Of a stretch of 64,000 nucleotides of DNA, positions 1 through 64,000 are shown one piece after another. Source of the stretch: Carcharhinus amblyrhynchos (taxonomy: Eukaryota); the NCBI GenBank assembly GCA_965287045.1, contig OZ336890.1, positions 19,716,001-19,780,000 of the forward strand, in the 5' to 3' direction. The notes beneath the pieces were generated by a model. It was not told the origin of the DNA, searched no databases, and saw only the letters and a list, made by a program, of their open reading frames with translations. Both the position numbers and the translations under genes were made by a program. Position 1 is the stretch's first letter; each line of letters begins with the position of its first letter.

Positions 1-1024
1 TGCTTTGCTTTCACTGGAGAGTTTCAAGAAGGCTGGGACACCTGTGCACCCACAGTTAAAGTTGAAACCCCCTGTTAAGATAGCTGTTAATTACCTCGTA
101 ACATATTTAAATTGACATCCTGCCTCTCCCAAGGGGCTTTCTTGCATGCAGCTGAGCAAGCTGCACTTAAATACAAATGTCGACAGGTTGGAACCGGCTT
201 TCCAACACAGTTGATTAAAACATTTTTAACCACCCACCACTCCCAACCAACCTGCTGTGTGAAGTTAAAATTTCTCCACTTGCCTTTTAAAATGCTGTTC
301 AAGTTATTGTAAAATATTGTAAAATACTTTCCCTGTCACTTTTTATGACTTTCTGTATTTATCCTTCCCAATGCAATGATTCGTTTTAAAATTGTTTCTG
401 AAATCTTAAAAGCTTTGGAAAGTCTCTGGAGATTTTGGACATTTTCAATTGAAGGTTGTAGTTTAAAAAACATACATTTGAGGTTGAGGGAATGGGGGCA
501 GTGGCAAACGAATTTGAAATGTCAGTGTGGGTATTGATATCTTCATGTTGTCAAAATTTCACAAGTGTGCTTATCAAAGTCCTACAATTTCAACAGAACA
601 ATACTGGGCTATATTGGCATCTAAGCCCTCTGGCCACACCCTAGATATCAGAAGTCATTGTTCCAATGCAGCACAATTTATTCTCATGTCCTAACTAGAC
701 TTCAGAATATTTCAAGGTTACATGTTTGAACTTCAAAAGATTCAAACACTTCAGTATCCCTCCATGATATCTCTAAATAGAATCCTTGCAAATTCTCCAG
801 GGTTTTGTATTTTGATGTTTAAATACTTCATTGTTAAAGTAGTTGTGGTATCAGGTGGTTCGTATGTGGATTAAAAGAGGTGGCTACTGGAACACTAAAG
901 ATGAAATGGTCATTGTAAATATTTAAAAATTAATGAAAGTGGTTTTATCTCACCTGCTTTAGTTTGGATATAGCAGTCACATCATTGTCTTGTGTTACAA
1001 ATTAGATTCTGTTCCTTTTCAAAC

Positions 1025-1102
1025 CATTTATTATCAAACGTTCAAACATTTACGATCAAATAAACTGATTGGACTTTAACCTGGTGTTGTGAGACTTCTT
1101 AC
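1025..1102. mobile_element. Short Penelope-like terminal fragment with filler DNA
   Basis: ttggactttaacctggtgttgtgagacttcttac is shared with the copies at 16280 and 27468; flanked by direct repeat ccttttcaaac at 1014-1024 and 1103-1113. Confidence 0.55.
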
Positions 1103-4100
1103 CCTTTTCAAACTGACCATTGAAATTGAGGGTATTAATTTTTCTAAACTTTCAAACCGGCAACAATATGCTGTTGTTTTAATAAATCTGGCAGAAGATT
1201 ATTTCAAATATAGCAAGCATTTCATTCTTTCCATATGTTTGGTTTCCATAACGCAAAGTCCAGTCCTTTCAATAATGGTGCTTTTGAAATGTTCTTTTAT
1301 TGTTGATCTTATTTGAGTAAGATCCAGGGTTATTGTCTATAACATCAACTTGCTATTCTATTACACCCCTTCCATTGCTCTCCAGGTAATAGCTGCAGAA
1401 CTATAAAGATTACATTGATTGCTCAAAAATGGATGGAACAATGATTTTACAGAATTTAAAGCCTGTCTAAATGTTGCTTTAGGTCAGTAAAAGGCTTTAA
1501 CGTTAATATTTAACATTAAAGATGAATTTTGCTCTCTTATAGTTGAAAGCAGTTACGTTATTGTCAAGCAGAGAGTACTGGAACACCTTGAAACTATGCG
1601 CTTATATTAAACATCAAAGTGTTTTGTTGTTATGTTGGAAGTCTGACTTTACCTTTCCCGTTATGAATCAAAATCTGTTATAAACTTGTCACATTAGGGT
1701 TTCAAGTAACATCTAGAGTTAGGTTATAGTATATCAAGTGAAGAGGTATACTAAGTATACCTTAGTGAAGAGGGGACTGGCTGCTTGTTTGTGTTAGAAC
1801 ATGGCTCTTTCATGTCCAGAATTTAGGTTGTTCGATGTGATGGTAGTGTGTAATGAAGGGCTGAGTAATATTCACTCCGGGAAGGTTGGCTGTTTTATCT
1901 GATGATACCTGGCTGATGTGACCAATGCTTTCAACTAGAAATCAGGTGCTATAAAGGTTAGAAAGATGATTTAACTTGTCATCCGTGTTTGAAACTTCTG
2001 ATTGTTTTTTAAGCTCCCTGATTGAAATTTGTAATGAGTTTATTGTTTCAAATGGCAACAGAATCAGTGAAAATAGGAATTGGCAGTGAGCCCTAAATGA
2101 TGAAGGGAAAAATCAGCAGGAGCATTTATGCAAAATTATTCTGGTTTCAAAACATTTAATCTTGTGAAAAGAAGCTTTTAAAGGGATGCATCTAACAATC
2201 TGGGACCATTATTTATGTTCCTACTTTTAGATGCTATATCTGAGCAGCAACTTGCAGTTATCTAGTGGTACTTTACATTTTTTTGATCATTAAAAACCTA
2301 TCTGGCAATTTCAACATCTTGAAATGATAACAATTTTCCTACCCATAGAGTTTGTGGTAGTATTAAAGTATGTACTGAATTACCACTTTAAATCCTGTGG
2401 ATAAAATTTCAGTCAATGTGCATTTACCATATATCAAAATGATGAATCAAGTATCCTGTTACAGTCCTTTCTATTTTTTAATGAATGTGGATTTCATATT
2501 GTACCTAATAAACTCAGCACTGTACGATAAACTCTTCAGAATGCTGAATTTGGATGGCAAGCAGAGTGTTACAAAGAGTTTTTTTAATAGGGGAATAATA
2601 AATGATGTCTGTTTCAAGTGATAGTTATTGTGATTTTCCAGAAAGAAATGTTCTGTGACCTCCAAACAGTACTAACTTCATGTCAGGGTATGGGGATCAC
2701 CCTGTTTACCCTGGAGCCCCCAGGCTCCCATCCAAATATCTGCTCCAGCCTGACAATCCCAACATCACTCCTGGCTGATTGGCCTGGGAGTTAAAATTCC
2801 CTCGTACAGAACATTCCATACTTTTTTCCCTCCTACCTATCCAAGCAACCCCCGCCCCCTGCACCCCCCTCCCCACGTTAAAGTTAAGCATGTCTAAAAT
2901 GTCTCTGCATTGTTCTTTGAAAATATGTTTGGATTTCTTTTTAAAGACAGTGTGAAATGTTGCAACCTTCCAGATTTAAGTACTGTATTGGTTGAGCACT
3001 TCAAAATTACAATGCAGTATTTATCTAGCTCGTAAATACCACTTGCTTAATGATCTGCTTATATAAATCTTTAAGCCAGAGTGTCCATTCTACTCAGGAA
3101 TTCCTACTTTACATCTGTTGTAGAAAATCTAAATGTACTGTCTAACAGTACTACTAAACTTTTAGACTGCCTTGTATCTTGTAAATATATTTGAAATCGT
3201 GCAGTATAGGACAGTCCAAAAGTTGAATAAAATCCCAAAATGTGTTTTGTCAAATGGAAATAATTTCTGTGTTTTCTACCTTGTTCCTGTTGCCTTGGCG
3301 GTATTGCAAGGGCATTTATTTAGGTCAGTGTGTAAATGCCGGTGTCTGTGCTACACTGGCAACAATAGGAAATATAGAAATATGTTTTTGTAAAAAAAAA
3401 ATTTTGATTCTGTTAATAGGCTGGATGCAATGTTGAAACGTTGTGGAATTTCTGAATCAATTGAATTTTGATAAGTAGGGTGAAGATGTTCTTTATCAGA
3501 TGGTTCTTAAAGATATTAAGTGAAATGACTAGTTTCAATTCAGTTCCTAATGAACATGAGTCCACAGCATAAGACTGTCTTAGCAACCAACTGAGCACTG
3601 TGCTCAGAACGTAATGAAGTGCATGACGTTGCCAGGTCTTACTATTACACACACCTTCTGTACATTTGCATGGATTTCAGTTTAGCAGCATTGCTTGAAA
3701 TATTTCTAGAAACTACTGTTGTGAGCCTGAGAGAATTTGGGCTGCTCCAACTTGTGCTTTCCCCCAGCCTCAATATGGGATTTTGTCAAACTACAAGTAT
3801 TATCAGATGCAAGTGCCACCTGGGGATTTATTTCTATAGATTATTGCCAGCATGCCATTATTACGATAGTAGAAAGACTATTACAGAACAGGAGTCTATT
3901 TTGGTTTTATATGGGTGTTGGGGGAAAATCAAAGATTAAAGATTTGGAGGGTGGGAGTGAGGTTTCCAGGTGCTGTGTGGATCTGGACCTTACACAAGTA
4001 ACAATGCTGTACGACTCATTTTTAAATGACTTTTGTTTCGGAACACTTATATTCCATCATAAATCTCAGAAGTTGTACATTAAAGCATTCTGGTTCTTCC

Positions 4101-7100
4101 AGCACGAGAAATGAATATTTTGCCCATACCCTACCATTTCTGTCTCATCATAGCTACAAAATGTATGTTTTTTTAAACTGCTTTCAACATAAATTGTTCT
4201 GTGAGCACAATTAAATAGAAGCTGTCAATGTTTAAAATTGTTAAGCGGATAGGAGTAAATGTGTTGAAAATGACCTATTTTTACAATGGGGGATTTACTT
4301 TTTCCTGAAGACTGAAAACCCTTAAGCTAAACTTGAACTTACATACCCTGCCTGCTGGCTTGATGTGTTTTACTGAAGTTTAATGAGAGACTGTTATTTT
4401 GCCCTTTCTCAGGGGAAAATTTAAAGCATGTTGAATTGTGGAAATGCAGATTTAGGCAACTAGCCATAGATTTGATTTTGATGTATCTCTGTTTTAAAAA
4501 TGGAACAGGTTTTTGTATTTGATCGTTCTTTTTCTTTCAAGCAAACATTGTGGTCAACAGACTGTATGTCTGTCAAATGTTGTATGGAGGAACCAAAAGG
4601 AAGCCAGTGGTTTTAACAAGTGGATACAGAAGCTTAAAGGAAGCCTGGCTCTTGATTCACATAAACATGTAGAAAGCTGTGACCCAATGCTAATTAAGCA
4701 AAGGAGATTTTCTTTCATGTCCTAATGCCTGTTCCTCAAATTCCTTTTTAATCAAAAACATGGCAATTTATCTAACTTCGCTTCCAGTAAGTATCCCTGT
4801 AGGCAAAAAGAGATCTTTTTGAAGTGATTGTTTTGTTTAAAATAGCATTTTACTACATCAACTGTTTTATATATAAAAATCGAAGTAATTGACACATCCA
4901 AACGATTTTAAATAAATTGGCCTGTTGTTATTATTTCCCCTACGCTTGTTTATTTTTAAACTGGTGTAATGTGGTATTCCATTAGGAAGCACTTGTGAAG
5001 TTATCTGTTTTGAAATATGTACTGTGTGTACTACATAACTTTTTAAAACCTGGCATTTATGGATCTGTGTATTCTCTGATTAGTTAACTTATAATGATGG
5101 ATGGCTCTTTTATGATATTCACCATGGAAGTAATTACTTCTAGAATATGATGGTACTGCACGTTTGAATTGCAAAATAATGGTATCAAGATTTTTTAAAT
5201 TCAATTTTCCATTAGACTTTTGCATTTCAGTCAGTTGTATAAATTGATATCATCGCAATCTTAGAATTCTTTGAAGAACTCATGCCAGTAAAGCTGTAAT
5301 TAACATCATTTCTGGATTTATTGGATCTTGTATTGAACGTTTGCCGTTGAACTTGATACTTGCTCAGGTTTAGTTTGCTAACAGCTGCACTTCTGAAATA
5401 GGCATGGTCATTTCACAGTTAATTGTAAATTTTATGTCCTAATAACATTTACCCTAATGATAGTGTATAAGAAATGTGACAAAGCTCAAGTCTAGTTATG
5501 GTTCCATGATGGAATGCTGCTCTGTTCAGAACAGTCAAAAGCAATTTTGACCAATTTCATTAATAGCAATGGTTTGAAACACTGGTTTTAATTGGTGCTA
5601 AAACAGTTACGTCAATGAGTGAACGATCAATGTGGACTCTCTCGCTCTCTCTCATTCACTTGGTTCATCACTGTTTATAAAAGCAATGTTCTATCTCAGT
5701 ATACACAAGTGCCTGCAGTTCAGTTTTATAGAGTGGTGTATAGTAATTGCAAAATTCTGGTATCAGTTAAAAAAAAACTCCACAGGGCAGCTAATATGAA
5801 GTGTAGTATTTGAGGTATGATTTTGTTCTCGATCTTGTTCACTGACTTAATCTGGGAGATCTTAATTTGAGTTCAGTGAAAGATCACAACCGAATTCTGT
5901 TTAAGCAGTCTTTTCCTTAAAGTGTGCTGAATTTATACTTTGACCATTTCCTGTTAGGCCCAATATTAAAGTGGTACAGAGTGGAATCATAAAACTGATG
6001 CTACAGCTGGTGCTCTACTGTGGCAGAGGTGCATAAATCAGAACAATGCAAGGGAAAACAGTTCTAGAAATAAGGCCATATGTATTTTGATTTTCGAAGA
6101 CCTTGAGGTGAGAATGACAGCAATCAACTTTGACTCAATCAAGCTGGTTTATTCAGCTATCAAACAACAATTTTGTCCAAAAAAGTATTTATGCTTATAC
6201 CTATGTAGTACAGTTCAGAGAATAGGTTGAGCAAATTTTGTTCTGAGAGAAACAGAGTTAATCTCTTGTAGATGGTTCTCAGTACTGAGAAATTAACTAC
6301 TACACACAAATATCGTTTGCTCTCCTGCCCATCTCTCTCAACCCACCCTCCTTTTTGTACCAGCTCAAGTAGTTACTAAATAAGGCAAGGTCCCTCTGCT
6401 CCTCCCAAGAATTTTTTGTTACCATATAAGTTGTTTTTCTGCATTTCTGATCACAACTGGCCCATTGGTTAAGAAGTTTGCTTTTGAGGTTTGCTGAACT
6501 GGTAGTTCACTCATTATTCTTCAGCTTCAGATGTAACATTGCTTATTATCATGTTCTTACAGTGCATTATCATGAATGCTGGCTCTTATACTTCTGCACC
6601 CAGACTTAGGAATGTGGCACAGAATGTATAAGGGGAAAGTGTTCTATTTTCAGAACTGTCATCTTTAATTTTGAAGAAAGCCACACACTAGTGAGATCCA
6701 CAGAATCTGATGTAAAGCAAGCTGTATGAATACGTAAAGTTAAGTACAGTACTTAAAGGTTTAATGTACTTTATCTTACATGACCGACCTAATAAAACCT
6801 GTGATGGGTTATGATCTTTTTGAGCTGCCCAGTTTTGTACAGGAAAGTATGGTATGCTTTTAAGTATGTGCACTAAAGCCTCATAAACATTGATTGTCTT
6901 GAAGTTTGCACTTTCAGTTTGTCTGCTGAAAGAAGGAATGCAATCTGTGTTATTTGTAAATTTGCATTAATGTTCATTGTGATGTTTCTGGTAAGCACAA
7001 TTGTAAAACAAGTTCTTAACAAAGCTACTGCTCTTTCTTTGACCTACATTTGAAAGCTGATAATAATTCATGCATATTCATTTCTGTCGTATAACCTAGT

Positions 7101-8099
7101 TTATGGTGTTCTGTAACATAGATTGTATGCATTTGTTGAATCTGGGAGAAGATTTGCCAAAGGTTTTTCCATTATTCATAGTTTATGCCTCTGAATCGCT
7201 ACTGAGGTAAAACCTGATCTAAATGCTGAAGGGAAACTTTGTTTACACTCAAAAGTGGTTTTGTTTACAATTGAAAAGTCAATTCTAAGATTGTCCTTGC
7301 CCTCGATAGACTGGGTAAGACTGTGATATCCTCAGTTATGAAGTGACACTTTTTGATTCAGTGATGGGGAGCTGGCCTATCCATCTGTGGTAGAGAAAGA
7401 GGAGTTAGGAGCCCAGAAACTTAGCAACTTCTCCTATGCTTCCAATCATTTCATCTCCTTGGTCCCAATGGAGTAGCAAGGCCCTTGATTACATAGTAAA
7501 AATCATATATTTGTTATTATTAGACATGCAACTATCCTTGATTATATTATAAATGATTTCAACTATTATTTGGTCTCTTTTGATCATTTTAAATTAGGAC
7601 ATTAATTTTAATATTTGCATTGTATGTTTTGAAAGATTAAATTTATGCGCTGGTCAGCAATAAGATTCTGGTTTTAGATGCAACTTTTAACCATGTCAGT
7701 GGCTTGTTCTCTCAAGAGATTAAAGCAACATAACTTTTACACATGCTTCAATCATCTTTAAAATGCAGAATTACTTGTTCAATCTCAGGCTTTTTCTTCC
7801 AAAGAATAATGTGAATCTTAAATTGTTTGATTTGAGAAATAAAGTGATGGAAAACTCTACTGTCTTGGTAAACTTTTTCTTAGTGTGAATTTTTCCATTT
7901 ATACAGCACTTAAAATGCTTTAAAATACTCCTCCTGAGGGCAGAACCATGAAAATGTGTCTTTATTCAGTTTACAAAGGCATGTGCAGATGGGGGAGGTT
8001 ATTCAACCTGTCTAGCTCATTCTTCCATAGAAAGCAGTGATGTCTTTTCATGAGTCTTGAATTTGATTTCCACTAATGGCCCTTTGTCTTGCAGTTGAA

Positions 8100-8770
8100 G
8101 TTTAAATTAATTTCCTATTCTGATTTCCCTCTCCCAGTAAGTTTGGTATCTTGCATTCCTTTATGTTCCCTTTCATTCAATTCATTTCAAGACTGAAAGG
8201 CTTGCATTTTTCGAGCCAATCCTCTTAATTCAATCCTCTGTCATTTAAAGTCAACTTTGTGGTCTCTTTTGGCATTACCTTCAGGGACTGGATGTTTCCT
8301 TCTCATCTGGATAACTAGACCTACAGGCACTCCTCAAAGTGACCTGACTAAAGCACTGTACAGTGTAAACATGACTGCATCAGACTTGCCATCTGGCAAT
8401 ATGGCTTAGCATCCTGTTTCATTGTTTGCTGGTCCCTAACTGATTCATCATAGTCTGTTAAATTGTCTCCTGTTCTTGCAAGTGTAATATTTAGTATTTG
8501 TTTAAAATGTTATCTTTTTCTAAATGTTGTCAAAAACCTGTTATACTTCGTTCACATTGGTTACCAACCCACTAACTTCATATAATTTGTGCAGTTTACT
8601 GAGTCAATTTGATTTCTAAATCAGGGTCCAGTGTTGTTCAATGCATTCCATTCAGTACATCTCCCCAACATCATTCTCTCAACTACTACCTGCCACTATT
8701 TCTCTTCAGCCAATTCCTTTTCCACACTCAGGAAGCCTACTTAATTTAAAACATAATTAAAAGTTTTCTT
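8100..8770 (-). mobile_element. Highly decayed CR1-type LINE fragment
   Basis: Resembles the reverse complement of the CR1 ORF2 C-terminal region seen in younger in-window copies (17800-18000); many substitutions, no ORF. Confidence 0.45.
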
Positions 8771-9469
8771 GGCACATAGGTTGACTGTGTGCAGAAGAGA
8801 CACCAGAGTCGAATCTCTCTCAGCTGAAACCATGCTGACTGCCAATTATTAGTTTTATTTTTATTGTTCTAATCATCTAGGTTGTTTATAGCAATTTTGT
8901 TGTTTTTGCAGTGAATACAATGGCATAAATGTGTTCTGTTGATTCTGACAAACCAAATCCCCCTCTAATGGCACATTTCTAGTTGATGTGGATAAATGTA
9001 CACTCTCTTCAGCTCTCTGCAATAGGAAGATTGCAAATCTTTTTGTATATTGTATTTTCCTAAAAGCATTGCTAAAATCAAGGAATTATTTCCACAATCT
9101 CATACTACATTAGCGCACTAATAACCTTTCTGTTTAACGTCCAGTCCTGGAATTGCAGACTGTCTATATTTGGTTCATATTTTATTTCATATGTTAATAT
9201 GTTTTGTTCGGTGTTTTTATATATTTTCCATTGGTCCTTAGAGACATTATTCTAAATCAATAAATTAGCTCAACGTATGCACAATTAGCACATGCAAAAA
9301 ATTGATAGGTACACTTATGTAACTTATGCCCATCTTGAATTACCCATTGTCACCTTCTTGAACCACTGTGATCCCTTTGGTGTAAGTATACCCCCCCGTG
9401 ATGTGAGGGAGAGAGTCCATGATTTTGATCCATTATAAATACATCACTGAATATAAGAATTATATAGCA

Positions 9470-9700
9470 CCTGGCCAGCTTTCCATCTTTCACCCATGGT
9501 AAATTTGAGGTTATTCAAAACTCTGTTGCCCATCCCTGAAATTGCAGCAAGTTTTCTTCTACTATCTATCACTCAAGTTAGCTGACCTACATTGGCTTCC
9601 AGTGAAGAAATCCCTCCTTTTTTTTCAAAACTCACCTTGTAATTTTCAAATCCCTTCGTGACCTCACCCCTCATTATTTCTATAATGTCCCCTGGCATTA
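9470..9700 (+). mobile_element. Decayed L2 LINE 3' fragment
   Basis: caaaactctgttgccc...gctgacctacattggcttccagt...ttcaaatcccttc parallels the L2 copy at 14600-14750 (QNSAA...LHWLP motif). Confidence 0.5.
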
Positions 9701-11119
9701 AAAACTAGTGTTCAATGAAAGGCATCATATGGGGTAAGATGCGATATCAGGACGACTTCAGGCTCCTTTGTTGGAAAAAACGTAAAGAAATGGCTACAAT
9801 CTTTAACTGGAATGATACGTAATACTGCCAAATATACCAAAAATATATACCAGTCTAAGTACTGAAGAAATTTTTACTTTTTGGAAGAAAATTTGACTGG
9901 AATTCAATAAATTATTTATCAGAATCAATTATTCTTTCCCATTTTTAATAGTTTCAAAAATATAATTGGGTATAGCACCATTCAGAACATTTGGTGATCT
10001 GGTAGAATAATTAATCAATGAAGCTCTGTAGTTCTATACAAACTAAGGAATAAATATGACGAAAGAGACAATTCAGCTTGTCCCATTCCATTCCAATAAA
10101 TAGAGGATGCAACACAAGTGCAACAATTTTGTTATTCATGTTTATCCTGGCAGCTTTATTCATCGAGTTGTGAACGATTGGGCATATAAACAGAGGTGCA
10201 GATATGTTAATAAAAATATAGAGGGAGAACAGACTGAAGAATATTTTACCACTGTTGTATCTTAAAAATGCAAAAGACCCATCTAATGATAATTTTCATG
10301 CCCTAGAAGCCTAATGGTTTCCAGTCTTGTGTCCTTTTGGAGATTTCTAATGGAGAAATCGCATGACGAAGTGGGTGGATTGATTTTTTTTTATTAAAAT
10401 TGAAAAATATTTTTGAAATAAAGCTACTTGTCACCTTACATTTTCAATTGCTGAATATATAATAGATTCACAAGTCCCTGAGTCTATTTGTGTTCACATC
10501 ACAGCTGGATTTGCACATTACTGAAAAACAAATGGCCTGGTTTTCCTCATTTTGTAGATTTGCTGCAGTAAATGGAGTAAAATGTCTTCCCAAAAACAGC
10601 AGCAGTTTTATTTTAAGGCCAGCCAGAAGCACAATCTATCATATATTAATAGGGTCAACAGGGCTAGCCCTTCGAGCCATTTTCCTCAATTTCAGCTTCA
10701 AATAATTACAACTATTATATAAGCGGCAGTGGTAGCTGCAGTCAAGAATCCCTGAAGGAGGTACCACAGTGAGGAGACCATGTTGTGAGTTGTTATCAAA
10801 GGTTACTTTGCCTGCATATTATCTCATTAATACTTCTGGTGGTTCAGTCTGAACTTTTGCTGCTGGTTTTACTCAAATTACTGCTTTATAGTGCAGCCGT
10901 GGATTTACTCATGCGGATACCACTATTTTACCCTGAGGAGAAGAACATAGAAAATATTGGATATGAAGTTTGAATCAGACTTTACAATTCCTCACACATT
11001 AATACCAATTCAGCAAGGGCTACAGAAGGTCTTTTTTTTTGAATGTTAGTGCCTCAAAAGGCTGCACTCCTATCTGAGAAAAGGTAAAAATGTGCAGCCG
11101 CCTCTACACAAGCAGAATA

Positions 11120-11410
11120 GGGGTGGCACAGTAGCACAGTTGTTAGCACTGCTGCTTCACAGTGCCAGGGACCTGGGTTCGATTCCTGGCTTGAGTCACT
11201 GCTTGTAAGGAGTTTGCACATTCTCCCTGTGTTTGCATGGGTTTCCTCCGCGTACTCTGGTTCCCTCCCACATTCTGAAAGACGTGGTGGTTAGGTGCAT
11301 TGACCCGGACAGGTGCCGGACTGTGGCAACTAGGGGAATTTCACATTAACACTGCAAATGAAGTTAATGTGAGGCTTACTTATGACTAATAATAAATTAA
11401 CTTTAACTTA
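11120..11410 (+). mobile_element. tRNA-derived SINE (HE1/V-SINE-like, elasmobranch type)
   Basis: A-box-like tagcacagttg and B-box ggttcgattcc, central ggagtttgcacattctccctgtg...gggtttcctcc domain, short-repeat tail; homologous copies at 23009, 57822, 59305. Confidence 0.85.
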
Positions 11411-13024
11411 TTCTCAACCAGTAAATGCCACCACTGCCCTGAATTTTATTTTGAAGTTGGGTACCTCCAAGCAGCCCTTGCCCATTTTTTTTTCCCGTAT
11501 CATTCATAATAGGCACACACACGCAGCACATCTGTATTTCCACAGACTTATAGGGTGGAACTTTACATGATTCTTTCTCAGTTTCACGCTAGCCTGATGC
11601 TTAGAGAGTTCCTGATTCAATTTTTGGGCGTGTTTTCAGGCCCAGTGTTATGCAGTCTGCAAATTTTGGGTGAGTCCATTTCTCACTACAGAAGACAGTG
11701 GGTGGAACTTAACATGCCCAAAAGCCTGCGGTTCTGATTGTGCAGAAAAAAGCCTAAAAGCAGCACAGCTGCCAGATCCTTCCTGGGCTGAATAATGCCT
11801 CCCCCTGGCCTCCATGGATGGACCATTAATTAGCAGCTGACTTGACCTAACTAGGGGCAGCTCCATAAAATTCCCAAGGATGGACAGACAGGCAGGCAGG
11901 TAGTGCAGGAAGAAAAGGCATCGAGGAACGTGCTTTGGAGGAAAAATGAAACTTTATCCATTGGTTTATTTAACTTGTGTGTTATCGAGCCAGTACAAAC
12001 CTTTGATTAGCAGTCTTGCCTCTGGATGATCAGTGTTCACATCTACAGAGAGGGCTGTGGTTCCAGCAAAGCTTTCCCAAACAGGGAAGTGACATACAAC
12101 CAGTTGCAGGCCAATTAAAGACGTGTCATGTAAGATGACAGTATGATGAGAAATTGGGTTTGTCAGCACCTGCTTTTTAGCTAATGCAACTGCCCTTAGA
12201 GACCAAAATGTCTGCGGTGTATACGTATACGCGAGGCAAATTGCTTTGGACACCATATTCATATAAGAGTTGGCTGAGTAAATATCCACCCTAAATATTC
12301 AGAACGGACTGATCATGGTGATGTGGAACAGTTTATAACAGATGTGATGCCACTGATGCCATTTTGGAATTCATGCCCCAACCAATGCCCCTCTAACCAA
12401 GTGCAGTTGAACATGTGTTCAGCAGCATGAAAGATACCCATCCACCACCATCTAAAGAGATCATGACTGATTTCTGATCAGCTGCTGCCTGATTGCTTCT
12501 GATTGTTGCCAAGATTCGACAAGAGTTGGTACTTTCTGTAGCTGTTTCAAATTGCAAAGGTCTAGAGGGAATGCAGTGGCAGGTGCTAAAGAACGTTTTC
12601 TTGTTGACTTCAAAGCTTCTGCACAAACCAGTTGCTTCCAGACATTGGAAAGCTAGTCAGCAATTCCCTTGGTATAGCGCGTGACTTGGAAAATAAAGAG
12701 AGATCACACAGTCAGGATGAACTGCTGGAAGAGGGAGGAGAAGGAGATGTTGCCTCACCAACTCTCCTCCTGGAACGTCATTGAGGAACCAGGTGTAATG
12801 ATGCCCTCCCTGCCTCCTACATTGTAAGCTCAAAACAAGACAAAAACCACGTTGCCAGTGGATGTGAAGGTGACAGTGATGATGAATGCCTTTGCATTTG
12901 GTTCCTTCCAGCTTCAACCTGGAGATATTTGCAACATCTCACATTTTGCTGTGAAATGTTACAAAGGGAAGTCCCTGAGGCTCCCTGTCAAAGAGTGCTA
13001 ATGAAATGTTATTCTCTCCTGCCA

Positions 13025-13245
13025 GAAAAGTATCACATAAAACACTGGTTAACAAAATTGATGCTAATGAAATAGGAGGTGTCAGTGTTGGCTAGGATAA
13101 ATAATTGGCTTAAGGAGAGAGAAAATATTGAGTCCTAGTAAATGTTTACTTTTCAGACTGGAGGATGGTAGAAAGTGCATTCCCCAAGAGTCAGTGCTAG
13201 GACCACTGTTTTTGTTTCTATATGACTTTGATATTAGAGTACAAG
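13025..13245 (+). mobile_element. CR1-type LINE reverse transcriptase fragment
   Basis: Translates (with frameshifts) to KVSHKTLVNKI...NNWL...IPQESVLGPLFL, matching the RT PQGSVLGP motif. Confidence 0.75.
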
Positions 13246-14049
13246 CGTACATTAATTACCCTAGTACATTGCCTAAGTACCTGCCTTCTGTATACCTTGA
13301 TCTGTCATACTGATCCTCTGCAGTACTGCCCCAGTAGCTGCACTATTACTGGCAGAAAACTGCTGACACTGTTTGATTTTCCCAGTCCGATGGAATTGGA
13401 GATGGGTGGGCCAAGAAAATAGAGGGAAACTACTCTGGGAAACATTCCTAAGGCAGAGATTGCAAATGCCCTTGCAGGATGACCTACAGGAGCTCTGGAC
13501 CTATCTGTAGACTGCACCAACTCAGCATGGACAGATTGATAAGCAACAGCAAAGGCAGTGGTGGAGTGGTTGGAAGTCAGAGAGAGAATGCCGTCTTCCT
13601 GAATTTCATGATCATTGGAGCCACTCTGTCATTCCTGGGGTGATAATACATTGGAGAAAAGATTCCCGAACTTCAGAACCACTTTACACTGTATCTACAG
13701 CCCAGATGACTTACATTGCAGCAAACTGATTTTATGTGACAGAAATTGAGTTGTCACTGCTGCACTAGATGATGGGTGCCTGCTTCTTGTGTTGCAATGG
13801 AAGCTCCAACATCAGCGATCAGACACCACATCATGATTAGACCCACAAGTATGTAAAAACATTGGCTCCACTTTGACTCCAGAAAGACGGAGCTCTGTGC
13901 AAAGCCCTGTACAAGTCAGTGTTGGACTCCTTCATGGTCCCTGATGTGAACGCAATCATTCTTGCAGGCTTCCCAATGCACCAAGCATCCTATGTGCATA
14001 TCAATGAGTGTTCTTCTATAGGCTGTCCCATCGATGTCTTCATCTGTGT

Positions 14050-15185
14050 CTTTTGCAGCAGAACCTATGTCTGACCCCATGTTCCAGAGAGTTTCTTTTA
14101 ATGGAATTCAATCTCTGGCATTTTATTCTTGTCTATCCAAACGTAACTGGAGAATTACTATCAATGACTTCCATTCCGACAGTTTGCCTGGTGTCCAATT
14201 TCTCATTTGCCTGCTGCTTCTCATCACATCATCTAAAAAGTAAAACTTCAGTTTATACACATATGCTGACAGCGCCCAACATTACCTCACCACCTCCACT
14301 GCCTTCACATTGCCAGGCTGCTTATCTGATAACCAACACTGGCTAATCAGAAACTCCCTCACTTAAAATGATGGCTTCAGTTTTTCCAGTGTTTAAGACC
14401 CTGCCAGAAAAATCTGTTCCTTAATCACTGACTAGAGAGGAACCTTCAGTCAAGTATCCATACTATCATTAAAGCTGCCTATTTCTACTTCCATATTGGA
14501 CTTCATTCCTGCCTCAGCTCTTCTGCTGCTATAATCTTCATCCATGCAACTGTTGATTTTCCAATGTACTCCTTCTGGGCATGCATTCTAACCTCCATAA
14601 ACTTCAGAGGATCTGCTGTCCATGTCCTAACTTGCACCAAGCCCCATTCACCCATCACCCCAATGGTCATTGATCTATATTGACTTTCAATTAAATTTAT
14701 TTTAAAATTTTCATCCTTGTTTTCAAATTTCTCCATGACCTGTAAAGTTCTCCAAATGTACAACTTTCTGAAATACCTGCTCTCCTCTAATTCCAGCCTG
14801 TTGAACATCCCTGATTTTAATTGCACCTCCATTGGCTGCAGGCCTTTCATATGTCTATGGCCTAAGGTCTGGAATTTCCTCCCTAAATCTACCTCATGTT
14901 CCTCCTTGAAACCTACCACTTCAACCAAATTATTAGTAAAAGATAAAAACAAATTACTGCAGAAGCTGGAATCTGAAACAATGACAGAAAATGCAGGAAA
15001 ATCTCAGTATGTCTGACAGTATCTGTGGAGTCACAGCCAAGCTAACATTTCAAGTCTGGATGATTCTTTGTCAGAGCTAAACCATCTGCCCTAATACTTC
15101 CTTTTGCTGATCAGTGTCTTATTTTGCTTTGTAATGTCTCTGCTAAGTGCCTTGGGGTATCTTATTGTGTTAAAGGCGCTATTTA
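14050..15185 (+). mobile_element. Decayed L2 LINE 3' part, interrupted by a Penelope-like insert
   Basis: tatgctgacagcgcccaacattacctc resembles YADDTQLYL; typical L2 3' end aagtgccttggg...gttaaaggcgctat at about 15146-15182. Confidence 0.7.
14944..15080 (-). mobile_element. Penelope-like short insert with decayed hammerhead motif
   Basis: Same family as 26481, 49022, 52545; minus strand reads AGCT CTGACAA A GAATC ATCCA GACTT GAAATGTT AGCT (15040-15078). Confidence 0.65.
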
Positions 15186-15475
15186 GTCCATGCCTCTACA
15201 TTATTGGTTAGCAATACAAGCATACACCCTGCTATTCCATTTTCAACACTGAAACATTGAAATCTGGGTCTTTCTATTCCTTAGCCAGGAATGGTTGTTT
15301 TCTCCTGTTTCCATGATACCCTGATGCTGAAAGAGAATGAGTACAAGAGGGAGGGACATGAATAACAGCTATATGCCTAACGATGTTTATTGGCAATAGT
15401 TTGCGATACTGATCATGAACAGTTAATTTTGTATGCATTGTTAGTTGCAGAATAACATTACATTCGATCATTTAA

Positions 15476-15545
15476 GCAGTTTCCAGGAAACCAAAGTCTT
15501 TGGGTTCCAGGGGGAGTATGGTTGCAAAGCTGAAACTTAAAGGAA
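15476..15545 (+). rRNA. 70-bp fragment of 18S rRNA (isolated, non-functional rDNA-derived insertion)
   Basis: gcagtttccaggaaaccaaagtctttgggttccagggggagtatggttgcaaagctgaaacttaaaggaa matches the conserved eukaryotic 18S segment GCAGCTTCCGGGAAACC...CTTAAAGGAA with 3 differences against the recalled vertebrate sequence; flanks are not rRNA. Confidence 0.9.
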
Positions 15546-16279
15546 GAACTCCAGACTAATAACCAGCAAACAGAGGGAAAGTAATAAATATACTTTATTT
15601 CAATTCTTATCGTTTCTGATCAAACACATGATTGAGAAAGTGCAGCATATTCCTGCTCAAACACGAGGTGAAATGGGATGGTATTTCATGGGGTTACGAT
15701 CCTAATTCCCTCTGAACCGAATTTCTAAACTCATTCCATCAAAGGAAGGAAAATTAAGAGGGTGAAATCAAAGCTATCTGTACCATCAGTAAAAGTATTC
15801 TAAACAGATGTAAGTTTGGTCATGGTATTGACTCAATGATTCTATGTGAAATATATTTGGAAAAATTTAACTTGGTTCATCTCAATATGTGATTATGACA
15901 CATGTCTATAGTTGTTACATTAATTATCATTAAGTTCCCACATTAACAACAAGTTGAAAAAATATCATACGTTATTCACCATGCTACATAGAAACCAGCT
16001 GTTGCTCAATCCCCAACATCTCAGCCATCAGAACTGCATCCTTCCAATTCTTCAGAATCATCAGTCTCTTCCCTGTCATTTCATATCCACTGCCTCAAAA
16101 CCTACATCTAGGCTTCTGTGATTTATGGACTAAACTCTCCAGCTTCGTTCTCCCCATCCTCCTGATTTCCACTCTGCATTAACAGCAATAAGTCTAAAAT
16201 CTGCTGCCAGCGTCCTGTTCTAAAGTAGGTCCTGCAATCCTGCACCCCAGCTAAATTCACTGTTAACATTATTATCAAA

Positions 16280-16364
16280 TAAATCGGTTGGACTAAAACC
16301 TGCTGTTGTCAGACTTTTTACTGTGTTTACGCCAGTCCAACGCCGGCATACCCACATCATGAAC
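16280..16364. mobile_element. Short Penelope-like terminal fragment with 9-bp TSD
   Basis: Reverse-complement relative of 27468-27520; attatcaaa at 16271-16279 and 16365-16373. Confidence 0.65.
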
Positions 16365-16484
16365 ATTATCAAAAGACAGGTAACAACCACCATCTGAAAC
16401 TATAGGACATGTTCAAATCATAGATTTTCAATTAAAATATTGCAATTCTGGAATTAATGTCTTGTGTCTAATCTACAAAATATG

Positions 16485-18455
16485 AATCAAGAATAGGTCA
16501 ACTGCCTCCTCCCAAATATTCCCTGCCATTCAATCAGATCATGGCTGATCTGATTTTAGTCTCAAATTCACATTCCTGCCTACCCCTGATAATCTTTCAC
16601 ATCCTTGCTTATCAAGGGGGTATCCTAGGCCCAACCATCTTCAGCTGCTTCATCAATGACCTTCCTTCTTTCATAAGGTTGGAAGTGGGAATGTTCACAG
16701 ATGATTGCATAAAGTTTGGCACCATTCGTGATAACTCTGATACTAAAGCAGTCCATGTCCAAATTCAGAAAGACCTGGACAATATCCAGGCTTGGGCTGA
16801 CAAGTAGCTAGTAATACTCATGTCACACAATGCCCATCTCTAACAGACAGGATCTAACCATCATCCCTCGACATTCAATTGCATCACCATCACTGAATCT
16901 TCCAATACCAAATCCTGGGGTTACCATTGACCAGAAACAGAATTGGACTAGCCATATGAATACTATGGCTACAACAGCAGATCAATGGTTAGGAATCCAG
17001 TTGCGATGAAGTCTGTCCACAATCTACAAGGCACAAATTATAGGGGTATTATGGAATTTTCTCCACTTGCCTGGGTGAATTCAGCTCCAACAACATTCAA
17101 GAAACTTGACACCATCTGGGACACTTGATTGCTTCTTGTTCCACCGACATTCAATCCCTCCATCACCGGCAAACAATGACAGACATGTGTACCATCTACA
17201 AGATGCACCACAGAAACTTACCAAGGCTCCTTAGACTTGGACAGCATCTTCCAAATCCACAACGACTACCACCTAGAAGGACAATGGCACCAGATATCTG
17301 GAAACATAGCCATCGGAGGTTCTCTTCCAAGTCACTCACAATCCTGACTTAGAACTACATCATCGTTCTTCACTGTTGGGTCTGAATCTTGGAATTCCAT
17401 CCTTAACAGAACCAGTGCCTATGCTTCAGGGACTGCAATGGTTCAAGAAGGCAGCTCACCACCACATCCTCAAAGGCAAGTCGGGATGGACAATAAATGC
17501 TGACCTAATCAACGATGCCCACATCCTTTAGATTATTTTTTTAAAAATAATCTATTTGCCTCTGTCTTAAAGATATTCAAGGACTTTGCCTCAACAACCT
17601 TTTCAGGAAGAGAATTCCAACATCTCAACCCTCTAAGAGATTTTTTTAGTTCATCTCTTTCCAAAATATATGACCCTTTATTTTGAAAGAATGATATTGA
17701 TTTCTAGGTCCTCCCACAAAACAAAACATCCCTTCCACATCCAATCTGTCAAGTCCCCTCAAAATCTTATATGTTTCAATCAAGTCAACTATTACTGTAC
17801 TAAACTCCAGCGGAATATGAGCCTTGCACATCCAACAATTCCTCATAAGACAACCCACCCAATCCAGGTATTAATCTAGTAAACCTTCTCTGAACTACTA
17901 ATGCATTTATATCTTTCCTTACATATGGTGACAATCACTGTACACAGTATTCCAGATGTGGTCACACCAATGCTCTGTATAACGGAAATAATCCCTCTAC
18001 TTTTGTATTCAATTCCCCTTGCTAAAAAACTGTAACATTCTATTAGCATTGCTAATTAATTGCTGCGTCTGTGTACTAACCTATTGTGATTCATGCACTA
18101 GGACACCCAGATTCCTCTACATCTCAGATTTATGCGCTCTCTTACCATTTAATCTACCTCCTTCTATTTGTCCAGCCAAAATTGACAACCTCACATGTTC
18201 CCACTTCTTATTCCATTTGCCATATCTTTGTCCGTTCACCTAATCTATCGATATTCTTTTGTAGGATATGTCCTCTTGTTTTCCTGCCAATCTTTGTGTC
18301 ATTAGCACACCATCGGTCCCTTTATCCAAATCATTTATCTAAATTGTAAAGAGGTGGGACCTCAGCACTGATCCCTGCAGCACACAATTTGTTACATTCT
18401 GCCAACCAGAAAATGACCCATTTATGCCAACTCTTTTTCTGTTTGCTAACCAATT
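16485..18455 (-). mobile_element. CR1 LINE 3' portion, split by a nested LINE at 16616-17545
   Basis: Minus-strand ORF 17646-17858 contains DLIETYKILRGLDRLDVEGMF (CR1 ORF2 C-terminus); the 3' UTR part at 16485-16615 continues at about 17548 (aatctatttgcctctgtcttaaa). Confidence 0.8.
16616..17545 (+). mobile_element. 5'-truncated LINE (CR1/L2 group) RT to 3' end, nested in an opposite-strand CR1
   Basis: QGGILGPTIFSCFINDLP...GMFTDD RT motifs; 3' end ggcagctcaccaccac...caataaatgctg shared with 28305 and with the SINE tail at 21178. Confidence 0.85.
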
Positions 18456-18459
18456 TCGT

Positions 18460-18660
18460 TAACATTTGTGAACAAGATGGGCTTTTACAACAATTGACAG
18501 TGGTTTTATGGCCATCAGTAAATTATTAATTCCAGATTTTTTTTTATTGAATGCAAATTCTACCATCTGCTGTAGCAGGATTTGAACGCGGGTCCCCAGA
18601 ACATTAATTGAGTTTCTTGAGTAATCGTCTAGTGACAATACCACTAAGCCATTGCCTCCT
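18460..18660 (-). mobile_element. tRNA-headed SINE, 5' half
   Basis: Homologous to 21340-21536; B-box complement ggatttgaac. Confidence 0.75.
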
Positions 18661-19020
18661 CCTGACTGTTGAATCCTAAACTGGCTATTAATACACTGTC
18701 CCCAACACTAAGCACTTAGCAGCCAATCACCTTACTATCAGTTCCTATACTATCTTAAACCTTAATAAAATAAATCTTAAACATTTATTGATATTCACCA
18801 GATATTCATTGAACAGCGAGTGATGATATTATTTGCATCTTGTCTCTCATTTTGAACTCTTCATTGACAAGTTCCGAGCAGCTGACCAATGTGCCTCTCT
18901 GACTCCCAAGTAAGTGTATAGGCTTTGAACCGTAGCACCCTTACAGATCCAACATCTCTCCAACTCCCAGGTAACCTGCAGAGACTTTCCTTGCATACTA
19001 AATAATACAGTGGCTTATTA

Positions 19021-19238
19021 TTTTGATTTGATTTATTATTGTCATATGTATTAACATACAGTGAAAAGTATTGTTTCTTGCATGCTAAACAGACAAAACA
19101 TACTGTTCATAGAGAAGGAAGTGAGACAGTGCAAAATGTAGTGTTACAGTCATAGCTAGGGTATAGAGAAGGGTCAACTTAATGCAAGGTAAGTCCATCC
19201 AAAAGTCTGACAGGGAAGAAGCTGTTCTTGAATCGGTT
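19021..19238 (-). mobile_element. Rex1/Babar-type LINE 3' end
   Basis: Minus strand encodes NRFKNSFFP; (tttga)n-type tail at 19021; homologous to 62650-62812. Confidence 0.7.
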
Positions 19239-21177
19239 ATACAAAGTTATATAATTTAAATTATATAAAATTATATAATTTTGTCAAAGGGTTACAAATG
19301 CTTTTTTCACATAGATGTAAATTCACATGGAATGTTGATCAATTGTGATAGGTCATTAATTCTGGTATTGTTATCAACCAGTTAACTTCAACCAATGGCT
19401 ATAGCGTGCATTAGAAGTATAATCATTTGCAAGCATCACCTCCTTGTAGGAGATTTTGCTTCCACAACAACAGTGTTTTATGTTTCAATATAAATGATAT
19501 ATATATATTACAGAATGAATGTTAGATTAACCTTAAGCACCATGCAGTCCACTGCCATCGCGATACACAGTCTGAAATTCTTAAATCAGCTTTGTTAGTC
19601 AATTTAAATACAGCAAAAACATTATGTAATTTAAAGCTGTTCCCATATAGATGTGTAGCCACTATATAAAGCCATACTGTTATGATTGGGTGAAGAGGGA
19701 TTGAATGGCTCCCTCTCTTTGCCCTTTCCTCATTTGACTGCAATAGGTTTTTTTTCCTTGAAATGGGTATATTTGCCATTTCAGTCAGTTGTCAACTGTT
19801 CCTGTGCTGGGAGCATAGATGAACACTCAGGGCAGGTTTTCATGAGTTTAACAATACAAAAATTAAGGTTTATATACACACGCACTTGAAGTCCACACAC
19901 AAATACAGATTACAGAGGGGGGAAGGATAGGTTGTTCAAAAAAAGAGTCCATAGAAGTTGAAGGAATTTGCAATTTGTGGTTTGGTGACTTCAGGCTGAA
20001 TCCAGTGGTATAGCTTTCACTCAGTGGTCTTCTGCTTTCAACATTGAGGTGGTTATGAATGATCTATTTGTTCTTCTGCAGCCACCACTGTGGAGTTGAG
20101 TTTCTTCTTTAAAATCTCTCAGAGTCAAACAATAGCAGACATGTCTCAAAAACTGGTAAATTGGGTGGACAGAAAGAGAGAGGAAGGAAGGGTCTCTCTC
20201 AGCTTCTCAGCTGCTTGTCCTTAGTTCGGTTAAGAAAACAAATGCTTCAAACAAGCAAATGATTGACGTTTATGTGACCACTTCTCCAACTGACCAATAA
20301 TTCAAACATAATTGTGTATTTCAATTGTAACTTGATTAGAACAGGCTTGGGGATTTCCTTCCTTATCCAGGGTCCCATTGCTCAAGTGCTTAGACTTGAT
20401 GGCTTGTCTATGCCCAATTGATTTTCTGGATGTTGCGCTCATGGGGTAAGAAATATGATTAATTCACATTCCTCAATGTTTTTGATGTGTTTTCCCAGAC
20501 ATGCTATCTCCATCTCAATGGGGTTGGAAGGTGCAATGTAGAGTAATCCCAATTAGGTAACTATCTTGGCTGTTGATTAAGTAACTTCAGTTTGTGTTTT
20601 TTTAAAAAGTCTGTTTTTCATTAAAGAGAAGCCTACCAACTGGATCAATGGGAACAAGCGACACCACCCCTTTACAGAGTCTCAGCCCAAGTCCAATCAG
20701 AGTGGAACAGACAGTTCTGCAGAGTCTGACATGGAGATTACATCCAGTGAAATCAAAGAAAGAAGAAAACATGCAGATGGAAGACCAAAGGGAAAACTCA
20801 GGCGTCAAGCTGGCTGTGAGGAGGCAAAGCTATGAGAAATATCAGGTTGAGAAAGCAGTCTCAGACAAAACCAGCACCACATATAATTTTGCAGGCAGAA
20901 ATTTCCTTTCACGACAAAAAAAGAAAGATAATAATTTTCCAATTATGTTTCCAACTGATGGATTAAAATTGTGTTTTAGCATAAAGCACATCTTCATGAC
21001 AAAACTTTTATATTTTTGATGGATTGTTGTGTTTTAATTAATCTTCCTTAAAGAGTAGATTGAAAGGTTTGACAACAGATTGAGGGAATTATTCTTTTTC
21101 TCAGTTTAAACTTTGTGTTATACCAATTTTGCAAACCTTTGAATTTAATGTATTTTTGCTTGACTATCAGACATCTT

Positions 21178-21536
21178 TTTTATTCATTTATGGGACATGG
21201 GTGTCACTGACTGGTCAGCATTTATTGCCCATCCCCAGTTATCCTTGGAGGGCAGTTGAGAGTTAACTACATTGCTGTGGCTCTGGAGTCAAATGTAGGC
21301 CAGACCAGGTAAGGACAACATATTTCCTTCCCTAAAGGACATTAGTGAACCAGATAGGTTTTCCCGACAATCGACAATGATTTCATGATTATCAGTGGAT
21401 TCTTAATTCTAAATATTTTTTATTGAGTTCAACTTTCACCATCTGCCATGGCAGGATTTGAACCGAAGCCTTCAGAACATTTGTTGAGTTTCTGGGTTAA
21501 TGGTCGAGCAATAATACCACTAAGTTATTGCCTCCC
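21178..21536 (-). mobile_element. tRNA-headed SINE sharing its 3' tail with the LINE at 16616-17545
   Basis: cagcatttattgcccatccc is the reverse complement of the LINE 3' end; tRNA-like head with ggatttgaacc. Confidence 0.8.
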
Positions 21537-23008
21537 CTCCCCATGCAAATTAGCAGATATAATCTAGTGTAATATTATGTATGTTACTGGAAGTCAATAA
21601 TGAGTTACAAAATCAATATATACTCAAATAGTTCTGAAAACATCAGCAAACTTCAACAGAAATTTGGGTTGGAATTACTACTTCAACATCACAACTAACT
21701 TTGTTAGTAAACACAATTTTATAATTCATATTAAATTTAATGTCAAATGAGAGGTTCAGTTGTCCCAAGTCCTAATGACAGAACCTGAAGGCAACTGAGA
21801 TTATGTACAGATACTAAACCAGTACAAAGTTTATCCTACCTCCACCAACATCAGATTACCAGTAATTAAATAACTAAAGTCATTTTAAAACTTTAACACA
21901 GTCTCAGGGCTTCAATGACACTGGGAAGTGTACCAATAAAACTTAAATACTGCAATCGTTACATAATCAGAGCCTAAAGGTTAAGTTACTGGCTGTTAAT
22001 ACACTTTAACTCATACAACTTCACATTTAGTTGCAAGTGTAAGTTATCTCATTTGATGTTCTTGGGCGATTGTACCACCTGGGTTTGTTGTCATGAAAAT
22101 TCTACTGTTAAAAAAATACATATTCTTTTAAAAGGTGTTGCGATTGCGATTCCTTCCAGCGGTACTTGTTACCATCTGAGAAAATGATCTGAGAATGAAA
22201 GAAAATAAGAGGCAGATTTGTGTGATTGTGTATCAGTTTCATTTGTTGCAATGTGATGACTAGTTTTTTTAACTATTAATCAAAAGATTCTTCTTAAACT
22301 GACAAAGTAAAGGCTTATAATAGTGTCCAAGGAGTGTAACAAATAAGAAAGAATGCAAGATATGTCAAGCATAATTTTTATTCCACCTGACCCTAGCAGT
22401 CACCAAATGTATAGCTCAGTGGGAAACTCTAGGTTTGATCACCAATCTGTGCTGATTTGATAATCTCAACCGTGCCAGCACAACAATTACTGTAAAAAAG
22501 TACTCCAGGGTTAGGGAATGAGAAATTAGTCAGAGCTTCTGTTCCAGGTTGTTATCTTGGAATTCCTGTCCAGGATGCGAGCTTATGAATATTGAATGAT
22601 GAAGACATAAGGTTTTGTCCCATTCTCAGAAAGATGGCCATCATTTAACGTCAAGATTTACATCTGAATATTAGTCAGTGGATGAGGTTCTGGAGGGTGA
22701 CTGGCCTGAAAGATGACATTGCCCCTCCATTATTCCTGAGCCTTTTCCATGCCCTATGTCTCCTCCAGCACCTTCCTATCACTAATTAACTATGGACGAT
22801 GCCACAAAATATCCATTGGTATTATATGATCATATGTTTTCTTGACTTTGCTACAAAAATGAACTTAATGATCTAATAAGATCTATATATAAAATTGTGA
22901 TTTCTTAGAATACTCACAGTAACTTCATCACAGTGTGAAAGTAAGCCTACTTGTGACTAATAAATAATTTTAACTTTTACTTTGGACTGGTATCATCTGC
23001 AATATTCA

Positions 23009-23315
23009 TCATAGAATCCCTAAGTGCAGAAGGAGGACATTTGGCCCATTGTGTCTGCACCAACCACAATCCAGGCCCTATGCCCATAACCCCAAGTATT
23101 TGTCCTGCTAATCCCCCTGGCACTTAAAGCTGATCATGGCCAATCCACCTAACCTGCATATCTTTGGAGTGTGGGAGGAAACCGCAGCACTCAGAGGATA
23201 CCCACACAGACATGGAGGGAGCATAGAACTCCACACAGTCACCTGAAGCCAGAATTGAACCCAGGTCCCTGGTGCTGTGAGGCAGCAATGCTAACCACTG
23301 CACCAGCCTGCCATC
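23009..23315 (-). mobile_element. tRNA-derived SINE (HE1/V-SINE-like)
   Basis: Reverse complement of the 11120 family head and core (gaattgaacccaggtccctggtgctgtgaggcagc); CR1-type tail catagaatccc. Confidence 0.85.
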
Positions 23316-23334
23316 CTGTAGGGTTCCAGGTCAG

Positions 23335-23455
23335 GTGATGAAGGCCATTGACTTGGAACCTTACCTCTGTTTTTCTCTCTCTACAGATGCTGTCAGCCCT
23401 GTTGTGTATCTGTTTTTATTTCAGATTTCCAGGATCTGCTGTATGTTGCTTTATT
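23335..23455 (+). mobile_element. Penelope-like short insert, decayed hammerhead motif
   Basis: gtgatgaaggccattgacttggaacc followed by ctctctacagatgctg...atttcagatttccag, the reverse complement of the 26481/49022 family. Confidence 0.6.
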
Positions 23456-24834
23456 TTGCTCCTCCTCGCATACATTTCTTTTTGGTCTTTATCGTTCGTT
23501 GACAGTTGAACTTAGCAGGTACCACATGAAAATACTACGCCACGTCATTTTATCAGCCTAATCACTTCAACTCATTGTGTGAGAATGGAAATAGCTGAAC
23601 CGCTAAGCTGATGCCACTTCCTTATTAGTTTCTGCTGTTCGCATCTGATGTCATCTGAGCAAGATATTCACTCGAGAATGAAAAAAAGGCATAAAATGTA
23701 ATTATTCTGATACAAAAACTCTTTATATCAGCTTCCGCATGAGAAAATCTAACAAATGTTCGAGCAACTGAAACATCCAACAAACGTCGAGCATTCAACC
23801 CAAGCTACCTGAACATTAATGGTACCATTAATCCCTAACATAAGGCACGTAAGCACGTACCCCTTTTGAAATATTTTTTAAAATGAGCTATTTTATATTT
23901 AGAATTTCCACCTGGGGCTCAGTGTGAAATGCAACTTGAACAGCTTGTTGGCTGTCGTGGCTTCACTGACTTCATTGAATCTTGGATTGTGTGGTCGGTG
24001 TTATTCAAGGTCCAATTTTCCTATCACGTGCCCCGCCCCGCCCCCTTGTCGTTTAATCACGCAGAAGTAAAAAAAACAAGGGTTTGTTGAAAAGTGAACT
24101 GTGTGTGATTTTAGCAAAACACTTACCCACACCACATAGTGCAAATAATTAGCAAAGTACCTGTGGCCCCCAAATGAACAACCGACCAATTTTACACCGG
24201 ATAGAATGGATAGAATAGCGTCTGGGATTTAATGCTTTGTAGCGTTGAAGTTTTTATTTCTAAAAAAGATGCGTTCAATTTTTGGACCCCCTTTTCCCCA
24301 TTTTTCATTACATTTGGTGGGTTTACGAATGTTCATGGTGGTGAGTACTGGTGTCACAGAGTAGGTACATCTCATGATTTTCAGACTAATATTTGGACTC
24401 AACTTGTACCCTTGCCCCTCGAAGGATCCTTCACTCTTCCGTGTATGTTGCAATATATGCGAGAAGAACTGGTTCACATGCAAATTATGGATAAAAAATA
24501 TCCTGTAATTGTTTGTTAGCATACATCATGCTTTAACCTTGGTTAGAAAGAACTGATTAATGGTATCAAGTCTGATGAATAATCTGAACCCATTCTACTT
24601 CTGGTGCAGGGTTGAGGATGATCCAAAGGGCTGCTGTTTACATGGAAAAGGAGTTTGGAAACAAATGGGCGAACGTCAAAGGCTGGAGGCCATTGATATT
24701 TAATACGTCAGCCTCTCGTTCCTGTTGAAATTGTTGCCTTCTCCGGCTCTCCAAATTGGAGACAAATTTTTGTAAAGTCAATACCTTTAATCGCTTCGTC
24801 AGCAATGTCAAAGCACAAAAGATCCAGAAACTGG

Positions 24835-25410
24835 CAACCCACTCACCACCAGAATCACCCTGCCCCCACCCCATACACACAAAACCACCCCCACCCCAGA
24901 CACTCAGCAACAGAACCAACCTTCACAAACACACACTCTTACTTACACACACGTATACACAGAACCCCTCCCTGTCCCAACCACTCACCAACAGAACCAC
25001 CCTCCCCCCACACACAAAACCACCCCTACCCCAAATACACACTCACCAACAGAACTACCCTGCCCCCCCCCACATACACAAAACCACCCCTACCCCAAAC
25101 ACACTCACCAACAGAACCACCCTGCCCCACACACACTCATACATACAACCACCCTTCCCCAACACACACAAAACCACCCCTGCCCCAAACACACACCAAC
25201 AGAATCACCGTGCACCACACACACACACACACAGACCCCCCCCCCTCCTTGTTCCAAACTAATCATACAACCACCCTGCCCCACACACACACACTCGCAC
25301 ACACACCCTACCCTGCCTCAAACACACACACTCAGACACATACACAACACCCACTCCCTGCCGCAAACACCCCCGCACACACAGGATCAGCCTGCCCCAA
25401 ACACCCACAA
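24835..25410. repeat. C/A-rich degenerate minisatellite (about 55-60 bp unit)
   Basis: Recurring caccaacagaaccaccctgcccc...cacacaaaaccacccctaccccaaacacact; very few G on + strand. Confidence 0.9.
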
Positions 25411-25479
25411 TGTACCAGTGGACTGGGGATACAGCCGGGGTTGTGTGACACTGTGCTATGTGTGGGTGAGGCTGGGGAG

Positions 25480-25590
25480 CTCTATATCGGGGCGGGGCGG
25501 AATTCTACTTTCCACCGACAGTAGCCCCAGAAAGAGCCCGATATGCTCCCGGCGGTGGTGCCGGAGCCCGGGCTGTGATCTGACGCAAAT
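25480..25590. promoter_or_regulatory. GC-box/CpG-rich promoter- or enhancer-like element
   Basis: ggggcggggcgg at about 25489-25500, dense CpG, tgacgcaa bZIP-type site at 25581; a second cluster (cacgtg plus ccccgccccgcccc) at 24025-24045. Confidence 0.4.
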
Positions 25591-26480
25591 GGAAAATGTC
25601 TTCAGAGCTTAAAGAGGAATAATGTGCGTCAATGTCTGGTCTCATGCGAGCAGCACGGGCCACACCGAGCATAAGTAAGCCATTATTATAGATGGGTGCG
25701 CCGTCTGATGTTGAGTCAGAACTTGCTGCTGCATTTGAACATTCTGAAATGAACGTTGTAAATAAAATCATGGCAACAATAGCATGTATTGATAAAAAGA
25801 GAGCACATGGGGGTGTAGAATGAGTGAGACACTATTTAAGGATATCAAACGTGAATAATTCCAAAAGAAAGAGAGAGAGAACTGTTGAAACCAAATATTC
25901 TAGGATGTTGTGGAGTGAAATTTGAAATTCAGAATAGGTATGTTCTCTCTGTCTGCTTTAATTTGGCTAAAGGTTTAATTCGAAACGACAGGGAGAGGGT
26001 TTAAACTCGGCGAGGTGAACGAAATTTGCCTATGTCAGCGAGTGCACGGACCGGGCCAAGTCTGCTTTGACCTATGTGGACATACGGTATGGTGGGTGTG
26101 TAAATTGGGAATTGGTGTTTCAGAGACCCCCCCCCCCCCCCCCCCCGCCCCTCAATGCTAAGCCGCTAACTCTCTGCCGGAGATCAGAGAGATTGGCATC
26201 TGTACGCGGCTGACTGTTACTATAAATACACCACATTACAGCAACTGCGTCAGTCAATGCTGTGCACGAACAGCCAATAACACATTTCCACGGTCTCCAA
26301 ATATATAGATTAAAAAAACAGCCACATCTGGATAGAGTGTGGGCGGGGGTGAAGGGTAGGGGGGGGGGGGGTCGAGGTGTGTGTGTGTGTGGGGGGGGGG
26401 GAGTTTAAAGCGAAAGTGTTTCCCTCCCCTCGCTCCCAGTAAACACTTTCTTCATAACGAGATCAAAGAGAATGAAGCTT

Positions 26481-26601
26481 AAAGACAAAAACGCTGGAAA
26501 ATCTCAACAGGTCTGGCAGCATCTGTAAGGAGAGAAAAGAGCTGACGTTTCGAGTCCAGGTGACCCTTTGTCAAAGCTAAAAGGCATAGAAAGTGGGAGA
26601 T
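26481..26601 (-). mobile_element. Penelope-like short insert with 14-bp TSD
   Basis: agagaatgaagctt at 26467-26480 and 26602-26615 flank the insert; contains a hammerhead motif. Confidence 0.8.
26540..26578 (-). ncRNA. Minimal type I hammerhead ribozyme motif (U3-A8 variant)
   Basis: Minus strand: AGCU UUGACAA A GGGUC ACCUG GACUC GAAA CG UC AGCU, i.e. stem I, core, stem II, GAAA, palindromic ACGU in place of stem III, GUC cleavage triplet. Confidence 0.7.
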
Positions 26602-27467
26602 AGAGAATGAAGCTTTATTCCTGCCGCCATCTGATCTGACAGAAGCCGGGTGCAACTGACCTTTCCCCAGAACCAAGCTGTTGCTACTTAGATTTCTGTT
26701 CACTGAAACCTCACCCCCCCCCCACCCCCATCCCATTCTCTCTTTTCCAATAAACCGATCGGGGAAATCCAGCCTCCACCCTCTGTATCCCTGAAGCTGC
26801 CTTCAAGGAAGAGGCTTCGTTAAAACAGCTCACTCCAATGTTATATTGGAGTAATCTGGGGTTGGCTGCTGGAGATAATGAACTACATTAAAGAATCCGG
26901 ATCTGGGATGCAACAATGGAAGTGTTGTCCCGAGATTAATCTTTGAGAAGTCAGACCTAAAATCGGCCGATTTATTTGAAGAATGTTATATTTGCATCCA
27001 CGTGGGTTATCGTCAGATATCACAGCGGCTCCCAACCCAACATCTTGTGAACTGAGGTCTGGCGACGCAGCTGCAACCCTACAGCTGCTCATGTGTGCAG
27101 AGAAAGTCTATTCTCGGCGTGTTTCACTCTGACTGGTATCCATAGGGGCTTGCAGGGGGGACGGGGAGAAGTTTGAGTTCAGTGCAATGTTACCGAGATG
27201 TCGCCTTGAACTGCAAATCCAACATGAGGTGTGTATTGTGTTGGGTATTTGCATTGGACCCAGTGAGGGATGGACAGGATGCTATTTGCTCCGGTGAGAA
27301 TGCTGGTTCGACAGTCTGCCTGGTTCAATGCTGGTTGAACCTTCTCCTCGAAGCTATAATTCAGAGACCTGAGATTCCCTTTTAATCCATTCTCAAAGAT
27401 AGGAAACTGGATTCACTTTAGAAGCCCAAATGCACCTGTAAATCCGTTCCCAATGTCCATAAGGTTA

Positions 27468-27542
27468 AACCATGATGTGGAGATGCCGGCGTTGGACTGG
27501 GTGGGCACAGTAAGAAGTCTCTGGTGTTGTGAGACTTCTTAA
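27468..27542. mobile_element. 75-bp collapsed inverted Penelope-like insert with 10-bp TSD
   Basis: cataaggtta at 27458-27467 and 27543-27552; internal inverted repeat taagaagtctc / gagacttctta. Confidence 0.75.
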
Positions 27543-28304
27543 CATAAGGTTACGTTATAGGTCAATAATTCTAAGTCTATTGACAGGATTACAACACTTG
27601 AGAAATATAACTGCATTTCCATCGACCAACCTAGGAACTGTCCCCAATTGATCGTTGTTGGAGAGAATAGCTACAGTTTCACAAACAGACTGTAAAATAG
27701 CCGTATTCCCAAAGGGACAACTGCAATAAAGGTTGGGACTACCTTTAGGGTTCTGAATTAGCCACATCGGTTTAGGTTTTCGAATAATACTTCATAAAAG
27801 ATACCGTCACATCAAAGGGGACAGAAAGAAACTTAAATGAGGATGTGAAATGGAGGCACCAGTTGCTGTGCAGATGGTGTTGGGGAGGTCCCAAGAACTG
27901 CAGCGTTTCCGGTTTAACTCACGATGCAAGGAGATTTTAACCGAAAGCGCACGCAGGCTGGAGTCAGTGCCAGGGCTGCCTCGGAGTGTGCTGGGGTGCG
28001 GGACACTGTCACATTCTAAACCAGCAGGGACTTGCAGTTTTGCAAACGATCCTTTGTTAGTATCTCCACATTTAGAACAAAAATGTTGAGGTTTGTGCAG
28101 AATGCAAATAAGCATTAAGCCCTGCTCGGTCAACAGCCCAGCTGAGGAGCTTGGAAATGTTTCTCAGTGATAGAGAATCCGTGACACTGGATCAAAATGG
28201 CGGATATTGAAAGTTAAATATAATCAAATCCTTCGGCGCTGACATTAGACATAACTGGTGTCCCGATGCTTAGGTCAAGATTTGACATACATTGAACTTG
28301 TTCT

Positions 28305-28600
28305 GTTTTTTAACTCACTCGTGGGATGTGAGAATCGCTGGTAAGACCAGCATTTATTGCCCATCCCTAATTGCCCTTCAGAAGGTGGTGGTGAGCTGCC
28401 TTCTTGCACCGCTGCAATCCATGTGGTGTACATAGACTCACAGTGCCGTTGACCCACCCACCATGAAGAAATGGCGATATATTTCCTGTCGTGCGCCTTG
28501 AAGGAGAATTTGCAGGTGGTGGCGTTCTTGCTGCCCTTGACGTTCCAAGTGGGAGAGCTCAGGGTTTGGGGGGTCTTGTGGAGGAAGCTTTGTCAAGAAG
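28305..28600 (-). mobile_element. LINE 3' end (same family as 16616-17545)
   Basis: ccagcatttattgcccatccctaattgccctt...ggtggtggtgagctgccttcttg. Confidence 0.75.
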
Positions 28601-30119
28601 ACTCCTTGTGTACAAGTGAATTTGAGCAAGCTCGCCTCCTTCTGCAGATGTTAATATAAATAAAGTGTCTCCCTTAACATCAGAGTCGTAACACTGGAAA
28701 GGACAGGCAGTAGAAGATTGAAATTCACTGCACAAGAAACTCAGATCTCCCCATGTTCACGTCAAAATGTTTTTAAAAAGTAACTGTCAGACAATACTGC
28801 CAATTATAGCCCAGAGTTCACAAAGAAATCGTGTCTGCGCCCAGGCACATTTTAACAATCGCGTCTATCGCCAATCTTTTAATTAAAACAAATGCATCCA
28901 GAAGCCATTTGTTGAAGAAAATTAGCATACTACCTCTACTTAATTGCCCAATGTGTTGTGCATCATGTATTATTTTTACGATCAGAACTGGACACGTATT
29001 GATTAGTAATCAATATCTTTTAAATCCTAATCATGGACTTTATTCCCCATGATGTGCCAGTGATGCACATTACATGGTAAATGCGAATGATCCCTTTCTT
29101 CCCTCTGATTTACACTTTTCATTTTTATTGTGCCACTAGGGTCCTTTAGCTATTTAATAATGTTGACAAATGTCAAGTATACATATTTTCAACAACCGTA
29201 TTAATCAAGCGTACAGATGATGATTTACAATGAGCGCGTCGAGAGAATAAGGGGAAAAAAGACTCAGATATCAACAACTGTCTGCCAGGAAATGATTGTT
29301 GATTGCAAATGGAGAAGAGTTTCGTTGTTAAGGTCAAACCGCTCAACCACAGCGAGGGGCAGGTGGCTCACTGTCTGATCTGTGTTAGTAAAATTAACGT
29401 GAACTCTGAGGACTGGGGTCGAAAATGAAGGAAACTGCTGATCAAGGTGGCACGCGGTCTGAAAGGGCAGAAGGCTGAATTTGAGGGTTAAGATCTATAA
29501 CCTTCAGCATTTACAGAAGAATTTGCTACACTATTGATTAGTTGCAAAATGGCCATGAACTAAGCAACAGACATGGCTATTGGTAGGTTGCTATAGCACC
29601 TATCTCCCATTGATTTATTGAAAACCTCTGTTTTGTCGATTTCAATGCTAATAACACGACTGCAGTTGACTTGAACAAAAGAATACCCCCTCGCAAACTA
29701 AATGCATGAGAATCGGTATTTCCAATCACCTTGGCAAACTATATTGTTAGGCAATTGAACGATGGACTTCTGAGCAAAACCGATTCCTGCGGCAAAGGCG
29801 TTCACCATGAAGTCCTGTTTCATTTATTCGGTGGGGATCGCAACAATTCGTCAGCTTGTGATTTTCCTTGTAGTCCTACCTGCAGTAGGATGGTTGCATA
29901 GCTGACCTCAGGGAGGACAGTTTTGACCGGTGCTCTACCGAGAACTCAGCTGAAGATTAGTCACTCAAATCACAAAATAAACTCAAGTCATTTGGATTAA
30001 AAGTCAGCAGTTGTCCCCGAGTGTTCTTAGCCACTGCGATACTACGCCCTTTCCGCCCCCTCAAGTCTCTTTTGCAGATGTCGGGTGGATGAATATCGAT
30101 GTACAGTCAAAAAGTCCGA

Positions 30120-30260
30120 AAAACGTGCTACCTAGGTGCATTGTCTATGCTAAATTCTCCCTTAGTGTACCCCGACAGGCGCCGGAGTGTGGCGACTAGG
30201 GGATTTTCGCAATAGCTTCATTGCAGTGTTAATGTAAGCCTACTTGTGACACTAATTTCA
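30120..30260 (+). mobile_element. 3' half of SINE of the 11120 family
   Basis: aggtgcattg...gacaggcgccggagtgtggcgactagggg...gtaagcctacttgtgac. Confidence 0.8.
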
Positions 30261-33200
30261 AAAAAAGGTTAAAGGAGTCAACAATGCATCAAACTTAATT
30301 GCCAAGAATCGGTTTCGAAGTTCTTCCAAAACCAGACAACAATAGAACCCATATGAACCCCCAAGAATTCTAACACATGCAACTATTAGCATGCAATCAA
30401 AAGATCATCGTTGGAACTTTAATGCATTTGGTGTCCAAAGCTGTTAAAAGTAGTGGAGGGATTATCACCAATTACATCTGGATGCAACCATTACACTAGT
30501 TGCTCACCCCTTAATCGCGCATTCACTCAGGACAGGCAAAGAAATTGGGCTAGTTTACGAAAAGGCAAAGATTTCCTTCGGGCAGTGGATCACTATAGCC
30601 ACAGTGACCTCCTCTCACCAGATCTAGCTCGCACACCTTATAGAACTGATAGGATCTCGTACAGTATGTTGTTGGGTTGATGGTCTTTTGCTCGAATGAA
30701 ATATGAATATTAGCGCTCTTGTTAGACTTGTGTCACACACAGAACCTGGAACGAAAGTATTGTCCAGTCCTTTATGCGAAAACATTGGAATTTAGCTGGC
30801 TGGATAAATCAGAGAGTGGCAGGTCAACTGAGCGGGGGTGGGGTGGGGGGGGCGAATACTGAATCTGTTGCAACTAAAAGCCGCATTACGAACATTCAAA
30901 ATACACTGAATGCTTTGCCTTTTCTGAATTTATCAGGTTACCTCCTTGACAAGCTCTAGGTCCAATTTGCATATGCTAACGTACAAGACATGTACGGCAC
31001 ATACCGCTAATGATCAAATGAAATACAAGTGCTCAGAAAATGGCGGTTTCTATCTTGGCTGTTTTGCTGTCTTCTCTGTTAGTTTCCTAATGGAGGAGCT
31101 GTCTGGAGTGGTGGTGAAAAAATAAGATGTCGAGAGATCACATTTTGATCTGGACACTGATGTACTTGAGATTGTGTATGACAGAGTTGCTCAAACATAT
31201 AAAATGCATCAAAATGAAAGATTCACTCGAGATTTCACGTGTCTCGTTCACTTGATTTTAAATGGGATAAATGCTGATTTGTCCCATTGTGGATATAAGG
31301 GCTGTTCTGTGGATCTGGAAAGATCTTGAAATTAACCCCTTACGACTCGCTTTCCATAAACTTTCTTGTTAATAAAAGGTCGAATGAATCGAGCAATTGG
31401 AACAGCACATTCGGTCTCGTGTTTCTAGCCATCTTGAAAAGCTGCATGCATCATCAGAACTGGTAACATGACCCATATTTGTCGGATGGTGACACACTGA
31501 TTGCTCAGGTCAGCAATTGCTACTGGAACCTTATTTTTAACAGGAATTCTTCGAAGCCGAATAGCTTATTAAATAGTTCGCAGAAAACTGCTATAGATTG
31601 GTGGTTCTGTGTAATGTCGGATTCAGGACTCTCCGTTATAAACTGGGTATGAAAAACATTGGTTAAATAATAGTTTTAAGAACGTATTGACCACAAAAAC
31701 ATACATTCCAATCAAAGATTATCAGATATTTTCGCTCAATAAGTTCTTTTTGACGTGTTTTCAAATCAGCTTGAACAAACGTTGGATTCTAATATTTGGT
31801 GTTTTACACGTCCCCTTTACTCGGCGCCCTACATGTAGTCTCCTTTCCTCATGATTACACATTATCAAATAGTACAGCCATTGAATCCAAAGACCTATTC
31901 TCATTAAGTTCGGGTAATTTGAACGATAGTTTATGAATGGGTTTTCACATGGAACCAATGGAACCACTAAATAGTCATATTTAGATGTTTTGCAATTGGC
32001 TTGACGTCTGGACTCCTTCCTGAGAAAGAGAAACCCTTCCCCATGAACTCGTTCCCCTCTTTCATTATTTGACCCATTGCTATTACCTGCAAGAAAACAT
32101 GGTAGTCAGGTTATCTTTTGACATCGAAGTGAGATTATTTTTTTCACTTCCCCCGTCGCCGTAATTTTGGAATTGGTGTTTGCTGACTGGTTGATCCATT
32201 AACTAACTAAACAAATAGCAAGCTCAATATGACTCATTCCAACAAACAGTTGTAGCAATTTGTCCCATGTACCTGAAAAAAAATCAGCCAGATTCTCATT
32301 GGTTTGGGCAAGGCATCATGAGTATTGCCCATTACTGCTTCCATCGGGTGTATTAACCGTTATCTAAAACAACATTTTTGGAATAACATTGGACAGCTGG
32401 CGAACAAAATTCCGACCAACCTTTGAACTTGAGTACGTATGCACGTGAACCTTCACAATGGAAGGAAGTTTATGAAGTTTCCGATACTCCACAGAAAAAT
32501 TCATTACAGAAATTGCTATTTAAAACAAAACGTTCCATGTTGGCCATTATCCACGCTCTGAAGATTAGCTGAGAACATCGGAGATCCAATCACACCATGT
32601 AACATCGATCCAAGACCTTCAGAGAAAATGCTCACAATTGATGTTTTCACTACACAGTAGTAGCCATCCGTCATTACATAGTGTTAAAATAGCAAAATTG
32701 ACTGAAATATGGAGTATAATAGTATTTGATGCTTTATTATTTTATGGTAGACTGTAAGATGGTCAATATTGTAAACCTTCTGTTGGTCATTGATGAGTTG
32801 AATTCTGTGAAAATCTGATATATTTCATGATAACGACCACCTCAAAGCACAGATATTTTGTAATATAGTTATTGTATATGGATCCAGATATCATATAGCT
32901 TCAAATTAACTTAATCCTCACATATGACAAAAGATTAATCCATAGTCACCAGTTGCAACTTGAAGCAATGCAGTTCTTTGCACTAAAGTAGGAGGAATTT
33001 CAATGTTGATATCTAAAAGCTTGACATTCTACAAAAGCTATCATCTCATGAAGCACTATGATGAATTTGTCTGAACTTCAAGTTGCCTTCCAGGAATACA
33101 ACATTCATTTGTTTGTCCTCTGACATCCTTGTACAATGTTACAAATTGGACAAGTGAACAATAGTGCATCAGCCAGAATAAATAACATGGAATTTAATGG

Positions 33201-33584
33201 TATTTGGATCCTTAAACATTCCTGAGGAAACTCACACACCCCATGCCAAGGCTGTTGCACCTCAGGGCATTGATAATGCAGATGGAAAATTATACCATCT
33301 GTTTTATCGTAATGACTGAAACTGGGCAACTGTTTAATTTCCACACTGCAAAGCTCTCTTTAATGGTTCAAGTTCCCCATGTACAATGGCAATGATTGTA
33401 TTGTCACATTAAGATAACGCAAATGAAGCATTTAGTTGTTCCTTCCATGCAAATGGAAAATATTGCTTAGAATGTGATTTACAATGCTAACAAAATGCCA
33501 TTAGTTGGTGAACAATGTGTTGAATTGATGCTCAAACATGCAGGGCGGAGTAACATGCTGCTCAATTACTTGACCCAGCAGGTT

Positions 33585-34678
33585 TTCTTAGAGAATGAGT
33601 TTGGATCCATACAGAAAAAAAAAATTGTGTTTCATTGTGGGATTATCAGCATCCACTGTAGAAATTGTGGATGCTGGTATTTTCCAGTTGGTCTATCTGC
33701 GTAATGATGGCAACACTTTGCTCTGCAATGTTGAGCCAGATGTCATTATCTTCACTATTGGCATTATGATTTCACCAGTTTGAGGGCATCACTTTGAGAG
33801 TGACACATAGATGTGGGAATTAATCTGGGAATTCATAACAAGGAACTTGGAATTCATAATTTTTATGTCAACATGTAGTGATTTACAAGAAATGATGTCC
33901 TAAGGTGTAGGAATGAATAAAACGAGGTCAAAAACGTACTTGAGTCAGAAATTTTATACGAATCCCAGAACTCTTTTAAAATGTGGGCAAATCGTTTGTG
34001 TAAAGCTAATCATTGAGATTTAAAGAAAGCTGGCCACTGTCACTTCTCTGGAAAAACATTAACACGTCTTCTAGTAGAATCATATTGGTATCTTTTTTAA
34101 CCTACTGCTTGATCAGTTCAGAGGTCAATAAATACAGAGAAGGAATCTTCAATTGCAAATCCAAGAAACATTATATTACCCCCACAGGTCAAAATTCTGG
34201 TTAATTATAGAAACACTAACCTTTAGTTTGTTGAAATAAATCAAATTAACTAAATAGTTATTTAAAAAAGAATTTCTTTGCTTCTCAAAATGTCCAATAA
34301 TACATATTGTAATTCAATGGTATGGTGCAATGATACTGAAGCCAATATGGGGATGTTGAACTAAGATATACCATTGTCTTAGCAAAATTATGTAATACTA
34401 AGAATGTAATCAAGATATCCAGTACGATTAACACAATAAGGTCCTAGTCATGAATTCCAAGATTAATTTCCACATCAATATATCAATCTCAAAGTGATGC
34501 CAATAGTGAAGATAATGGCATCTGGCTGAACATTGCAGAGCAATGTGTTGTCACCATTATGCAGATAGACCAACTGTAAAATAACAGCATCCACAATTTC
34601 TACAGTGGATGCTGATAATTCTACAATGAAACACAATGTTTTTTTTTTCTGTATGGATCCAAACTCACTCTCTAAGAA
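33585..34678. repeat. Inverted duplication: arms 33585-33848 and 34438-34678, spacer about 590 bp
   Basis: The arms align as reverse complements at roughly 85-90% by eye; mirrored peptides appear in the ORF track (33595 + and 34475 -). Confidence 0.95.
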
Positions 34679-37289
34679 TGACAAAGATATGTATTGCCTA
34701 GGTTAATGACCAAACCTTGTAATTCTGTTAGCTAATGAAGTTGAAAAGTCTAGTTAAAATAAAGTCCCAATAGAAATATTCCTTTCTTTTCATTATTGAG
34801 TTGAGTTGGCACATGTTTCCAATTGGATATTCTATCTTTACTTCCCTGGGGAGTAGCCATTTTTGTTGCATTACCAAAGAATGTCAAGGTTTTAAAGAAT
34901 TAAATCACCTATTTTGTTTATAGGTCATTTAATTAGTACCTCAATTATTATTTGGCATAAGTTAAGCAACTGACATGCTCTGGACATTCTATGTAATGCC
35001 TTTCTTAGTAGATAATCTGAGAGTTAATAGATTTTAAAAAGAGGAACCTGAAGATTGATGGAAAGCTAATCATAGAAAGGCATAGAAATATGGGTATCAA
35101 GTTAGAAGAACTGCAATACCTCACATGGATTATGGCATTGTCTGTTGATCAGAAATCACCAAATACAATCTGGATCCATGTTATCTTCACACCATGAACC
35201 ATGTATGAGTTGTGCATTATTAAGATGAAATGATTTTCAATTCAACATATTTAGGTTTAAGAACATTGCTGAAATGGCTTACACCAAATGTTATGTTTCC
35301 ACATTCAACTCTACTGACACTGTTCTTTGAGATTACCCTTCAAACTTAATATCCAAACATCCAACATGGCCAAAATAAAAGTTTTGAATCCTATCCCTGT
35401 GTATAAACAAAATGAATCTGAATGGAATAACCATTAAAACAGTCCACTCATCTTAACATATGTACATCAATGTTAGAAATGGTAATATTTTTGTTCCTTA
35501 ATTTCTAATGCAAAGATATGTATACCTAAAACTAAGTTGTTATTTTAAGGGTAGTGGAGCCAAAATGCTGGATCATTACTACAAGTAATTTAAGTTGACA
35601 ACATATGGTTCATATTTACACCAGAGCAAGTACTTATGTAATTGTCATGAGATAAGGAAGAATACCTGATTTGGAATGAGTCTACATTTATTTATGAGTT
35701 ATATGGTTATAATATCCCTGGCAAGTTTGAATATTGCATTATGAAAGCAGCAAACTTAAATTACACAGAGGTTATACAGTTTACTAGTCCTCTTCTTTGT
35801 GTCAGGTGGATTACTGCAAAATATATTTCAATAAGATGTAAACATACATTAGTGTCAACTAATTTACTGACTTAAATACAAACAAACGCTACCAGTAATA
35901 AAAACAAATAATTTAAAAAACCTTTTGTATTCCTGGGCCTCTGCACTATTCTGGCACTAACAGTTGTTGACCATTCATGGTATTTTGCTTGGAGTGCGTA
36001 TTATATGCGTGTTCAGCACTTTATTCTGTGTTTCTTTATTTGTATGCAAACTCAATCTTTTGGTTGCAAACCTTTTCGGTTGATGACTCCATGTTTTCCC
36101 TGCGGGTCAACAGTAACACACCACAAGAAGACAAGCTATTATTATAGTAACGCGTAGGTGCGTTGACTGAGTTTATCTGAATAATCAGAATGCCAATAAT
36201 ATCAGAGTATCCCGTGTCAATGAGAGGGTTTGCAGACAAGAACATGACATTCTTTAGATGATTACAATAAAATTCACAAGGTGCAAATTTCTCTTGGCCA
36301 GTTAGCCTTTCCCATCATCACATAAGGTTTTATTTTCCAAGTCGCCCATACGAGTGAAATGTCTTATTCGGTTTAGAAGTGGGCACCAAAGTAGATGGTT
36401 ATTCCATGTATCTGTTCTCTACTAAATGCGCGTACATATCGCGATTAAGTGCCGCAATCAATGGAAAGGATGTATAATCATTAAAGCATACTGCGTTTTC
36501 AGCGAGTTATACATTTGTTCCGTGGCCAATATCCTAATATGGGCATTCTGTGTCAGCAGCATTTTGAGTGTTGATAAATACGAGTCGAGAGCAACGGGGA
36601 GGGGGGATGGGATAAGCTGCGTTTTTTTTCAGCGACTAGGTTGCCTCTCCCAAGCGGCTTGTCTGAAATGCTTCCATTTCGAATTTGTGCCAATGGGGTC
36701 CTTTCACGTTAGCTTTGCAGTTTTGAAAATCGACGCCTAGAGGTGTGGACATCTTGGAAGTTGCGTTAAAATCAGAACGAGTTGCCTTCAGTCAACCATT
36801 CGAACTTAATGCCCATACAAGGTCTCTGTTTACCTTTTATTGTAACTAATTGTACAGCGGTTGTGCAAATCGATGCACATTGATTGACGTTACTCAGATT
36901 TACTTCTGTCAGACGAAAGACAAGCCGGCGGACAGGAGAGTAAAAGTTATTCCCCGGTATTGTGTCCTGTAGGCTTGCCTGATTGAATACTGAACGCTGC
37001 CAGAGCTTGAAATTGGGCAATGCCCTACCAGAAGGAGCCATGGTCGCTCTTCGAATGGGGGAAGAGTATTGTGCGCTGTTTTCAAAGGTTCTCTCATGTA
37101 ACACTTCACCATGGTGGAGGGCACTGAGTGACAAGCCAGTGAGACAAATGAACAGTGACTAACAGGATACCACGGTGCTACAATCATCAATATTGCCATG
37201 GCCGTGCATCATATCTGCTCAATGTGAGGGGGAAGGGAGGGGGAGATCCAGCTGACTCACGGCACTGTCACACTTTGCAAAACGCACGG

Positions 37290-38062
37290 ACAATAACAGG
37301 GCGATTGGAGCAAGGCTGCTTCTCTGGCAGGGGGGTAAAAAAATGAAATGAAATAGTGACGCGCTTTGATGCATGTCAGAAACGAAGCAGCTTTCTCAAA
37401 GAACGCAAGACATTGCTAGCCCGATGCATAGCCAATTAGAAGAGGACACGAAAGAGATTTGCACATCGCGGTGAAACAAAACTGTGAGGCTGGGGAATGA
37501 CATTGTTTAGATGCGAAGGAAGAGTCAGTATGAGCGCAGAGAGAGGGAGGGAGGGGGGAGCGCGCCTTTCTGCTGTTCCATTTCATGCCGTCCTTTCTTA
37601 ATTTGGAAAAATAGAATTTATCTTTCTGCCATTACCATACAAGGCTGCTTCTTGCCCGTATTTGGTGCTGTAGTTAGATTCTCCGACCTCAGGCGGGGCT
37701 GAATTGATTGACAGCTCCGGCTCCTGACGCCACAGCGTTGTGTTGCTGCGTTCCTGCGTTGCCGGCTCTGCAGCAGAGAGAGAGAGAGTGAGAGAGAGAG
37801 GGAGAGCTGTGACCACCGAGTCTAGATCCAAAGGGGGCGGGGGGAACGGAAAAGCCCGCTCGGAAAGGGTGCCAAAAAATTAAATAAAAGGAGTAGTGAA
37901 AGGGAAAGCGAGAGTCCCCTGCAGGAGGTGGAGGAAAGGGGAAGGGGGGGGGGTGGGTCGCTCCCGGGGGGGGCGGGTGGGGGGTGGGGGGGGGGGGCTG
38001 TTTGAAGCGATCTGCAGTTAAGCAGAAGGTCAAGCGGCGTCCGAGCAGCTCCTCGCATCGTT
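37290..38062 (+). promoter_or_regulatory. CBX4 promoter and 5' UTR region (CpG island)
   Basis: CCAAT motifs near 37304 (reverse) and 37432, TGATTGACAG at 37705-37714, GC boxes, GA repeat at about 37775-37806, G-runs 37925-37997. TSS not determinable. Confidence 0.75.
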
Positions 38063-38131
38063 ATGGAGTTGCCAGCGGCGGGGGAGCACGTCTTTGCCGT
38101 GGAGAGCATCGAAAAGAAACGGATCAGGAAG
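38063..38131 (+). CDS. CBX4: Chromobox protein homolog 4 (Pc2), exon 1
   Basis: gttATGG Kozak context; MELPAAGEHVFAVESIEKKRIRK; donor AAG/gtaatg. Confidence 0.97.
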
Positions 38132-38229
38132 GTAATGTGAGCAGCTCCGGCTCACCTCGCCACGTTATTGACCGGCAATAGTGCTGTCTGTGCCTCTCAC
38201 TGACGAACGCTGTCTTTATTTCTCCACAG

Positions 38230-38273
38230 GGGCGGGTCGAGTACCTGGTGAAATGGAGGGGATGGTCTCCGAA
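38230..38273 (+). CDS. CBX4: CBX4 exon 2 (chromodomain)
   Basis: Acceptor tttctccacag; GRVEYLVKWRGWSPK with aromatic-cage W32/W35; donor gtgagt. Confidence 0.97.
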
Positions 38274-38643
38274 GTGAGTCCCGTTTCTGTATGTTATTTA
38301 TGTGTGTTGGAGATGAACTACAGTATGTGTGAGTGTGTGTGTGTGTGTACAGAGTGGAAGTCTTGCGGGACCCAGTCCGTGTCCCTTCCCTGACAAAATG
38401 CCACCAGTGAATTGGCAGTGGATAACCAATGTAACACACACACAAAATAAAATGGCCAATGGGAGTCCTGGAATGTCTTGTGGACTGTGAAAGATATGAT
38501 AGTGTGTGAATGGAGTGAAAATGGCCTCCCTTTGCACACTGCTTGAATGGCAGCACTTTTAGTTCGTTTTAATTTTCCGCTTGTGTGTGTGTGTGTGTTT
38601 TGAGAGGTCTTAAAGTGAACTGCTGATGTATCCTTCTCCGCAG

Positions 38644-38709
38644 ATACAACACGTGGGAGCCAGAGGAGAACATCCTGGACCCCCGGTTGCTCCTGGCTTT
38701 CCAGCACAG
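38644..38709 (+). CDS. CBX4: CBX4 exon 3 (chromodomain C-terminus)
   Basis: Acceptor ccttctccgcag; [22 protein letters not shown]; donor gtaaat. Confidence 0.97.
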
Positions 38710-41060
38710 GTAAATGCATAGATGGGGGTAGGTGGGTGGGGGCGGGGCGGGGCGGGGCGGGGGGGGGGGAGCAGTTGCACGGGGGTGGGGGGGCTGGGAA
38801 AACTCTGCCACTAGCCTGAACGCGTACACACACCCTTGGGTTATACTGTATGGTATATACAGAGAGAGAGAGGACCAAAAGTCGAGAGCTTTCGAAAGTA
38901 GAGTGGCTGCACAGTTTCGTAATGAAACTAGAATAGAAGGCTGCTATAAATGTGGTCGAAAGGATTGGAGAGTAGCCGGGATCGAGCGACTTAGCGAAGC
39001 ACATCCACCTCGAAATGTGTCAAGTTAAGATCCCCGCTACTACAAGGGAGGAAGGAGAGAGGGATCGATAATCAGCTGGTAGCGTTACGGCTCCAAATAC
39101 CAGTATGTTTCCTGCCATGGTGGAAGTTGAAATTGTGCAGCAACATGTAAAGAAGCAATGATAAAATCTCAGAAATATCGGCGGAATAGATGCAGGGATA
39201 TAAAAGTTTTTTTAAAAAACGTTTTTAACCACTGCTGCGGTGGTGATGTAAGTGTTGATGCGATGTTCCAGATCGTAGCTAGATGGTGCATTCATCTCCG
39301 AAGTGAGACTCGGGTAAGGAGGTTCTAGGCTGTCAGAACACAGAACGTCCTTCTAGCTATAACCTGTTTTTAATGGCCTTCTCTCGCCACTTCTGCTCCC
39401 TGATGCACCTGCGGGTGCATTTTAAAGGAGCGATGCTTGTTGTGCCTGACGTTGCAACCTGCATAAATGGGCAGGAGACGCGGGGTTAGGTATCCTCTTT
39501 AATTAGGTACACGATAATCGATCTGACGGGTTACCATGGCTGCCTGCAATCATGTGAATAAATATAGTGGAGCTAGGCTGCGTGAAACCGGGTGGGAGGG
39601 ACAAAAAAGTTGCTTATCACTAGACCTTCGTAATATGGGGATAATTGGACTGGCAGCGGAGTCAGGGATACGTGTTATTTTACAGTAAGTTTAAATATTT
39701 GCATATTAGGCGAAAATGACTATTATCTTGGTTTAAATGCGATTAACGAGACCCTGCAGGACAAGAGGAGGGCCAGTGATTGCAACAGCAATATCCTTTC
39801 TCTCCCGCTGCCAGTTACAAGACGGTTGCAATTACTCAAAATTAGCTAACCAATAACTTCTGCATATTTTGACTGAGTTGCAGGAGCACTGAACATATAA
39901 CACCAATAAAATCCCCCCACTTTGTGTAAAAAAGGCAACTTTAATCATTGCACTTCTCAATGTAGTGATTGCCAAAGTATCCCTGTACTTGGTATGTTGC
40001 ATTCGAGGTCCTTTTATGGTAGTAAGAATGCAAAAGTCTGATTTCAATTAATTCAACAGTACAGTTTCACACTGAGAGATTTAATACAAAGCATTGGAGT
40101 CCTATGCAGAAAAATCAATTATCAAAAACAACTGATGCATGCTCAATGGCATAATTGCATACTGACTTAAATTCATTTAACAGTGATAAATGGATAGTAT
40201 GAAATGTCACAAAAACATTAGTGAACTGTACAAGGGAGCCAAAGAGAAAAGGAGTGAGTTGTTATCCTGGCTCAAAGTTGATATTCGATTTTTTTTTGAA
40301 TGTATACATTACGTTACAACAAAACCACAGTTATTAGCAAACTGATGAGAATTAATGATTGTTTCTTACTTTTAGGATTCATGTGCTGATATTTTGATTG
40401 TTCATTGCTGTGTAATGCTGTGGTACAGTTGAAACAGCTCTATGTATTAATATATTGGACATCTCAGAATGTACTTTAGAGTGATTTTGAATTAATATTC
40501 CATTTATGTATGCAAAATTTGGCAATGAGTAGAGAAAGGCATATAATAAATTGGAATATGAGCAGTAAATGAAAAGTGGTGGCTCTTTCAAACTATGCGG
40601 ATATAGGAATAAGAAGGGTTATCCTGAATGTGAGCTTGTTAGATCACACAAGATTTTTTCAGAGCCAGATTTGGCCACTGAAAAGCAATTGAGATTGCCC
40701 TCTCACTAAAGGTTTACAAAGCATTATTACAATTATAGACCATTGTGTGGGCAGTTTACTTGTTATATAAACTCCTTTATAGCACCCCTCTCCACAATAA
40801 AATGCAAAACTTGATTCTGCATCACCAGTGACAATCTAATCTCAGTTGGCTACACAAATGTAAACATTTAATTAAAATTGTCAGAGTACTTAGTGAGTGT
40901 TTAAACTAAGAAGGTTTAGAGATAACATGTATAATATAGTGAAACCAAAGATTGCAAGTCTTTTTGGGGTTGGGAGCAGAAAACAGTTCTTAAAATGATT
41001 AGTAATTTAATTATTGTAAGTGACTATAATGCTAACCTCTCTTTTAACCAATGACCACAG

Positions 41061-41127
41061 GGAAAGACAAGAGCAGTCAATGGGCTATCGTAAGCGAGGA
41101 CCAAAGCCCAAACACCTACTGGTTCAG
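41061..41127 (+). CDS. CBX4: CBX4 exon 4 (AT-hook-like motif)
   Basis: Acceptor gaccacag; ERQEQSMGYRKRGPKPKHLLVQ; donor CAG/gtaata; phases consistent with exons 3 and 5. Confidence 0.96.
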
Positions 41128-42082
41128 GTAATATTATCTGTCTAATGCTCATTTGTGTGTTAAATATGAACCAGATTTGAGCAATCTATCACATACTATC
41201 TGCCTTCATATAATCAAATTGAATTCAGTTTCACAAATATATTCTCAGCCACCTTGTATACTTACTTAGAGCAGGCAGTTGTGAAATGTCAGTGTAATAT
41301 TATAAAATAATGTTGACATAGATCTTAGAACACAAGGGAGCCTGTTGCTGAAAGGCATAAATAGATCTGGAAAAACAGATGCACATTCGAGTATAAAATT
41401 AACTGAATTTATTTTATTTCAACTATAATATTGTTTTGAAAATAACATATAAAGCATGTTTAAATAGTAGATTTCATGCTGCCAGATACAGATCAGTAGA
41501 TTTTCAATCTCTTAATGATCCCAATTTGCAAATGCAATCACATCCATCTAAAACAACCAGGCACTGGTTCATTTTTTTAATGGATTCATAAATGAATAGT
41601 GAGTATTCAAAGCAACATCGACCGTAAGTAACCAAAAACAGCGTCCCTCTTCAGGGACACCAACTTCAAGCTGGTGTCCATTGCTGCCGAACGTTTGGTG
41701 CTCACGGTTGAATGGGTTAGTAACAACTGTTGTGATGGAGTGGCTGCTGGTTGCTTTGATACAACAACCAAGAAGAAACCAATGGTTGGCTCCACGCATG
41801 GGTTCCTCCTCAACATATAAAGCGTATTGACAGTGGAATCGACCTTGCCTCTCCTCAGCTGGGAATGGAATCTGGCAGGCCGGTGAAGTGAGACAGATAA
41901 AGGTGAAAATGTAACCCATTTCTCTTTTGGGCCTTGCACCAAAGGCAAAACCCCCATTTCAATGACGATTGGATAAATGAAGATCTGCTCGCCAGATTTA
42001 AGTTGTAGTCTTGCCTTTTAATTAATTGACTACTTACCAGAATTTGAAACCCAAATAATAATCATCTATTCTTCATTTGCAG

Positions 42083-43486
42083 CTGCCAGCTTTTGCTCGT
42101 CGCTCGAATGTTCCCTCGGAGCTGCAGGATCCGAGTGTGGATGAAGAGCGGTCCAAGAACGATATCCAGCAGCCGCCCATCAAACGGCAATACCAACTAA
42201 ACAGCAAAAAGCTTCACCAGTACAAGCCCTGTAACACTGAGGAACAACGCCAGCATCAAGCTACTAAACACTTCTACCAGCTCAACAGCAAGAAGCATCA
42301 CCATTATCAGCCGGACATCATGTACCCCAATCAACAGGCCGACTCTCACCGAAGCGAAACTGAAGTGAACCACGAACAGCATCAACCTATTCCGGAGCAG
42401 GAAGCAGAGCAGCATAGCTTTCTAAAGAATGGGAATCACAGCCCCGCTGTAGGTATGGAGAAGTCTGAAGTCAAGGAGATGGATTCGAAATCCGGGAACG
42501 GGCCAGAACTAGACAAGGAAAGTGTGAAAAACAATGGCATGAATGGTAGAATGAAGATAGTTAAAAATAAAAACAAGAACGGTAGGATTGTAATAGTCAT
42601 GAGCAAATACATGGATAATGGGATCCAGTCGGCGAAGGATAAACACAGTAAGAACGGGGAAGGAGGGAATGAGTCAGTGGCGAGCAAGACTGGAGACCGG
42701 GAGCTGTGGATAGTTAAAAACGGATATGGCAAAACGGTTGCGGCGGAGGACAGAGTAGAAAGGGGCGAGGATAATAATGCTACAAATGGGAAGCAAGAGA
42801 CCGCTAAGACTCGGAATGGCAACAAAGAGGCGGAGGCCGATAAGAATGGTTATTTTAGGACTTTGGTGGCTAAAGAGGCGGTAGCTGCAGCGCCAAATAA
42901 AAATATGAACGGGGAGGTAGCGGAGAAAGGGAGTGTCCAGATAGCAAGTGGGAAGGAGATGAGGACTCAGAAGGAAGCCTCGGGGCAGGAGCAGTGTGAA
43001 CCGGCAGCTCCAGTGCGATGGGCCTGTGATTCGGAGGTTTCCAGGAGGGATGGCTTATACTCCAAACTGTCCAAGTCCAGGAAACGCTATTTGTCCGAAC
43101 CCATCGTGGAGAAAGAGGCCAAGAAACCCACGACGTGCAGAAGCATCAGTGTCCCGGGAAGCGCAGTCCAGCTGGAGCAGGAGGATCTCATTGAGCTGCA
43201 GGGGATCGATAGTTATCGGAATGAGGGGATTGATGGCTCTTTGCACTCAAATCCTGAGCAGCCAATCGATTTGAGCTGTGTAAAGTCCAGGCCAGAGCCC
43301 CAGAAGGCGGCGGCGGCGGCGGCGGCGGCGCAGCAGCAGCCGGAGAGTGAGGAGAAAGACGGGAGGGCGAGGGGAGAGCAGCAATATCCATGGACTGGCC
43401 TCAAACCTTACCTGGGAAACCTGATAATCACAGATGTCACAGCGAACTGCCTCACGGTTACATTTAAGGAATATGTGACGGTGTGA
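42083..43486 (+). CDS. CBX4: CBX4 exon 5 (SIM, CtBP-binding motif, C-terminal Pc box)
   Basis: Acceptor cttcatttgcag; LPAFARRSNV, two YQLNSKK repeats, MKIVKNKNKNGRIVIVMSKYM, RKRYLSE, PIDLS, GNLIITDVTANCLTVTFKEYVTV-stop, all diagnostic of CBX4. Confidence 0.98.
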   Translation: MPAFARRSNVPSELQDPSVDEERSKNDIQQPPIKRQYQLNSKKLHQYKPCNTEEQRQHQATKHFYQLNSKKHHHYQPDIMYPNQQADSHRSETEVNHEQHQPIPEQEAEQHSFLKNGNHSPAVGMEKSEVKEMDSKSGNGPELDKESVKNNGMNGRMKIVKNKNKNGRIVIVMSKYMDNGIQSAKDKHSKNGEGGNESVASKTGDRELWIVKNGYGKTVAAEDRVERGEDNNATNGKQETAKTRNGNKEAEADKNGYFRTLVAKEAVAAAPNKNMNGEVAEKGSVQIASGKEMRTQKEASGQEQCEPAAPVRWACDSEVSRRDGLYSKLSKSRKRYLSEPIVEKEAKKPTTCRSISVPGSAVQLEQEDLIELQGIDSYRNEGIDGSLHSNPEQPIDLSCVKSRPEPQKAAAAAAAAQQQPESEEKDGRARGEQQYPWTGLKPYLGNLIITDVTANCLTVTFKEYVTV

Positions 43487-44275
43487 AGGAAACTTCAGGC
43501 GGATTTAGAAAGCAGGCAGAGATGTGTAGAGTAAATGCACTCTTTAACCCAAATCTCCGTTCTTGACACTGAAGATGTATGCAATTTTATTTATACACGG
43601 GCACATTATATATGTAGAAGTGAATATGTGTCCGGAGTTAAACTGGACAGAGCGGCAGCAAGGAGCACCGAATAAACTGCTTCCTTAAATCTGGATTTTT
43701 AATTTTTTAAAAGCAAAATCTTAAAATAATAAAACCACATTATTAGATGTTTGATACATTATTTCAATTTTTAATCCAATGTCAGATATATTGAATATTT
43801 GTGATAATATGTGTGCTATTTAAATGTGCAGATTCTTTGTATTTCTGTCTGTTTGATATTTCTGAAGCTGGCGAGCTTGTGCTGCTATGATAGAAATGTA
43901 TTTTTTTTGTGCTTGAATGTAAATATGTGATAAACGCCTTTAAAACACCGGACTCGCTGTTGCAGCAGGGCGACAGTCAATAAGGCCATGGAAGAATGTT
44001 GATATTCTGTTTTGTATCTCCGGGACGCCATTTTTGATCTGGCGTTTCTTATTACCAGCCGAAAGTGAATAAGAAATTCTATGAAATAAGACTGAGTCAT
44101 ATTATTAATTTGTGCCGCGAAATGTATAAGTCAATATAGTGTCATCGTGAAGCCACTCTCTCGAAGGACTCTGGTACTGTCTCTGAGTGAATGAAACTCG
44201 AACGTTTCCTTTGAAATCTTACTGCAGATATTTTAAAGTAACATTTTTTTATTAAAACAAGTCATACTGCGTGTA
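43487..44275 (+). other. CBX4: CBX4 3' UTR with candidate polyadenylation signals
   Basis: AATAAA at 43671 and 43728; ATTAAA at 44251 followed by GT-rich sequence; AU-rich; miRNA seed matches. True end is uncertain. Confidence 0.6.
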
Positions 44276-46289
44276 GCTGTGGTTACCAGCTGGCGTCATT
44301 TCTCGGAAGCCACAGTTTGATATGTGTCATATTGACAAACGGTGCAGATTAAAATAGTCAAGGAGGCAACATCCTGTGACTTGGAGCGAAGTAACTACAT
44401 CAAAGTACCATTGCCCTTCAGGCCCCTGAGCCAGGAATTCATTGCTTCTTCTCAGGGTGTGCGACATCGAAGTGACTGTTACCCTCTCGGGGCATTTATC
44501 TGAAAATGGAATTATTGAGAATACATGGCTATCTTAATCCCGGACAAGGCCACCGTTTTACCAACTGATCGTGAAACTATCTTTAAAACGAAGTACCAAA
44601 GTACCACGTTAATCCCCACTTTGCATTATAAATACAGATCCAAGAACAAGGCTTTTGGAGTTTCCAGAAACCTATTCTCATTTAAGTCACTGCTATAGCT
44701 AGAAACTGGGTAAATGTGATTATTGGCGTGTCTAAGGACCAGAAGAGGAAAATAAGTAAATTCAAGAGCTGTCTCGAAAAGAGAACATTATTGAGTGCCC
44801 CCCCGCCTCGCCTCCCGTCCCTTTATTAGTAAATTAAGTATCGAAGCAGTTTTAGTACAAAAAGTTGATGGTTTGAGGTAAGGTGTTTTTGAGAAACACA
44901 TGGTGAAAATCTTTACAATCCGGATCGGCTTGGAAAGCCAAGAAGAGGAGCCAAATTTGGTCAGATGATCTAAGAAGGAGAGAGAAGTAAGCGAGATATT
45001 TGGTGTCAACTTGGTACTTGGATGAGACGTTTGTAAGGCTGCAATCAGTAGAAAGCCCCTAACAGACATAACAAATTAATAGATTTTTGAGTTTTCCAAA
45101 GTGTTGTTATAGACTGGCCAACTAGCCATGGCCTATACAGCAGTAAGTTTGAAATTCTAGACACTTTGCCTCAGACAGCTGTAAGCTGGCCCTACCTTGG
45201 ACCAGTATGAATTTAGCCATTTATACTCCAGCAACGTCTTTACAGATGCTTGGTAGTTCCTAAGTCTGACTGTTGCCGACCTGTGTCACCATGTTCTGTC
45301 CTTAGATATGTTCTGTAAGGGGACCGAATCAACATTCCGTGTCAGACAAATGGAAAATATTGACTTCGTCGGTGTTTTGGTGTGGAGATACAGTGTGGAA
45401 TTCTATATACACCACGAGACAAATGGCATTGTCAACCAAAACCAATCAAAGTGAAAAAGTAGTGAGAATAGACAAGACATAGTCAATACAGCAGAGCCTG
45501 AGGATCAAACTGCGGCTGTTAATCCTGACTCCCCAGGCGTCACAGTCCAACATAAGCTTACACATCTTATTTCCTGGCTCATTCTGTTTGAACTTTGTGC
45601 TACTGGAGATTTGCAAAGGGCTGGTTTCATGATTGTGCTTGAGAAATCTTGAATTTGAACCAGAGTCCCACCAACATTAGCAGCTTGAGAAAGCCGAAAA
45701 TGCAAACATGGACGTAATCTATATGTTCCACTCCTGAGAGCTTGTGGTAGCATCTCCGCAGCCCAGAAGACAATGACCGGAGAACTAAATAGTATCAACA
45801 CAGCAGAAATCTTCTTTCATGCGCCTTCGGAAAACCAAATACACATTTGATAACGGCAACCAAATCATGTGTGAGGCTGGTAGAAGTGTGTATACTCCTT
45901 TGAGTACTTTCTGACAGAAGTGCGTGCAGGTCTTTGAAGACTATCTGAACATTGTCTCCAGTACTTTCTTTGGGAAGAAGCGCGACTTTGATTTCTGATT
46001 ATAAAATTGCAGATCTACCAATCCATTGTGTGCAAAGCAAAATGCTTTGAACAATTGCATCGTTGGTATGTAGCACGCTCGGTGCATACTACCAATAAAG
46101 TATATAAATAGCATGAAGACGACACAAACCTGCACTCCCTAAATATAGAACAATTCGCACCATTTTCTTTTAGCCAGGATCTCCTTTTGCACCAATCACC
46201 TTCAGCCACCTCGACACTATGTTTAGTATGGTACTAAAAAGACGCTTGTGAATCTGTTGGATTTCAATTCTCTCACCAAGATTCGAGCT

Positions 46290-47640
46290 GGAAGTGAACT
46301 GGTGAAGGCAATATCTTACCCAGTCTCCCAGTCAGATCGGTGGAGATATTATCACCCAGTCAAACTGGTGAAGATAGTATCACCCAGCTTTATAGTTAAA
46401 CTGGTGGAGACAGTATCACCTAGCATAAGAACATAAGAAATAGGAGCAGGAGTAGTCCATCTAGCCCTTCGAGCCTGCCCCGCCATTCAATAAGATCATG
46501 GCTGATCTGAAGTGGATCAGTGCCACTTTCCCGCTTTCTCCCCATAACCCTTAATTCCTTGTCTGTCAAAACCTATCTACCCGTGACTTAAATATATTTA
46601 GTGAGGTAGCCTCCACCACTTCAACGGGCAGAGAATTCCAGAGATTCACAACCCTTTGAGTGAAGAAGTTCCTCCTCAACTCCGATCTAAACTGCCCCCC
46701 CCTTACCTTGAGGTTGTGCCCTCTAGTCCTGCTGTCCTTTTTAAGCGGGAAGAATCTCTCTACCTCTACCCTATCCATCCCCTTCATTATCTTATACGTC
46801 CCTATAAGATCCCTCCTCATCCTTCTAAACTCCAACGAGTACAGACCCAGTCTATTTAGTCTCTCTTCATAGTCTAACCCCCTCATCTCCGGTATCAGCC
46901 TAGTGAACCTAGCGTCCCAGTAAAACTGGTGGAGACAGTATCACCCAACTTTCTAGTTAAACTGGTGGAGACAGTATCACCCAGTCTTCTAGTTAAACTG
47001 GTGGAGACAGTATCACCCAGTCTTCTAGTTAAACTGGTGGAGACAGTGTCACCCAGTCTTCTAGTTAAACTGGTGGAGACAGTATCACCCAGCCTTCTAG
47101 TTAAACTGGTGGAGACAGTATCACCCAGCCTTCTAGTTAAACTGGTGGAGACAGTATCACCCAGCCTTCTAGTTAAACTGGTGGAGACAGTGTCACCCAG
47201 TCTTCTAGTTAAACTGGTGGAGACAATTTCATCTAGTCTCCCAGTTACACTGGTGGAGACAGTATCACCCTATCTCCCAGTCAAATTGGTGGAAACAATA
47301 TGAGCCAGTCTTCTAGTTAAACGGGTGAACATAGCCTCACCCGGTCTCCCGGTTAATCTGGTGAACACAGTATCACCCAGTCGCTAGTTAAACTGGTGGA
47401 GACAGTATCACCCTGTCTTCTAGTTAAACGGGCAAACACAGTCTCACCCGGTCTCCCGAGTAATCTGATGAACACAGCATCATCCAGTCTCAAGTGAAAC
47501 TGGCGAACACTATCACCCAGTCTCCAGTTAAAACTGATGGAGAATGTATCACCCAGTCTCCCAGTTAAATTGGTGAACATAGTCTCACCCCGGTCTTGCA
47601 ATTGGTACACGTCCGGTTATCTGATCAATTTAAACCACCG
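46290..47640. repeat. 36-bp tandem repeat array, interrupted by a CR1
   Basis: Unit ctagttaaactggtggagacagtatcacccagtctt; near-perfect at about 46950-47220, degenerate at both edges. Confidence 0.95.
46425..46910 (-). mobile_element. Young 5'-truncated CR1 LINE
   Basis: ORF 46566-46886 (YEERLNRLGLYSLEFRRMRRDL...RTRGH...FFTQRVVNLWNSLP); (ttcttatg)n tail; acctagc at 46418-46424 and 46907-46913. Confidence 0.95.
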
Positions 47641-49021
47641 GAAAAGCACGTGGCCATTTTGGTGGAAATTCGGTCGGGAGGCAGCGGGCGGGCGGTCAGA
47701 GGCTGTAAGGATGGTTCACTACCCAGGTTACTGCTAGCAAGAAAACCAACACTGCTAGGGTAAAAACGAAACAACTGGGATATACCCTTATTTGACAAAC
47801 GCGAATGGTGAGATTGCTCTCTGGTTGGGGAGATGTAAATTCTGCATTTCTCAGCAGTTCACTCCCGGAGTGAGATCAGATCATGGGACACCACATACAC
47901 ATCTCTCCTCTTATGAGATCATCTTTCAAGCATGCCACTTCGCATGAATGTTTGAGATGGTGCACATTTGACTAGTGTGTATGTAGCTCGAGACAAAGAG
48001 ATTTTCTGTGCAGCGTTTGAATAAACTCTTGGATATTTTAACCCATTCCAAAAGATTTTTTTCAAGGGGGAGGGGGATTTCCAATGGGACACGGAATGAC
48101 TGCCAATGTTACAAAATCGGGGCAATGTGGGGTCAGTGTTTATCGTGTCTTTAGCACACCGTTTAAACCCACTTAAACCAAAATTCGCCCACAGAAACAT
48201 TCAGTGCAAATCATTCCCTTCAAACGTTCCGTAATTAAATGGGTGAAGGACGGCACTGCGGACTGCACAAGCTCGAATTTTAGCCGTGGAAGCGGGAGAT
48301 AAGATGCGTGACGGATACCCTGTAGATTGTAGAATGAAAGCGGGCGGTGTACTGGAAAACTGAATCAGCTGCTGATCTTGTTGCGAGATATCATGTGTCA
48401 ATTCATAACTCAACATTTCACTTCCTAAGGTGGCATCAACACGTTTTCAGGAGCCCCCGAAGGCGCTTCACACTGGCGTACAGTCAATCCGGACACGGCT
48501 CTCCCACAGAAAGCAAACCAAGTGAGCCGTCAGTGTGTGCTGAGTGAGTGAGCAATGTGAGGCAGATTTGTTGCTGCTGTTGTATCCGTTTAGTGTCATC
48601 CGCCCAGGTTTTAACCTGGGGGAGCAGGGTTCCCGGACGATGCAGCACTCCCCTTAGTGCTGCACTGGAGCAGCAGCAGAGAGCAGGATCTGAAGCCGCA
48701 ATCTCCCATATCACACAGTCACTGCAGGAAACAGGTTCTGCTCAGTCAAGTCAACATCCGAATTTGGACGGAGTTGATTAACGACAGTTTCTCTCCTCCG
48801 CCTGGGGTGGTTGTTAAGCCTTACTGGGGTGGGGAGCGGGGGGGGGGGGAGTTTGCAAAATGGTAGACATTTCCTAAAGGAGTTTGTGGGGAATGGGTTG
48901 TTGTGTTTGATGGAGCTAGTTGCTGTAATGGTTGGAGCGGAACCACAATTCCCGCTCAGTTCCCCCGGGACTGGAACTGACCTAGTGAACAACAGGTACT
49001 CGCAAGGCAAGCTTTAAAGGG

Positions 49022-49153
49022 GACTAAAACACTGCGGATGCTGGAATCTGAATCAAAAACAGAAAATGCTGGAAAACCTCAGCAGGTCTGGCAGCATCAG
49101 TGGAGAGAGAATAGAGCCAACATTTCAAGTCTAGATAACCCTTCGCCAGGGAG
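49022..49153 (-). mobile_element. Penelope-like short insert with decayed hammerhead motif
   Basis: Same family as 26481; minus strand CTGGCGA A GGGTT ATCTA GACTT GAAATGTT GGCT; approximate TSD tttaaa(a)gggg. Confidence 0.7.
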
Positions 49154-50954
49154 TTTAAAAGGGGCTTCCTGGTCGCTGAACACCCGGTAAGTTAGGTTCC
49201 CATTCTCGAGAATTCATCGGGCCCTTCAATTCATCTAACCTGCCTCTTTCAGACTTCACAATTCCACATGGACAGCAGACTCTTCCGTTGCCCCAAACAA
49301 CACTCACTGCCTCCCCGCTCATTTTCAACAACAATCTTGATGTAGCCCGTGTGTAAACTAATCTCCCATTACCCTCCCAAGAAGGTGCATAGTGGACTCG
49401 AGTGGCCAACTCCCCTCTCTCTCTCTGCTCAGATACAGGCAGACCTACTGAGAGTTCCCCAACACTTTCTGTTCGGATCCCACTCTTCTCCCTCTCTGTA
49501 CATATATAATAAAACACATTTCCTCGATTAGATTCACAGTTTTGGGTTTCACACTGGGTGGTGGTTCAGGGTATTCCCCTGGTGAGAGGACATTTCCCCA
49601 AAGAAAAACCTTGTTTCCAGCCCAGATTTTAGAAATATTATTCTTATCCCACGATTCCATTAAGAATCCCCATTGCAAACCCCTAACCTCGCAATATTGC
49701 ACTAACACCTACCCCTAACAAGGTATTTTTTTAAAAAAATTCCAATCTAGAATCTTTCCACTTCCTCCCCCGCCTCTCCCTCAATCTGTGTCCAGAGCTG
49801 ATATGTTGGTGGAAACGTGCCCCAGCCGACATAGCAGGCAGCCAATGTCACCCTTTATAGAAAGGACGGTCTTTTTTAAAATGCAGGTTCGGACCTGGAG
49901 TAACTTCACCGCCGGTGTCCCTGTTGCTCAGACACGGATTATGTCGGAAGGTCGGTCGCCATATTTCGGTCTCTAGGTGTCTGTCTGCAACCGTGACTCC
50001 AGAACAGAGAGGCTTTCAAACCAAGGGGAGGCTCAGGGAGCTGCTGTGTAGTGAAACGCGCAAAAAATGTACCTGACCTGATTATTAATATTAATGAGGC
50101 GATCTTTCCAGCACTGGTCTACTTTGCTATTTTGGGTGATAGTGTAATATGGAAACCGCGAATTCCAATACACTGGAACAATGGCCGGCTTGCTCGGCGC
50201 CAGCTTAGCTTTCTCTGCCCATCTCCAGCCATTTACTCTGGCTGTAAACTTATTTCATCATTCCCCCTAATCATGATTAGATGTTGGAAATATGTCCGTC
50301 CAAAGCTGCCGCTTCATGGTTCCTTTGTGAGGCGTCGTAAAATAAACTGAATTCATGTTCTGGGCAGCGGAGGTTGGTTTGTTTTAAGTTAAAAATAGTA
50401 CAGCTTTAAAAGGCGATTTGGATTTTCAGACATTTTCCCTCGATTCTTTCATGTCACGCAGTCCTTCTCAAACACAGTGGGCATTCAAACATTTACATTC
50501 ATGATTAAGTGCATTTGATCATAAAAAATATCGCGGCAAATCTCCGAGTCTCCTTTTAATAACAGAATTGTTGTGCCACCCTTAGGACTGGTAACCTTCA
50601 CCTAGAAATAACCGCGCCCTGTGGACAAATATGTAACGAATCAATTCACAAACAATCGTGTTGTGAAAACTCGTGGTGAGTCCTATTTGACGTTACATTG
50701 GAACGGAAACGATTAAATTCACCTGACATCTTAATGCTAAAGAAAATTCGCGTGTTAAAGACTTTTAAAAGAAATTCCCTTTGAAAAATAAATAGGTCGA
50801 CCAATAAAGCAAATACCTAGAAAAATCAGTGATGTAACCAGTGGTCAGTTGCCAGAGGATGCTCAAATTACGTAAATTGAACTCCATATGGAAAGTGAGC
50901 TTCTCCTTAGCCGATTAGAAAATGTTTACTCCAGTGTACCTGTGGTATATGTAT

Positions 50955-51125
50955 TAGAACCTAAGAAATAGGAGCTATTTGTCCCTTCGAGCCTTCTGCA
51001 TCATTCAATAAGATCTTCTACCTGAACTCCAACAACTCCTGACGATCTATTCATATCCCTGAATCCCTTAGTACCCCGAATCCATCTTGAATAGACCGAA
51101 CCACTGAGCTTCCACAGACCTCTGG
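50955..51125 (-). mobile_element. CR1 3' tail fragment
   Basis: taagaaataggagc...cccttcgagcc...cattcaataagatc is homologous to 46430-46500. Confidence 0.7.
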
Positions 51126-51339
51126 GTATATCAGAGGAGTGGTTCATATCTGGAGATACCATATATTAATCACATTTGTACATTTAAGGTGCATTGTACA
51201 ACTGACGTATATAGACAATAGACTATATCTGAGCCATACTCTGTATCTGTGATATTCTGTATTTTTGTATTAAATATATATTTGAGGTATACCATATATC
51301 AGGATGAAGTATACAGTATATTGTGATGTTACGTAACAT

Positions 51340-52430
51340 CATATATGGTGCAGCATCTTAGGTCAATAATGCTTGACAATCTACTATCTATTCCATCTGG
51401 CACCTTAACCAGTGTGAAACATACCGGCCAAACTTGAAATCTGCTGGCATCTTCTGTGAATCCAGTCCAGCCATCAAGGTTAACATCATATTTTCTAATA
51501 TGATTCGTCTTTTGGAGTCTTTCCCTTTTTGTTCCACTGGTGTCCATCCCATTACCTGCAGGATGTGTGTTCCTTTTTCTATACCATCTGTCCAATCTCT
51601 CATTCCCAGCCCACTTTCTTTCTAATTGGAAATTTGATCACGTTCATTTTATCACTTCTAATCACTCCTCAATTGTCCTTAAAGCGATGCTTTCAACATT
51701 ATCATGGTAAGTTACTATTACCATCCAATTTATCCCTTAACTTGAAAGTTCTGGCCTAATACATGATCACAGCAATACACTTGTGATCTTGTGACCTATG
51801 CCATGCACCTCTGGAACTATTGTCCTGAATACTTTGGTAAATAATCGATTATTTCCTTGGATATCTCTAAAGTTTCTGACAGAATTTGGCACCATACACC
51901 TTTAAACAAATTACCACCATAATAGCCATCACCAATGTTAATGTTTTTCCTGTTTCCTCGAGTCTAGATCATTCTACTTTTGGTACAGCTGATGATTTGT
52001 GTTTTTCTGTCTTTGACGGCACCACCTTTTGTCCTTAGTCTATTACCTCGCCAGACCTTCCCACGTTATATCCACCAATCTTCACCATTACCCACACAGT
52101 TTCCAGTAGCTTTCTATTTTAAAATCTCAAATTTATTTATGTCCAGCAACCCAACTCTACCAATGCGGTGTCTTTGTAAGAACTGAATACTGCTCCCAAA
52201 CTCATAGGTTCGTTGACTGGATACGAGGAATAGTTTTTCAACCGGTGCGTAGTTCTTACGTTCTCCTTCGCTTTCACCCCTCCACTCTCGAATATCCTCG
52301 TCTTTCTTTGTCTTATCAATACTGTTACGATCAGCGCTCCTGAACATGTTTTACAATTGTTTCTTCAAGTAAACCTTTAAGGATGATCTTTCTGTTGCCG
52401 TGAAATCAGAACCACCACATTCTGTAACCT
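51340..52430 (-). mobile_element. Possible decayed retroviral/LTR-element gag fragment
   Basis: Purine-rich coding-like minus strand with broken ORFs; GWTP...ILENMMLTLMAGLDSQKMPADF loosely resembles the gamma/epsilon capsid segment W..RQLLLAGL...PTN. No LTR or PBS confirmed. Confidence 0.3.
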
Positions 52431-52544
52431 TGACATACTGTTTTTCTGTACACAGTGTGAAGAATTTGTAAATCTGTCCCAGCACTGCCATCCTTCCTTC
52501 TAAAATATCCGGACTTTCAAAATTTAAGCTTGGTTTTACCTATC

Positions 52545-52650
52545 CAAACAAAAGGAGAAAATGCTGGAAAATCTCATCAGGCCTGACAGCGTCTATAGAG
52601 AGAACAGAGCCAACATTTCGGGTCTGTATGATCCTTCGTCAGAGCTGAAG
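52545..52650 (-). mobile_element. Penelope-like short insert
   Basis: Same family as 26481; gttttacc on both flanks. Confidence 0.7.
52608..52646 (-). ncRNA. Minimal hammerhead motif (canonical C3-G8 core, partly decayed)
   Basis: Minus strand: AGCU CUGACGA A GGAUC AUACA GACCC GAAA UG UU GGCU. Confidence 0.6.
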
Positions 52651-54889
52651 TTTTACCCATATTTGACCTCATTATTTTCCCGTTTTTCTTTCGGTTTTCC
52701 CCAACTTGATGACATCTTGCACTTTAGGCTTTGGCCTAACATGGTTTCTAATTTTGTTATAAAATATTGGGGATAGATGGATGTCTGATACATTTTATGT
52801 AGCACTTAGTATTTCTGGAAGTTATTCAAGCATGAGTTACTGTCCATTGATAGCTGTCATTTTGTAAGAAAGATGGCCACCCTTTTTCGTACAGCTACAA
52901 TGACCAGTTAATCTGTGTTAGTGGTACTGGTTGAGAGCAAAGGGAATTGGCCACTGGGAGGATCCCTTGTTTGTCTACAAATAGTGCCAGAGGTACCCGG
53001 ACAAGCAGACAAGACACCAATTGCCATATCCCAAACAAAGGCAGCATATTTATCATGGTTGTTACCTCATTGATCCGAATTATGTGCATGGCAGGGGCTT
53101 GAACCTTACGCTCAGTCATAAAACTGAGCCAAGCTGATGTTGACAGACACAGCACACCCAAATTATGTCTGTTGTTGTGTACAGTGTATCTGCGCTGGTT
53201 GCATATCTGTTGCACTTGTGCTACCTGTATATCTACACATATTCTACAATGCAGTGGTGTTCGTGGAGCAAACTATATCCCTGCAATATGCTGCACGTCT
53301 TCAATGAATACACGCCCCTAGTAGACTGTATATGTGTTGTGTATTGGTTAATTAGCCATTTGAATCGGAGTAACGGAAAGTCTGGCAAAATGTTGGAAAA
53401 GGGGAAGGGGAAATGTCTGTTTTCAAAACTATTGTAAGATTGCCATATCATGTGTAAAACTGCGGTAGTTGCTGCCCTTGCCGGGATTGAATGCTCAATC
53501 GCGTGTATTTCCTATCTTTTTGGGAGTTGCAACATTCTGGCAAACAGTTGGGAATTTGCAGCACATGAACAAATTCCCCGCTCCCCAACCCCCAGCGTGG
53601 CATGGGCGGTTTAATAGTCTGCCACATAGGCTCATCTGGAGAGAGCACAGACCTTAGTAGGTGGTGGAGACTGCTCATGCACAAGGATAGAATTTAACTT
53701 CTAAAAGATTTCAGAGATAGGCGATCTGAAGGAGTTGGCGCAGCAACATTATTATCTGCAGAAGCAATGTCAGCGAATGGACATCAGGAAAGAGACGCAA
53801 ATACCTGCTTTCTAATAAATCAAATTACTCACTGAAACACACACACCTATTTTAATGCACTTAGATTCTTTGATAATCTTTTACATTCTTGTCACATATC
53901 TTTAATGAAACGCTCCCCAGTGACAGACATAGAAAAATCTATCAGTACAAACAAAAGTGGTGCTGGGGAACTAACAGAACCACATAAAACCATGGAAATC
54001 CTTGGCGGGCTTTCAGGCGGGCGGCGAACCCGGTCTTTCTCTTTCAGATACTGACTAATCTGTGATATATTTCTGACCTGCACACAGAGTTGTTCAGACA
54101 TGTTTGAATACGCACTAATGGTTAACAGTGAATTCCGCTGCTTAGTGAGGAGGAATTCGGACACGTCGGGTGCTGCAGCAGTTCAAGCGGGCGGGGGAGG
54201 GGGGCTCCACACTAGTTGGAATGAATTCACAAACACTGAAGGTAAATCACACGGTAAATGACAAGCCAGCAAGGAGAAAAAAGATCTGCTTTAACTCCAC
54301 ACCAACTACTTAACACTGACTTTTTTTGCCAATACGCTAATCTTTTCAATGGTGAACTTCTTAAAACAAAGTTTCCGAAGAATCAGCATGTTTCTGTAAT
54401 GGGAATTACTTAAAAAGAGTGCCACGGATTGTTTATTGTCTGGTACACACACAATCGCCCTCCATGGTAAATACGTTGTGGATATGTCTTGGGGTTTGCG
54501 GGCATTCATTAAAGCGATGTTTGGGAGTCAAGGTGATGTCTATTACCCTCCCAACCCCATTGTGCACATTGATTAAGCTGTAAATAAGTCAATCTTAATG
54601 AAAAGGCGTTCTGGCCGCGGGTTGAACAGCTGCCACCAGCCAGGTGATAAAAGGTTAGAAAACGCCGGTGGCTGGACAGGAATCTGGACGGAGATCAGAT
54701 ATTCCTCTGATTATTCAACCATAAATCTGCATCGAGTGCCTGGCTTCCAACGACGGAGGAGAAGAGGACAAAAAAAGAAACCCAAACTCTTTGTGATCAA
54801 AGTGGACTGCAAACTGAAAACAATCCCTGCCCTTGGACAGCCAGCTTTATGAGAATGTGTAGACTATAGCGGCGGCAGCAGGAGCAGGG

Positions 54890-55075
54890 TCAGGGCTGTC
54901 TTTGATCTGTTGAAATGGGTAATGTGTGAACACAATGGCGGTGATGTACACTGGTCATTCCCTGGTGTAATGGGCCGCGTGTTCACTCCATTAAACATCA
55001 AATTCATGCATTAAATTAACAGATTTACAATAACCTTTCATTTTTCTCATTTGATTCAATTATTACGCATCCTTC
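54890..55075. promoter_or_regulatory. Candidate conserved non-coding element with hairpin
   Basis: Non-repetitive, rich in TAAT/ATTA homeodomain-type motifs; inverted repeat gtgaacac (54926-54933) / gtgttcac (54979-54986). Conservation not verified. Confidence 0.4.
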
Positions 55076-57466
55076 CTCGTTTTTCATTGCCTTTATTTGT
55101 CTCTCGCTTCATTGCTCCATTTCCTCCCTACCCGTTACGCCATCACTCCTGTTTCTAGACTCATTTTTGTTTCCTTTCTGCCATTTGCTTCCTTTTCTTC
55201 GTACAGGCTTGCAGCATGGCTAACATTACGGAATTGGCGGAGGCACTAGGGGAAACGACGTGGGTGTTGAGGCGGCGCACAATGAGATACCTTTCCGCTG
55301 TCAAAACTCGACATCCGACTCGGAAAATGGCGTTGAGCTTTGATCATTGAAATTTCCTTTGTGCCCAACGGCGGGGGTGTGGTTGGAAAGGTTGCTGTAT
55401 GGTTTGGGTTTTTTTAAAGATATATTCTGTTCCATCTGTAAATATGCCCTATGATCGTCAGGTACAATGTGCTTGGTGTTCCAGCGTTTATGTTGGTTTC
55501 TCTTCCACGCCAATCCGCCAGAGACTCCCTTGACCGGATGATATAGGATGCAAGAAGACTTTGGAGTGACTTGGATGGGAAGGGGTTTCCAGATCTTTCA
55601 GGCTTCATCAGTAGGTTGTCCAGCACAGATCCAAAGATTGGATTCATTAGCGACCATGCTGGAAATAATACATATAAAAGAGAGATAGTTGAAAAACAAA
55701 CATATTGTTTGGATGTTAAAATCTTTGCCATGTTCCAGAAGCAGCACTGACAACCTCTGTCATTACAAGATCACTGCATGGCAGTGTTTTTCCCATAAAA
55801 TATTTAAATATAATTGGCACCAGATTTCTTTTTGAACTCCAGGCGTTACTTTTATAGATTTCTTAGGTCTAATATAAGGGAAACTTTGGACTTCAAACAT
55901 TGTATGTTTATATCTGTGCATCAGAAAGAAAGTATAAAGACAATTGGCCATAAGTAATGTTTTATTGAAAATGCCTCCTTCTTGCTCAGCAAGTAATAGG
56001 GCAAATGTTTAAGGAATATTCTGGAAGCCAAACCATTCTCCAAATTATAACTGCTGTTATAAAACTCCTTCATTTTTCAGCAGCATAACAGTGCAAAAAA
56101 ACTAATGACAATGAATGTAATCCCTCTTTTTCCCCTGAACACAATAAACCCCAAACTCTAAATGGATGGAATAGTTTAATGATCTGACATGATCTATTTC
56201 GTCTCAGAGAATTTCTAAAATGCATTCTATTATAGAAAGATTTTTGTTAGTTAAGGCTCCTTGCTGAAAGCGAATCTGACAGTGTTAACCTCACAATACT
56301 AGTATACCTGGCTGAACAAAAAGTTACTCTAACCATCCTGCATTGGCATCCATGTATGTTTGAGTTTGTTGAATGAGAGAGTGCGAGAAAATGATACTTG
56401 TACCAAATAAGTAGTGTGTCAGGCATACATTCTCCATGTAGAAAGTTGAATTCTTGACTTCATAGTGAAAAACTGGAAGTATTTTCTATCTTGATGAGAT
56501 GTAGGATGCACTGATACAAACACATGGTATATTTTAAGTTGTTAATTGAAACAAATTTGAATGGGATTAAAAAATAAATTTTGCATCTCCTTGGTGCAAT
56601 CAGTCTTAAAATGACAGTGTTCCACTCTTCTCAACATTAAAATTACACTGTTTGCAAAAGTATTGCCAGAACTGCTTAATATTTGCTTCTCCCATTTCTT
56701 TTTAAAAGTTTTAATATTAAAGATATAATAATTTAGATGATGAATTGATTTCACTGGAATGGAGACTTAGCTGAAAGTGATTCAAGTCTTAAGGACTATG
56801 TACCTAAATGCCAAAGATGGGAACTATTAGCAAGGGAAATAGATTGCAGTCATTGGAACTCAATGACTGTTTCTACTTTGAATACAAAGCATTTGGGAAA
56901 TCCAATACTATAGGGGCTGATTACAGCAGTCCAATTGAAACCTGGTATAGTAACATAACTGTTCTAATGAGAAAGCAAACAGATGTTGTGCCACGACCAA
57001 AGGTGAATGTAAGATAAATATCTTTAATTTTTATGAAGCAGGTTGGCACTAATTGGTTTTGGTTATTGACTTATCTAGTCAAAATCATGAATGAGAATAT
57101 TCATTCATAATTCTTTTAGTTGTCTGTTTCATAGTTTTGATTAAAATGTAATACACATTGCTATTTTGCCAAGAAGGTCGTAGGAAACGGCCCAGTGACA
57201 TTTTGTAGTAACGCTATACCAAGTAAATCTGATAACAGAGAAAATTCATCAGCTTGTGCGTATGGGAGTCTTTTTATGAGTATGACTCATGGTTGGCCAA
57301 CGTCCAGGATGCAAGTGAATTCTGAAGTCCTGCTCAAAAGTTAACGAAATCCAGAAGGAATCCACTATCTATATAATATTTGACTTAATTGTTTATTAAA
57401 TGTAAGTCTTTTCAGGAATAAAATTGACATCACAGGTTTCGGAAAATAGGAATGACTTCCAGGATT

Positions 57467-57705
57467 AAACAGAAAATGCTGGAAATACTCAATAGGCCCG
57501 GTGGCTTCTAGACAGTGAGAAACAGTGTTGACATTTCAGATTGATAACCTTTCGTCAGACTGACAAAACAGTTCAGTTGCAATGAAAGGTCATCTACCTG
57601 AAATGTTCATTTTGTTTCCTTCTCCCTGGATGGTGCCTGACCCGCTGAGTATTTCCAGTATCTTCTGCTTTTATTTCAAATTTCCAGCATTTGCATTATT
57701 TTGCT
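57467..57705. mobile_element. Inverted pair of Penelope-like termini (palindromic element) with two hammerhead motifs
   Basis: cagaaaatgctggaaatactca ... tgagtatttccagtatcttctg; minus strand CTGACGA A AGGTT ATC AATCT GAAATGTC (57527-57560) and a decayed plus-strand copy at about 57579-57610. Confidence 0.75.
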
Positions 57706-57821
57706 ATTGTGAATAACTTGCAAGTGCTATTTCAAAGCACTTAATCAGCAACAGATCATTTGGATTGCCTGGGCATAAAGATTGATTGAAGATGGAGAGG
57801 TGAAAAATGCATTGTTGTGTA

Positions 57822-58146
57822 ATCACAGAAACCCTACAGAAGGAGGCTATTCAGTCCATCAAATCTGCACTGACAACAGTCCCAACCCTGGCCCTATCCC
57901 CACACATTTACTCCACTAATCCCTCTAACCTACATCCTGGGATATTTATGCACAATTTAGCATGACCAATCAATCTAACCTGCACATCTTTGGACTGTGG
58001 GACAAAACTGGAACACCCGGTGGAAACCCATGCAAACATGGGGAGAATGTTCAAACTCCACACAGACAGTGACCTAAGCCGGGAATCAAACTCAGGTCCT
58101 TGGAGCTGTGAGGCAGCAGTGCCAACCACTGTGCCATCATGCCACC
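57822..58146 (-). mobile_element. tRNA-derived SINE (HE1/V-SINE-like)
   Basis: Homologous to 23009-23315. Confidence 0.85.
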
Positions 58147-59304
58147 CAAGAAAGAAGAAGGCAGAAGTGTAGAAGGAAGAAGCTGAAGAGAGAGAGAAAA
58201 AAAAACACCAATCAACATGCATAAAGGATGATGCTGGGTCCAAGTAAACTATGGGCTCATGGAAGCAATGTTTCTGACAGGAATATTTGGCCGAGGTATT
58301 CAGTCATATCTTCCAATGTCTGACTGGAAAATTATGAGGCCACATTAGCAGATTTTTGGGGCTTGATGGCAACTCTTGTGTACAAGAGTTAATCACATTT
58401 TATATCTTTTAATGGTTTACATTTTATATTTGCAAAGTAATGCAAATAATTAAACTTACCATTATGTTTTAGAGCCTCAACCCTGTTATTTTTCTATTAT
58501 TCTTGAAATATGATTTCCCAGAGATTATGCTTACCTTTTTGAAGTCAGTTAGTGATGGATTTGCAGAAAGTTTATTTTTCTGCACATTGTTTTACTTGAC
58601 TTAAGATCACTAAACTGCCTCACCTGAGAAATTAAAATGGATTTCATCAAATTTGCAAAAAAGTATCCTTACACCAGTGTAAATTCTATATTATAGCATA
58701 CAAACAACAGCTTCACATCAGTAATTTATGGAAGTTATTGATAGAATTGTCAACATATCAACAAAGCAATGAAAAATCTGTCTTAAATTTTATCTGAGCT
58801 GGAAAGGTCAGAGTGACCTGCTCTAATACAAAGTAAAGAATGGTTTCTGGAGAAGAGCCAATAGACTTTACATTTTTGATTATTTTTTACTGTAATAGTG
58901 GTTATAGACAATATAAAATCAATGACTTATCTGATACATAGCAAGAGGCTATTAAAATTAACATTACTTTGGGCTGCAAGCTAATCAAGAAGTAAAGATA
59001 ACTTTTTTGTAATATTGTATCACATCACTCAACGATACATCAAAGAACTTAATAACTTTCATTAGGTATTATGCATGCAGCATTATGATGAATGAAAAGT
59101 AAGTTTGTTTTTGGTGACATTGCTTAATGAAAAAAAAAGTAAAGAACTCTCAGTTCTTACAATTTTGTCAGGTGACATTCAGTACCCATTTGAGCCATTG
59201 GGATACTTGAAGAATGATCTCTTTAACAGTGCAGTTGCAATTTTGTAACTGAGGCCAATTATTACTTGGAAGGTGCAAGTCCATGGGGGTAACGGAGCAA
59301 ATGG

Positions 59305-59472
59305 GGTCACAGCGCCAGGGACCTGGGTTCAATTCCCAACTTGGGTGACTGCCTGTGTGGAGTTTGCACATTTTCCCGTGTCTGCATGGGTTTCCTCTGG
59401 GTACTGCGGTTTCCTCCCACTCTCAAAAGATATGCTCGTTAGGTTGATTGGTTATGCTAAACTGTCCCTTAG
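59305..59472 (+). mobile_element. tRNA-derived SINE fragment
   Basis: cacagcgccagggacctgggttcaattccc...gtggagtttgcacatt. Confidence 0.85.
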
Positions 59473-59524
59473 CTTAGAGTACAAATATGCCAATCACAAA
59501 AAGTTGTGCCATATGTTAGCAAGA

Positions 59525-60012
59525 CCATAAAGTAACAAGCAAAGCACTAGGTTTTATTTCTAGAGGGATAGAAAATACTGGTAGGGAAGTTTAATCTGTA
59601 TTGAACATACGTTAGACCACACTTAGAGTACAGTGTGCAGAATCATCTCCATATTAAAAAAACGGATATGGAGGCAGAGGGGAGTGCATTATAGGTGATC
59701 ACCCATTCATGGAATTAGACAGCAGAAGATATTCTGATAATCCACAATTGTTTTAGACTAAGGTGAGGGGAAGTTTCTTCACTCAGTGGTGGTGAACCTT
59801 TGGAATTCTCTTCCTTAGAGGGCTATGGATGTTCAGTTGTTGACTGTATTCAAAGCTGAGCTAGACAGGTTAGTGGAGTCTGACGGAATCAAGAGATGTG
59901 AGGACCAGGCGGTGAAGTGGAGCTGAGATAAAGGAGCACTCATGATCTTACTAGATGGCAGAGTGGGCACTAGGGATCATATAGGCTATTCCTGCTCCTA
60001 TTTCTTATGTGC
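59525..60012 (+). mobile_element. Decayed CR1 3' fragments
   Basis: gttagaccacacttagagtac (VRPHLEY); ttcttcactcag...ctttggaattctcttcc (FFTQ...LWNSLP); tail cctgctcctatttcttatgt. Confidence 0.8.
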
Positions 60013-60264
60013 TTAATGGTTTGTATATTACCTGCACAAAGCTGCATGGCCTGGGAGCAGATGAAAGAGAAAATGAAACATTTTAAGGAATTTGGCAATA
60101 TAATGCAACTCAACAGTAACAGAAATTAGGTAGCAGGTTCAAGGTTACATATTACAAAGTGCTCTCAGTCAACCTGTTTCATGCCATGGTTGCACAAAAA
60201 TTTACAAGTCTCACACTGTATCTCATGCACACCCATACCACAGTGGAAAGAAAGAAGAATGCAA

Positions 60265-60550
60265 TTACATTCATTCAATGTCCTTCATGACATAAATGTC
60301 CTACAGTGCTTTACAGCCAATGAATTACTTTTTGAAGTGTAATCCTTATTGTGATGTTGGAAATATGGCAGCCAATTCAAAAATATTAATTCCAACAATG
60401 AAAAAAATGACTCACTTTTACATGTTGTTGAGGAGTTAATGTTGGTTGGGACATTGAGAGAACTCATTTGCAGATAGTGCTGTGGGCTCACTTATGTCCA
60501 CCTGAGAGGGCAGATGGGGCCTTAGTTTGTTGTCTCATTTGAAAGACAGT
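60265..60550 (-). mobile_element. DeuSINE-like SINE
   Basis: atagtgc...gtccacctgagagggcagatggggcctt...gtctcatttgaaagac resembles the reverse complement of the Deu domain; weaker relatives near 48580-48670, 52880-53140 and 60820-60930. Confidence 0.6.
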
Positions 60551-60964
60551 TTGGTTCACATTCACAACATTAAGTAAAATTGAAAGCCTTGTCATATTGA
60601 TGCATTTCATGGGGGAAGAATTTCTGTGTTGTTTCCCCCATAATTTTGGCAGATTGGTGGAAATGGCTGTTTCTACCATTTCCCTAGGAGTGCCATTAAT
60701 ATCATACAGATAGATTGGGAGAGCTCTGCAGAAACCCCAGGGATGTATCTTATTTAATTCATTGTAATGTCTCCATGATGCATCCACATTGTGATACTAG
60801 CCAGCCACTTGCCTGTTACAGTGTACTTTGAAATAATTATTGTAATGTAGGGAATATGGCAAACAATTTTCAAACAGCAAGAACCCATAAACTACACTAA
60901 ATAAAGGAACAGCTCACCTGCTTTTATGTGTTGATTCTAAATTACTTTTGTTTTTATTGGAGAC

Positions 60965-61648
60965 ATTCCCATGAGCTTGCTACGCTTGTTCTTCTAGGTG
61001 ATAGAGTTCATGGATTTGAAAGATGTTATCAACAGGGCTTTGGTGAGTTGCTGAAGAGTATCTTGTGGATTGAATACACTGCAGCCAGAGTCACCAGTGG
61101 TGGAGGGAGTGAACATCTAATGCTGAATGGAATACCAATCAAAGTAACTGCTTTATCCTGGATAGTACCGAGCATCTTGAGTGTTTTTGGAGCTGCACTT
61201 ATCCAGGAAAGTGGGATAGCACTCCTGACTTTGAAGTGAGCAGGCTTTGGGGAGCAGGAGTTACATTCTGGAGAATACCCAACCTCTAATGTGTTTTCAT
61301 AGCCACAGTATTTTTATGGTTGATTCAAGCAAGCTTCTAGTCAATGATTACCCCCAGGATGGCAGGCTGTAGATTCATTAATGGTAATGCAATTGAATGT
61401 CAAGGGAAGATGGTTAGATTTTCTCTTGTTGGAGATAGTGAATGCTTGGCACTTGTGTGGCATGATTATTGCTTGTCACTTGTCAGCCCAAGCTTAAATG
61501 TCTAGATCTTTCTGAATGTGGGCATGGGTTGCTTTGAATAGAACTGAACATTGTGCGATAATTAGTGAAGATCCTACTTCTGATCTCATGAGTGAAGGAC
61601 ATTGAATATGGTTGGATCCAGGACATTACACTGAGAAACTCCTGCAGA
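60965..61648 (-). mobile_element. Decayed LINE (family of 16616-17545)
   Basis: cacttgtcagcccaagc is the reverse complement of gcttgggctgacaagt (AWADK) at about 16790; further collinear similarity. Confidence 0.75.
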
Positions 61649-62649
61649 TTTGGACAAGAGAAGTTGCCAATAGAATGTCCATTTTAGAGTGCTAAAAATC
61701 AGTTTTATGCTTTCTGATATAATTTGAAAAGAACAACAATGTCAATAGAACTAAAAACTGAAGCATTAAAAAGTAAAAGAAATAGATCCAATAAAATGTA
61801 AAAAAAGGAGAAAGTTTAAAAAATGCAAATAAATTTTAAAAAGTTCCTGGACCAACATCAGCCAGTTTTAAAAACGAAAAACTCAAAGGACCTTTTACTG
61901 CAAACATTTCCACTGAAAACAGAAAACCACAGGCCAGCTGAAGTTAAATAATTCTGGAAATCTTAATGAAACACTTGTGTACCATCAGCAAGAGCTGGCT
62001 GCAATTGCAAAGCTGCCCGGCTGTGAAATACTGGGCTGTGCAATGCAGGGACAGATTTGGCACAAAGCCTACCCATGAGCTTTGCAGACTGCCAGCTCCA
62101 CACAAATGTGCAGCCAGTATATTTCATCGTCAAGTTTCTCCTACAAATCTGCTGCCATGCACATTATGGTTTTCCCTTCCACACCAATGGCGCATTTGTT
62201 GTTGGACTGAACAGCAGTTTATTTTAAGCGACTTTCTCACCGTCCCTAGCTAGGTGGACTGCTCCAAGTGCAAGCGAAAACAGCCAGTGGAAGATGAATG
62301 AGAACTGCTTTGGGTAATTCTCTCATAATGACATATGAGGCAAATGGTAGAGGTTTGATGCGTGCAGAAGACAATGGGTGCCAGTAAATGCCTTACCACT
62401 CCAGCAGGCAGTGTGTCAAAATGCGAGTACATTTACCATTGCATGACCTCAATGTAGGAAACCTTTGGAGAATGACCAAAATCACAATAACTAAAGACAG
62501 ATGTCTAATGTAATACACAATTATTGTCAAATATGCAAATAGGCTAGAAAGAATTATGCTGGGATGTTAAAGGGAAAAACATAGATTTCCTAATAAATAT
62601 TCCAACATCCCTATTTTAGTACATGAAGTTTATCTACATATTTTAATTA

Positions 62650-62910
62650 TTTGATTTCATTTGATTTATCGTCACATGTATACAGTGAAAAGTATTGTTT
62701 CTTACTCGCTATACAGACAAAGCATTCCATTCATAGAGAAGGAAAGGTGAGAATGCAGAATATAGTGTTACTGTCATACCTAGGACGTAGAGAAAGATCA
62801 ACTTAATGTGAAGTATTGGCCTGGGCCTCAGCTCCTCTCTCTGCGACTGGACCCTGAACTTCCTAACCCACAGACTACAATTAGTAAGGATAGGAAACAA
62901 CACCTCCTCC
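62650..62910. mobile_element. Rex1/Babar LINE 3' end (-) fused to an inverted RT fragment (+)
   Basis: 62650-62812 matches 19021-19190; 62817-62910 (+) encodes GLGLSSSLCDWTLNFLTHRLQLVRIGNNTSS. Confidence 0.7.
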
Positions 62911-63448
62911 AACTATGTGTACAGTTTAAAGACTTCTAGTAGTATTGTTTAGAATAGAGTTAGCCAACAGGAAAAAGGCTCAGTGAAGCTTTAGTCATAA
63001 CTGTTTAACCTCCCAGATTAACCCTCAGAGAAATTGAGGATTTCTATTGCAAGAGTAATTTCTGATGTTAGATTTACAAATCGCATTGGAAGTGCATAAC
63101 TACCTTTTGATTGTGCCATTTCAAAGTGGTTTCCCACACCCTAGACATTGGAGCTAAGTTATTAACTAAGATGTTCAACAGTGTCACATGGAAGCCAAAA
63201 GAATATAATAAAGGGGAGAGTCCTACGGCATTGTGAAGCTTTTACATATGCCATATTGTCCATCATTATTAAAAAAAACTTAATGCTGAAGAAGTCAACA
63301 TTTTTAAAAACTATCTTTTTCTAAGGATGAGGAAAGTGTAGGTCCGATTTTTCAAGAGTTCCCTACTGCTGAAAGGAATTGCTTGGAAATTCCCGCACAT
63401 TGGGAAATTGCCCATGTTTGCCCAACCATTAAAATCATTGGATGGTAA

Positions 63449-63970
63449 ACATAAGAACATAAGAAATAGGAGCAGGAGTAGGCCATCTAGCCCCTCGAGC
63501 CTGCCCCGCCATTCAATAAGATCATGGCCAATCTGTCGTGGCTCAGTTCCACATTCCCGCCCTCTCCCCATAACCCTTAATCCCCTTGCCTATCAAAAAC
63601 CTATCAACCCGCGTCTTAAAAATATTGAGCGAGGCAGCCTCCACCACCTCATCGGGCAGAGAATTCCAGAGATTCACCACCCTTTGAGTGAAGAAGTTCC
63701 TCCTCAACTCCCTTCTAAACCACCCCCCTTTATCTTGAGGTTGTGCCCTCTAGTCCTACTGTCCTTTCTGAGCGGGAAGAGCCTCTCCACCTCTATCCTA
63801 TCCATCCCATTCATCATCTTATACGTCTCAATGAGATCTCCCCTCATTCTTCTGAACTCTAACGAGTACAAGCCTAGTTTATTCAGCCTCTCCTCATAGT
63901 TCAACCCCCTCAACTCCGGAATCAGCCTAGTAAACTTCCTCTGCACTCCCTCCAAGGCCAAAATAAACTT
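63449..63970 (-). mobile_element. Young 5'-truncated CR1 LINE
   Basis: LEGVQRKFTRLIPELRGLNYEERLNKLGLYSLEFRRMRGDLIETYK; cataagaa tail; candidate TSD tggtaa at 63443-63448 and 63971-63976. Confidence 0.95.
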
Positions 63971-64000
63971 TGGTAACACTCCAGTGATTTCTTTGATACG

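What the first reader, a model, noticed from the sequence alone, without database searches (positions are those of the whole stretch)
26540..26578. Hammerhead copy with compensatory U3-A8 core (UUGACAA instead of CUGACGA)
Seen: this is the best-preserved copy (fully paired stems, intact ACGU, GUC triplet, 14-bp TSD), yet its core differs from the copies at 52608 and 57527 at exactly positions 3 and 8. Established: C3-G8 is a tertiary Watson-Crick pair in the active hammerhead and U3-A8 preserves pairing. Inference: a subfamily-level compensatory change would indicate selection on catalysis. Caveat: G8A alone can arise by CpG decay (as at 15040-15078), so two independent decays are possible.
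Basis: partly seen in the sequence, partly recalled or inferred. Interest (0 to 1): 0.7.

Follow-up and report, generated by a model that had tools for sequence, protein, structure and literature searches.

The report
Shark Penelope subfamily's swapped ribozyme pair
This short remnant of a Penelope-type jumping gene carries a hammerhead RNA motif whose unusual U-A core pair is the norm for a whole subfamily of such elements in this genome; the swap likely reflects selection to keep the ribozyme working, but the same swap is already published for another animal and this lone copy is predicted to be inert.

Summary
In detail: a minimal type I hammerhead on the minus strand (26540-26578) with U3-A8, inside a 121-bp insertion with a 14-bp target duplication. 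It is the 5'-truncated end of a Penelope-like element with Neptune-type motifs. U3-A8 is not double decay. It is the fixed state of subfamily A: exact genome counts are U3A8 873, C3G8 136, C3A8 158, U3G8 26. Of 51 hammerheads reached through the ORF, 48 are U3A8 and none has C3. C3A8 is mostly CpG decay of older subfamily B (mirror product 144). No intermediate subfamily and no second origin were found, so the hundreds of exact copies record one event. All six A/B differences in the motif respect the fold (simulated chance 0.2-0.3%), modest support for selection. Activity is untested; the monomer is predicted to misfold. U3-A8 is already published for Schistosoma Penelope hammerheads, and this scan reached the same verdict in another genome (e1-7789481). 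Possibly new: a TATAAAT conserved at -30 and copy 5' ends piling at the motif's first base suggest the element's RNA starts with the ribozyme.

The parts
26481..26601 (-). Solo, 5'-truncated end (pLTR fragment plus tail) of a Penelope-like element, subfamily A; begins just downstream of the subfamily's TATAAAT, so it lacks it
   Evidence: 95% to the subfamily A majority sequence; long A copies link this end to RT and GIY-YIG remnants
26540..26578 (-). Minimal type I hammerhead motif: U3 (26574), A8 (26569), bulged A (26567), helix II (26562-26566 with 26552-26556), ACGU palindrome (26545-26548), C17 (26544)
   Evidence: architecture matches the min-HHR description in PMC4209133
26467..26480 (.). 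Target-site duplication, left copy (14 bp)
26602..26615 (.). Target-site duplication, right copy (14 bp)
15040..15078 (-). Subfamily B copy with C3-A8 (CpG decay of C3-G8), in CpG-poor DNA (o/e 0.11)
49115..49149 (-). Subfamily B copy, C3-G8, truncated at position 3
52608..52646 (-). Subfamily B copy, C3-G8, U17, G1.1
57467..57670 (.). Inverted pair of element ends of an older family; the minus-strand motif (about 57526-57562) has C3-G8
23335..23454 (+). Decayed element end of an older family

Best explanation
The locus is a 121-bp truncated end of a Penelope-like retroelement whose U3-A8 hammerhead core is the fixed state of subfamily A; the core likely changed once in the ancestral element, and was likely kept paired by selection on a ribozyme that would act only in the element's RNA, not in this solo copy. 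Shown: element identity, subfamily fixation, CpG origin of most C3-A8 copies, no sampled intermediate clade. Inferred: C3-G8 is ancestral (subfamily B and an older family both have it); G8 likely went first through its CpG and C3 followed; no mismatched stage left a detectable burst of copies. Inferred from published systems: cleavage would need a second motif (ACGU palindromes forming helix III) and probably the element's protein. Inferred from a TATAAAT at -30 and piled-up 5' ends: the RNA likely starts at the motif's first base, and most solo copies are run-off cDNAs of uncleaved RNA.
For: Exact counts on one background: U3A8 873, C3G8 136, C3A8 158, U3G8 26; odds ratio 29. Background outside positions 3/8: 28 of 30 U3A8 loci are type A, 30 of 30 C3G8 loci type B. 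Core left free on the A background: 93 of the first 100 of 751 are U3A8 (hand tally). Reached through the ORF: 48 of 51 U3A8, 0 with C3. In 1.024 Mb found by the tail only: A 9 of 10 U3A8; B 0 of 22. A tree built without positions 3-9 puts all 29 U3A8 rows, this copy included, behind one 98/86 branch. The mirror CpG product C3-U7-G8 numbers 144; CA 23 vs TG 32 on the B background, p = 0.28. Six A/B differences, all fold-compatible, simulated chance 0.2-0.3%. An older family swaps helix I pair 2.2/1.2 to U-A (8 of 17 loci show the matching 5' strand; the 3' strand was fixed by the pattern). Two public DNA data sets (organisms A and B) show no other letter above 5% at 26574 or 26569 among contigs at least 85% alike.
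Against: One event only: a search for U3A8 on other helix II sequences gave 66 hits against 14 control, and 26 of the 30 inspected were again subfamily A, the other 4 matching neither A nor one another. That both 3 and 8 are among six random changes has a 2-4% chance alone. The simulation is post hoc, uses one lineage pair, and ignores promoter or protein-binding constraints. In a type III hammerhead only the G3-C8 swap rescued strongly (PMC9901934, passage). Hammerhead mutants did not impair insertion by the anole element in vitro (PMC11167929). Within A, C3A8 is about 5% (5 of 100; 8 of 30 loci), more than A8G (1 of 100), though absent from the ORF-linked set. Copies beginning at the cut site are not enriched (3 of 41).
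Confidence: 0.72

Rival explanations
1. Two independent mutations in this copy (CpG decay G8A plus a sporadic C3U) produced U3-A8 by chance.
For: It does happen on the B background: 3 of the first 100 of 344 copies are U3 with A8, about what independence gives (Fisher p = 0.15).
Against: This copy is subfamily A at loop II, 17, 1.1 and in the tail, and differs from the A majority at one loop base within the motif; A is U3A8 in 48 of 51 ORF-linked copies.
Confidence: 0.02
2. U3-A8 is a neutral founder trait: the ribozyme did not matter for spread of subfamily A, the two changes rode along, and the restored pair is a coincidence or serves another constraint (promoter, protein binding).
For: Single origin; 2-4% chance that both sites are hit among six changes; hammerhead mutants did not affect insertion in vitro (PMC11167929); Naiad elements spread without canonical hammerheads (PMC8557442, passage); positions 3 and 8 lie close to the presumed RNA start.
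Against: No invariant core base changed and no helix pair broke between A and B (0.2-0.3% by simulation), while 23 nt just upstream differ at about 10 sites. The same swap arose separately in Schistosoma elements (PMC4209133).
Confidence: 0.2
3. U3-A8 was favoured because it weakens the ribozyme (or removes a hypermutable CpG from the core), sparing the element's own RNA from cleavage.
For: U3-A8 gave no strong rescue in one mutagenesis set (PMC9901934); genomic copies derive from uncleaved RNA (3 of 41 starts near the cut site); G8A has hit 23 of 100 B copies.
Against: A plain mismatch would weaken it more simply; C17 is the commonly favoured cleavage base (own knowledge); no rate data here.
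Confidence: 0.06

Closest known systems
U3-A8 minimal hammerheads of Schistosoma mansoni Cercyon Penelope-like elements (Cervera and De la Pena 2014, PMC4209133; read parts 1-2 of 4, searched one supplementary table)
   Same: Minimal type I motif in the element end, short helix I, extra base between 9 and 10.1, G10.1-C11.1, palindromic 15.2-16.2, mostly solo copies, and the same U3-A8 covariation (about 1,300 hits there).
   Different: Here a vertebrate (cartilaginous-fish-like) genome and a Neptune-type element; helix II is 5 bp, not 7-8; here the variant is resolved to one homogeneous subfamily with its C3-G8 relatives and decay products counted.
Natural U3-A8 hammerheads (Perreault et al. 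2011, PMC3088659; one passage read)
   Same: C3 and G8 covary to U3 and A8 in several natural examples; the paper states such ribozymes were shown active in vitro.
   Different: The passage gives no subfamily analysis; here the motif lacks helix III.
Poseidon element of Anolis carolinensis, PAc (Frangieh et al. 2024, PMC11167929; read parts 1-2 of 4)
   Same: Hammerhead in the pLTR, internal start of reverse transcription giving a tail, copies made from uncleaved RNA; the 3/8 pair matters for cleavage (single mutants dead, G3-C8 partly rescued, protein needed).
   Different: PAc has C3-G8 and its ORF starts at stem II; this element has a C-x4-C-x2-C linker (Neptune type) and no ATG within the motif.
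Neptune clade of endonuclease-bearing Penelope-like elements (Craig et al. 2021, PMC8557442; passages read)
   Same: RT followed by CX2-5CxxC linker and GIY-YIG with two internal cysteines, DKG motif, inverted 5' ends, tail.
   Different: No tree with reference elements was built, so Neptune versus Nematis is by motif only.

Membership tests
Endonuclease-bearing Penelope-like element | RT followed by C-terminal GIY-YIG endonuclease in one ORF, upstream of the 3' end | tested here: met
   Long A copies: RVT_1 E = 2e-4 in L227, GIY-YIG E = 0.004 and 0.016 in L202 and L219, all below Pfam's curated cut-offs; L227 holds both regions in one 557-aa frame; 256 homologues at E <= 1e-20, some with both domains. 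Not in the focal copy itself.
Endonuclease-bearing Penelope-like element | 5' truncation, inverted upstream copy, tail, target duplication | tested here: met
   Inverted ends in L178 and many loci; two 3' end classes near +100 and +134; 14-bp duplication here
Endonuclease-bearing Penelope-like element | Intact full-length element with two direct pLTRs | tested here: inconclusive
   Longest open frame 557 aa among 150 scored of 22,053 candidates, against about 900 aa in homologues; no direct 5' junction found among held loci
Neptune clade | CX2-5CxxC linker before GIY-YIG | tested here: met
   C-x4-C-x2-C in L202, L219, L230, L235 and others; definition from PMC8557442
Neptune clade | Placement in an RT tree with reference elements | not tested
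   No named reference set held
Minimal hammerhead (min-HHR) | Core box, GAAA, A15.1-U16.1, H17, 3/8 Watson-Crick pair | tested here: met
   Sequence; U3-A8 variant as in PMC4209133
Minimal hammerhead (min-HHR) | Helix I 4-5 bp, helix II, bulged base after A9, G10.1-C11.1, palindromic 15.2-16.2, no helix III | tested here: met
   Helix II pair probability 0.99-1.0, helix I 0.43-0.89
Minimal hammerhead (min-HHR) | Self-cleavage (dimer or protein-assisted) | not testable with these tools
   Needs an assay; the monomer is predicted to pair its core with GUC (0.95), as the B motif also does
Non-LTR retrozyme | Tandem repeat with at least two complete hammerheads | tested here: not met
   Single motif between target duplications; criterion from bioRxiv 10.64898/2026.07.22.740005 (passage)

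The most novel reading that the evidence does not exclude
In shark Neptune elements the RNA begins at the first base of the hammerhead, 30 nt below a conserved TATA box, so the ribozyme is a 5'-terminal switch that can cut off the capped first 35 nt of its own message; subfamily A crossed the C3-G8 to U3-A8 valley without amplifying a mismatched stage, which would make cleavage essential to the element's life cycle in vivo even though it is dispensable for insertion in vitro.
Probability: 0.25. Interest if true: 0.6.

Novelty: new member of a known kind. Interest (0 to 1): 0.3.

Why it matters
What hammerheads do for Penelope-like elements is still unclear (PMC8557442), and in vitro they are not needed for insertion (PMC11167929). 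A compensatory swap of the 3/8 pair fixed in a large vertebrate subfamily is indirect evidence that the active fold mattered during spread, and gives a natural four-variant panel to assay. The swap itself is known, so the gain is a cleaner case, not a new kind of thing. The TATA and 5'-end pattern, if confirmed, would say where the motif sits in the RNA.

Tried and rejected
Rfam scan of the window: no hammerhead family hit. Folding energy as evidence: not above shuffles for the 39-mer or the 121-mer. Phage collection: no match, uninformative. Pfam on four short decayed ORF pieces: nothing; longer frames gave weak hits. A second U3-A8 family with another helix II: not found in one pattern search limited to ACGU-containing motifs with two helix II endings. 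A C3-A8 or U3-G8 intermediate clade within A: no private variants (best uncorrected p = 0.03 over about 570 tests), no excess of B alleles, no higher divergence in 8 and 17 copies; scattered in the tree. The raw 2x2 p-value (3e-68) was rejected as evidence of selection because copies are not independent. Local selection on this copy: rejected, its CpGs lie in a CpG-retaining domain (o/e 0.54 against 0.11 at 15040). RNA evidence: no RNA holder listed. Three kinetic papers on the 3/8 pair (PMC1986816, PMC2151028, PMC2271363) were not held, so no U3-A8 rates were seen. Supplementary file 1 of PMC4209133 (the alignments) could not be searched and may show shark or further U3-A8 motifs. Paper searches showed no report of a shark U3-A8 motif or of a TATA box at -30; the library lacks most subscription journals, and one search listed only 10 of 2,058 loosely matching papers.

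Full report
Observation. The minus strand of 26540-26578 is a minimal type I hammerhead with UUGACAA in place of CUGACGA, a bulged A, a 5-bp helix II with one G-U pair, GAA-ACGU-C and a 4-bp helix I. It lies in a 121-bp insertion (26481-26601) between exact 14-bp repeats. The motif does not fold better than shuffles and Rfam misses it; it is real because it is a repeat: 873 exact matches in the 2.92-Gb genome, 0 for the reversed pattern.

What the element is. Some copies with this core extend more than 1.4 kb upstream into decayed RT and GIY-YIG coding sequence. Longer frames give weak Pfam hits to RVT_1 and GIY-YIG, below the curated cut-offs, and 256 homologues at E <= 1e-20, the closest named ones from sharks and rays. 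A C-x4-C-x2-C linker precedes the endonuclease, which PMC8557442 gives for Neptune and Nematis and not for Penelope/Poseidon (passages). Inverted 5' ends and tails are frequent. The focal copy is a solo truncated end. No intact ORF was seen among 150 scored of 22,053 candidates.

On one fixed background the four states number U3A8 873, C3G8 136, C3A8 158 and U3G8 26; independence predicts 777, 40, 254 and 122. The association reflects two subfamilies that differ at about 14 further sites in 110 nt. Of 30 U3A8 loci 28 are type A, 1 B and 1 unclear; 30 of 30 C3G8 loci are B; the 30 C3A8 loci are 20 B, 8 A and 2 unclear; the 26 U3G8 loci are 18 A and 8 B. With the core left free, 93 of the first 100 of 751 A-background matches are U3A8, 5 C3A8, 1 U3G8 and 1 C3G8 (hand tally). 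Fifty loci reached through the ORF (30 returned, 20 more picked from its list) gave 56 motifs; 5 were dropped as misaligned or deleted, and of 51 kept 48 are U3A8, 1 U3G8, 2 have a purine at 3 and none has C3. In 1.024 Mb searched with a tail-only model (window plus 96 stretches chosen by coordinate), 94 hits gave 52 assignable copies: 9 of 10 A copies covering both sites are U3A8, and 0 of 22 B-like copies are. A tree of 134 rows built without positions 3-9 places all 29 U3A8 rows, this copy included, behind a 98/86 branch with 16 U3G8, 5 C3A8 and one long-branched C3G8 row; support values are rough. Contigs of two public DNA data sets show no other letter above 5% at either site.

CpG decay. 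On the B background positions 7-8 read CG 36, TG 32, CA 23, other 9 in the first 100 of 344 (hand tally), and the mirror product C3-U7-G8 numbers 144 genome-wide. So most C3A8 copies are decayed B. U3 with A8 on the B background occurs in 3 of 100, near independence (p = 0.15).

Direction and age. An older family has C3 in about 12 of 17 loci, so C3-G8 is likely ancestral. Tail divergence from the majority sequence is about 8% for A and 12% for B: A is younger but not recent. Only 4 of 66 unselected A copies match the exact pattern, so A probably has on the order of 10,000 copies (rough). The focal copy keeps its CpGs in a CpG-retaining domain (o/e 0.54 here, 0.11 at 15040) about 11.5 kb upstream of a CBX4-like gene; that and its subfamily explain its good preservation.

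Is it selection on catalysis? All copies descend from one change. A search for U3A8 on other helix II endings gave 66 hits (control 14); 26 of 30 inspected were A and the other 4 matched neither A nor one another. No mismatched clade was found in A: 8 C3A8 and 17 U3G8 copies show no private variants, no excess of B alleles and no higher divergence. A and B differ at six of 39 motif positions (3, 8, two loop bases, 17, 1.1); all keep the fold, which six random changes do 0.2-0.3% of the time, while merely hitting both 3 and 8 has 2-4%. The older family has U-A where A and B have C-G in helix I (8 of 17 loci). This is modest, post hoc support from one lineage pair. Against it: hammerhead mutants did not impair insertion by the anole element in vitro (PMC11167929, parts 1-2 read), and in one type III hammerhead only the G3-C8 swap rescued strongly (PMC9901934, passage), although PMC3088659 states that U3-A8 ribozymes are active in vitro (passage). 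No U3-A8 rates were seen.

How it likely works. Published minimal hammerheads show no activity as monomers and low activity as dimers (PMC4209133); the anole motif needs the element's protein. The focal monomer is predicted to pair its core with GUC (0.95), as a B copy also does, and no partner motif lies beside it, so it is probably inert. Both subfamily majority sequences have TATAAAT exactly 30 nt above the first base of helix I, though the 23 nt between differ at about 10 sites; 37 of 65 A and 7 of 20 B copies retain a TATA match. Copy 5' ends cluster there: 26 of 41 starts between -30 and +39 fall within -5 to +6 (p = 5e-11 against uniform), 3 of 41 near the cut site; 10 of 38 pattern-selected A copies start exactly at 0; loose ends and strand-switch joints pile at 26578 in both public data sets. 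Caveats: local alignment ends are fuzzy, older families with a different upstream sequence inflate the B peak, and the AG there could instead be an intron end (as in Drosophila virilis, PMC4209133) or the AGCT palindrome could favour fold-back joints. The simplest reading is that the RNA starts at the ribozyme and short copies are run-off cDNAs from an internal start in the tail; this is inferred, with no RNA data.

Comparison and verdict. U3-A8 in Penelope minimal hammerheads is published (about 1,300 hits in Schistosoma mansoni), and natural U3-A8 was reported in 2011. My paper searches showed no shark case, within the library's limits; supplementary file 1 of PMC4209133 was not searchable. 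Earlier notes of this scan file these motifs as Penelope ends and one reached the same U3-A8 verdict in another genome. New member of a known kind; interest 0.3.

Noticed in passing
L001-L373 (subfamilies A and B); window 26578: TATAAAT exactly 30 nt upstream of helix I in both subfamilies, and copy 5' ends piling at the first base of helix I: likely transcription start of the element.
   Followed up: partly
window 38075-43486 (+): CBX4-like Polycomb gene: chromodomain exons near 38090, 38242, 38654 and 41092, last exon 42062-43486 with the CBX C-terminal motif; the name CBX4 is from recalled sequence likeness.
   Followed up: partly
window about 23500-32500: Broad CpG-retaining domain (o/e mostly 0.5-0.77) upstream of the CBX gene; may be regulatory.
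   Followed up: no
window about 15470-15550 (+): Short 18S rRNA fragment.
   Followed up: no
window 33585-34678: About 1.1-kb element with long inverted arms (93-98% complementary), MITE-like.
   Followed up: no
window 46835-47590: 36-bp tandem array beside a repeat that recurs at 63450-63935.
   Followed up: no
tail of subfamily A versus B (about +56 to +125): An ATG after a polypyrimidine-CAG opens a frame that meets TAA after about 22 codons in A but reads on in many B copies; whether this is the ORF start was not resolved.
   Followed up: no
L264-L293 and the list: About 20 subfamily A copies have GACCUG rather than GACUCG at the end of helix II, more than two independent changes would suggest; possibly a minor sub-lineage with G10.2-C11.2.
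   Followed up: partly
L016, L018, L066, L113, L121 and others: Many copies are fold-backs whose joint lies at or near the AGCT palindrome of helix I.
   Followed up: partly
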